Source of the DNA: a virus
Taxonomy: Duplodnaviria > Caudoviricetes
DNA: 41,550 nucleotides
Reading direction: 5' to 3' (one strand)
IMG/VR virus record: IMGVR_UViG_3300025368_000011
Location: 1 to 41,550 of that record
The notes beneath the pieces are model-generated. The model was not told the origin of the DNA. It was given only the letters and a program-made list of their open reading frames with translations, and ran no database searches. Below are positions 1 through 41,550 of this stretch, piece by piece (the stretch's first letter is position 1; the number at the start of each line of letters is the position of its first letter). Made by a program: the position numbers and the translations under genes.

Positions 1-1
1 C

Positions 2-158
2 ATATATATATATTATGCGGAAAATACAACAAATAGTATCGGTAACCATTGCCAATTATTTTGGAAAGCTTATGTATATATATATATATATATATATAAT
101 TATATATATAAGGGCGCCTTGGGGCGCCCTATTATATATCTCTCTTACTATATATATA
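2..158. repeat. (TA)n microsatellite tracts interrupted by a GC hairpin (AGGGCGCC-TTGG-GGCGCCCT, 111-130); continues at the window end
   Basis: Runs of TATATA at 2-13, ~75-110 and 149-158, and at 41532-41550, so the assembly break falls in this tract. Confidence 0.9.
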
Positions 159-202
159 CTGGCGCAAGCCAGAAAATGCCTGTTTTCTTAAAATCTTCCA
201 AA
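137..202 (-). promoter_or_regulatory. Putative phage-sigma promoter for the replication (middle) operon
   Basis: Minus strand reads TTTGGAAGATTTT-N9-GGCAT-N14-CAGTATATA-N4-GTAAGAGAGATA, matching 6365-6429; it points into the primase gene across the junction. Confidence 0.75.
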
Positions 203-224
203 GATTTTTAAATTACAAGCCGCG

Positions 225-246
225 CGGCGCGTCAAATAGCGCCGCA
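225..246 (-). terminator. Possible weak intrinsic terminator after the sigma gene
   Basis: GCGGCGC-N8-GCGCCGC stem just downstream of the stop at 262; poor U-tail. Confidence 0.35.
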
Positions 247-261
247 AGTCCCTGTTTAAAT

Positions 262-699
262 TCAGAAAATGCAGTAAGTATCTTCGATAACAGACTGCTC
301 TGCTTCCACAAGAGTTTCTGGGTTGCTTCCATAGCCATATGGTACCTCGCGCAAGTTAATACGTTCTTTGATATCAAAGCTGTCAATATGATCGTCGTCT
401 AACAAGTCAAATATATCGTCGTAACTATCAATGTAAATAGACTGCTTCGTATTAATTCCGCCCTTGGCATCTTTCCACGCGTACTGCGTGATAGCCTGTG
501 CCAGAATCGGCACCATGTACGTAGCGAATGACCCGCGCGCCGGATCCCACTCGGGGGCGCGTTCCAGCCCCGCCGTAACCGCCTCCTGCACTAGATCCTC
601 GTCGTCTACGAAAAGGCGATGCGGGAGTTTCCTCCCGCGCCGCAGATTGCCAAGAACGAATTTAGACAGCCTCAGTATGTCGTTGATATCTTTAGACAT
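262..699 (-). CDS. Phage sigma-70-family sigma factor-like protein (region 2; region 4 apparently absent)
   Basis: EDLVQEAVTAGLERAPEWDPARGSFATYMVPILAQAITQY resembles the sigma70 region 2.2-2.4 consensus DLIQEG..GL..A...FDP.RG.FSTYA...IRQAI. Confidence 0.8.
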   Translation of the reverse strand: MSKDINDILRLSKFVLGNLRRGRKLPHRLFVDDEDLVQEAVTAGLERAPEWDPARGSFATYMVPILAQAITQYAWKDAKGGINTKQSIYIDSYDDIFDLLDDDHIDSFDIKERINLREVPYGYGSNPETLVEAEQSVIEDTYCIF

Positions 700-1649
700 T
701 ACAGCGCCCCTACTTTGCGAAGTTTAGCAATCGTCGTGCTAATTTCGTCGTTCATGCGGTCAATGTAACTCTTGTGCGGAATTGACGTAGATACGGAATC
801 TGCGCCGTAACGTTTTGTCAACGCCCGCTCAATGTGCAGTTGATGCCCCGTATCGTAATCGTCGTAATAGTCGTCGTCGGTTACGTTGCCGCGCTTTGCC
901 GCCCAATGCTCCCATGGCACGGGATCGGCCTGCCCCGCCGGAATGACCACAGGCTCGCCGCCCACGACCGTCGCCTCGGGCCAGTGCCGCGCCACGGCGG
1001 CGGCTACGTTGGCACTGTAACCCGCGCCAACTGGCTCGTCGTCGTCGCGGTAAATAGTAGAACTAGCCGTCTTGTAATAGCGATTATACAAGTTTTCGAT
1101 ACGCGCGGGTAGACTGTAGGTGTTGCTGTACCAGACGCCATCGTGCCACTGTCCCATATCTTCGTTAAGAATGGTAAACGTAAGATCGGATTCGTGCATA
1201 ATCAGCATTTTGTTGCCATAGCCAATGTCGCGCTGTACTTCCTCCCAAAAGTCTGACTTGCCGTGATCGGGCGCTAGAGTTAGCACGTCATCAGCATAAA
1301 CGGCCGTATCTGACTTCAGGTCAGTAGACCACTTAGTTGTATACAAAATGCCATTGTGCATCATATGACCGTTTAGCGTATCGTCTTCACCGTAAAACGC
1401 AAACGGATGCACGTTATTAGTCGATACCTTGCCGTGCGTAGCCATACGATAATGAACACCGTATTCGACGCCGTTAGCTTCCAGTTCGCGTATATATCGC
1501 AGCGACTTTTTAGCCTGTGACTTGCCAAGAAACTTACGGATACCTTCGGCGGACATTACGCCGATCCCGTCCGGGTTATGACTATTCGACGTGTAATGTA
1601 CGTCAACTGGCAATGCCAGACCGGATTTTACGTAAGCAATAAGACACAT
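699..1649 (-). CDS. Class II (Ntn) glutamine amidotransferase with acidic C-terminal extension
   Basis: N-terminal MC (catalytic Cys), NPDGIG, HYRMATHG, NVHPF, MHNG and SDT motifs. Confidence 0.88.
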   Translation of the reverse strand: MCLIAYVKSGLALPVDVHYTSNSHNPDGIGVMSAEGIRKFLGKSQAKKSLRYIRELEANGVEYGVHYRMATHGKVSTNNVHPFAFYGEDDTLNGHMMHNGILYTTKWSTDLKSDTAVYADDVLTLAPDHGKSDFWEEVQRDIGYGNKMLIMHESDLTFTILNEDMGQWHDGVWYSNTYSLPARIENLYNRYYKTASSTIYRDDDEPVGAGYSANVAAAVARHWPEATVVGGEPVVIPAGQADPVPWEHWAAKRGNVTDDDYYDDYDTGHQLHIERALTKRYGADSVSTSIPHKSYIDRMNDEISTTIAKLRKVGAL

Positions 1650-1651
1650 TA

Positions 1652-2896
1652 TTAGAACTCCTCCGATTCATCGTTATAGCGAGACGGCGGCAAAGCCGAC
1701 TTTTCTTTGATAAACTTCACAAGATTAGGATAAGCCGATTCATGCTTAGACAGCCAAGCAAGGAAATCAGTATATCCCAGCTTTGCCGGGTCCGCTACCT
1801 TGGAGAAGTTAATGAGAGCGTGACAAAACTCCACGTTCTTGATAACTCGCTCAGGCCGCAGATTGCCGCGAAAGATACGAAACTCGATAGTCTTGTGCAT
1901 CACATTAACGGCCTCGTATCGATTTTCGGAAACTCGACGACCATCCGACAGCTTTTTCTTTGACTTCTGGCAATACGTGTTATTGCCGCGCTGCGCAATC
2001 ATCTCGACAAATTCTTTATTGTTATCGTCGTTGATGAATACGAGAATCTTGCCGATCATAAGCGCAGTTAACGCCTTGCGATTAACGTGAACATGAATAC
2101 CGCAGGATCGCGTACCCTTGCCAGACTTGGCAATACCTTCTACCTTCTTAAGAACCTCGGCCCACCGCATCCCGGTCGCATCGGTCGCCTGATGCCACGC
2201 AAGCGTGCCGGGCACCGTGACCAATTCCGCGCCATAGTTCAGGCTACCGTCGCTCTTTAAAATGTAGCGATCCGTAGACGGCCCACCAAGCAATCGCGCC
2301 ATTTTGCGCTGATTTTCGTATCCGTTGATTGCTTCCATTTCTAATTCGACGCCAAAGCAAAGCGCCCGCTTGGACAGCCCACTCGGCCAGCCGCAAATGT
2401 CTATAACATCCGTGCTATATCCCAGAATAGGCGAGCGTTCGTCGTCTTCATAGTCATCGTCGCTAACAACATCATCGTACGACGCGCAATAGTCAAGATA
2501 AGCCCGACCGCTTACAAACCATAAATCTCCATACCGTTGATTCGGCGGCGCCCTGTAACAAAACCGCTCGACAAGCTCCCGCGGATAATATTGCCATTCG
2601 CCGTACAGAGTGTTTTGACGATCCCCGTAAATAGGCACATACGAAATATTCGCAATACGACCGTCCCAGAATATATCAAAAGCGCGAAGATAGCGGTATC
2701 TAGGCTGAATACAATCGTCGCAAACGTGAATGTAATTGCCGTCGCACCATGCGTTAGCTGGAATACGCGACCAGCCGCGATTTTCGGGCAATTTAATAGT
2801 ACGCGAACAATGCGGACAGTTTTCGTTTGTTGCAGCGCGAAGTATGCTAATGCGCGACAATGAATTGCTACCAAAACAAGTATTATCAGACGGCAT
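1652..2896 (-). CDS. Putative amidoligase (COOH-NH2 ligase, glutamine synthetase-like fold) with a Cys-rich N-terminal region
   Basis: FGVELE, SDGSL, GAELVT, SCGIHVHV, RYEAVN and TIEFRIFRG motifs; adjacent to the GATase; CPHC and CDDC pairs at the N-terminus. Confidence 0.85.
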   Translation of the reverse strand: MPSDNTCFGSNSLSRISILRAATNENCPHCSRTIKLPENRGWSRIPANAWCDGNYIHVCDDCIQPRYRYLRAFDIFWDGRIANISYVPIYGDRQNTLYGEWQYYPRELVERFCYRAPPNQRYGDLWFVSGRAYLDYCASYDDVVSDDDYEDDERSPILGYSTDVIDICGWPSGLSKRALCFGVELEMEAINGYENQRKMARLLGGPSTDRYILKSDGSLNYGAELVTVPGTLAWHQATDATGMRWAEVLKKVEGIAKSGKGTRSCGIHVHVNRKALTALMIGKILVFINDDNNKEFVEMIAQRGNNTYCQKSKKKLSDGRRVSENRYEAVNVMHKTIEFRIFRGNLRPERVIKNVEFCHALINFSKVADPAKLGYTDFLAWLSKHESAYPNLVKFIKEKSALPPSRYNDESEEF

Positions 2897-3170
2897 TTTT
2901 AAAATCTCCCATACGTGCTACGGTTGACGCAAGCCGACCCGGTTGCGCCGATTGCTTAAGGATCATCTGCTCAATCCGCGTAATAAGAACCCGAGTAACA
3001 TCACACGATTCCGGATCCTCCGGGTACGCCAGTCCCAGTTCCCGCAGGGCAGCCCGTGCAAGCGCGGGAGCACTCGCCACGGACGCGAATCCAGTTCGAT
3101 TGTGCCCTCGAATGACCCGCGCCATGTTTAACGCGGCAGTCGTCGTTGACAATGTTTTACAAATAGACAC
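2886..3170 (-). CDS. Hypothetical early protein
   Basis: In-frame GTG at 3170 with GAGG RBS; stop overlaps the amidoligase start. Confidence 0.6.
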   Translation of the reverse strand: MSICKTLSTTTAALNMARVIRGHNRTGFASVASAPALARAALRELGLAYPEDPESCDVTRVLITRIEQMILKQSAQPGRLASTVARMGDFKNAV

Positions 3171-3276
3171 GCTATACCTCTTTCTTAAGTTATTGCTAGT
3201 AGTTAAACAGTCGCCATGAAACATTTATTTGCCATACGGCCGGGGCGGCCCCCAGACGCATGAGAATAAATGCTTT

Positions 3277-3317
3277 TAAAAAAAGGCGCAAGCGGAGTTT
3301 GCGGCTCCGCCTGCGCA
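3277..3317 (-). terminator. Rho-independent terminator within the early operon
   Basis: Minus strand: GCGCAGGCGGAG-loop-CTCCGCTTGCGC followed by C and a run of T. Confidence 0.75.
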
Positions 3318-3335
3318 TAACATAATCTTATTATT

Positions 3336-3581
3336 CTAATACGTATCACTGTAGTATTTTTGTAGATCGCGCATTGACACGACCCGATAGCGCGCCGGGC
3401 GCTTTAATATCGTGCGCATAAACGAGGACATTTCCCATGCGGCAGTCTGCGCCTCATGGCGCGTCGCGTACGTTTGAATCTGTGTGGCATTGCTGCCGTC
3501 ACTGGTCCGCACAATGCCAGTCGGCAGCCATCTGCCGTTCGGCTGCTCTGTAGATTCTTCAATTGCGTATAACGGGCGCAT
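3336..3581 (-). CDS. Hypothetical early protein (MRPLYAIEES...)
   Basis: In-frame ATG at 3581 with a G-rich RBS; the longer ORF call overlaps another small gene. Confidence 0.6.
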   Translation of the reverse strand: MRPLYAIEESTEQPNGRWLPTGIVRTSDGSNATQIQTYATRHEAQTAAWEMSSFMRTILKRPARYRVVSMRDLQKYYSDTY

Positions 3582-3595
3582 AGCGATCGCCCCCG

Positions 3596-3700
3596 TTAAA
3601 ACTTGCGCAGGCTGCGCGCTGCCCATCGCAACGTCACAATCGCGGCTAATAGGAAACCGGCTATAAAACCGGCAATAAATGCCTGATCGAGTGTATCCAT
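3596..3700 (-). CDS. Small single-TM membrane protein, 34 aa (MDTLDQAFIAGFIAGFLLAAIVTLRWAARSLRKF), absent from the ORF track
   Basis: GGAGG RBS, ATG overlapping the upstream TAA, hydrophobic segment followed by a basic tail. Confidence 0.7.
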   Translation of the reverse strand: MDTLDQAFIAGFIAGFLLAAIVTLRWAARSLRKF

Positions 3701-4119
3701 TAGGCAACCTCCCCGGTTAATGCGGACTGCGCTACCGCTCCGCCGTTAGGCGGCCGGGTTGGATTAGGCGCGCTAGGACGCACGCCAAGCCCGCCAGAAC
3801 CGCTGTCATCGTGTGAGCCGGGCAGGATGCGACCAAGCGCCAGTGCCGCCGCCGTGGCTCGTATGCCCTCCGGCCACGCATCATCCATGGCGACCAATTC
3901 CGCCTGCCGTGAGTTATTAACCGGCACGTAGGCCAGCACTTTAGACGGTGCGGATAGCGACCGGGTTACAAAGGACTGAACCGCCTGAGACCCAATGCCG
4001 TACACAGCTATGGCCGTAGACTCGCCAGCGTAGAAAAGCCGGACCATATCATCGGGCAGGCATTTAACAATAATGCCGTGCTGCTCCGTCTCAACTATAA
4101 ACGTGTTTTTAAATAACAT
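3700..4119 (-). CDS. Hypothetical early protein with Gly/Pro-rich C-terminus
   Basis: GAGG RBS before ATG at 4119 (MLFKNTF...). Confidence 0.65.
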   Translation of the reverse strand: MLFKNTFIVETEQHGIIVKCLPDDMVRLFYAGESTAIAVYGIGSQAVQSFVTRSLSAPSKVLAYVPVNNSRQAELVAMDDAWPEGIRATAAALALGRILPGSHDDSGSGGLGVRPSAPNPTRPPNGGAVAQSALTGEVA

Positions 4120-4161
4120 ATTAACCTCGTTTGCCAATTGTCGATTAACAGGCTCATCAGG

Positions 4162-4203
4162 GCAGGCATTACCTGCCGACAAAGCGGGGCATTAAAGCCC
4201 CGC
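4162..4203 (-). terminator. Tandem hairpins after the DUF932-like gene (possible leaky terminator or processing site)
   Basis: Minus strand GCGGGGC-TTTAAT-GCCCCGC-TTTG, then GGCAGG-TAATG-CCTGCC. Confidence 0.5.
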
Positions 4204-4217
4204 CTCGTTTCGCCATC

Positions 4218-5264
4218 TTATGCGGCTACCTTCATACGCTCGCAAATATCAGTGAACGCCTTAGACTTCACAGTTGCGCCCTTACCAAAGGCTGCACTGT
4301 AGGCCCGTGCGAGCCCCGTGCCGTCCTTGTCGGTGTCGCGGGTAGCGGCTACATGGTCTACCCAATACGTCACCGCATTATAGGCACCCCATGCCGTGCC
4401 AGCCCGCGCCGAAGCCCCCGGACCTGCTACGTAGGCGTCTAAAAGCGCCGTTAGCTGATTACGGGTGCGCGCCTTAATCAGCGGGTTGCCGTTAGCGTCC
4501 TCTTTCACAAGGTCATCCGGGTTAAACCCGAGAAGCCCGGCGAAATAGGCGGTTACTTCATCCTCGCTAATCTTTGCCTCTAGCAAAGCGTTACAAACGC
4601 GAACCCGGTCAGTCAGCGTGCCCTCCGCTGCTTCCAGCACGGCGCGAATATCCGCACTGTTAAAATTGCTGCGGTGCGGTACGCGAACCAATTTGCCCGC
4701 AGACTTGGCGGCATACTGCGCCGCGCTATCCGTATTCTGACAAACCACTACAATCTGCCCGACGCTAACCGTCGTGGCGCGCGTGCCGTCAAACCCGGTA
4801 GCGAAGTTAAGGACCGTATCAATCTTGTCTGCGCCAATGGTAAGCCGGTAGGCGTCACCCAACATAGCCGACGCACACACAACCCGGCCGCCCTTGTAGG
4901 CCAGTGCCGTAGCAAAGGACAGATGGTTATCCCGCAGGGCGCTATCCCAGCCAGCCAGCAACTGCCCCGCCGACACATTCTTAAAGTCCGGCGAGACGAT
5001 GCCCATCACTGCGCCGTTATCTGCCCGGACGTTAGCGCGGTAGTCATCAACCGGCACATACTCGCCAGCAGCATTACGTGTGAAAAGAGGGGCCAGTTCG
5101 ACGCCGAAGTCAATTTGTGCTTTGCGGCAGATGTCTGCCGTCGTGTCGGTCGGCTCAATCGTGCCGATTTTCATACCGTGGCGCAGCCACCACGGATCGG
5201 GCGTATCAGCAGACTTAGCAAACGCGTAGACGCCGTTCTCGTTCGTATCAGCAATAAGACCCAT
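4218..5264 (-). CDS. DUF932/DUF945-family (TIGR03299-like) phage/plasmid protein, first gene of the early arm
   Basis: W..G N-terminus, VRADNGAVMGIVS, GFDGT, VVCQNT, HRS and GTAWGAYNAVTYWVDH motifs; GAGG RBS before ATG at 5264. Confidence 0.85.
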   Translation of the reverse strand: MGLIADTNENGVYAFAKSADTPDPWWLRHGMKIGTIEPTDTTADICRKAQIDFGVELAPLFTRNAAGEYVPVDDYRANVRADNGAVMGIVSPDFKNVSAGQLLAGWDSALRDNHLSFATALAYKGGRVVCASAMLGDAYRLTIGADKIDTVLNFATGFDGTRATTVSVGQIVVVCQNTDSAAQYAAKSAGKLVRVPHRSNFNSADIRAVLEAAEGTLTDRVRVCNALLEAKISEDEVTAYFAGLLGFNPDDLVKEDANGNPLIKARTRNQLTALLDAYVAGPGASARAGTAWGAYNAVTYWVDHVAATRDTDKDGTGLARAYSAAFGKGATVKSKAFTDICERMKVAA

Positions 5265-5708
5265 GATAATTACCTCATACATATGAATAGGTTAGTGCAA
5301 TGTGGAATGTACGGGCGGCACACAGGCCAGCAATACACTCCCTCTTGCACTATCCACGGCAGCCTAAGCGCTACACGGGTTCATGCCCTCCGCTACGGTC
5401 GCCCCCGGGTATGAGCCGGTATCTCGCGTAGCCCGCCTATTCACCTATTTATAAAGCGCCGGTTAGGGTCTCGTTCCCTCTGAGCGCCTACGCGGCCCGT
5501 GCCGCGCGTCTTACCTTTTTCCATCAAGCCCCAGTATCGCGCGCGAATGTTTCAGCCGTATTAAATATATATGAATTTATTATTACAGACGAACGGCAAT
5601 TCCAGAACGGAACATTTAATCGTGTGTGGATATACATGCCGCTGTAAGCCCCGGAGAAGCCGCAGGAGCGGCGCAACGTCTACCCCTAGCCTAGGTATCA
5701 CCCCGCTT

Positions 5709-5740
5709 TTATCCACAGGTTATTAACAACAATATCCACA
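5709..5740 (+). promoter_or_regulatory. DnaA-box cluster
   Basis: TTATCCACA 5709-5717 (perfect), TTATTAACA 5720-5728 and ATATCCACA 5732-5740; inverted copies at 5625-5633 and 5809-5817. Confidence 0.75.
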
Positions 5741-5778
5741 GGCTAGCGTGTGTGTGCTGTCAATAGATAACACCGCAG

Positions 5779-5795
5779 CTTAATGCAATCTTAAT
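5779..5795 (+). promoter_or_regulatory. OmpR-family direct repeat (PmrA/BasR/QseB-type; also fits CtrA TTAA-N7-TTAA)
   Basis: CTTAAT-GCAAT-CTTAAT. Confidence 0.55.
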
Positions 5796-5972
5796 GATTG
5801 CAATGTGTTGTTAATAAACCACACATATGTGTATAATGATCACAGATATAATAATCACGATAGTTAATACACGTGTATTAATACGTGCAATGCAATGCCT
5901 GTTAATCCATACGTGAACAACAATTCGTATGTGCGTGCGCTAGTGGTGTGGTCCACCACCACACCCTCCCAC

Positions 5973-5990
5973 ATTACACTTTTATTACAA
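5973..5990 (-). promoter_or_regulatory. Pho-box-like direct repeat
   Basis: Minus strand TTGTAATAAAAGTGTAAT, 11-bp period, resembling CTGTCATAAAACTGTCAT. Confidence 0.45.
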
Positions 5991-6049
5991 CACTATGTAA
6001 TCTGTAACAATCTTGTAACAATTGCATTGTAATATTACAATTCGATTAC

Positions 6050-6063
6050 ATGATACGAATCAA
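6050..6063. promoter_or_regulatory. FNR/Anr-type box
   Basis: ATGAT-ACGA-ATCAA, one mismatch to TTGAT-N4-ATCAA. Confidence 0.5.
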
Positions 6064-6069
6064 TCACAT

Positions 6070-6099
6070 ATGCAAATGCAAATGCGAATCATTCTTATT
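6070..6099. promoter_or_regulatory. Fur box
   Basis: AATGCGAATCATTCTTATT (6081-6099) preceded by in-register hexamers ATGCAA-ATGCAA. Confidence 0.7.
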
Positions 6100-6364
6100 C
6101 CTATTGGGCATAATGTAGTTACTACACTTGACATAGCCGGGTACCCCCGGTGCGCGCGACGGCGTTGGCGTGGTGCCCAATTCCCTCACAAAAAATAAAA
6201 TACCGTTTTCAAATGACGGGTAACAGGCACCTGTTTACGCCACGGATCCGTCGCCAAGGCGACGTTCTGACGTTTACCTGTAAATTTTTAAAATATTTAT
6301 AGATGCGCCCAATGGCGCATATCATATCTGTAATGTAATGTCAAACATTAAGTTTTCATTAATT

Positions 6365-6429
6365 TTTGAAAGATTTTTAAAATCTGGCATATTTTTACAA
6401 GTTTCAGTATATACTATGTAAGAGAGATA
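6365..6429 (+). promoter_or_regulatory. Putative phage-sigma late promoter
   Basis: TTTGAAAGATTTT-N8-GGCAT-N14-CAGTATATA-N4-GTAAGAGAGATA, the same element as 137-202 (minus); heads the whole plus-strand arm. Confidence 0.75.
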
Positions 6430-6622
6430 AGAGTAGGAGTGAAGACATAGGATATGTCTGAACGACTACTCTGATGCGGTAATAACTAATAGGCCCCGTA
6501 AGGGGCCATAGTGTGTAAGAGAAAGAGCGTCGGGTTCAGCCGACGCAAAGAATAAGAGAGCGCGGCGGCAAGCCGCGCTATAAGAGAGATATATTCTTAA
6601 CGCAGCGCAAACATCGCGCTGC
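6430..6622 (+). ncRNA. Structured late 5' leader or candidate ncRNA with five hairpins separated by AAGAGA-rich linkers
   Basis: Stems at 6430-6472, 6492-6507 (GUAA loop), 6527-6546, 6559-6579 and 6602-6622. Confidence 0.5.
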
Positions 6623-6654
6623 TTGCGCAAACCTTAACCGAGGGTATTTTGCAG

Positions 6655-7110
6655 ATGGCTAAACTTCCCAGAGAAATCCCCAAGTCTAACCCAGCCTTTG
6701 AGGGTAATGTATCTGGGGTAGCGTCTAACCGTAGTTCACAGACTCCATCCCTTCCGGATAGGATGACTGACCATTATCAGTTTGACGATATTATTCAGGC
6801 GGTAGCACCGCCTATTGACCCCAATATTTCGGGTGATACCCAGACTGAGGATACGTATACGTGGCTGGCCGGTACGATGACCGGCTGGCGCGAGAACGAC
6901 GACTACCGGCGCTACTTTGAGCGTAGCGAAGCCATGGAGCCGCTTATTTGCGATTACGATTGCAACGACGGCGACTACGACGATAACGGCGGTATCCCGA
7001 CGGCAATTGGTCAGCCGTACGGTCTGCATACGCCATATGCCAGCGAAACGGACGATCCCAAGACGGCCGAGCCGGGTTTTAACGTCCAGTCGGCCATGCG
7101 GAGAATTTAA
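6655..7110 (+). CDS. Hypothetical acidic late protein
   Basis: First ORF after the late leader; GAGGG RBS; Asp-rich segment CDYDCNDGDYDDNGG. Confidence 0.75.
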   Translation: MAKLPREIPKSNPAFEGNVSGVASNRSSQTPSLPDRMTDHYQFDDIIQAVAPPIDPNISGDTQTEDTYTWLAGTMTGWRENDDYRRYFERSEAMEPLICDYDCNDGDYDDNGGIPTAIGQPYGLHTPYASETDDPKTAEPGFNVQSAMRRI

Positions 7111-7536
7111 ATGAGCGGATACAGCGCCCCGCCGGGGCATTACAGCCCGGACACAATTCCAGACGAAATTCATAACCTGACAAGCGAATCGGTGACAAAG
7201 CACCAGCCCAAAAAGGATTCGCATGAGCAGGCCCGGGCCATTGCGCGGCACGAACTGTCGCGGCATTACGGCCCCAGCACGGACGACGAAGGTCATGTAG
7301 GCCAGCACCAGAACGACGTTGTTGCGCTGCGTAACGCGCATCCGCACCAGTCGCACACGGTCAATTACGTTGATGACGGCGGCCCGCGCAAGGACAGCTA
7401 CATGACGCACGGCTTTCAGGCCGTGCATATTACGCATCACAAGCGGGACAAGGGCGCGGAGCATCACCCGCCTAAGGGGCTTATGGTTCACGGTGCCGTG
7501 GACCATGAGCGGGATACCCAGACGATTTATGGGTAA
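7111..7536 (+). CDS. Hypothetical His-rich protein
   Basis: Abuts the upstream stop; 19 His in 141 aa. Confidence 0.75.
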   Translation: MSGYSAPPGHYSPDTIPDEIHNLTSESVTKHQPKKDSHEQARAIARHELSRHYGPSTDDEGHVGQHQNDVVALRNAHPHQSHTVNYVDDGGPRKDSYMTHGFQAVHITHHKRDKGAEHHPPKGLMVHGAVDHERDTQTIYG

Positions 7537-7744
7537 GGCGTATACTCCTACGGAGGCGTCGGCATCTACGTCGTCGCCTATTGCAAAGGGTATGCCGGGC
7601 GGAAATACGATGACGCACGGCCCGACGGCCCCGGTACACGGCGGTCTTCGCAACCCGGCGGCGCTACACACGCCCGGAGCCGGGCGACAGGCAATTAACT
7701 CGTATGGATCGTCCGTATCGGTTCATACGGTTCACATGGCTTAA
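7529..7744 (+). CDS. Small Gly/Pro/His-rich hypothetical protein
   Basis: ATG at 7529 overlaps the upstream gene end; shares motifs with 8903-9106. Confidence 0.65.
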   Translation: MGKAYTPTEASASTSSPIAKGMPGGNTMTHGPTAPVHGGLRNPAALHTPGAGRQAINSYGSSVSVHTVHMA

Positions 7745-7759
7745 CAACGGCGGTACATT

Positions 7760-8062
7760 ATGGCAATTTTTGATCTTGGCACGGCGCTTCTTGATCTTGA
7801 GGGTTCGTTTGTTCGTGAAGGCGAAAAAGTCGTTACGCTTGGTTTGGCGCTTAAGCGCGCCGTTCTTAGCGACGTAGACGAACTTGGCAATGCGCTTAAA
7901 GCGGACGCCAAGCTGGCGCGATACGAACTATTTCTTAAGCTGAAGCGCGCCGAGACTGAGGTTGTCGATTGGACTGCCGAAGAAATTGCGGCGCTTAAGT
8001 CTGCCGTTACCGTATTCCCGACTCTGGTAATGGGCCAGATTCGTGATCTTTTGAAAATTTAA
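7760..8062 (+). CDS. Conserved-looking phage protein of a type usually found beside fibre genes (possible fibre chaperone)
   Basis: RYELFLKL...TAEEIAALK...PTLVMGQ pattern; position before a fibre-like gene. Confidence 0.55.
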   Translation: MAIFDLGTALLDLEGSFVREGEKVVTLGLALKRAVLSDVDELGNALKADAKLARYELFLKLKRAETEVVDWTAEEIAALKSAVTVFPTLVMGQIRDLLKI

Positions 8063-8084
8063 ATTTTAATAAAAGGATTTACAC

Positions 8085-8900
8085 ATGGCTATTGGTACTC
8101 TTGTAGGCGCTCAGGTTCAGGATACGACCACGACGACTGGTACGGGCGCTATTACGCTTTCTAATACTGTTGCTGCTACGGCGCCAGCCAATACGACGAC
8201 GTTTGCTTCGCAGTTTGCTCCGACGGGCGTTTACCCGGTTGGTAACATTTTTTATGCTATTAGCGACGGTTCCAACATTGAGATTGGTCTTGGTACGCTT
8301 ACCAGTGCTACCAACCTGACGCGCGATTACATTCTTGGTTCGTACACTGGCGGCAGCATTTCGCTGGCAACTGCCAATGTTAATGCTACGCACGTTAACT
8401 TTGCGGCGGGCACTAAGCAGGTTTACAGCAACACTACGCTGTTTGGTACAAGCGTTGCGTATTGGTCGCGTATTCCCGACGATAACGCGGCAAACATTTT
8501 TAACGCCACTATGTCGGGCACGTTTACGGCAACCATTAACGCCGGCTCGGCTACGGCAACGGGTACGGTTCGTTACAAGATTAGCAACGAAGGCATCGTA
8601 ACGCTTCAGATTCCGGCAATTAGCGCCACGGCCAACGGCACGACGCTGACCATGACGGGTATTCCGGCTATCCTGTCCAACATGACGACGGAAGTTGTTC
8701 CGTGTCTTGTTACGGGCACCAGCACGGGCGGCGTGACGGTTCCGGGTCTTGTGTCTATTGCTGGCGGTGCCACGCCGACCAGCACGGGCACGGCGACGTT
8801 CTCGCAGTACACGTCGCTGACGACGGGCTATACTGCCACGTTTACTACGGCTGTTGTGAACGGCGTTCCGTCGCAGATCATCAGCTACCCGGCGTTCTAA
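8085..8900 (+). CDS. Fibre/appendage-like virion protein
   Basis: AAGGA RBS; VQDTTTTTGTGAITL...EIGLGT...VNFAAGTKQV N-terminal domain typical of phage fibre proteins; Thr/Gly-rich beta composition. Confidence 0.7.
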   Translation: MAIGTLVGAQVQDTTTTTGTGAITLSNTVAATAPANTTTFASQFAPTGVYPVGNIFYAISDGSNIEIGLGTLTSATNLTRDYILGSYTGGSISLATANVNATHVNFAAGTKQVYSNTTLFGTSVAYWSRIPDDNAANIFNATMSGTFTATINAGSATATGTVRYKISNEGIVTLQIPAISATANGTTLTMTGIPAILSNMTTEVVPCLVTGTSTGGVTVPGLVSIAGGATPTSTGTATFSQYTSLTTGYTATFTTAVVNGVPSQIISYPAF

Positions 8901-8902
8901 TA

Positions 8903-9106
8903 ATGTCGCAGCGTATGTCGGATAACATGGCGCAGCCGATGGCCGCTGCGAATACCTCAACCAGCCCGCTGGGACACGGCGGGCGCGACGAGCACCTTAG
9001 CGCCAACGGCGTTGCCGCTCCGGTTATGGGGGGCGTGCAGATGACTCGGCACGCTCCCAATAACCAGCGCCATCTGCACGGCGGGCATCACAAAGGTAAT
9101 ATGTAA
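8903..9106 (+). CDS. Small His/Gly-rich hypothetical protein
   Basis: ATG directly after TAATA; coupled to the next gene by TAATG. Confidence 0.65.
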   Translation: MSQRMSDNMAQPMAAANTSTSPLGHGGRDEHLSANGVAAPVMGGVQMTRHAPNNQRHLHGGHHKGNM

Positions 9107-9465
9107 TGGCAGTTCTTGCTGGTTTTACGCGCGGCGTAGGCCCCGTTGTTGCCAATGGCACGCCTCTTGCCGGTTTGCGCCTTGGCGCTGCTGCTAATAT
9201 TACGACGGGCGCGGCGTCAGCCACTGTGACGCTTCCTGCGGATAGCAACGGCAATCCGTACAGCATTGTGCTTTTAACTCAGGTTGGTGGCGCGGCTTGG
9301 TGGAATTTTAATACGGCAGGCGATGCCGCTGTTAAAGCGGCGGCTAATACGTTTGCCATTAATAGTTCGTACACGCAGGCTATCGTTGTTCCTCCGGGCG
9401 CAACCAACATTTCGGCCATTCAGGACAGCGCTGGCGGCACGCTTAACATTGTCGGGCTTTACTAA
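9106..9465 (+). CDS. Small beta-rich putative virion (decoration) protein
   Basis: Coupled start; Ala/Gly/Thr-rich beta-strand pattern. Confidence 0.6.
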   Translation: MAVLAGFTRGVGPVVANGTPLAGLRLGAAANITTGAASATVTLPADSNGNPYSIVLLTQVGGAAWWNFNTAGDAAVKAAANTFAINSSYTQAIVVPPGATNISAIQDSAGGTLNIVGLY

Positions 9466-9774
9466 ATGGCGACACTGTACGTTTCAGAGTACAGTTCGCT
9501 AGGAACGGCAGCGCTAGACTATCGTATGCAGTCGGCGCTGGAACCGTCAATAGCCGAGCAGGCTATTACTATTTCGGCGTCGCCTACGCAAAGCGCGGCG
9601 TTTAATACGCAGACAAAATATATTCGTGTTCATACGGACAGCATTTGTTCTATTGCGTTTGGACAGAATCCTACGGCCGTTACAACGGCTAAACGATTTG
9701 CAGCTAATCAAACCGAGTATTTTGGCGTGATACCCGGACAAGGGTATAAATTGTCCGTTATTGCCAATGTTTAA
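9466..9774 (+). CDS. Small beta-rich putative virion protein
   Basis: SAAF...YIRVHTDSICSIAFG.NPTA...AANQTEYFGV pattern recurrent in phage structural modules. Confidence 0.65.
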   Translation: MATLYVSEYSSLGTAALDYRMQSALEPSIAEQAITISASPTQSAAFNTQTKYIRVHTDSICSIAFGQNPTAVTTAKRFAANQTEYFGVIPGQGYKLSVIANV

Positions 9775-10036
9775 TTTAGGTAGACGCAAGCTTGCTCACC
9801 TAAAAAACCATGTTTGGGTGTGGCTTAAAGATAATCGCGCAGCGGTTATTGACCATATTAAAACAGATGGCAAATGCGGCGTCAGGCCGGTTGACCTTAA
9901 AACTGGCAAATTTTATCCTAATTTAAATACAAATTGGTCTATTGAAGACCGCATGAAGTATCCGGAAGAATACGCGCTTACTCGCTCCCAGTTTGTTCCG
10001 TTTACTGATATAGAATTAAAACATTATATTTATTAA
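9767..10036 (+). CDS. Hypothetical protein
   Basis: ATG overlapping the upstream gene end; fills the gap in the operon. Confidence 0.6.
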   Translation: MFNLGRRKLAHLKNHVWVWLKDNRAAVIDHIKTDGKCGVRPVDLKTGKFYPNLNTNWSIEDRMKYPEEYALTRSQFVPFTDIELKHYIY

Positions 10037-10048
10037 TGGCGGCGCAAA

Positions 10049-10537
10049 ATGGACTTAGATCCTAATATTTTAACTGTGCCGCCCGCTCAACAGCCAAATG
10101 CTTTTACAGCCGGCGCAGCGCTGCCGTGGCAAGGATTGGGGTTTACTTGCTATTTGTTTGCTAATGTAGGCGACGCTATTCCCTTACATTCGCACCCAGT
10201 AGGTCAAAATCATACGGTTGACGTTAAACGCGGAACAATTATTTACAGAACTGTTAACGCCGACGGCTCAAACACTGACGTTACGTATTCGGCCCCATAC
10301 AGGTTTTTAGTAGACCCGCTGGTTGAGCACAGTATTATAGCTCTTAGTTCGCCGGAAAATTCTTCTGGTACGGATATTAACGATTGGTCAACCTTGTCTG
10401 CCGTGGTTATTAATGACAGGCAAGTAGGCAAGACTCCAATGTTAATTGCAGAATATTTGCAATCTCTTAACGCCACCGCTACAACGGTCCTGCAAACCAT
10501 GCAAGGCATTCAAGCGCTAACTACGGCGTCTGCCTAA
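10049..10537 (+). CDS. Cupin-fold-like protein
   Basis: GDAIPLHSH...H...G and a second-motif ...VEHSI resemble the two cupin metal-binding motifs. Confidence 0.6.
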   Translation: MDLDPNILTVPPAQQPNAFTAGAALPWQGLGFTCYLFANVGDAIPLHSHPVGQNHTVDVKRGTIIYRTVNADGSNTDVTYSAPYRFLVDPLVEHSIIALSSPENSSGTDINDWSTLSAVVINDRQVGKTPMLIAEYLQSLNATATTVLQTMQGIQALTTASA

Positions 10538-10538
10538 T

Positions 10539-11228
10539 ATGGCAAATTATTATTGGGGCGACGGCGCTCCTACTACGACAGTAGACGGCAACTGGGACAA
10601 TAAAAATAACTGGTATATAGTACCTGCTAGCCAAACTGGATGTGGTTGCGTTGTGGCCGGTACTAAAGCCCCGCAACCTCCCGGCCAAAACGATACTGTT
10701 TATTTGATAGGCCCAAGTGATATTACAAATGGGCCATCGTTGGCTGGCAGCGGATATACGACGTTTACTGGCACAATTCAGTGGATTAGCGCGGCTGCCG
10801 GTTCTACAGTTACGCCGGCAAATTTAAACGCAGCCAATTTGACGTGTACCGGGCTTGTAACAATCAATCCAATTACAAACTCGTCCAATAATGCTTGCGG
10901 AATATTAAAAGGTACGTTTTCTAACGTATTAATGAAATCCGCCGCTACTGCTACGTCCAGCACAACTATTCCGCGAGTTGGCGGAACCGCGCAATTTACT
11001 GGTACGTTTACCAGACAAAGCAATGTAACCGGCGGCATTTACATAAACATTATTAACGGCGGCACGTACGCGCCGTCTGGTGTGTTAACATTAACTGGCG
11101 GCGTACTTACTGGAACGCTCCCAACAGATCCGGGATTTGCTTTAGGTAATGGCACTTTTAGTCTTGCCAACATTACAGTTAGCGGCGGCGGCCCGTCAAA
11201 TCCTATTGTAGCACATATGTCATTTTAA
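10539..11228 (+). CDS. Adhesin/fibre-like protein
   Basis: YYWG...GNW...NW...P...DTV motif of adhesin-type N-terminal repeats; Thr/Gly/Asn-rich. Confidence 0.55.
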   Translation: MANYYWGDGAPTTTVDGNWDNKNNWYIVPASQTGCGCVVAGTKAPQPPGQNDTVYLIGPSDITNGPSLAGSGYTTFTGTIQWISAAAGSTVTPANLNAANLTCTGLVTINPITNSSNNACGILKGTFSNVLMKSAATATSSTTIPRVGGTAQFTGTFTRQSNVTGGIYINIINGGTYAPSGVLTLTGGVLTGTLPTDPGFALGNGTFSLANITVSGGGPSNPIVAHMSF

Positions 11229-11240
11229 CGCGGAGAGTTT

Positions 11241-11642
11241 GTGAGTAACGACGTTGTAACAACTCAGCCCGTAGCAATTCGCACAAAAGACGGAAAGTTT
11301 CTTCCCGGCAAAAGCGGCAATCCGCACGGGCGTCCTCCGACTAAACGCGACAAAATCAACGCTATTCAGCAACGGCTGGAACTGGCAATTAGGCGTAATC
11401 TTGACCCTCGCACAGTTTCCAAAATTGTGCAGGCAACGGCACAGGATGCGCTTGACGCGGAAGATTCAAAAACCAAGACAGCAGCGCGTAAATTGATTTT
11501 TGAATATTGCATTGCAAAGCCGTCTAACGCTGAAGACAAGCAAGAACGTACGGAAAACAAGATTTCTATTGTAATTGAAAACGCTACGGTACAGGCTATT
11601 CCTGTTGTAGACGCAACCTTTAAGGAAGTAACTAATGGCTAA
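11241..11642 (+). CDS. terS: Terminase small subunit (DUF5681-type motif)
   Basis: GKFLPGKSGNPHGRP motif; helical body; GGAG RBS; upstream of TerL. Confidence 0.7.
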   Translation: MSNDVVTTQPVAIRTKDGKFLPGKSGNPHGRPPTKRDKINAIQQRLELAIRRNLDPRTVSKIVQATAQDALDAEDSKTKTAARKLIFEYCIAKPSNAEDKQERTENKISIVIENATVQAIPVVDATFKEVTNG

Positions 11643-11886
11643 CGGTATGGACACGCCGATGAAGAATCTCAGCGGCACGTTTGATATTTCGCGTTATATT
11701 GGCAACCCCGGTTCTGCGGCTGATCGTCAGTTTGCTAGCTCTGGCGGCGTTGGTTATAACGACTCGGTTAACATTGCGGATAAGGCTGGCACGAACGCCC
11801 CGGAACTTTACATGGTTCCTGATTTTCAGGGCATGAGCGGTCAGGGCGCTAATCAGAGCACCAACCGTCCGCGCGGCAGCACCTAA
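11635..11886 (+). CDS. Small Gly/Ser/Asn-rich hypothetical protein
   Basis: AAGGA RBS; overlapping start. Confidence 0.7.
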   Translation: MANGMDTPMKNLSGTFDISRYIGNPGSAADRQFASSGGVGYNDSVNIADKAGTNAPELYMVPDFQGMSGQGANQSTNRPRGST

Positions 11887-11892
11887 TACGTT

Positions 11893-12093
11893 ATGCCTAG
11901 CACAACCGAACGGCAGGCGCACTTTATGGCGGCTGTGGCGCACGGTTGGCAGCCGCCCGGCAGACACGTTGACGTTAATGTAGCAAAAGAATTCCATAGC
12001 GCCGACAAGGCGCAAGGCAAATGGGAACATAAACCGTCTGCTACGAGCCGACAATCTTCAGATCACATGAACAAATATAAAGGAAATTTATAA
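11893..12093 (+). CDS. Small conserved-looking phage protein
   Basis: MPST..Q..FMAAVAH...V.KEF..ADK pattern seen near terminase genes. Confidence 0.7.
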   Translation: MPSTTERQAHFMAAVAHGWQPPGRHVDVNVAKEFHSADKAQGKWEHKPSATSRQSSDHMNKYKGNL

Positions 12094-12443
12094 TGGCATT
12101 TAACCAGCGTCAGAGCGCCGAGATTGCTCCTCTGACTGAAATTAGCTACGCGACGGTTAACCCCGGCGCTATTACCAGCGGCTCCAAGTATCAGGGTACG
12201 GTAACGGCGACTCTGGGTTCTGCCACGTCGGGTATTGCCGCGTCAACGGTGCTTGGCGACCTTATTTTTCCGCTTGTTCCGGCGGCTGCCGGTGCGGCTG
12301 CCGGTCTAATTATTACGGCGGTTCCTACGGCTACGCCGGGCACTATTTCCGTGCAGATTTACAATGCGGGTGCCGGTACGGTTACGCTGAACAGCGCTGT
12401 TTGGGCGTTTAACAGCCAGCGCTACCCGGCCAACTTTTTCTAA
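12093..12443 (+). CDS. Small beta-rich putative virion protein
   Basis: AAGGA RBS, TAATG coupling, Ala/Gly/Thr-rich. Confidence 0.65.
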   Translation: MAFNQRQSAEIAPLTEISYATVNPGAITSGSKYQGTVTATLGSATSGIAASTVLGDLIFPLVPAAAGAAAGLIITAVPTATPGTISVQIYNAGAGTVTLNSAVWAFNSQRYPANFF

Positions 12444-12449
12444 TCTGCC

Positions 12450-12671
12450 ATGCCAGATCCTGTAGAAAAGCCTACGTATATGGAAGCGGTCAAAGACCGC
12501 ATTGCAGAGCTTGCCAGTAACATGACAGGCGGAATGATCGGTGACACGCTTAAAAAGATGAAACAGCATCATGCGGACGTAGACGCCGCAGGCGGTCCCG
12601 GTTCTAACGAAAATACTGCTTCTACGACGGGCCGTACCGGCCAATCGACCGACTCGTGGAACAGGTATTAA
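12450..12671 (+). CDS. Small hypothetical protein ending in QSTDSWNRY
   Basis: Fills the gap before TerL; C-terminal motif shared with 11893-12093. Confidence 0.65.
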   Translation: MPDPVEKPTYMEAVKDRIAELASNMTGGMIGDTLKKMKQHHADVDAAGGPGSNENTASTTGRTGQSTDSWNRY

Positions 12672-12692
12672 TTTTTAGCGCGGGAGAGGCGT

Positions 12693-14033
12693 ATGGCAAA
12701 CCGGGAATTCCGGATAGCGCTTCATCCGGCGCAAAGCGCAATATTCAACAGCAAAGCCAGATTCACAATAACCGCAGCCGGACGGCGTTTCGGAAAGTCG
12801 TATCTGGCGGCGGTAAAGTTGGGTTTAGAGGCGCTCAAAGAGGTCAATGACAGAGGGCATAAATTAGATCCGACTAACGGCATCTATTACATTGCCCCTA
12901 CCTTTGAACAGGCCATGCGTATTATGTGGCGGCGACTTATCGCGCTGCTCAAGATGAAAGATCAAGGCGGGTTTATTTCCGCCATGAATATTAATAACGG
13001 GTATCTTGAGCTAATCAACGGTCGCCGTATCTACATTAAGGGCGCGGATAACGAAGACGCGCTTCGCGGTGAAGGCTACGCCTTTGTCGTAATGGACGAG
13101 TTTGCCGATATGAAGCCGTCCGTTTGGTACGAGATTATCGAACCGGCGCTGATGGACGTTGAAGGCGGAGCCATGTTTATTGGCACGCCCAAAGGCAAAA
13201 ACCATTTTTACAAATTGTTTACGGGGGCCATGACCAAGCCAGACGGTCATGCCTATTGGAACGACTGGGAAGCGTTTCATTTTGTTTCGTCAGATAACCC
13301 GTTTATTAAAAAGCGGGAATTGGACCGAATCAAATCCAATCCAAACGCTACGCGAGACATTATCAAGCAGGAGCTTGAAGCCAGCTTTGTCAGCGGCGGC
13401 GCTAAAATCCTTCGGCCCGAATGGTTTCCTGTTATTCCGCACGAACGCGGGGACGGCGAAAATCTAAAGTTTCGTACGCGCGGTAGCGTGTACATTACGG
13501 TAGATTTGGCAGGATTTACCAAAGAAGGCACAAAAATTCTCCGTTCAGATGAAAGCGTTATTGCCGTAACGGACGTAACGGAAGATATCTGGACTATTAT
13601 GGAAATTGACCACGGGCACTGGGACGTGCGCGAAACTGCGCTGCGCATCCTTACGGCGGTCAAGAAATATCCGGGTTGTCGGCTCGGTATCGAGTCCGGC
13701 GCATTAGCAAACGCTGTCGGTCCTTATTTGACCGATTATATGCGGGAATTTGGGCGATATATTACGCCCGAGCCGTTAAAGCACGGCAATCAGCGCAAGG
13801 CTGACCGCATACAGTGGGCGCTTCAAGGACGAGCAGAACGGAGGCAAATCCGTCTTATGCAAGGAACGTGGAACGACCATTTCCTAGACCAAGCTGCCGA
13901 CTTCCCGGACCCTCTTGCTCATGATGACTTGCTGGACGCCGTAGCGTACGTAGACCAGCTTTCGAGCGCAAATTATTCTGATCCGGATGACGTACCTGAC
14001 TGGGTACCGATGGACATTGATTCCGGATATTGA
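12693..14033 (+). CDS. terL: Terminase large subunit
   Basis: Walker A AGRRFGKS, Walker B VVMDE, coupling motif GTP, nuclease acidic residues (VDLA, HDDLLDA). Confidence 0.95.
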   Translation: MANREFRIALHPAQSAIFNSKARFTITAAGRRFGKSYLAAVKLGLEALKEVNDRGHKLDPTNGIYYIAPTFEQAMRIMWRRLIALLKMKDQGGFISAMNINNGYLELINGRRIYIKGADNEDALRGEGYAFVVMDEFADMKPSVWYEIIEPALMDVEGGAMFIGTPKGKNHFYKLFTGAMTKPDGHAYWNDWEAFHFVSSDNPFIKKRELDRIKSNPNATRDIIKQELEASFVSGGAKILRPEWFPVIPHERGDGENLKFRTRGSVYITVDLAGFTKEGTKILRSDESVIAVTDVTEDIWTIMEIDHGHWDVRETALRILTAVKKYPGCRLGIESGALANAVGPYLTDYMREFGRYITPEPLKHGNQRKADRIQWALQGRAERRQIRLMQGTWNDHFLDQAADFPDPLAHDDLLDAVAYVDQLSSANYSDPDDVPDWVPMDIDSGY

Positions 14034-14050
14034 CATAAAGGAATTATTCT

Positions 14051-16102
14051 TTGGCTAGCGTGGCGTCGCAGAGTATACTTGTTGAAACGCCTACGTCCCT
14101 TGCAGCGGAACGTAGCCGACAGCAGCCCGATGCGTCTGCTGCGCTGGTTGGCTGGATTACGGCTAAAATCAACATTTGGGAAGACGTGCGTAATCGCGGC
14201 TATCAGAAGCTGTGGGGCGAATATTGGCGAATGTGGCGCGGTATGTGGTCCGAGGCGGACAAGAACCGCCTGTCGGAACGTTCCAAGCTGGTAGCCCCGG
14301 CGCTTGCGCAGGCAATCGAGCAGACCGTATCAGAAATTGAAGAAGCTATTTTCTCGCGGGAGGAATGGTTCGATGCTGCCACCGACGCCAAAAACGGCTT
14401 GGAGCAACAGCTTAAAGAGCAGCTTAGAGACGACCTTGAGCTTGTCAACGCCCAAGACCAGATCATGGAAGCCGTGCAGAACGGAGCCTTGTTTGGAACA
14501 ATGGTTGCTCTCGTCAATGTGCGCGCGGGCATGGACAATAAGCCGGAACGCGACAGCGCAACCTACGAACTTAAGTCTAGCAACAAGAAGCGAGTCCTCG
14601 TCGAAATCGAGTCCATCCGACCGGACGAGTTTATTCCAGATCCACAGGGGCGAACGATAGGACAGATGCTTGGCTGTGCGCGCCGCGTGCAGCGCACCTT
14701 GCACTACGCTCTTGAAAAGATTGAGACGGGGTTTTACCGCAAGGACGCCCTTGTAAAGTTATCCCCTACACGACGACTTAAAAATTCAGACATTGACTGG
14801 GAAGACCCGCAGTCGATTAACACGACGTACGAATCCGAGCAGATTGACATTATCGAGTACCACGGCAAGGTTCCGGCCAGCCTGCTTAACGGTCTTGTCA
14901 TAAATCCAAAAGAGCTTGTTAATGTTCTACAGAACGGCGACGTGTCGGAAGGCGAGACGGGGCCGATGGTTGAGGCCATCGTAACAATTGCCAATACGGG
15001 CGTGCTTTTGCGGGCTATGGTAAACCCGTTTGCCATGCGCGACCGCAGCATTGTTGCTGCGCAGTTTGAGAAGGTTCCGGGGCGGTTTTGGGGCCGAGGC
15101 ATAGCCGAGAAGGGGTATAACCCTCAGAAGGCGCTAGACGCCGAGCTACGCGCTCGTATGGACGCTCTGGGCTATATCAGCGCTCCTATGCTTGGTGTAG
15201 ACGCCGGGCGTATGCCGCGCGGGTTTAAATTTGAAGTCCGTCCGGGCAAGGTTTGGACGACCAACGGCGCGCCTAACGACGTGCTTCAGCCGGTTAAGGT
15301 TGGCGATTACAACAGCCTTACGTTTGAGCAGACGCAGGAAATGGAGCGCATGGTGCAAATGGGTACCGGCTCCTTTGACACGGCCAGCGCGCTTAAAGCG
15401 CAAAGTCAGTCAGGAGCTAACGGTGCCGGAAGCAACAGTATGCTTATGGGCGCGTTTGTCAAGAGGGCAAAGCGCTCAATTGCCAATATTAACAGAAACT
15501 TCATTTATCCCCTGCTGCAAAAGACGCTGTGGCGATATATGCAGTTTGACCCGATTCGATACCCCTCGGATTTTGGCATCAAACTTAAGACTAGTCTCGG
15601 CGTTGTTGCGCGCGAGGTCGAAGCAAGCCAGATGACCCAGCTTATGGGTATGCTACCCGATGAATACCATCAGGTCAAGCTGGTACTTGCCCGTGGCGTA
15701 GTTGAGCATACCAGTCTTAGCAACAAGGGTGACATTCTTAAAATTATGGATTCTGTTCTTAATCCGCCGCCCGAAGCGCAGCAGAAGGCGCAGCAGATGG
15801 AGCAGATGAAAGACGCGGCGCAGCAGGCGCAGCTTCAGAACATCATTCTTCTTAACAAGAAAATTCAGGCGGAGATTGACAAACTTGAGGCTGAAGCTCA
15901 CAACGTCGGTCACAATGCTGTGGTTAACACTAAACGTCTACAGCAGGATCAAGAACGTATTGAAATTGATCGGCAGGAGCAGGCGCTATTTGCGCAACAG
16001 AACGCCGCTCAGTTTGCACGTATACCGATTGAAAAAGTTAAAGCAGAAGCAGCGATGATTTCTGCTAAAGCAAAAGCGTCAGGTAAATCTGCCGCTAGTT
16101 AA
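14051..16102 (+). CDS. Portal protein with C-terminal coiled-coil barrel
   Basis: Follows TerL; 683 aa; PGRFWGRG and PGKVW motifs; Gln-rich helical tail; AAGGA RBS with TTG start. Confidence 0.9.
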   Translation: MASVASQSILVETPTSLAAERSRQQPDASAALVGWITAKINIWEDVRNRGYQKLWGEYWRMWRGMWSEADKNRLSERSKLVAPALAQAIEQTVSEIEEAIFSREEWFDAATDAKNGLEQQLKEQLRDDLELVNAQDQIMEAVQNGALFGTMVALVNVRAGMDNKPERDSATYELKSSNKKRVLVEIESIRPDEFIPDPQGRTIGQMLGCARRVQRTLHYALEKIETGFYRKDALVKLSPTRRLKNSDIDWEDPQSINTTYESEQIDIIEYHGKVPASLLNGLVINPKELVNVLQNGDVSEGETGPMVEAIVTIANTGVLLRAMVNPFAMRDRSIVAAQFEKVPGRFWGRGIAEKGYNPQKALDAELRARMDALGYISAPMLGVDAGRMPRGFKFEVRPGKVWTTNGAPNDVLQPVKVGDYNSLTFEQTQEMERMVQMGTGSFDTASALKAQSQSGANGAGSNSMLMGAFVKRAKRSIANINRNFIYPLLQKTLWRYMQFDPIRYPSDFGIKLKTSLGVVAREVEASQMTQLMGMLPDEYHQVKLVLARGVVEHTSLSNKGDILKIMDSVLNPPPEAQQKAQQMEQMKDAAQQAQLQNIILLNKKIQAEIDKLEAEAHNVGHNAVVNTKRLQQDQERIEIDRQEQALFAQQNAAQFARIPIEKVKAEAAMISAKAKASGKSAAS

Positions 16103-16124
16103 CCGCCAATAAGAGGAGAGGCTT

Positions 16125-16448
16125 ATGGCACTTAGTATGGAAGAAATTGGCCTGCTGTCTGATACGCAGAAGCAGCGCTACGCCGAACTGGAACGTTTGT
16201 TTGAGCAGCCCGCGTGGAACACTGTCAAGCTGTGGGCTACAAACAACGCGCGTGAACAGGAAGTCCGTTTAATTAACGCGGCGACTTGGGATGAAAACCG
16301 CATTGCAGCGGGAGCACGCGCAGCGTATTTGCACGTTCTTAACATTGAAGAAGTAACTGAACACGAATTTCGCCTGCTGGGGCAGCAGAATGTTGTTGCA
16401 GCAGACGACGATGATGAAGCGGGATACGATGCGGGCAATCAGCGATGA
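16125..16448 (+). CDS. Hypothetical protein (post-portal)
   Basis: Strong AGGAG/GAGG RBS; typical position between portal and scaffold. Confidence 0.75.
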   Translation: MALSMEEIGLLSDTQKQRYAELERLFEQPAWNTVKLWATNNAREQEVRLINAATWDENRIAAGARAAYLHVLNIEEVTEHEFRLLGQQNVVAADDDDEAGYDAGNQR

Positions 16449-16789
16449 CAGTGCGCGGAAAGCGTACTGCTACACGTGTAACATATAAACCCTGCAAAAA
16501 ATGCGGGTGTGAAGAAAGATATACGTGGAGGGACAAGTTAGCTTGTCCTCAGTGTGCAAGCAACAACGCCAAGAAATACTGGCGCAAGAAAAATAACTTG
16601 CCCAGTCCCACCAGACAAGAAACCAGCAATTGTGAATGTTGTGGCCGCAAGGGAATAATTTGCCTTGACCACGATCACAAAACTGGAGAATTTCGCGGCT
16701 GGTTGTGCCACGCCTGTAATTTGGGCATTGGCATGTTGGGAGACGACATAGACGGAATTAAGGCCGCACTAGTCTACTTGGAGAAATAA
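16445..16789 (+). CDS. Endonuclease VII-family (His-Me finger) nuclease, likely free-standing homing endonuclease
   Basis: CECCG...LDHDHKTGEFRGWLCHACNLGIGMLGDD; N-terminal CxxC...CxxC. Confidence 0.9.
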   Translation: MTVRGKRTATRVTYKPCKKCGCEERYTWRDKLACPQCASNNAKKYWRKKNNLPSPTRQETSNCECCGRKGIICLDHDHKTGEFRGWLCHACNLGIGMLGDDIDGIKAALVYLEK

Positions 16790-16791
16790 TC

Positions 16792-17076
16792 TTGTCAAAA
16801 ATGATCCTATTCGATTTCCGCTGTACGAAGTGCGCCTTTATATTTGAGGATTTGGTAAAGCCGGGTGACTACTGGCTCAAATGCCCAAAGTGCAAAGGGA
16901 ACGCGCAACGTATAATGTCCCCGGTCAGAATTGACAAGACTTCCATGGCGGTTAGTGACAGCGCCAGCCCGGAGTCTATCGCTCATTTTGACCGCGTACA
17001 TAAACAGCGTCGGGTAATAGAAGAAAGGTCAATGCAGAACCATGGTGATTATGGGAAATCTGCCGGGTCCGATTAA
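16792..17076 (+). CDS. FmdB-like zinc-ribbon protein
   Basis: FDFRCTKC...FE...CPKC...RIMS. Confidence 0.8.
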   Translation: MSKMILFDFRCTKCAFIFEDLVKPGDYWLKCPKCKGNAQRIMSPVRIDKTSMAVSDSASPESIAHFDRVHKQRRVIEERSMQNHGDYGKSAGSD

Positions 17077-17127
17077 TCTACCGACAAACTCATAACCGGA
17101 ATCCCTTTGGGATGGTGGAGAAAACTT

Positions 17128-17931
17128 ATGGCTAGTCTAACTGACGTTAATTATGACGAGGGCAATGCTGCCCGTGCAATTGAACAGCTTTCGGCTCCTG
17201 AGCCAAAAGTTGAACCTAGGCAGGCGGCACCCAAGCAGAACGATTCTCATACGACTCTAGACCCTCGCTTCGTCGGCAAGAGTATAGAGGATATTCAGAA
17301 TATGTATAAAAATCTGGAACAGCATCAGGGGCGACTTGCCAATGAACTGGGCCAGACTCGTAAGACTCTTGACGAAATTCTGCTCGCCAAACGTCAGGCG
17401 GACTTGCAGGCTCACAGTGCCAATACCCCACGGGTACAGGCTACTGATTTGCTTACAAACCCAGAAGAAGCCCTAGACGGCTATGTACTGCACAAGACAG
17501 GCACGGTTGTCCAGCCCCTTGTAGAACGGATTAACCAGCTTGAGCAGGCACTTGCGGGAACGCAGTTTGCTGCCAAGCACTCCGACTTCACTACCGTAGC
17601 CTCCGATCCTGAATTTAAGGCTTGGAGCACTCGGACTGAATTTCGCCAGACGCTCGCAACTAATGCGGCTAACGGCAACATTCAGTCTGCGGACGCACTA
17701 CTTACGGAGTGGAAGGATTATAAGGCTAATCTTGCATCTGTCAAGGCGTTGGACGACGCTGAAACTGTCGGCTTTGAAAGTTCGCGCGCAGGTGCCGAAC
17801 CCACGTCTAAACCGGCTGGAAAGCGTTATCGTTCGGCGGACCTTATCCGCCTTAAGATGGACAATCCAGACGAGTACGACAAGCTGGGCTACGAAATCAC
17901 CAAAGCGTACATTGAGAAGCGTGTAGATTAA
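17128..17931 (+). CDS. Capsid scaffolding protein
   Basis: GGAG RBS; helical; GKSIEDI..MY.NLE...G...NELG and a C-terminal AY.E.RV; directly upstream of the capsid gene. Confidence 0.85.
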   Translation: MASLTDVNYDEGNAARAIEQLSAPEPKVEPRQAAPKQNDSHTTLDPRFVGKSIEDIQNMYKNLEQHQGRLANELGQTRKTLDEILLAKRQADLQAHSANTPRVQATDLLTNPEEALDGYVLHKTGTVVQPLVERINQLEQALAGTQFAAKHSDFTTVASDPEFKAWSTRTEFRQTLATNAANGNIQSADALLTEWKDYKANLASVKALDDAETVGFESSRAGAEPTSKPAGKRYRSADLIRLKMDNPDEYDKLGYEITKAYIEKRVD

Positions 17932-17974
17932 CATAACCGTGCGGGGCGCAACATCCCAACTATAAGGTAAAATA

Positions 17975-19024
17975 ATGGCTACCGCACTTGTTCTAAGCAA
18001 TGATATTTCCACCAGTCTTACTGGTGGCCCCGGTTCTCCTAATGACGTTCATGCCGCTAATTTCGTACCAGCCCTTTGGTCTGACGAAGTTGTTGCTGTC
18101 TACAAGTCAAACCTTGTTCTTGCTAACCTGATTCGCAAGCTGAATCATCGCGGCAAGAAGGGCGATACCATCCACATTCCGACTCCGGCCCGTGGTACGG
18201 CCGTTAACAAGGTTGCGCAGTCCGTTGTGACGCTTCAGCCGTTTGTTGACCAGTCTGGCGTTGGCGGCGTTACGATTTCGATCAATAAGCACAAGGAATA
18301 CTCGCGTCTTATTGAGGATATCGTTGACGTGCAGGCGCTTCCGTCGCTTCGCCGGTTCTATACCGACGACGCCGGTTACGCCATTGCCAAGCGCGTTGAC
18401 CGCGACATCTTTTTCCAGCTTGGCGCTGGTACGTCGGTCGCGGGTGCGCAGGGTACGTGTGTCGAAGACGCGGCGACGGGTAACGTTGCCTCTACTTCGA
18501 CGTGGAGCGCGTTTGTTGGTGACGGCACGACTCTTTGGAGCCCGACTGCCAATACCAACGCCGGTAACGCTACCGACCTGACGGACGTTGGCATCCGCCG
18601 TGGCGTGTTCAATCTGGATAAGATTGACGCCCCGATGGCTGGCCGTGCGCTTGTCCTTCCGCCGGTTGCCAAGGCTAACCTTCTTGGCGTCGCCCGCTTT
18701 ACGCAGCAGGCGTTCGTTGGTGAGGCTGGCCCGGCTAACTCGATCCGTAACGGCCTTGTTGGTAACGTTTACGCCATGGAAGTGTTTGTGTCGAACAACC
18801 TTCCGAACGCGCTGAACGCCAACGCGGGTGTCGGCGGTTCGATTGCGTGGATTCTCCAGCGCGATACGATGGTGCTTGTTGAGCAGATGGGTATTCGTAC
18901 CCAGCAGCAGTACAAGCAGGAGTTCCTTGCGGACCTCTTTACGGCTGATATGATCTACGGTACGGGTATGCTGCGTGGTGGCTCGGCTATTCCGTACGTG
19001 GTGACTGCGACCCTTGACGCCTAA
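17975..19024 (+). CDS. Major capsid protein (HK97 fold)
   Basis: FVPALWSDEV, KKGDTIHIP, LIEDI..VQ, GYAIAKRVD and D.IYG motifs; strongly biased codon usage. Confidence 0.92.
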   Translation: MATALVLSNDISTSLTGGPGSPNDVHAANFVPALWSDEVVAVYKSNLVLANLIRKLNHRGKKGDTIHIPTPARGTAVNKVAQSVVTLQPFVDQSGVGGVTISINKHKEYSRLIEDIVDVQALPSLRRFYTDDAGYAIAKRVDRDIFFQLGAGTSVAGAQGTCVEDAATGNVASTSTWSAFVGDGTTLWSPTANTNAGNATDLTDVGIRRGVFNLDKIDAPMAGRALVLPPVAKANLLGVARFTQQAFVGEAGPANSIRNGLVGNVYAMEVFVSNNLPNALNANAGVGGSIAWILQRDTMVLVEQMGIRTQQQYKQEFLADLFTADMIYGTGMLRGGSAIPYVVTATLDA

Positions 19025-19039
19025 TAGGAGCTAATCCTA

Positions 19040-19387
19040 GTGGCCGGATCCCGTAACGACGTACAATACGAGCAGTGGCAAATCCACTCTCGTTCAAAAA
19101 CAGCCAGTTATTCTGTGGCCGGGCAAGATTCCCGCGACTGCTTTAATAATCTGGGCGCTACGGGGTCCGTTACTTTTACGTTGCCAAAGGCAAAAGGAAA
19201 TGGTGTCGAATACTATTTTCTTGTTGCTACTTCGCAATTTCTTATTGTAGCCCCACAGTCTACCGACTTAATACGCGGTAAAGCTGCGGGGCTTTCTTAT
19301 TCGTCGAGCACGCAAGGCAACGTAATTTACGTATGCACGATTGTTCCGGGTATCTGGGATATTTTTTATAATAATGGATTTGTATAA
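19040..19387 (+). CDS. Small putative virion protein
   Basis: AGGAG RBS with GTG start; VTFTLP..G..Y.F beta motif. Confidence 0.6.
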   Translation: MAGSRNDVQYEQWQIHSRSKTASYSVAGQDSRDCFNNLGATGSVTFTLPKAKGNGVEYYFLVATSQFLIVAPQSTDLIRGKAAGLSYSSSTQGNVIYVCTIVPGIWDIFYNNGFV

Positions 19388-20361
19388 TGGCAGCTACGTT
19401 TAGACAGATTGTTAATAACGTGCTTGTAAATATTGGGTCTAGTCAAATTCCCGCTACTAATACAGTTATTACCGATACCTACCAATTACAGGTTTCTAAC
19501 TTTGTTCAGCATATAATGGACGAAGTTCAGCAGGCTACCCAGTGGACCGCTTTGCTTAATGTTATCAGCATGGCTGTGCCGGGTGGCAATTATACGTTTA
19601 CGGCCCCGCTTGGGCCGGGAAGCACGTCAGGTACGCTGACTACGGCGTACACTGGCCCGTCCGGCGCGTTTAACGTTGTGTTTAACGACAACGAAACCCG
19701 GACGCTTGCATTTACTAATGGATCTACGTCTGTTAGCTGGACCGGCGGGCTTAGCAGCCTCGCCAGCCTTACACCAGTTGTCAGCTTTTATTTTGGCCCC
19801 GGCCAGCGAATTATAGACGCCGGCACGGGCGCGTACATGACTAGTGACTCTCGCTTGTACAAAATGTACAAACCAGAATTTGGGCGCGAAGTGGCGCTTG
19901 TATTTGACACAAGCAGCTTTCCGCTGCCGTTTGTTCTTGGCGAAATGCCCGTGGCAAACACGCTTTATTACAATAACGTATTGGCTAATACGCCAGTGGC
20001 GTACAGTACAAATTATTCCATTTTGGATACTGGCAACGATAATGTTCAGATTTTGTTTTACCCTCCGGCTAACCAGTACAGAAACATACAGGTATGGGCC
20101 GTTATTCCGCAAAAGCGCATAGACCCGACAATTGCTGGAAGTGCGGTTTATCCGTGGCTTGGCACTGTCGGCCTTGATTCTCCTGTACTTGTTCCTAATC
20201 GTATAATTGAGATGGGCGCAAGTTGGTACGCTCTAGAGGAGCGTGGCGAGGAATTGGGCGCTAACAGTATGTTTACGGAAGAACGTTACAGAACGCAGCT
20301 TCAGGATATGGTTTCGCAAGAACTTGGTCGTTCGGGCGAAATGCAGATGATTATTAACTAA
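19387..20361 (+). CDS. Head-tail adaptor / tail tubular protein A-like, with inserted beta domain
   Basis: Position; TF.QIVNNVL N-terminus, P.A...Y and A...ALEERGE motifs. Confidence 0.7.
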   Translation: MAATFRQIVNNVLVNIGSSQIPATNTVITDTYQLQVSNFVQHIMDEVQQATQWTALLNVISMAVPGGNYTFTAPLGPGSTSGTLTTAYTGPSGAFNVVFNDNETRTLAFTNGSTSVSWTGGLSSLASLTPVVSFYFGPGQRIIDAGTGAYMTSDSRLYKMYKPEFGREVALVFDTSSFPLPFVLGEMPVANTLYYNNVLANTPVAYSTNYSILDTGNDNVQILFYPPANQYRNIQVWAVIPQKRIDPTIAGSAVYPWLGTVGLDSPVLVPNRIIEMGASWYALEERGEELGANSMFTEERYRTQLQDMVSQELGRSGEMQMIIN

Positions 20362-22040
20362 TGGTACTAGAAGCGCACATTCCGCCAACGCGGCAGATGG
20401 CCCCGGTTACAATTGTAACTCCGGGTAGCCGTGGCCTTAATACGTTGTCCGCTGGCGCGCTTATTGACAAAAGTTACGCGGTAACTGCTACGAACGCCGT
20501 TGTAGATGCCAACGGGCGGCTTGCAACCCGCAATGGATTTACGCTTGCTGGGCTTACTACAAACGCTACTACGTACACGGTTGGCGAATATAACGCAGGA
20601 AACGGCGTATATTATTTTGTTACGGCGGCTTTGCAGGGATCTGTAGGTTCGCAAACGTGGTCGTACAGCCTGTATCCGTACAGCGGCACGTCTCCTACTA
20701 ATTCCTCACTGACGGCCACTACGAGCGCGCAAAACAATACGGGGCGACCGTATTTTCAAAATTTTAATAATCGGCTCGTAATTTTTAATCGCGGCGGCTA
20801 TCCGACTGATCTTTATATTAGTGGCGGCGTGCCGCTCATAACTTCGTACGGTGCGTGGCCGGTTACTAGCGGCGTTGGGTGCTGCGCGTTTGGCCGCGTA
20901 TGGAGCGTTAGTCTTTCTGACGAACAGACTATTACGTACAGCGGCCTGCTTAATATCAACGATGTTAGCAGTTCAGACGCCGGCATTATTGATATGCACA
21001 CAATTTGGAGCAACGGAACTGACCGCGTAACGGCTATATTTCCGTTTAACGGCGCACTGGTAGTGTGCGGCACAAAGCATATCGTAATGTTTACGGATGG
21101 CAGAGGATCTACGATTGGCGTGGATCCTACGCAAATGTACGTATTTGATACGATTCTTGGCACGGGCTGCCTTAGCCAGTGGACAGTAGATTATATTGGT
21201 CAGGGAGACGTACTGTTTCTTTCTTCTAACGGCGTGCAGTCTTTGGCGCGTCTTACGCAAAATACGTCCAATCCTACGGAAGCGCTGACTAAATACGTAA
21301 ATCCGCAGTTGCTGACGCAGCTAGCTGCTAACGTAAACTATTCAACTTCTTACGTAGTGCCTAACCAGATGCCGTACGTGCCGATTAGCGGTTCGTACAA
21401 TAATCTTACAGGGCAGTATTTGCTGCATTTACCGGCCAATAGTTCGTCATATTGCGTTAATATGCGCAGGCAGTACCCAGACGATACTAATAATTTGTGC
21501 GGCGTAGTCACGCTATGGTCTTACAGCACGGCGTTTGGACCGCTGCTGCACAGCATAACCGACCATTATCAAAACGTACTTGGTGTTAACGGCAACGGTA
21601 CGCCAGTTATTTTAAGCGGGTACGCCGACGCCGGTAACACGTACGGGTTTGTTTATCAGTCTCCGTGGTTTGATTTTTCTCAGTTTGAGGGAACGCAGGC
21701 CGGAGAGCGTCTTAAATTGCTTAAGCGTATTCGCGGCATCTTGGCCGCGTCTGGTACTCCCAGCATTGCCCTGCAATGGAATACGGATTTCGGAACAATT
21801 CCGTCTTCTACAAGCGTGTCGTTTGCGGCTAGCGCCAATTTGACGCAATTTGGAATTAGTCAGTTTGGCTCTAATTCTTCGCCGCTTTCGCAATTTGGCG
21901 GCGGCAGCGCGCTTCAGCAATTTTCGTACGACGCGCGGGCGCGCGGGCAGTATTACCAGATGGGCATTACGGCCACGGTATCTAACTATTTTGCTATTCA
22001 ACAGCTTCAGCTTGACACTAAACTTGGGCGGATTACTTAA
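20361..22040 (+). CDS. Tail nozzle / tubular protein B (P22 gp10-like role)
   Basis: Position; PG.RGLN, GRL.TR.G, GRVW, GC.S..T and LFLS..GV.SL beta-propeller-type motifs. Confidence 0.78.
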   Translation: MVLEAHIPPTRQMAPVTIVTPGSRGLNTLSAGALIDKSYAVTATNAVVDANGRLATRNGFTLAGLTTNATTYTVGEYNAGNGVYYFVTAALQGSVGSQTWSYSLYPYSGTSPTNSSLTATTSAQNNTGRPYFQNFNNRLVIFNRGGYPTDLYISGGVPLITSYGAWPVTSGVGCCAFGRVWSVSLSDEQTITYSGLLNINDVSSSDAGIIDMHTIWSNGTDRVTAIFPFNGALVVCGTKHIVMFTDGRGSTIGVDPTQMYVFDTILGTGCLSQWTVDYIGQGDVLFLSSNGVQSLARLTQNTSNPTEALTKYVNPQLLTQLAANVNYSTSYVVPNQMPYVPISGSYNNLTGQYLLHLPANSSSYCVNMRRQYPDDTNNLCGVVTLWSYSTAFGPLLHSITDHYQNVLGVNGNGTPVILSGYADAGNTYGFVYQSPWFDFSQFEGTQAGERLKLLKRIRGILAASGTPSIALQWNTDFGTIPSSTSVSFAASANLTQFGISQFGSNSSPLSQFGGGSALQQFSYDARARGQYYQMGITATVSNYFAIQQLQLDTKLGRIT

Positions 22041-23113
22041 TGTCAAATTATTCGCAGATTACTAATTTTACGGCCAAGGATAGTTTGTCGCCGGGCGACC
22101 CTAATAAAATTATTTACGGCGCTTTGTTTGACCCAGAATTTGCTGCTATTTCTACGGCAATTGCTACCAAGTACGATACCAATACGGCAAGCATTACGCT
22201 TAGCAACACGCTGACGGCAGCTACAGTGGCAGCCGGCACCATTACGTGGTCTGGCGTAATTAACAACCTTACGGCTACGTATCCTACGGCTAGCAGCAGC
22301 TTGGGCCTTGTTAATATTAACAATGCGCCGTACGCTGATACAGGCGTTGTTATTCAGGCGTGGGGCACCGTAAATAGCTTCGGGCAGATTGTTCTTGGCA
22401 ATACTAATACGGGCGCGGCGGCAAGCGCCGATTTTATTGTAGGCAACAGTGCAACGACTGCTACCAATAATTACGGCGATTTTGGTATTAATGGTACGGG
22501 GTTTACCGGCACCGGCAATCTTAACAAAGCTGGCGCTGTATATTTGTACAGTGCCGGCGTAGATTTGTCAATTGGAACCAGCACGGCAAACCCAATTCAT
22601 TTTGTGGTTAATTCCGGCGCTACGGACGCCATGACTATTGGAACCACCGGCGCCACTGTAATTAATTCGCCAACGTCAGCCGCAGTAGCGCTGACTGTCA
22701 ACTCAATTTCCGGATCGTCTGGCCTTGTTGTTCAAGGTCCAACTACTGGCACAAATACCAATTTTGTTATTCAGGATACCGCCGCGTCGTACCAGCTTTA
22801 TTTTCAAAACGATATTACAAATACAGCAAATGTTATTGGGTCGTCTGGAAGCGCAAACCGCGCGCTAAACATTAAAATTGGTAACACTACGGCAATTGGT
22901 ATTAGCGCGGCCGGTGCTGTGACTATGGCTGGCACTCTTGGCATTAACGGCGCAGCAGGAACTACTGCCGTAGCCGGCTGGGGTACGCCTGTCGGCAACG
23001 CCGTCATAGCTAATTACAACATTACAGACATTGGCGGCGCCAACAGTAACACCAATAAAGCCGTAGCTTATATTATTCTTGCTCTTAAAAATTTTGGACT
23101 ATTTGCAAATTAA
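22040..23113 (+). CDS. Tail fibre/spike protein
   Basis: MSNY...TNF.AKDSL..GDP.KII.G..FD.EF.AI.TAIATK anchor domain followed by a Gly/Thr/Ala-rich shaft. Confidence 0.78.
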   Translation: MSNYSQITNFTAKDSLSPGDPNKIIYGALFDPEFAAISTAIATKYDTNTASITLSNTLTAATVAAGTITWSGVINNLTATYPTASSSLGLVNINNAPYADTGVVIQAWGTVNSFGQIVLGNTNTGAAASADFIVGNSATTATNNYGDFGINGTGFTGTGNLNKAGAVYLYSAGVDLSIGTSTANPIHFVVNSGATDAMTIGTTGATVINSPTSAAVALTVNSISGSSGLVVQGPTTGTNTNFVIQDTAASYQLYFQNDITNTANVIGSSGSANRALNIKIGNTTAIGISAAGAVTMAGTLGINGAAGTTAVAGWGTPVGNAVIANYNITDIGGANSNTNKAVAYIILALKNFGLFAN

Positions 23114-23114
23114 T

Positions 23115-23579
23115 ATGTTACCAATAATTGGTTGGATATATTGGTTAATTTACCAACTTCTCAGTTTGTCGCTGGGGCTTATTGGATTGTTTCTGTTAAT
23201 ACCGTTTGCGGCGTTAAAGCTGTGGAAACACAGGCGCGGCCTTAATCCAATGTTTCCGGACAGGATTATAACGGCGTGGTGGCTCGGAACGTCAATCATG
23301 TTTCCGTGGTGCAACGAAGAAGACGGCGTAGCGCCGGGGCCGCACCCAACGCGCTGGAGCGCGTATAAATGGTCGGCGCTGCGTAATTCCGTAAACAATA
23401 TGCGGATGCTTCCCGGCGCGTCGTTTTACGTAGACGACACGATGACTGTCAAACAGTATACGTGGGGAGCCGTCGTGACGCAAGGCTGGAGACAGTGCGT
23501 CTGTGTTGCAGGACGGCACATTGGCTGGATGATGACGCCGGATGCGCAGCCCGGCTGGCGATCATGGCCGACGCTGTAA
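23115..23579 (+). CDS. Hypothetical Trp-rich membrane-anchored protein
   Basis: ATG right after the fibre stop; hydrophobic N-terminus; W.N.EDG and W.ALRN motifs. Confidence 0.65.
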   Translation: MLPIIGWIYWLIYQLLSLSLGLIGLFLLIPFAALKLWKHRRGLNPMFPDRIITAWWLGTSIMFPWCNEEDGVAPGPHPTRWSAYKWSALRNSVNNMRMLPGASFYVDDTMTVKQYTWGAVVTQGWRQCVCVAGRHIGWMMTPDAQPGWRSWPTL

Positions 23580-23758
23580 ACGCCGGGCGCGAAGTGCCCG
23601 TAAAAATGTTTATAAACGGCGAATGGGAAACGTTTCTTTTTATAAAGAAAGCACCCAAAGACCCAATTGAAATTAAATGCTACGTACGAGATTCTAATGA
23701 GTGCAACCCCAATAACGGAATTACCGACAACCGTGAGCCACGTAACAACTGCATCTGA
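23564..23758 (+). CDS. Possible small hypothetical protein
   Basis: In-frame ATG near the upstream stop; fills the operon gap but overlaps the next gene. Confidence 0.35.
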   Translation: MADAVNAGREVPVKMFINGEWETFLFIKKAPKDPIEIKCYVRDSNECNPNNGITDNREPRNNCI

Positions 23759-23930
23759 CCATACCGCCGCTGTAATTGCCAATATTGTGGGGCTTTTTGC
23801 TCTTATATTTTCTTGGACAGCCGCTGCCGATCATTACCTTAGACCCGTCGCTACGGTATTAGCCGTTATTGCGTCAGGGCTGACTATCGTAGTACATACG
23901 CGCAACCTTATGCGCAAAACCACGGAATAA
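23697..23930 (+). CDS. Two-TM small membrane protein, holin candidate
   Basis: Two hydrophobic segments and a basic C-terminus (RNLMRK). Confidence 0.5.
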   Translation: MSATPITELPTTVSHVTTASDHTAAVIANIVGLFALIFSWTAAADHYLRPVATVLAVIASGLTIVVHTRNLMRKTTE

Positions 23931-23936
23931 ATAATT

Positions 23937-25169
23937 ATGGCCGGTCTTGGCGATCTGTTTGGAAGTCTTGGCAGCGATTTACTTGGCGCGTACGGCACGT
24001 ACGACGCGGCCAAAGCAGGCAACACGGCTAATTCGGCGTATGGGCACGCCATTACGAGTGCGGGCGATACCTATAACATGGGTATCCCCGGCGTCACTGG
24101 ACCCGGAGGATTGTCCACCTCTCCCTTTTCTCCGGGTTCCGGTGGCGGTTTAAATATCAATCTTGGCGCCGCCGGCAATCAGGCGTATAGCGGATTTACT
24201 AATCTAGCTAATAATTCGCTTAACAAAATCAATAGCGGCGGCGTGGGGCTGCCAGCCGGCGTCATGCAGGCGCTACAGCAGCTTCAGTACTCCACTGGGC
24301 AAACTCCGCAGGGTACGCAAGGGTTTTTGTCTAACGTCGGCAATCAGGGCGCGGGCGGGCTTATTAATGCCGGAACCAGTACGCTTAACAACCCGCTAAT
24401 TGGGCAGGCGTTTGGCAACGCCGGTAATTTGCTTAACAGCGCCAACGGCGCGTATTCTTCCGCTTACAATAGCGCGCTTAATAGCCAGTTGGGTGTTTTG
24501 CAGAACCAGCAGGATCTTGCGCTAAACTCAAACAACAATCTGGAATTTGCGCAGGGGCGACTCGGCACCAGTGGCGGAGCGTTGCAGACCAAAGCGCTGG
24601 CGCAGGGGTTTGGTCTTGCCGACCTTCAGGCGCAGAACAACGCCGTCGGTTTGGCTAACAACGCCATGCAGACCAATTTCCTCGGAGCCAATACGGCCAA
24701 TAACATTGGCCTTGGTTTGCTTAATTCAGGCGGCAATCTGCTTAGCGCAGGCGGCAGTCTGGGCGCTAACATTGGTAACAGCATTTTTAACCAGAACGCG
24801 GCTATTAATCAAATTGGCGTTAATAACGCAAATACCAACTTTACCGGGCAGACTAGCGGTTCTATGTTGCCGGGCCAGCTTTCGTTGCAGCAGTTGCAGT
24901 TGGCGCTTGGCGGCATTAGCGGCAACACGGCGCTCAGCAACATTGGCAACAATTCCGCCGCGCTCGGACTTAGCGCGTACAACGATATTGCCAATAATCA
25001 GAACGCCGCAACTAAAAACCTATGGCAGTCGGGCTTTGCTATGCAGGGCGGCGGCGGCAGCGGCACGGGACAAGCGGCCGGGCAGATTAGCAACGGCAAC
25101 AGTGGTGGCGGCCTGTTGAATGACGTTGGCAGCCTTATTGGCAGCATTGGTTCTATTTTCGGGTTTTAA
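23937..25169 (+). CDS. Internal virion / DNA ejection (pilot-like) protein 1
   Basis: Gly/Asn/Gln/Ala-rich; QGRLGTSGG motif; amphipathic Gly-rich termini. Confidence 0.7.
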   Translation: MAGLGDLFGSLGSDLLGAYGTYDAAKAGNTANSAYGHAITSAGDTYNMGIPGVTGPGGLSTSPFSPGSGGGLNINLGAAGNQAYSGFTNLANNSLNKINSGGVGLPAGVMQALQQLQYSTGQTPQGTQGFLSNVGNQGAGGLINAGTSTLNNPLIGQAFGNAGNLLNSANGAYSSAYNSALNSQLGVLQNQQDLALNSNNNLEFAQGRLGTSGGALQTKALAQGFGLADLQAQNNAVGLANNAMQTNFLGANTANNIGLGLLNSGGNLLSAGGSLGANIGNSIFNQNAAINQIGVNNANTNFTGQTSGSMLPGQLSLQQLQLALGGISGNTALSNIGNNSAALGLSAYNDIANNQNAATKNLWQSGFAMQGGGGSGTGQAAGQISNGNSGGGLLNDVGSLIGSIGSIFGF

Positions 25170-25183
25170 TAAAGGATAAGGTA

Positions 25184-26602
25184 ATGGCGGACAGTCTAGC
25201 CGATTTTGATATTCAAGACCCGAACGACGTACGGTCCGCTCAGCAGCAGATGTACGCCAAAATGGCGGCTAATGGAGGCGCGGTACGCGCTAACATAGCG
25301 CAGGGCGTTAATGGCATGATGGGCAACCCGCAGTTGCGGCAGGCCAAGCAGATACAGGATACGTTTAAAAGCGTATTGACTGACGTTAACAACACGGCTC
25401 CGGATGACGAGGATCCGTTAGCGCGGCAGCTTCGCATTGCCGATCAGCTTTCGCGGCGGCTGTCTGTCGTATCGCCTCAGTTGGCTATTAAAGCCAACGA
25501 CCGCGTTATGCAGCTTAAGCAAGCGGAAAATCAGCAAGAACTGCTGGGGTTACAGAAAACCAAACTTCGTAACGATTTGACGGCGCAGACGGCCGAATTG
25601 GCGGGCAAACGCACTGTACTGGCGGAACAACCTAAACAAGACGAAACCGACGGTACGTGGTCAATGCCGGAGCCGTACAGCATCCTTAATCCAAACGACA
25701 GTGATTACGCTGAGCAGCTTGCCGCGGAAATGAACAAGGCTAAGCAGGAAGGCAAAATGGTGCTGCCCGTTGATGCAGATAAGTTTTTTGGCGGCAAGAC
25801 TCAGCTTGCCGTCATGTCTAACGACACAAAAAGCAGAAACGCGGATGTAAACGCACAGGCCAAGATACAGGCGGCACTTATTGCGGCGTCCGCGCGCCGC
25901 GACGCGGCTGGCGCTAGCGGCGATAAGCCTACGGCTAAAGAGGTCAACGACCTTAATAACGAGTCGCGCACGACGTATATGCTTGGTTCACAGGTATCAC
26001 AGCTTGCAAACTTTATTCGCAGCAATCCGGATGCTAAAACCGCTAGTGCAGGCGTTAGCAGTAGTCTTGCTAATCTTGCGACACAGGCGCAGGGCTTCCT
26101 TACGCCGTCAGCACAGCAGACGCTTGATTCCGGGGACGTTGCGACTAAGGGTCCGCAGTATAAAGCCATGGTTACGGGGCTGGCGTGGATCATCGCGCGA
26201 TCCGGCGTAGGTTCCAGCAACCGACTTACTAACGTCGAAATTGACCAAGCGCGGTCTATGCTTGGCGATAACCCGAACGCGGGGTCGCTGTTGCGCGTAC
26301 TGGACAATATGATGGAGTCCAAAGAAAATACGTGGTCGCGTTATTTGGACCTTAGCCGCAATCTTAAGAGCGACGATGCGTCTGTTAGCGTCCACGGGCT
26401 TGCGCTGGACAATATACGGGCAGCGCGGGCTGCCGTAAAGGACGCGCTTACCGCAACCAGCGGCGGCAAGCCGCAGCCGACCCGGCCGGGGCAGGCGACT
26501 AGCGGTCGCGTTCGCGTTATAGGGCCGGACGGCAGAACCGGCACTATTCCGGCAGAGCAGCTTAACTCTGCAATAGCGAGTGGTTACAAAAAGGCTGAAT
26601 AA
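25184..26602 (+). CDS. Internal virion / ejection protein 2
   Basis: Helical, Ala/Gln-rich; C-terminal VRVIGPDGRTGTIP....AI..GY motif. Confidence 0.7.
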   Translation: MADSLADFDIQDPNDVRSAQQQMYAKMAANGGAVRANIAQGVNGMMGNPQLRQAKQIQDTFKSVLTDVNNTAPDDEDPLARQLRIADQLSRRLSVVSPQLAIKANDRVMQLKQAENQQELLGLQKTKLRNDLTAQTAELAGKRTVLAEQPKQDETDGTWSMPEPYSILNPNDSDYAEQLAAEMNKAKQEGKMVLPVDADKFFGGKTQLAVMSNDTKSRNADVNAQAKIQAALIAASARRDAAGASGDKPTAKEVNDLNNESRTTYMLGSQVSQLANFIRSNPDAKTASAGVSSSLANLATQAQGFLTPSAQQTLDSGDVATKGPQYKAMVTGLAWIIARSGVGSSNRLTNVEIDQARSMLGDNPNAGSLLRVLDNMMESKENTWSRYLDLSRNLKSDDASVSVHGLALDNIRAARAAVKDALTATSGGKPQPTRPGQATSGRVRVIGPDGRTGTIPAEQLNSAIASGYKKAE

Positions 26603-26604
26603 GT

Positions 26605-28941
26605 ATGCCAGCAGATTCTTTTGATTTTCAGCCTGAACTGGATTTTCAGCCGGAAGGGCACGTTAACAAAGGTACGACGGTTGCGCCAATTAACGACAGT
26701 TGGGGAGCGCGCGCCACGTCGCTCGGGCGTGGGCTTGTGGCAGCCGGGGGCGATTTGGCTGGCATGGCTGTTGACACGTTTAATAACGCCAACCGCGTTG
26801 TCACGGCAGCCGCCGGATTGCCGTATCTGCTGAGCGGCCATGCGGCCGACGCTCCGACGTGGATTACGGACAATGGGCCGTGGAATCACTCGGATAACGT
26901 CGTTATGTCCAGTCGCTGGGCAAAAAACAAAATATCAGATATTACGGGTATTGGTCAAGGCGCGGTAGACCCGCGCGATCCGGCACAGCGGTATATCCAC
27001 GCCATTGCAGAAGCATCGGCCGGAGCGGCTCTTATGTCCCCTAGCGCCCCGCTGGTTAGCGCCGCGCTTGCTGCCGTCGGCGGTACGGCCGGGCAGGCCG
27101 TGGCGGACGTAGGGGGCGGGCCGGACGCACAGCTATTAGCGTCTCTGGCTGCCGGACATGCCGCAGGAGCGCCTGTCACTGCCGTGGCGGGCAGAGCACC
27201 CGCCTATAACGGCGAGACAATGCAAGCCCTTACAGAGCGTTTAAGCGGCAAAGCCGGTACGCAGGGCGGAGCGGGCGGCTGGCTATCCCGGTCTATTGAG
27301 GGGGTATTGGCTAAGGCCCCCGGCTCCATGGAGCAGATTCACGACGCCGTGCGGGAAGTCCAGACGGGCATCCGGGCGCGCGTCAGCGGTATTCTGGACA
27401 ATCTGACCGCCGATACGTCGCCTACGGCGGGCGGTGAGGCCGTGACGGTTGGCGCGCCAGTCCTGTCCGAAAACAAGCGGGCGGAGACTAAGGCGGCGTA
27501 CGATCAGTTTGAAGCTGCGCCAAAGAACAACGCTACGGTTAACCTGAAGAATATCTTTAGTGTGCTTAAAGAGGCGTACACAGGAATTGCGGATATGGCG
27601 GCTACGTCGTCCGTAATCCGGACGGGTACGCAGGCGCATCTTGAGGATTTGCACCGAGGGCTGGCTACGGACGCAGCCATTTACGGATTGCGGCAGGCTG
27701 GCGTTAACCCAGTCCATCCGGACGACCTTTTGCCCACACCGGCTAAATTGCCGGATAATGTACAAGAAATTAAAGGTAGTCCGCTGGGTGACGGATTTCT
27801 TGTGGACAACCGCCGCTGGGTTAAAGCGGAAGACGCTCCAGCCGCGTGGAAGCCGCAAGATCCGCTGTACAAGCCGGACGACGTTGTAACTTTGCATACG
27901 CGCGATGCAAAGGGCAATTACGCTACGCTACAGTTTCTTAAAGACGAAGCCAACCCCATTTTGGCCGACGTGCAGGCGCAGCCCGTCCTACCGTTTGACA
28001 GTATGTACGAGTTTCATCGGCGGATTGGGCAGCGGCTGGGCAATCGCAATTTGCTGGCTAACGAAAATATAGATCAGGGCGCGCTAACCCGTGTATGGGC
28101 AGCCAGCAAAGACGCAACCGAAACAGCATTGGCGCAGACGCCGGGCGCTGCGCGCAATCTGCTGAATCGCGCTAACAGTTTGTATTCTGACGAACTGGCT
28201 ACGAACGATAAACTGGATTCGCTGGTTAACCGTGGGCAAACGCCGGAATCCGTGTTTACCGGAGCCATTAGCGAAACGCGCACGGGCGCGACCAAGTTTA
28301 ATCTTGCGCTTAAAGCCGCAACGGCCAGCGGCCCGTTGGGCGGGCGTCAGTTTGTCGCCAGTTTTCTGGATCATCTTGGCAATTTTACGGAAATACCGGA
28401 AGAAGCCAATCTGAACAACGGCTGGACAACGGCGAAGTTTACGAGGAATTGGGAAAAACTGGACCCGTCTGTGCGGGCTAGTGTGGGCGAGATTCTTGGC
28501 CCTCAGTATATGCAGGATTTGAACGACATATCCGCGTGGCAAAAGGGAATGGCGGCTAACCGCCTTTACAGCAACCCGTCGGGTACGGGGCAGGCTACGG
28601 CTCACGCTAAATTGGCGGGCGGTATCCTAAAGGGTACGGCAACGGTTGGCGCTATGGCGCTTGAGGCGCTTAGCACGGGGCACGTTGTGCCCGGCGCAGG
28701 TACTGCCGTAGCCGCAACGGCCGGATATCTGGCAGCCCCAATCGTAGCGCAGACAGCGGCTAAGTTAATGACGAATCCGACGTTTGTGCGCTGGATGGCG
28801 TCTACTAAAGAATTGCCGCCGTCGGCACTGCCTGCTGCTTCCGCTGCATTGGTGCAGATGGGGCAGCAAAAGAAAAACAAGGAAATGGTACAGTTTGGAC
28901 AGGCGTTGGCAGAGTCAGCCAACGGAGAGGGTGGACAATAA
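26605..28941 (+). CDS. Internal virion / ejection protein 3
   Basis: 778 aa; Ala/Gly hydrophobic segments; NPSGT and KLMTNP.FVRW motifs; N-terminal DFQPE duplication. Confidence 0.7.
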   Translation: MPADSFDFQPELDFQPEGHVNKGTTVAPINDSWGARATSLGRGLVAAGGDLAGMAVDTFNNANRVVTAAAGLPYLLSGHAADAPTWITDNGPWNHSDNVVMSSRWAKNKISDITGIGQGAVDPRDPAQRYIHAIAEASAGAALMSPSAPLVSAALAAVGGTAGQAVADVGGGPDAQLLASLAAGHAAGAPVTAVAGRAPAYNGETMQALTERLSGKAGTQGGAGGWLSRSIEGVLAKAPGSMEQIHDAVREVQTGIRARVSGILDNLTADTSPTAGGEAVTVGAPVLSENKRAETKAAYDQFEAAPKNNATVNLKNIFSVLKEAYTGIADMAATSSVIRTGTQAHLEDLHRGLATDAAIYGLRQAGVNPVHPDDLLPTPAKLPDNVQEIKGSPLGDGFLVDNRRWVKAEDAPAAWKPQDPLYKPDDVVTLHTRDAKGNYATLQFLKDEANPILADVQAQPVLPFDSMYEFHRRIGQRLGNRNLLANENIDQGALTRVWAASKDATETALAQTPGAARNLLNRANSLYSDELATNDKLDSLVNRGQTPESVFTGAISETRTGATKFNLALKAATASGPLGGRQFVASFLDHLGNFTEIPEEANLNNGWTTAKFTRNWEKLDPSVRASVGEILGPQYMQDLNDISAWQKGMAANRLYSNPSGTGQATAHAKLAGGILKGTATVGAMALEALSTGHVVPGAGTAVAATAGYLAAPIVAQTAAKLMTNPTFVRWMASTKELPPSALPAASAALVQMGQQKKNKEMVQFGQALAESANGEGGQ

Positions 28942-29417
28942 TGATTACGTCAATTATCGGGCTTATTACGGGCGGCGTAAGCCGCCTTCTTCCTGAAGTT
29001 CTTAGCTTCATCAATAAGAAGGCGGATATGGCGCATGAGATTGCCCTTGGCGCGCAGCAGATCGAGTTGGCGAAAGTCAACGGGGCGATCCAGCAGAGCG
29101 CACAAGTTGAGAAGGACTCGACTGAGAATTTTGGCACTGCGGTCGCGGCGCTCCAAGAAGCCTATAAGTCGATGCAGACTACGGGCGTCAAGTGGGTTGA
29201 TGCGCTCAACGGTCTTATCAGACCATACTATACTATTATCTTTATTCATGTATGGTTGCTCGTTAAGCTGGCGGCGTACAACCAGCTAATTGGTTCCGGT
29301 ATTACGTGGGATCACGCGCTGACTACACTGTGGACCGAGGAAGATCAGGCATTGTTTGCGGCTATTGCAAATTTCTGGTTCCTCGGCCGAGTGTTTGACA
29401 AGGTATTTAAGCGCTAA
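28941..29417 (+). CDS. Membrane protein next to the endolysin (holin-like)
   Basis: GAGGG RBS; WVDALNGLIRP + TM ... FWFLGR pattern. Confidence 0.65.
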   Translation: MITSIIGLITGGVSRLLPEVLSFINKKADMAHEIALGAQQIELAKVNGAIQQSAQVEKDSTENFGTAVAALQEAYKSMQTTGVKWVDALNGLIRPYYTIIFIHVWLLVKLAAYNQLIGSGITWDHALTTLWTEEDQALFAAIANFWFLGRVFDKVFKR

Positions 29418-29463
29418 CCCGAACGTCCGCATATGGCGGGCAATACTTGGGGATTACCGGAAA

Positions 29464-29913
29464 ATGGTGTTTATAAGAATTGTGGAACGCCTCGTCCAAA
29501 AAGTTGAGGGACTCAAGACTGCGGCGTACCTCGACCCCGTAGGTATTTGGACGATTGGGTACGGGCACACCGGACCCGAAGTTGTTCGCGGGCTGGTCTG
29601 GACGCAGGATCAGTGTAAAGCAGCCATGGCCGGGGATATTGAGCGTGCTGCGAACGCCGTGCGGCGAATTTGCCCACGCCTTTTTGGTGAAAGCGACAAT
29701 AAGATTGCCGCTATTGTCGATTTCGTATTCAACGTAGGAATAGGTCGGTTCTACGCTTCCACCCTTCGGCGTAACATTAATAGCGGGGATTTCGGCAGCG
29801 TCCCCGCCGAACTCCAGAAATGGCGATTTGCCGGTGGGCGTGTGTTGCCCGGACTTGTTATCCGTAGACATTATGAATCTCTCCTGTGGAATGGTTACGA
29901 CTGTGTTAACTGA
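29464..29913 (+). CDS. Endolysin, GH24 (T4/P21-like) lysozyme
   Basis: EG...AYLDPVGIWTIGYGHT (E-8x-D-5x-T triad), FVFNVG, STL and LPGLVIRR; start uncertain. Confidence 0.92.
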   Translation: MVFIRIVERLVQKVEGLKTAAYLDPVGIWTIGYGHTGPEVVRGLVWTQDQCKAAMAGDIERAANAVRRICPRLFGESDNKIAAIVDFVFNVGIGRFYASTLRRNINSGDFGSVPAELQKWRFAGGRVLPGLVIRRHYESLLWNGYDCVN

Positions 29914-30394
29914 TAGTCAGCAGAAAGCCGTTTACAAATGGGAAGACGAATGGCCTAGCTGGAACGTCAAAAATCTGGAACGTCATGAATGTTGCCAGCT
30001 AATTGAGTGGGCGCACAATTTGTATCGTCTCCCTCAGCCGACTGCAATACGTTTCCGTCGGGCAAAATGCGGAAAGACTTGGTATGACCCCGTAGATCAC
30101 TCAATTGACCTGTCGCAGAAGGCTCGAAACACGGCCACTGTACTTCATGAAGCGGCACATTCAATTCACACGTTAGTAACAGGACACGACGCCCATGAGG
30201 CGCATGGCCCTGAGTGGCTGTCAATTTATTTGTGCCTTCTATTGAAAGCCGGAGTTGCATCACGTCGTGCTTTAACATTGTCCGCCAAAGATGCCGGATT
30301 GAGCTATCGACCGATAGCGCTTCATATGCCGTCTCGCATAAAGCGGCATTATGCTGCTTTGTATCGAAAAGCGAAAGCTGAATGGGATCATTAA
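29891..30394 (+). CDS. Zincin-like (SprT-like) HExxH protein
   Basis: TVLHEAAH...HGPEW. Confidence 0.7.
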   Translation: MVTTVLTDSQQKAVYKWEDEWPSWNVKNLERHECCQLIEWAHNLYRLPQPTAIRFRRAKCGKTWYDPVDHSIDLSQKARNTATVLHEAAHSIHTLVTGHDAHEAHGPEWLSIYLCLLLKAGVASRRALTLSAKDAGLSYRPIALHMPSRIKRHYAALYRKAKAEWDH

Positions 30395-30918
30395 TCACGT
30401 TCATCTTCAGATAGCCCCGTAAACAATTTGTGCCACCTAGAAGCCGCCGCCTTGGCGGCTTTTTCTTTGGCGCGAATAATTACCAACTCGTTAGCCGCCG
30501 CATCCGCCGCCAAAAGCGCTGCCATCCACTGACTTTTCGCCCATTGTACTGGGTCTTCAACAACGTGTCCAGCATTGACTGCGTTTGATACAGGTCCGCT
30601 AGCTCCCTGCTCCACAGACTCGGACTGAATATCCCGTTTGGCGCGCATGGCGCGGTCACGGGCTTCCTGCGTAGCCGCCTGAGCATCCAGCACAATCTGT
30701 TCTTTAACCGCGTCAACCCATAGCATACGCGCTTTGCGGAGACCGTCAGGCATAACCCAATCGGATTCGATTTGACGGCCGGACGGTAGTGTAGCATGAA
30801 ATTTAACCCTGCCGTCATCCGCAGTCTCCGTAGAAGACATATTAAGAATATCGCCGTCGTTAATGTCAGCGGTTTCGACAGACGGTACCGAAAAATCATC
30901 ATCACCGATACGGGCCAT
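30391..30918 (-). CDS. Hypothetical helical protein, last gene of the replication arm
   Basis: Coupled start; stop overlaps the convergent gene's stop. Confidence 0.7.
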   Translation of the reverse strand: MARIGDDDFSVPSVETADINDGDILNMSSTETADDGRVKFHATLPSGRQIESDWVMPDGLRKARMLWVDAVKEQIVLDAQAATQEARDRAMRAKRDIQSESVEQGASGPVSNAVNAGHVVEDPVQWAKSQWMAALLAADAAANELVIIRAKEKAAKAAASRWHKLFTGLSEDERD

Positions 30919-31670
30919 TATAGCTTCTTCCTGTGTGATTCATAAGCACAGCCGCACTTGTTACAGCGTCGGCGGAATACTTCAAAAGTCTTAGTACGAC
31001 GGCTGTCATGAGACTTTGTATGAGCATTGCCACAACTAGGGCAGCGCAGAGCACTATTACCGGGGACAGGCCGACCAAGATAAGGATGGTTACGCATGAG
31101 AGGACGAAGGCCGTAATAGACTTCTTCGAGAACCTTAATATCGTTGACATTGTATTTAAGTAGTTCCGTAATAGCTGCCTTGTCACCATACTGTGCAAGT
31201 AACCACTTCGCCCAAGGCAAATGAGTCTTTGAAAATCTCGAACCGATTGCACTTGCCACAGAATCCATAGAGTTCCGTGCGAGCTTCAATTGCGAACGCG
31301 CCGTCTTCCACGGGTCGATCACCGTGAATGGAACAGGAGGGGGCATACCGTTGATAATAGCGCGCGTATTGACATACGGAACATCGAACCCGGAACCATA
31401 GTATGCCAACACTGCATCCGCCTCCTCTAGAAACGGGATCAGCCCCGAGAGGATAGCCGAGTCGTCTACAAAGGAAGCCGGGGTCGTCCCAAAATTCTCG
31501 CTTTCGTCGATCCGCCATGTGTAAAACTCCCGCTCGCCAACCCACTTACCGGCGGCACAAATAATGTGCCCACGGTTGGCGTCAAGACTTGACGTTTCGA
31601 GGTCAAACGCAAAAATCTTGCCGTTAGGCTTAGCTCGCAAAATATGATTATTCCGTGATCGTGTCGTCAT
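30918..31670 (-). CDS. RNase H-fold DEDD exonuclease-like protein with C-terminal zinc ribbon
   Basis: FDLET, YGSGFDVPY and YNVNDI motifs; CPSC...CNKC; AGGAG RBS. Confidence 0.85.
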   Translation of the reverse strand: MTTRSRNNHILRAKPNGKIFAFDLETSSLDANRGHIICAAGKWVGEREFYTWRIDESENFGTTPASFVDDSAILSGLIPFLEEADAVLAYYGSGFDVPYVNTRAIINGMPPPVPFTVIDPWKTARSQLKLARNSMDSVASAIGSRFSKTHLPWAKWLLAQYGDKAAITELLKYNVNDIKVLEEVYYGLRPLMRNHPYLGRPVPGNSALRCPSCGNAHTKSHDSRRTKTFEVFRRRCNKCGCAYESHRKKL

Positions 31671-31821
31671 CGTATACTCCTAGAAGCGCCAGCGCGTCTT
31701 TAAACTTTGCCTTTAAATCGTCGTCAATAAGCCGCTCTGTTTCCATAGCGTGCTGCACTTCTTGAAGAAGATCCACAATTTCGTCAACTTCATACGGACG
31801 AAGCGTAAGAACGGACGGCAT
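31648..31821 (-). CDS. Small acidic hypothetical protein, 57 aa (MPSVLTLRPYEVDE...), absent from the ORF track
   Basis: ATG coupled to the upstream TAA; open to TAA at 31648; fills the operon gap. Confidence 0.7.
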   Translation of the reverse strand: MPSVLTLRPYEVDEIVDLLQEVQHAMETERLIDDDLKAKFKDALALLGVYDDDTITE

Positions 31822-32462
31822 TAGCCGTTGTCGCGCAGCGCCCGCCGCCGCGCCTCCTGATTCGCCCCAAGATCCAAAACTAGTCGTTCCACCCGAGTGT
31901 ATAACGTATCCAGATTGTAGTCGTTAACGATAACGCCAGAGACAAGATTAGTCGGAATACCGTATTCGGATGCGTGAGTCGCCACTGGAGCCACGTCAGG
32001 GCGCTCGATACGAATAATGACACCACCCATGTTAACAATGTGCTGTGCCTCATTGGCGTACCTCACGTCAGATACGACGACGCGCTTTCCCTCCGCCGTA
32101 ACGGCAGCCGCGTTGCGCGAAAATATGGAAAGCCAAATGGTCTGAGCAACGCAATTTCGGCCCCACTCGGTACCAAGCGTCTGTGCAAGCTGACGCGGGC
32201 TTCGACCAATCCAATCAATGACGCGCTCCTTCGCCACCCGATCCTCCCATACAGCGGGGTCAATTCCAAAGCCAGCATTAAGCATAGCCTTGATAGGAGC
32301 CGCGAAGCTAAGCTGCTCATACTTGTACTGCCTCGAAAGATAGAGAGCGGCGGAGTCCTTGCCGACGCCAGCCTGTCCGGTAAAGCCAACGATAGGCGGA
32401 AGGTGTAGATTGGTTGCCTTAAAACTCTTTTCGATTGATTTCATGTAAGCGTCAGCGTACAT
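31821..32462 (-). CDS. Deoxynucleoside monophosphate kinase
   Basis: GQAGVGKD P-loop, SFAAPIK, R.L.Q.LGTEWGR, DVRY.NE and H.SE motifs. Confidence 0.92.
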   Translation of the reverse strand: MYADAYMKSIEKSFKATNLHLPPIVGFTGQAGVGKDSAALYLSRQYKYEQLSFAAPIKAMLNAGFGIDPAVWEDRVAKERVIDWIGRSPRQLAQTLGTEWGRNCVAQTIWLSIFSRNAAAVTAEGKRVVVSDVRYANEAQHIVNMGGVIIRIERPDVAPVATHASEYGIPTNLVSGVIVNDYNLDTLYTRVERLVLDLGANQEARRRALRDNG

Positions 32463-32736
32463 TTTTGTTTCTCTCCTTTTGTGTCGTAATGTGCTTGGCT
32501 AGCTGGTACACGTAGCGAGGGCACGTTTTCTTAAGTACAAGGATGCGGCCACGGCCGCTCTGCTTTACTTCGTAATCCTTTTCCGCGTGCGGGGTCTGAT
32601 AACCGCTGAACGCCCGTAAACCTGCCCGAAGTTTTTTGAACTTGTTTGAGTGCGGCTTTTTTCGGGATAGACCCAATCTAGTTTTGCGTCCCCTTTCCAT
32701 ATCATGTACGGTATCTTTAGGTATCGGGCTGTCCAT
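32452..32736 (-). CDS. Possible small basic protein (start uncertain)
   Basis: Fills the 32462-32565 gap but overlaps the endonuclease 3' end. Confidence 0.4.
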   Translation of the reverse strand: MDSPIPKDTVHDMERGRKTRLGLSRKKPHSNKFKKLRAGLRAFSGYQTPHAEKDYEVKQSGRGRILVLKKTCPRYVYQLAKHITTQKERNKNVR

Positions 32737-33155
32737 GTGCTGATTCGTCCTTTGTTGACTTTGTAATCGGCTTGGTAAATGATGCGCAGATCAATGTCCG
32801 GTCTGGACTTGACGAGACTTCTGAGAAGGCTACGTTCGGAAGCCCTAAGATACCCTTTAGCTTCGATGAAATATCCGCTAACGTTACGTTCCGGTGAATC
32901 GGCGCTTTCAGTACGGATATAAAAATCCGCCGTATATGTCCTGTGTTTACTGATTTTAGAAGATCCGCAGTCTCCACAGGTAGCCATCCGTACAGGATCC
33001 GTGTAGGAAATGGTATGATTTCCGCGCTCGCACCTTTCCACAGGAATGTTCGCATCATTCAGCACGCTCCATATCTGGTATTCAAACCGGCTATCCCAGA
33101 CGGTTCCAGTGGGGTCCGTAAAATGCCGGTCGCTTTTACTTTTTATTTTAGCCAT
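32565..33155 (-). CDS. Endonuclease I-like Holliday junction resolvase (T7 gp3 type) with inserted CxxC
   Basis: SRFE, YTADF, IEAKG and DIDLRIIY motifs. Confidence 0.85.
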   Translation of the reverse strand: MAKIKSKSDRHFTDPTGTVWDSRFEYQIWSVLNDANIPVERCERGNHTISYTDPVRMATCGDCGSSKISKHRTYTADFYIRTESADSPERNVSGYFIEAKGYLRASERSLLRSLVKSRPDIDLRIIYQADYKVNKGRISTWTARYLKIPYMIWKGDAKLDWVYPEKSRTQTSSKNFGQVYGRSAVIRPRTRKRITK

Positions 33156-33427
33156 CGTTTACGCGCTTCCATACTTGCTAAACATCCAAGCGCCGCACTG
33201 GTTCCGACAGTAAGACAAAGAATCCAGCTAACCCCATGCTGAGCATAGCGACTAACAAGAAAAATATCACCAAGGGCCATAAGATAGCTTGTGAAGAAAA
33301 CAGCAGTACGAGCGTTATGCACAACATTAAGCTGCTGAAAAGCCCGAAGACCAACGTAGCAGAAATTAGCAACAGCAATTCCAAGTATTTCATTAATAGG
33401 TGTCATGCTGGCTGTCAATGGATTCAT
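33143..33427 (-). CDS. Small multi-TM membrane protein
   Basis: Three hydrophobic segments; LRAFQQLNV motif. Confidence 0.65.
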   Translation of the reverse strand: MNPLTASMTPINEILGIAVANFCYVGLRAFQQLNVVHNARTAVFFTSYLMALGDIFLVSRYAQHGVSWILCLTVGTSAALGCLASMEARKRWLK

Positions 33428-33704
33428 TGGCTAGATCACGCTCAAACAGTTCGGCGTGAGTAAGATGATTAATGGCAAGGAGCACGTCAGACGGAATATG
33501 GCTAAGTTCCCACGTCCAATAATCATACATATAACTTGCCCAAAGGCTGTCTAGGTCGTTGGGGAATTCCACAACTGATTCGGATACTCCTGCAATTTTA
33601 CGAGGCGGGCCATCTCCAATGCGATATCCTTCGCTGGCCTGTTTTTGTACTCGCATTTCGGCAGTTTCTGCGACTTCGCGTACAATGTTACGATCAGATT
33701 CCAC
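33393..33704 (-). CDS. Possible small hypothetical protein (true start probably near 33575)
   Basis: Fills the gap between the exonuclease and the membrane protein. Confidence 0.4.
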   Translation of the reverse strand: MESDRNIVREVAETAEMRVQKQASEGYRIGDGPPRKIAGVSESVVEFPNDLDSLWASYMYDYWTWELSHIPSDVLLAINHLTHAELFERDLANESIDSQHDTY

Positions 33705-34450
33705 AATTCCTTCTTTGGCAAATGCCAGTTGGTATCAATGATTTTTGCGGCTTTAGCTACGCCTATCCCAGTGCATCCCGGTATATTGTCTGTAATGTCA
33801 CCGGAAAGAACCTGTGCCCAGAAAAACTTTTCTGCATCTTCATGGGACACAGTGTACCATACTTTTTTGAGATAGTCAAAGTGTACGCCGGGAATTTGGT
33901 CAAGGTCTTTGTCGATAGTAGCGACGACGTGTCTATGACCATCATCTACGCGCGCAGCAATGCTAATAGCGTCGTCGGCTTCAATTCCGTCAGTAAAGAC
34001 GGCGTTCCATTCCGTCCGGGCGTAGTCCCTGAGTGCCGCGTAGTGGACTGGTCGGTGTAGTTTGTCTCTGTTACCTTTGTATGGACGGACAGTTGCAATA
34101 CTGTCTCTGTAGTTCGTACCGTCCGTAAGATATACAGTAACTCCGCTGAAGTCGTCATAACGGTTGCTTACCTCGTTAATGATATGCTGAATTTGGAAAT
34201 TAAACGCTCTAATGGCGTTATCGACAGGCTCCGGAATAACGTGCCGTTCTTTATCAAGAATTACACAATCAGGATGCGCGGCGACCCATTCCTGCATTGC
34301 CGCGCCAGCCGTCGTCTCCGGTTCCGGCGCAAAATGTTTTTCAATAATGTTACCATCAGCGTCTTCAAGAACAAGGTGATATTCCGTGCGCTCTGCGGCA
34401 AACCCGCAACGGTAAATTGCGGGGTCAAGATCCAGCAGAAGTGTTGTCAT
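33551..34450 (-). CDS. 5'-3' exonuclease (T7 gp6 / FEN-like)
   Basis: LLDLD, NYR, YKGNR, EADD, DKDL and GD.TDNIPG..GIG motifs. Confidence 0.93.
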   Translation of the reverse strand: MTTLLLDLDPAIYRCGFAAERTEYHLVLEDADGNIIEKHFAPEPETTAGAAMQEWVAAHPDCVILDKERHVIPEPVDNAIRAFNFQIQHIINEVSNRYDDFSGVTVYLTDGTNYRDSIATVRPYKGNRDKLHRPVHYAALRDYARTEWNAVFTDGIEADDAISIAARVDDGHRHVVATIDKDLDQIPGVHFDYLKKVWYTVSHEDAEKFFWAQVLSGDITDNIPGCTGIGVAKAAKIIDTNWHLPKKELWNLIVTLYAKSQKLPKCEYKNRPAKDIALEMARLVKLQEYPNQLWNSPTT

Positions 34451-34725
34451 GCAAGCTCCGGATCGTCGTCGTCTACCAGTTCCGCGTCGAGGGCGGCAAC
34501 CGCCGCCCCCTTATTCTTACCCGACAGGGTATCCATAGCGTCCTGTAGCTGCTTCATATAGACAGCGGCATCCGGCATGGACGTACAAATACCCTCTACA
34601 ACGCCGTACTTTTTGTTTACGATAAAATAGACGGCGCGGCAACCTTCTGGAAACAGATCAGCCTTGATAACGCCGAGCGCGCAAAAGTAATCGCGCGTCT
34701 CGCCTACGGCAACCTTAGTCTTCAT
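34447..34725 (-). CDS. Hypothetical protein
   Basis: In-frame ATG at 34725 overlapping the upstream gene end. Confidence 0.6.
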   Translation of the reverse strand: MKTKVAVGETRDYFCALGVIKADLFPEGCRAVYFIVNKKYGVVEGICTSMPDAAVYMKQLQDAMDTLSGKNKGAAVAALDAELVDDDDPELA

Positions 34726-35299
34726 CCCCGTCATCGTCGGACGTGCCGGGCGCGGGGTAGCGGTCTTCTTCTTCGTCTGCTTCGTTTTCACGGCCATCTG
34801 CAACAGTCTCCAGAATACGCATAGTCTGCGTGTCGTTATAGAACTGAACGGTCAGCTTATCCGTCAGGGCAAGAAGCTGGTTGTAACGCGACGTTACGCC
34901 AGACTTGTTTGCCGCCTTCGACAATGGTAGAGCGTCCTTTTCGAGCAGTAGCTTGAGAAGCTCAAGGGCGTCTTTACGCGCTGACTGGTAATGAATTGAC
35001 TGGTCCCGACTACCGGCAAAATTCCCAGCGCGCGGCGCACTTGCCGAAGCATGATCGACCGGCTTAGTTATTGCCTTAAAATTCTCAAGTTTCTTGTACT
35101 GCCCATCGTCAACGAGTGTAAACTCGCCATACGCACCTTCGCTAAATGACGGCCGATCAAACCCAAAACTAACCCAGTTTGGATACTCGGCCCCGTTGTC
35201 AAGAACAATCTTTCCGCTGTACGCGGTCCACGGTCCGCGACGGCCCTGCCCAGTCTTTGACGCAATCTTAGCCACGCGGCCAACAATAATTTCACTCAC
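34715..35299 (-). CDS. Probable single-stranded DNA-binding protein
   Basis: OB-fold-like N-terminus with aromatics, very acidic C-terminal tail, position next to the polymerase. Confidence 0.55.
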   Translation of the reverse strand: MSEIIVGRVAKIASKTGQGRRGPWTAYSGKIVLDNGAEYPNWVSFGFDRPSFSEGAYGEFTLVDDGQYKKLENFKAITKPVDHASASAPRAGNFAGSRDQSIHYQSARKDALELLKLLLEKDALPLSKAANKSGVTSRYNQLLALTDKLTVQFYNDTQTMRILETVADGRENEADEEEDRYPAPGTSDDDGDED

Positions 35300-37305
35300 T
35301 TTACTTGCTCCCTTCCGTCTCTGTAGACGTTGTAACTGACTTCAGTTCCTTCTCCAAGAAACTTTCCAACTTTGATTCCGCATCCAAGCGGAACGTCGAA
35401 TCGTAGGCCATAAATTCTCTCAAGGTATTCATATACATCAAGCGTAAACGCTCGTTTGGCAACCTGTCGTATATCGTCCACAATTGCTGCGTCAATTTCG
35501 CACTGTACGCTGTCATGGACTGTGTTAACGACAAGAAGCTGTCCCGCATCCCTGTATCCCCTTGTACGATCCCAGAAGTATCTAAGGGCGATAGGTATGA
35601 TTTCAGCCGTTGCAAGTCCCTGAATTGGGTAATTAGAAACTTGAGTTCCGCAGTTGACGTGTCCGTTGTTGTTGATAGACGCATGGGGCCAGTAATACCT
35701 CAACCCCCACGGGGTTATTAGTTCTTTGTCCTTTAGTACGCGACTAATCCAAGTCTTTTGCGTCTCCGCTAGCGCATGGTATCGCTCCGCAAACGTCCGA
35801 TACCACCTTTCCTGCTCCGGTGTTCCAACCTTTCCTCCGTAGAGCGGTTTAAACGTCTCTGACTTTGCAGCTTGGCGGATTTCGATTGCTCTCTTATCTC
35901 CTGCTTTGTAGGCTTCAAGAAGTTCATAGTAGTCTCGCCGTGCCATGGCGGATCCGCTAAGGATATGAACGTCGAATGTCGGGTCATCAATATCAGCCTT
36001 TGCCTGTGGGTCATTACCAAGAAATGCGGCGACTCGGAACTCTAGCTGACTGCCGTCCGCCTCAAACATGAGCATATCTTCCCGTCTCGCTGTAAAGAGG
36101 CGCTTAAAAGCTCTAGGTAAATTCTGCAACTGAACAGATCCGTATTTGTTAGGGATTCCGCTAGAGGACAGCCTATGCGTTGCAGTTCTTGTCTGATTGA
36201 ATTCCGCGTGGAAAGTACCACCATAATCCTTGCAAATGCCCTGAAAATAATTAAGATTCTTAGATAGCGCGGAACCTACTTTGCCTATTTCATTCTTAAG
36301 TTCAATAAATGCCTTTTGTTCCGGCGTAACAGCGCGCAGCTTGTCAAGAGTTTTCTTGTCGGCTTTGCGCACGCCTGTCTTGGTCCGCTTAGGCTCTCCG
36401 CGCCTATCCCGTATTTCCTCAAACCCCAACTTATCGTACAGAAGGTCGGCTACCTGCTTAGGGCTGCGCCAGTTAATGCCACCCGCTAGCGCGTCAAACT
36501 CGGCCTCTAGTGTCACCAGCCGTTCCGTGTATTCGGCGTGTGCCGCGTTTACCCGGTCGCTATCCAAATGAACTCCGCACCGCTCCGTGTCCGCCAGTAC
36601 CGGCGTAATGATGCACCGGGTATACAGCACGGGTAGGCGCTTTGTATCCAGCAGTTTCTGCCGCTGCAACAAAAACAGCTTTTCAGTCGTCAGTACGTCA
36701 GTTGCGCAACGGCCAGTTACCCATTGCGGAGGCATATCCCGCACGTTAATGCCGTCTTTCATCCACATATCAACAATCGGGTCTTTCTGCGTCAATCCGT
36801 ATCGAACGCAACAATCAGCCAAACTAGTGCTAACAGGGGCAACGCCAGCCTCAAAATCTCCCGAAACAAGATTTCCGTAGAGGACGTACTCAGCGATTTT
36901 AGTATCAAAAACAAGGATATTGCTAAGATCAATACCGCATCTATATAGCCATCCCAACTCATACTTAGCGTTGTGGCACACGATGAAATCTGCCCGTTCA
37001 ATCGCGTCCAGCAGTTTAGACTGTTCATATTCACTGCCCCACTTGGCTCTTACGCGCCCCGAGTTGGCGGCGGTTTTCCAACAAGCAAGAGCAAGATTGT
37101 TGCGAGGATCAACAGGGTTGCCATATGCGCCATCCTCTACATACGTCTCAAAATCAAGAACAAGGTAATCATTACTCAGGAAAGTCTCCCAGCTTGTACT
37201 CGACAGCAGCACGCCCGGATCGCTTGGCTTCTCGGGCAAGGGCTGCGTTAAGCTGGGCCTTGATTTTGTTACCCTCTGCACGGCTGAGTCCGTCAAAATT
37301 ACCAC
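35296..37305 (-). CDS. Family A DNA polymerase with 3'-5' exonuclease domain (true start probably downstream of 37305)
   Basis: ExoI DFET, ExoII HNAKYE, TGR-equivalent THRLSS, motif A DGSQLEFR, motif B R..AK..TF..LYG, NYPIQ and motif C VHDS. Confidence 0.95.
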   Translation of the reverse strand: MVILTDSAVQRVTKSRPSLTQPLPEKPSDPGVLLSSTSWETFLSNDYLVLDFETYVEDGAYGNPVDPRNNLALACWKTAANSGRVRAKWGSEYEQSKLLDAIERADFIVCHNAKYELGWLYRCGIDLSNILVFDTKIAEYVLYGNLVSGDFEAGVAPVSTSLADCCVRYGLTQKDPIVDMWMKDGINVRDMPPQWVTGRCATDVLTTEKLFLLQRQKLLDTKRLPVLYTRCIITPVLADTERCGVHLDSDRVNAAHAEYTERLVTLEAEFDALAGGINWRSPKQVADLLYDKLGFEEIRDRRGEPKRTKTGVRKADKKTLDKLRAVTPEQKAFIELKNEIGKVGSALSKNLNYFQGICKDYGGTFHAEFNQTRTATHRLSSSGIPNKYGSVQLQNLPRAFKRLFTARREDMLMFEADGSQLEFRVAAFLGNDPQAKADIDDPTFDVHILSGSAMARRDYYELLEAYKAGDKRAIEIRQAAKSETFKPLYGGKVGTPEQERWYRTFAERYHALAETQKTWISRVLKDKELITPWGLRYYWPHASINNNGHVNCGTQVSNYPIQGLATAEIIPIALRYFWDRTRGYRDAGQLLVVNTVHDSVQCEIDAAIVDDIRQVAKRAFTLDVYEYLERIYGLRFDVPLGCGIKVGKFLGEGTEVSYNVYRDGREQVK

Positions 37306-37453
37306 CTTCCAGTAACTGTTCCATTACAAGCACCATCTGCCACGGCATATAGGGATAGTCCGCGTGCTGCCCCCACTGCTTATACGCCTTTAGGCATGAC
37401 TTGGCAATAACGATTGCCTGATCCAGTGTATACGTCTTATCTGCCATTGTCAA
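37172..37453 (-). CDS. Hypothetical protein
   Basis: Fills the operon gap; plausible ATG at codon 3; overlaps the 5' extension of the polymerase ORF. Confidence 0.6.
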   Translation of the reverse strand: MTMADKTYTLDQAIVIAKSCLKAYKQWGQHADYPYMPWQMVLVMEQLLEGGNFDGLSRAEGNKIKAQLNAALAREAKRSGRAAVEYKLGDFPE

Positions 37454-37472
37454 TACCCCAGTTTACCAAAAT

Positions 37473-37979
37473 TTACCAGCTACTATTGCTGCTGTCACTG
37501 CCGAACGAAGAAGATGAAGAAGAATCAAAGCTGCTACTATCGTTCCCGCCAGAAAAGCTGCTATTGCTATTGCTATCATACGTTGAATTACTCCATGAAC
37601 CAGACGCACCGGCCCCGGCAGACTCGCCACCGCCGCCCGTAAACGCGGCTACGTCGGCGGCAATGTGCTGCGAAAAGTCTTGAGCGGCAAACTCCGATAC
37701 AACGTCCGACAGCGGCATAAGCCGGTCTTCTGGCTTGTCGTTATTACTAAAACGTTCCTGCGAAAATCGCTGCACGTACACCGTATTCATCGTAATAATT
37801 GCAAGCGTGCCAGTTTCCGTATGCCGCGAAACGCTTTGTACAACAGACGTAGTAACGCGGTGATTATTACGCGCAAGCTCGTCGTCAGACAACGTATGGT
37901 GGCTGTAAACGCCGTCAAGGACAGCGCGATAACCAACGTCCGGACCCATAACAACAGTGTCAAAATAAACGGTATTCAT
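37473..37979 (-). CDS. Hypothetical protein with Gly/Ser low-complexity tail
   Basis: ATGA coupling to the helicase; H......V.TS.V....T.NTVY domain followed by FTGGGGESAGAGASGSW and poly-Ser. Confidence 0.7.
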   Translation of the reverse strand: MNTVYFDTVVMGPDVGYRAVLDGVYSHHTLSDDELARNNHRVTTSVVQSVSRHTETGTLAIITMNTVYVQRFSQERFSNNDKPEDRLMPLSDVVSEFAAQDFSQHIAADVAAFTGGGGESAGAGASGSWSNSTYDSNSNSSFSGGNDSSSFDSSSSSSFGSDSSNSSW

Positions 37980-39190
37980 CGAATAATGCTCCGTGAAAGA
38001 TCGACGTTAACAATAAAGCCTTCGCGGCTATGCGGCCCGCTGTCCAGCTTGTTTTTACACAGGCTAATGGCCCGCTGATTCATAGACAACATCTGACTAT
38101 TAGCTCCAATACCTAGCATAAGATCGACAGTACCGGGAAGCCCCACTCGGCTAGAGTCCACGTCGCCGGTACCCAGCCAAATAGGCGGTTCCTGATTGTG
38201 CCGGTCGGAACGGTCTCCAGCCTGCGTGACAGACACGCCGATAAGCCCGTACTCTGACAGCAAATTTCGGAATTTAATGGCATTACCTTCAAGCCTCTGC
38301 GTCATCCCGTCTTCGGGTCCAGACAAATTACGAATCTGATCGACAATAAGAACGTCCGGCCTAAAGTCCTCAATATCGCGCCGAATACTGGATATGCTGC
38401 CCGGCTGCAAATGCACAAGCCGCATATTGTCTTCTGCGCCGCTTTCCCTGTACGCGGTAATTGCGTCGTCCCGGTCGGCGTCAATCTCCTGCCGCGTGCG
38501 CTTTAGTACGCGCCCGATAAACCGCAACTTTATGGAATTAATATCGTCTTCGTTGCCCACGTAAAGGACTCGTTTCCCCCGTCGCAGAAATCCAGCACCC
38601 ATGTTGATCGTAAAGGCGGACTTACCAACTTCGGTACGTCCAAATACAAGGATATGGTGCCCCGGCAAAACTCCTCCGCCAATTCGCTCGTTAAGCGCTT
38701 TAGGGAGGACTGGAATTCGGTGTTCAACGCCAACTCGTTCAAAAATTCGTTCAACAGTTTCCGCGTAGATTCTTTGTTCGGGATCAAGTTCTGTTCGCTC
38801 CCATAGTTCATTCAGTGCAGAAAGTAATTTAGTAGCTTTTTCGCGGTCATTCGCCATCGCGGCGCTAGCAAACTCGGCAGTAGCGTTATAACGCTTAAGC
38901 TCCAGAACAGTAGACACCACATTAACAGCAGAAGCATCAACAGGCTCAGAAATAACGCTAATGAGAGCGTCCCGGTGTTTCGGATTACTGATTCTATTGT
39001 CGCCCAAAGACTGTAAAACGCTAACATCGCAAGTGCGAGCCGTGCTATCTCGGCTATAATACTCACAAACAATCTTCCACCAAAACGCCACAGGAGGCGA
39101 AAATTCGCGCTCTTTAACATGATTCTTTACACGCTCCCATGCGTTGCGGTCTTTAATAGCTCCCCACAAAATCGAGCGATCCATCGACAT
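37976..39190 (-). CDS. DnaB-like (SF4) replicative helicase
   Basis: Walker A GRTEVGKS, LYVGNED, LIVDQ, VTQA and KNK motifs. Confidence 0.92.
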   Translation of the reverse strand: MSMDRSILWGAIKDRNAWERVKNHVKEREFSPPVAFWWKIVCEYYSRDSTARTCDVSVLQSLGDNRISNPKHRDALISVISEPVDASAVNVVSTVLELKRYNATAEFASAAMANDREKATKLLSALNELWERTELDPEQRIYAETVERIFERVGVEHRIPVLPKALNERIGGGVLPGHHILVFGRTEVGKSAFTINMGAGFLRRGKRVLYVGNEDDINSIKLRFIGRVLKRTRQEIDADRDDAITAYRESGAEDNMRLVHLQPGSISSIRRDIEDFRPDVLIVDQIRNLSGPEDGMTQRLEGNAIKFRNLLSEYGLIGVSVTQAGDRSDRHNQEPPIWLGTGDVDSSRVGLPGTVDLMLGIGANSQMLSMNQRAISLCKNKLDSGPHSREGFIVNVDLSRSIIR

Positions 39191-39192
39191 TA

Positions 39193-39582
39193 TTACTTCA
39201 CCGTTAGATTAGTCACCGTATTAGGATTAGCAGTAATTACCTTGCACACTTCGTTAGAGGCGGCGGATACCAGACCGTTTGCATCGACGGCAAACGCCAC
39301 GTAGCACCGTGTTCCGGTCTTAAACGTCGTGTCGTTATACGTCACGCCGGGAAACAGAACCTTGGCATTGCCGACAGTGTACGGGCCATTATGCGGCCCC
39401 CATGAAATGTACGTAAACGAATCGTTAAGCAACGCCGTACCGTCTTCGCGCTGCGTCGGGTTTACCCACGATAGCTGCGCACCGACCGTTCCGTTCTGCG
39501 CAACAGAAATAGGATCGCACGCACTAAGCAGGCCGACGGCAACAAATACTGCGCATAACATAGATTTAATTAAATTTTTCAT
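39193..39582 (-). CDS. Lipoprotein with fibronectin-III-like domain
   Basis: Signal peptide with lipobox LSA-C; LSW..P...DG..L and Y...AVD..G..S..SN FN3 pattern. Confidence 0.75.
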   Translation of the reverse strand: MKNLIKSMLCAVFVAVGLLSACDPISVAQNGTVGAQLSWVNPTQREDGTALLNDSFTYISWGPHNGPYTVGNAKVLFPGVTYNDTTFKTGTRCYVAFAVDANGLVSAASNEVCKVITANPNTVTNLTVK

Positions 39583-39912
39583 TTAGTTTCCCCAGCAGAT
39601 CGCGGCGTCGATAGCTTTGCGCACGCTATTCGCTTTTAGATGCTGAGTAGACACGCTGAACATCTCGCACTGGCACGGAATGCCGCGCTTGCGCGCCAAG
39701 CTAATAAATTGAACAGTGCCGTGGTTCATAAGCTCGTTTTCGATCCAGTCCAGTCTCTCGGCGTCTTTTCGCAGCGCGTCCCGCTCACTCCGCGCCTCGA
39801 CCAGTTCGGCGGTGAGGCGGTCGTAATCTTCAACCGCGACCCATTCGCCATCGGTGTCTAAAACTACGTCGGCGTCGCTTCCGCAAAGCCGGTAGGTGTC
39901 TACGTCGCTCAC
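39583..39912 (-). CDS. Hypothetical protein with short coiled coil
   Basis: GEWV..EDYDRL and DAERLDW motifs common in phage accessory modules. Confidence 0.7.
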   Translation of the reverse strand: MSDVDTYRLCGSDADVVLDTDGEWVAVEDYDRLTAELVEARSERDALRKDAERLDWIENELMNHGTVQFISLARKRGIPCQCEMFSVSTQHLKANSVRKAIDAAICWGN

Positions 39913-40349
39913 TTCGCCTCCCCGGACAAGGCAGCTTTCGCAAGGCGGTAAATGTCGCCAATCAGCGCCACGGGCTTCTCGTACAGGCCGGTCAGTTCCT
40001 TGATTTCTTGCAACGCCTCCCGCAGTCTGTCCCGCTCGGCGCGCAGCTTGTTGTTTGAATCGTTGAGGTCCGCCATCAATTCGCCAAGCGTGACCGATTC
40101 GGCGTCTAAAGCGTCCCGCTCCCTCCGCGTTTCCTCAAGCTCGGCCTGCGACGCCAAAAGCAAGTCCGACATATCTTCATTGTTGCGCACTTGCTCACGC
40201 AAGTTCGCGGTAATGGCGTCGAAATCGGCGGCTTTCACCATCAACCCCGGCGTGTCATCGGGCATAGGCGGATTCGGCTCGTATATCCTGTCAACCCAGT
40301 ACCGCTTAACCTCCATCTTTCGGTCACTTGTGCAGTAGTATTCTTTCAC
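39909..40349 (-). CDS. Coiled-coil hypothetical protein
   Basis: Heptad pattern; ERDAL/ERDRLREAL. Confidence 0.7.
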   Translation of the reverse strand: MKEYYCTSDRKMEVKRYWVDRIYEPNPPMPDDTPGLMVKAADFDAITANLREQVRNNEDMSDLLLASQAELEETRRERDALDAESVTLGELMADLNDSNNKLRAERDRLREALQEIKELTGLYEKPVALIGDIYRLAKAALSGEAK

Positions 40350-40732
40350 TAAAATTTCACTCCCAGCCCCAGTTGTCCGTTATGCCATACTGTATCGTAT
40401 GTCATGCCGATTGTCAACCCCTGCCAGATACCAAATGCTAACTCATTGTTTTTTAACGAATAAGACACAATACCGTGCGCCACAAATTCGGCGGCGCACC
40501 AGCCAATAACGCTGCGCGTAGACGGCTTTTTACCAATCATCCACGGAATTTCCGCTTCGTAAACACCGGCTGTCCGCTGTATACGCGCCGTCTGCAAACA
40601 ATCCGCGCTATGTACGGCAACGTATGCTGCCTCTGTCAATACAAAAGCCGGCTTCGAGACGGGCGCGCCATGCGCATTACATGAAATTGCTAATGCGGCC
40701 GTGAATAAACAAAAGCTCGTTAGGCGACGCAT
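40349..40732 (-). CDS. Exported/membrane hypothetical protein
   Basis: AAGGA RBS before ATG at 40732; signal peptide MRRLTSFCLFTAALAISC; ends GLGVKF. Confidence 0.65.
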   Translation of the reverse strand: MRRLTSFCLFTAALAISCNAHGAPVSKPAFVLTEAAYVAVHSADCLQTARIQRTAGVYEAEIPWMIGKKPSTRSVIGWCAAEFVAHGIVSYSLKNNELAFGIWQGLTIGMTYDTVWHNGQLGLGVKF

Positions 40733-41504
40733 TTTTAATATCCTTTGTAAGAACGAGCACGTTAAACTTCTTAAAAGCACTGCCCCATTTGCGGGCGTGT
40801 GCAAACGCCTGTCCGGTCGCGTCGGCGTCAAGCGCCATAACCACGTTTGCAACGTGTTGCTGCTGTAACTCTGCAATCTTTTCTTCGTTTAACCCGGTGC
40901 CCATTAACGCGACGGCTGTAAAGCCCGCACATTGCGCTAAGCGCATAGCCGATAGGCTATCCTCGACTAAAACAACCGGCGGGCTTTGCCCGACGCTAAA
41001 CGCTCGTTCTCCCCTATGCCAAGACATTACCGGCTCATCCGTAATCATATACGTTAGCGCCTTGGGCGCATTAGAGTCCGTATACGCCATTTTCTCACGT
41101 AGGGGGCTACCTACGTAGGGCAGACGCGCGATATGCCCTCTGACGCGCCCTGTGGGGCTTAGAATGGGTATTAGGTAACGCTGTTTCTCCGTAATCTTGA
41201 AATTAACCGGCTCAATGTGGTACGTGTTAATAAAAAACTCGCGGTCGGCATCGGGCAACGGGTACACCATATCGCTTTGTGGCCGGACTCGGCTCGTCCT
41301 GTGATGCACCGCCGGGTTAGGGTGACTGTGGAACCCTACGCGCCCACGGTCGCCGCACGACGCGCGGTGACAAATCCACTGCGCCGTGCCTCCGCTGACG
41401 TTAGCGCTCAGCGATTTATCTGTGCTGCCACAAGCAGCGCAACGTAGACCCGTATGTTGCCCATCGGGCAACGATAAAACTAATGCTTGATTGTTACTAA
41501 ACAT
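40677..41504 (-). CDS. DNA primase (zinc-binding domain + TOPRIM), separate from the helicase
   Basis: CAAC...CHRASC zinc domain; LVED..SA, ALMGT and ALDADA TOPRIM motifs. Confidence 0.9.
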   Translation of the reverse strand: MFSNNQALVLSLPDGQHTGLRCAACGSTDKSLSANVSGGTAQWICHRASCGDRGRVGFHSHPNPAVHHRTSRVRPQSDMVYPLPDADREFFINTYHIEPVNFKITEKQRYLIPILSPTGRVRGHIARLPYVGSPLREKMAYTDSNAPKALTYMITDEPVMSWHRGERAFSVGQSPPVVLVEDSLSAMRLAQCAGFTAVALMGTGLNEEKIAELQQQHVANVVMALDADATGQAFAHARKWGSAFKKFNVLVLTKDIKNASPNELLFIHGRISNFM

Positions 41505-41519
41505 TATGATACCCTAAGA

Positions 41520-41550
41520 ATTAAGATATTAATATATATATATATATATA
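41520..41550. repeat. Terminal AT/(TA)n tract, continuous with the tract at the window start
   Basis: ATATATATATATATATATA at the end; minus-strand gene order continues across the junction. Confidence 0.85.

Follow-up and report, generated by a model that had tools for sequence, protein, structure and literature searches.

A dense, reshuffled strip of host-type binding sites at the predicted early end of a family of two-armed podoviruses

Introduction

It is a long-standing question how a phage without an RNA polymerase of its own holds its DNA in the cell, or pulls it in, after the pressure in the capsid has dropped; the injection stop of T5 is still without explanation. In the locus described here, about 520 bp of noncoding DNA, at the point where two gene arms diverge, is packed with matches to the sites of many different host DNA-binding proteins. 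What might such a strip do? We analyzed the window, a stretch of 41,550 bp that is an entire virus record, together with its relatives and with cultured phages of similar organization.

Results

Two gene arms diverge at a noncoding region. The window has the layout of a two-armed podovirus. Leftward from 5264, wrapping round the record, lies the early (replication) arm, with genes for a DUF932 protein, an amidoligase, an amidotransferase-like protein, a sigma-region-2 protein, primase, helicase, and polymerase; rightward from 6655 lies the late arm, with terminase, portal, capsid, and lysozyme. The gene layout bears out the initial annotation, which had the arms diverge at the strip. The intergenic region between them (5265..6654), predicted to hold the genome ends, has an identical layout in all eight relatives that cover it (G001 to G008). 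Convergent arms are combined with the absence of an RNA polymerase among the 64 ORFs in a PHROG scan of the window, as in short-repeat two-armed podoviruses, and a tyrosine integrase (PF00589) was found in none of five genomes scanned.

The early arm begins with the DUF932 gene (4218..5264, minus strand; Pfam PF06067, E = 1e-29; 348-amino-acid form P0121), which has GAGG before its ATG at 5264. The first late-arm gene (6655..7110, plus strand) is without a PHROG or Pfam match and is 36 to 48% identical in eight relatives. Three terminator-like hairpins precede the late arm (6492..6579, minus strand; four in the region versus 1.2 expected). No tRNA was found in the window, and the one Rfam match in 5265..6654 is far below the cutoff and not credible; in two distant relatives, visual inspection of the divergence region showed clusters of tRNA-like sequence on its late side (G010, 18909-19600; G011, 37017-37200). 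Elsewhere in the early arm, 262-2896 encodes the Sigma70-region-2 protein, a class II amidotransferase-like protein, and the amidoligase, the last two being conserved in relatives. A long (TA)n microsatellite between the primase and sigma-like genes spans the contig break (1-112 and 41530-41550).

All eight runs that contain the window sequence are freshwater metagenomes, and none of the runs listed is an RNA data set. The capsid protein has its best match, at 32%, in cyanophages and none in Zobellviridae; the DNA polymerase is 38 to 40% identical to those of VpV262-like phages, and the terminase reaches at most 37% among the best 30 of 445 matches. By capsid (at most 32%) and polymerase (38 to 40%), there is no close cultured phage. 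A capsid-alignment scan of genomes gave three distant contigs (40 to 56%) in two metagenome-assembled genomes and no usable host.

The strip is rich in symmetric and repeated motifs. The site-dense strip (5620..6136), predicted to be the first ~520 bp of the early end, has a symmetry z of 7.1. Perfect inverted repeats with arms of at least 6 nt number 12 in 5620-6150, and direct repeats of at least 6 nt at a period of 10 to 12 number 4; over 300 dinucleotide shuffles, the corresponding values were 2.3 ± 1.5 (maximum, 7) and 0.52 (maximum, 3). The motif density, which the initial annotation had proposed to be unusual, is thus above that of shuffled controls, and all 18 motif stretches examined read as described and lie where it had placed them. 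When 78 tiles of the genome were scored for symmetry, only the one with the (TA)n microsatellite came out above the one that starts at 5842, and among 21 strips scored, that of the window ranked first. The strip sequence is not an assembly artifact, since a contig of run X2, whose study code differs from that of run X1, the possible source of the window, covers 4988-6325 with zero differences.

At the inner end lies a cluster of DnaA boxes (5625..5836). The perfect box, TTATCCACA, is present as a single copy in 41.5 kb, at 5709; boxes at 5625, 5732, and 5828 have one mismatch, the last being absent from the original list, and those at 5720 and 5809 have two. These 212 bp hold 4 of the genome's 12 DnaA sites with at most one mismatch. 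A TTGACA hexamer points toward the early genes without a consensus -10 (5758..5763, minus strand), and none of six promoter-like matches in 5200-6750 is a consensus sigma-70 promoter on the minus strand by Escherichia coli rules, which may not fit the host. Next comes a PmrA/QseB- or CtrA-like direct repeat, CTTAAT-N5-CTTAAT, overlapped by TGCAATC-N5-GATTGCA (5779..5802, plus strand); it is exact in locus L241 and partial in L244. A second TTAA-N7-TTAA repeat lies on the late side (6345..6363, minus strand), where ACATTAAG occurs 13 times in 10 relatives right of the predicted genome end. The window thus has this form at 5780 and 6348; relatives carry CTGT-N8-ACAG boxes.

The middle of the strip (5821..5931) is occupied by symmetric sites, namely, perfect palindromes of 12 and 18 bp, two copies of TATAATrATCAC, and CATACG-N12-CGTATG (5908-5931), with a PhaR-like TGC-N3-GCA pattern at 5886. 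Neither the 18-bp palindrome nor the CATACG dyad has an exact 11-mer in common with relatives. From 5973 to 6050, TGTAAT and TGTAAC half-sites form 11-bp direct repeats and palindromes in the style of the OmpR/PhoB family, PhoB itself being unsupported. The response regulator of CTTAAT may also be the one whose half-sites make up the Pho-like and TGTAACA repeats, in which case the number of distinct proteins would be overstated. An FNR-like site (6050..6063) finds no support in relatives. A Fur-like box with upstream hexamer repeats (6068..6099) has a near-identical counterpart 39 bp from the predicted end in L248, and a TGTAGT-T-ACTACA palindrome with a TTGACA lacking a -10 (6114..6133) completes the strip. 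As originally noted, a promoter or gene to go with the individual site is missing in most cases. LexA, CRP, NtrC, IHF (strict pattern), and sigma-54 sites had no match in the window's strip.

A conserved palindrome marks the predicted genome end. Next to the strip is a conserved GC palindrome around GGGTACCC (6137..6150), the predicted site of the terminase cut and of the early end (~6143), which is called the landmark here. The window and each of G001 to G008 have a single copy of a GGG-core-CC palindrome followed by a double A-tract, always at the arm divergence; in the window it is at 6139 (1 of 14 raw matches). On the early strand, the landmark reads T-tract, G-run, short core, and C-run, the same build as at the mapped early ends of tf and LUZ24, and it is because of this likeness that we infer a genome end near 6143. 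TTCCC with a double A-tract (6181..6200, plus strand) is a likely packaging signal; the double A-tract is present in 20 of 23 loci, and to the right of the landmark no dyad ranks above AAAA-N3-AAAA.

The genome end would be accompanied by a terminal repeat of ~180 bp (5960-6143). Its inner border is predicted, from position and from likeness to mapped borders, at a palindrome with a G-rich tract (5945..5972, minus strand) that includes GTGGT-CC-ACCAC. A G-rich tract (at least 9 G in 14 nt) lies ~170 bp inside the landmark in 15 of 21 loci, against 1.8 in shuffles, and the best such tract ends 130 to 230 bp inside, a range set post hoc, in 17 of 21, against 5.4. G-rich inner repeat borders are also found in LUZ24, RIO-1, VpV262, and tf. 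Matches to KOPS were discarded, being the G-rich tract itself.

The proposal that the termini lie at the arm divergence fits the end-like signal beside the strip, but read depth does not map an end there. A contig of run X3 stops at 6144, a weak indication at a depth of ~6. The breaks of run X1 at 5626 and 8167, in Logan contigs, are Nextera adapter tips, and contig ends of relatives do not cluster at the landmark. Over 5626-8167, the contig depth in X1 reaches 39.1, whereas the flanks have 26.5 and 22.4 (a ratio of 1.5 to 1.75). A 180-bp repeat would give <10% extra depth, and the rise is larger and longer, so the end model is incomplete. Terminal repeats of 711 bp exist in such phages, as the Klyazma report describes (PMC9960094).

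Relatives keep dense sites in altered order. Capsid alignment gave the syntenic relatives G001 to G008 (78 to 95%), and the first late gene as the query gave 45 loci, of which 34 were analyzed, with 5 duplicates and 6 loci with <100 bp upstream left out. The landmark, chosen for each locus by eye from regular-expression matches with the genome-wide count as a check, was seen in 28 of the 34; the six others have at most 782 bp upstream, and L259 and L263 may be true misses. After removal of duplicates and two very short loci, the final set was the window and 22 relatives. DUF932 was rejected as an anchor; as a single query it gave no relative, and its alignment gave only distant phages, whose loci were reused as a control. 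Tight pairs or triplets of perfect DnaA boxes lie within 6 kb of DUF932 in a number of unrelated phages (L072, L089, L091, L092, L098, L099, L116, L118, and L120).

When the strip region was compared with G001 to G009 by blastn, only short motifs aligned, and 5500-6300 had no match in the phage collection. Relatives had been expected to keep dense host-type sites in altered order, which is what was found: the region is unalignable, and the mix of sites is reshuffled in the 22 relatives, taking in LexA, CRP, sigma-54, DnaA, IHF, Fur, and PmrA/QseB-type sites and -35 hexamers without a -10. Eight site types pooled gave 62 matches in the strips of the 22 relatives versus 12 expected (5.9 per kb), 9 versus 7.0 in family coding DNA (0.75 per kb), and 59 versus 27 in 117 noncoding stretches of unrelated phages (1.2 per kb). 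Phage noncoding DNA therefore generally holds some sites, at one-fifth of the strip density. Within 520 bp, at least one of the eight types is present in 20 of 22 relatives and at least two are present in 14. With the window included, the 400 bp next to the landmark on its left have 4.8 to 9.0 sites per kb, and the DNA more than 600 bp to the left has 0 to 2.4 per kb. The late side also bears sites (33 versus 7.4 expected), with a peak of 7.8 per kb at +200 to +300. The dense, reshuffled strip of sites is real and family-wide.

Individual site types differ in support. The sites were searched as consensus patterns, none coming from a matrix library, and 25 were tested; single P values near 0.02 therefore carry little weight. 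The six types of the initial annotation had been chosen on the window alone. Its DnaA label was upheld in relatives, 4 of 22 loci having boxes on the left side of the landmark (10 versus 1.4), with clusters at a similar distance in L221, L225, L228, and L240. The PmrA/QseB-type repeat was upheld as well (11 versus 2.5 for the two sides together), and L241 contains eight overlapping 11-mers from the box of the window in exact form. Fur gained weak support (4 versus 0.6). FNR stayed at expectation (1 versus 1.2; none left and one right of the landmark in 22 relatives, with 0.6 expected on each side), PhoB was at chance level (22 versus 23), and FadR had no match in the 22 relatives.

Seven further types were noted from G001 to G008 before another 14 loci were fetched, the exact patterns being fixed after many of those 14 had been viewed. 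In these 14 loci, matches numbered 6 versus 0.13 for LexA (P = 6e-9), 6 versus 0.63 for CRP, 11 versus 2.6 for sigma-54, 23 versus 5.0 for TTGACA, 6 versus 2.0 for PhaR-like sites, and, on the late side, 19 versus 0.53 for IHF (P = 3e-23). Of the 12 positions outside the search pattern, the eight LexA boxes, which we take to be of the gamma/beta type, agree with the SOS consensus at 7.9, where ~3.5 would be expected; L232 carries three. The LexA dyad CTGT-N8-ACAG also ranked third among dyads present in at least 3 loci in an unbiased scan of 5,632. ATTA-N8-TAAT was the top de novo dyad in relatives, and ACATAA is a family motif (57 versus 13). IHF sites and DnaA clusters occur together in the strips of L225, L228, and L240.

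Sigma-54 sites are mixed in orientation (7 versus 9), as are TTGACW hexamers (29 leftward versus 28 rightward). A -10 follows 7 of these 57, near the background of ~10%, with 6 of 29 leftward and 1 of 28 rightward. NtrC alone was marginal in close relatives (2 versus 0.4 and 3 versus 1.0; not significant), as was NrdR (3 versus 0.78 and 4 versus 1.6). PurR, ArgR, and TrpR had no match in the strips, and MetJ, CpxR, PhoP, Lrp, HrcA, Chi, and parS were not enriched there; a near-perfect parS-like palindrome was seen in the arm-divergence region of L294, near position 21260 of G015.

Of six distant relatives, four (G011, G012, G014, and G015) have few or no panel matches, and the six pooled have no DnaA, LexA, or CRP sites. 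G010 and G013 each carry three NtrC sites upstream of sigma-54 sites, in G013 as an ordinary-looking promoter directed toward the early genes.

Several local arrangements were observed. In L225, the stretch at +240 to +335 from the landmark, ahead of the late genes, carries a PmrA-type repeat, a near-perfect Fur box, a LexA box, and an IHF site in immediate succession. L225, L228, and L236 carry TTGACT, 13 bp, and CATAAT ~30 to 55 bp left of the landmark and directed toward it, a promoter-like element with a short spacer that perhaps serves the phage sigma-like protein or repeat duplication. L221 encodes, at 2340-2534 on the minus strand, a 64-amino-acid Fis-family helix-turn-helix mini-protein (PF02954, E = 2e-9), which adjoins the strip in G001; G003 has a similar ORF, and the window has none. 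Similar to the DNA-binding end of PilR/NtrC-type activators, the mini-protein could have a dominant-negative effect.

Two cultured phages carry tandem host-type sites at mapped ends. Ten cultured phages were scanned with the site panel. In VpV262, just inside the 138-bp left repeat (L269:173-486), there are six sigma-54 sites versus 0.32 expected, four of them forward and ~41 to 55 bp apart, and three FadR sites versus 0.07. In RIO-1 (NC_021300), just inside the 121-bp left repeat (L274:146-300), 21 overlapping matches to Met boxes versus 0.88 form two runs of tandem 8-bp repeats, the second of which abuts a -35. The two records annotate no such sites. FadR-like sites were also found in 1.070.O (two) and 1.015.O (one), whose ends are unmapped. 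FadR and MetJ sites thus occur in phages of Vibrionaceae and Pseudoalteromonas, which fits the host range of these regulators, and not in the window's family. With this panel, comparable arrays were absent from LUZ24, tf, ICBM1, phiEco32, and Pf-WMP3, and Klyazma was marginal. The early ends of LUZ24 and tf have four to five TTGACA hexamers, all directed toward the early genes, of which four in tf and two in LUZ24 are annotated sigma-70 promoters.

Discussion

The sites observed here exceed shuffles, are reshuffled among relatives, and lie against a landmark. Our leading though tentative reading is that they form a strip whose occupancy holds and gates the entering DNA. The early end would enter the cell first, so that the strip would be the first ~500 bp of entering DNA; several host DNA-binding proteins would bind it and hold the incoming end in the cytoplasm, and the bound proteins would gate further entry until host RNA polymerase engages the early genes. 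The ~180-bp repeat would put the strip's outer third on both ends of the virion DNA. Judging from the sites, these phages likely load available host proteins onto DNA that likely enters first. Occupancy would count above protein identity, and each lineage would therefore collect whatever tight sites its host offers. This reading fits best because the types of site change from relative to relative while their position and density stay the same, because they face both ways and come in tandem, and because 50 of the 57 -35 hexamers have no -10; the tandem sites just inside the mapped early ends of VpV262 and RIO-1 also favor it. Against it stand the late-side sites, which an entry role does not need, the lack of comparable arrays in LUZ24, tf, ICBM1, phiEco32, and Pf-WMP3, the ordinary NtrC-sigma-54 promoter layout of G013, and the depth rise in X1. 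Moreover, nonspecific nucleoid proteins need no special sites, coating any DNA, and proteins bound to DNA are displaced by RecBCD.

The mixed orientation, tandem copies, and fast turnover of site type and order poorly suit the fixed geometry of promoters, and most LexA boxes overlap no recognizable promoter. It is nevertheless conceivable, if somewhat unlikely, that the strip is an upstream control region at which activators and repressors of the host adjust early (and late) transcription to carbon, nitrogen, iron, DNA damage, and envelope state, with lysis deferrable in starved hosts. Activators may be needed, since the 64 ORFs scanned include no RNA polymerase and the window lacks a leftward sigma-70 promoter of consensus type; the NtrC triplets upstream of sigma-54 sites in G010 and G013, the Met boxes abutting a -35 in RIO-1, and the excess of a -10 after leftward over rightward TTGACW point the same way. 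Precedents are CtrA at phage promoters and the use of Spo0A by phi29 (PMC9437464). Tandem promoterless copies, such as the LexA boxes of L232 and the Met boxes of RIO-1, and sites on both sides of the landmark, as in L225, would suit a DNA sponge instead. Amplified genomes would then titrate host regulators, derepressing SOS, iron, methionine, fatty acid, or carbon storage regulons, and DnaA and sigma factors would be drawn off the chromosome. The strip region is the only large noncoding space, and decoy sites titrate regulators in E. coli (PMC7826281, PMC8599769). We consider this role unlikely. Activator sites (CRP, NtrC, sigma-54, and IHF) are as enriched as repressor sites, and one or two sites per genome would act only late. 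NrdR is the repressor whose release would help a phage most. Its sites are marginal in the strips, from which PurR, ArgR, and TrpR sites are absent.

An improbable alternative is that phage proteins use the strip as a replication origin or a packaging region; DnaA and IHF would then aid initiation, and the other matches would be look-alikes. The cumulative GC skew is lowest at 5501-6500, but skew also tracks gene direction. Depth is raised over 5626-8167, DnaA clusters accompany IHF sites in three relatives, ACATAA and ATTA-N8-TAAT are family motifs without an assigned protein, and the phage encodes a primase, helicase, polymerase, and sigma-like protein. However, no more than 4 of 22 relatives have DnaA boxes on the left of the landmark, and the LexA, CRP, and sigma-54 excesses would be left unexplained. 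Chance symmetry in AT-rich noncoding DNA is very improbable as the whole explanation. Noncoding DNA of unrelated phages is itself 2.2-fold above shuffles (DnaA, 31 versus 5.5), and three of the six original labels fail, but the window's z of 7.1, the LexA and IHF excesses in later-fetched loci, and the coding control (9 versus 7.0) largely refute chance for the strip as a whole; they do not do so for single unassigned palindromes. Occupancy, promoter control, titration, and origin function need not be mutually exclusive.

If occupancy of the entering end is what matters, a broader and more doubtful possibility is that unrelated lytic lineages build an interchangeable docking strip there from their hosts' tight operators, with transcription factors as mechanical clamps and not regulators. 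Candidate clamps, held with the same doubt, would be LexA, Fur, CRP, NtrC, MetJ, FadR, DnaA, and the sigma-54 holoenzyme. The family offers a natural substitution series, with the predicted sites of many different host proteins at one position.

Comparison with known systems

Our searches of the main texts of openly accessible literature, to which the VpV262 and RIO-1 originals do not belong, brought up no description of a terminal panel that is mixed and interchangeable; the passages covered from a review (PMC13330545) and a preprint (10.1101/2023.10.13.562163) contain nothing on terminal sites. What is already described is DnaA boxes in T5 and single-regulator promoter cases (CtrA, Spo0A, and LexA).

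In T5, the injection stop signal is Repeat Region 3 of the left terminal repeat, where DnaA binding has been proposed to halt entry (10.1101/866236). Like the strip, it is noncoding and rich in repeats and palindromes, with DnaA boxes that include the TTATTAACA variant, and it is part of the first-entering DNA, as is predicted for the strip (10.1101/866236). T5 has seven to eight paired DnaA boxes in long conserved inverted repeats, in fixed order, several kilobases inside a long repeat (10.1101/866236), whereas the window's strip lies within 520 bp of the predicted end, with reshuffled order and types and many non-DnaA types. DnaA pairs 3 bp apart in long inverted repeats, as in T5, are absent from the window, which has one pair 2 bp apart (5709 and 5720), a longest inverted repeat of 28 nt at 71%, and no conserved order. 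A general PHROG scan of the 64 ORFs named no A1 or A2 gene, the genes of T5 two-step injection.

LUZ24 (Bruynoghevirus) and tf (Krylovvirus) share with the window convergent arms, the lack of an RNA polymerase, and ~1 kb of noncoding DNA at the early end, and they have a direct repeat of ~185 bp cut inside a G/C palindrome after a T-tract (PMC3517423). The left (early) end of tf is head attached, and its authors liken it to the first-entering end of T5 (PMC3517423). Unlike in these phages, the -35 hexamers here are mostly orphans, in both directions, amid regulator sites; tandem sigma-70 promoters all facing the early genes were not found in the window (0 of 6 matches on the minus strand, by E. 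coli rules).

CtrA binds and regulates phage promoters in phages of Alphaproteobacteria, where it is linked to lytic deferment (PMC9437464). Those virulent phages also carry host regulator sites, and the TTAA-N7-TTAA form is found here too, but there one regulator acts at many gene promoters with binding shown, whereas here the predicted sites of many regulators lie in one terminal strip. The LexA-controlled phage GIL01 likewise has host SOS boxes on phage DNA, but it is temperate, with the boxes at a defined promoter (PMC4551915, PMC6182141); the window has no LexA box, and the integrase was absent from all five genomes scanned, so the temperate class with an integrase and SOS boxes at a lytic promoter does not describe it. 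Compared with an oriC- or datA-like locus, the window has the DnaA cluster and lacks a strict IHF site; L225, L228, and L240 have both.

Like the window, the zobellviruses VpV262 and RIO-1 have two arms; their short repeats are mapped (PMC6775973). Our scan places tandem host-type sites just inside their early ends. They differ in that the window's capsid has no match in them and in that their sites are of the sigma-54, FadR, and MetJ types. In these cultured phages with mapped ends, the pattern names candidate host proteins, and in uncultured phages, predicted site sets hint at the hosts.
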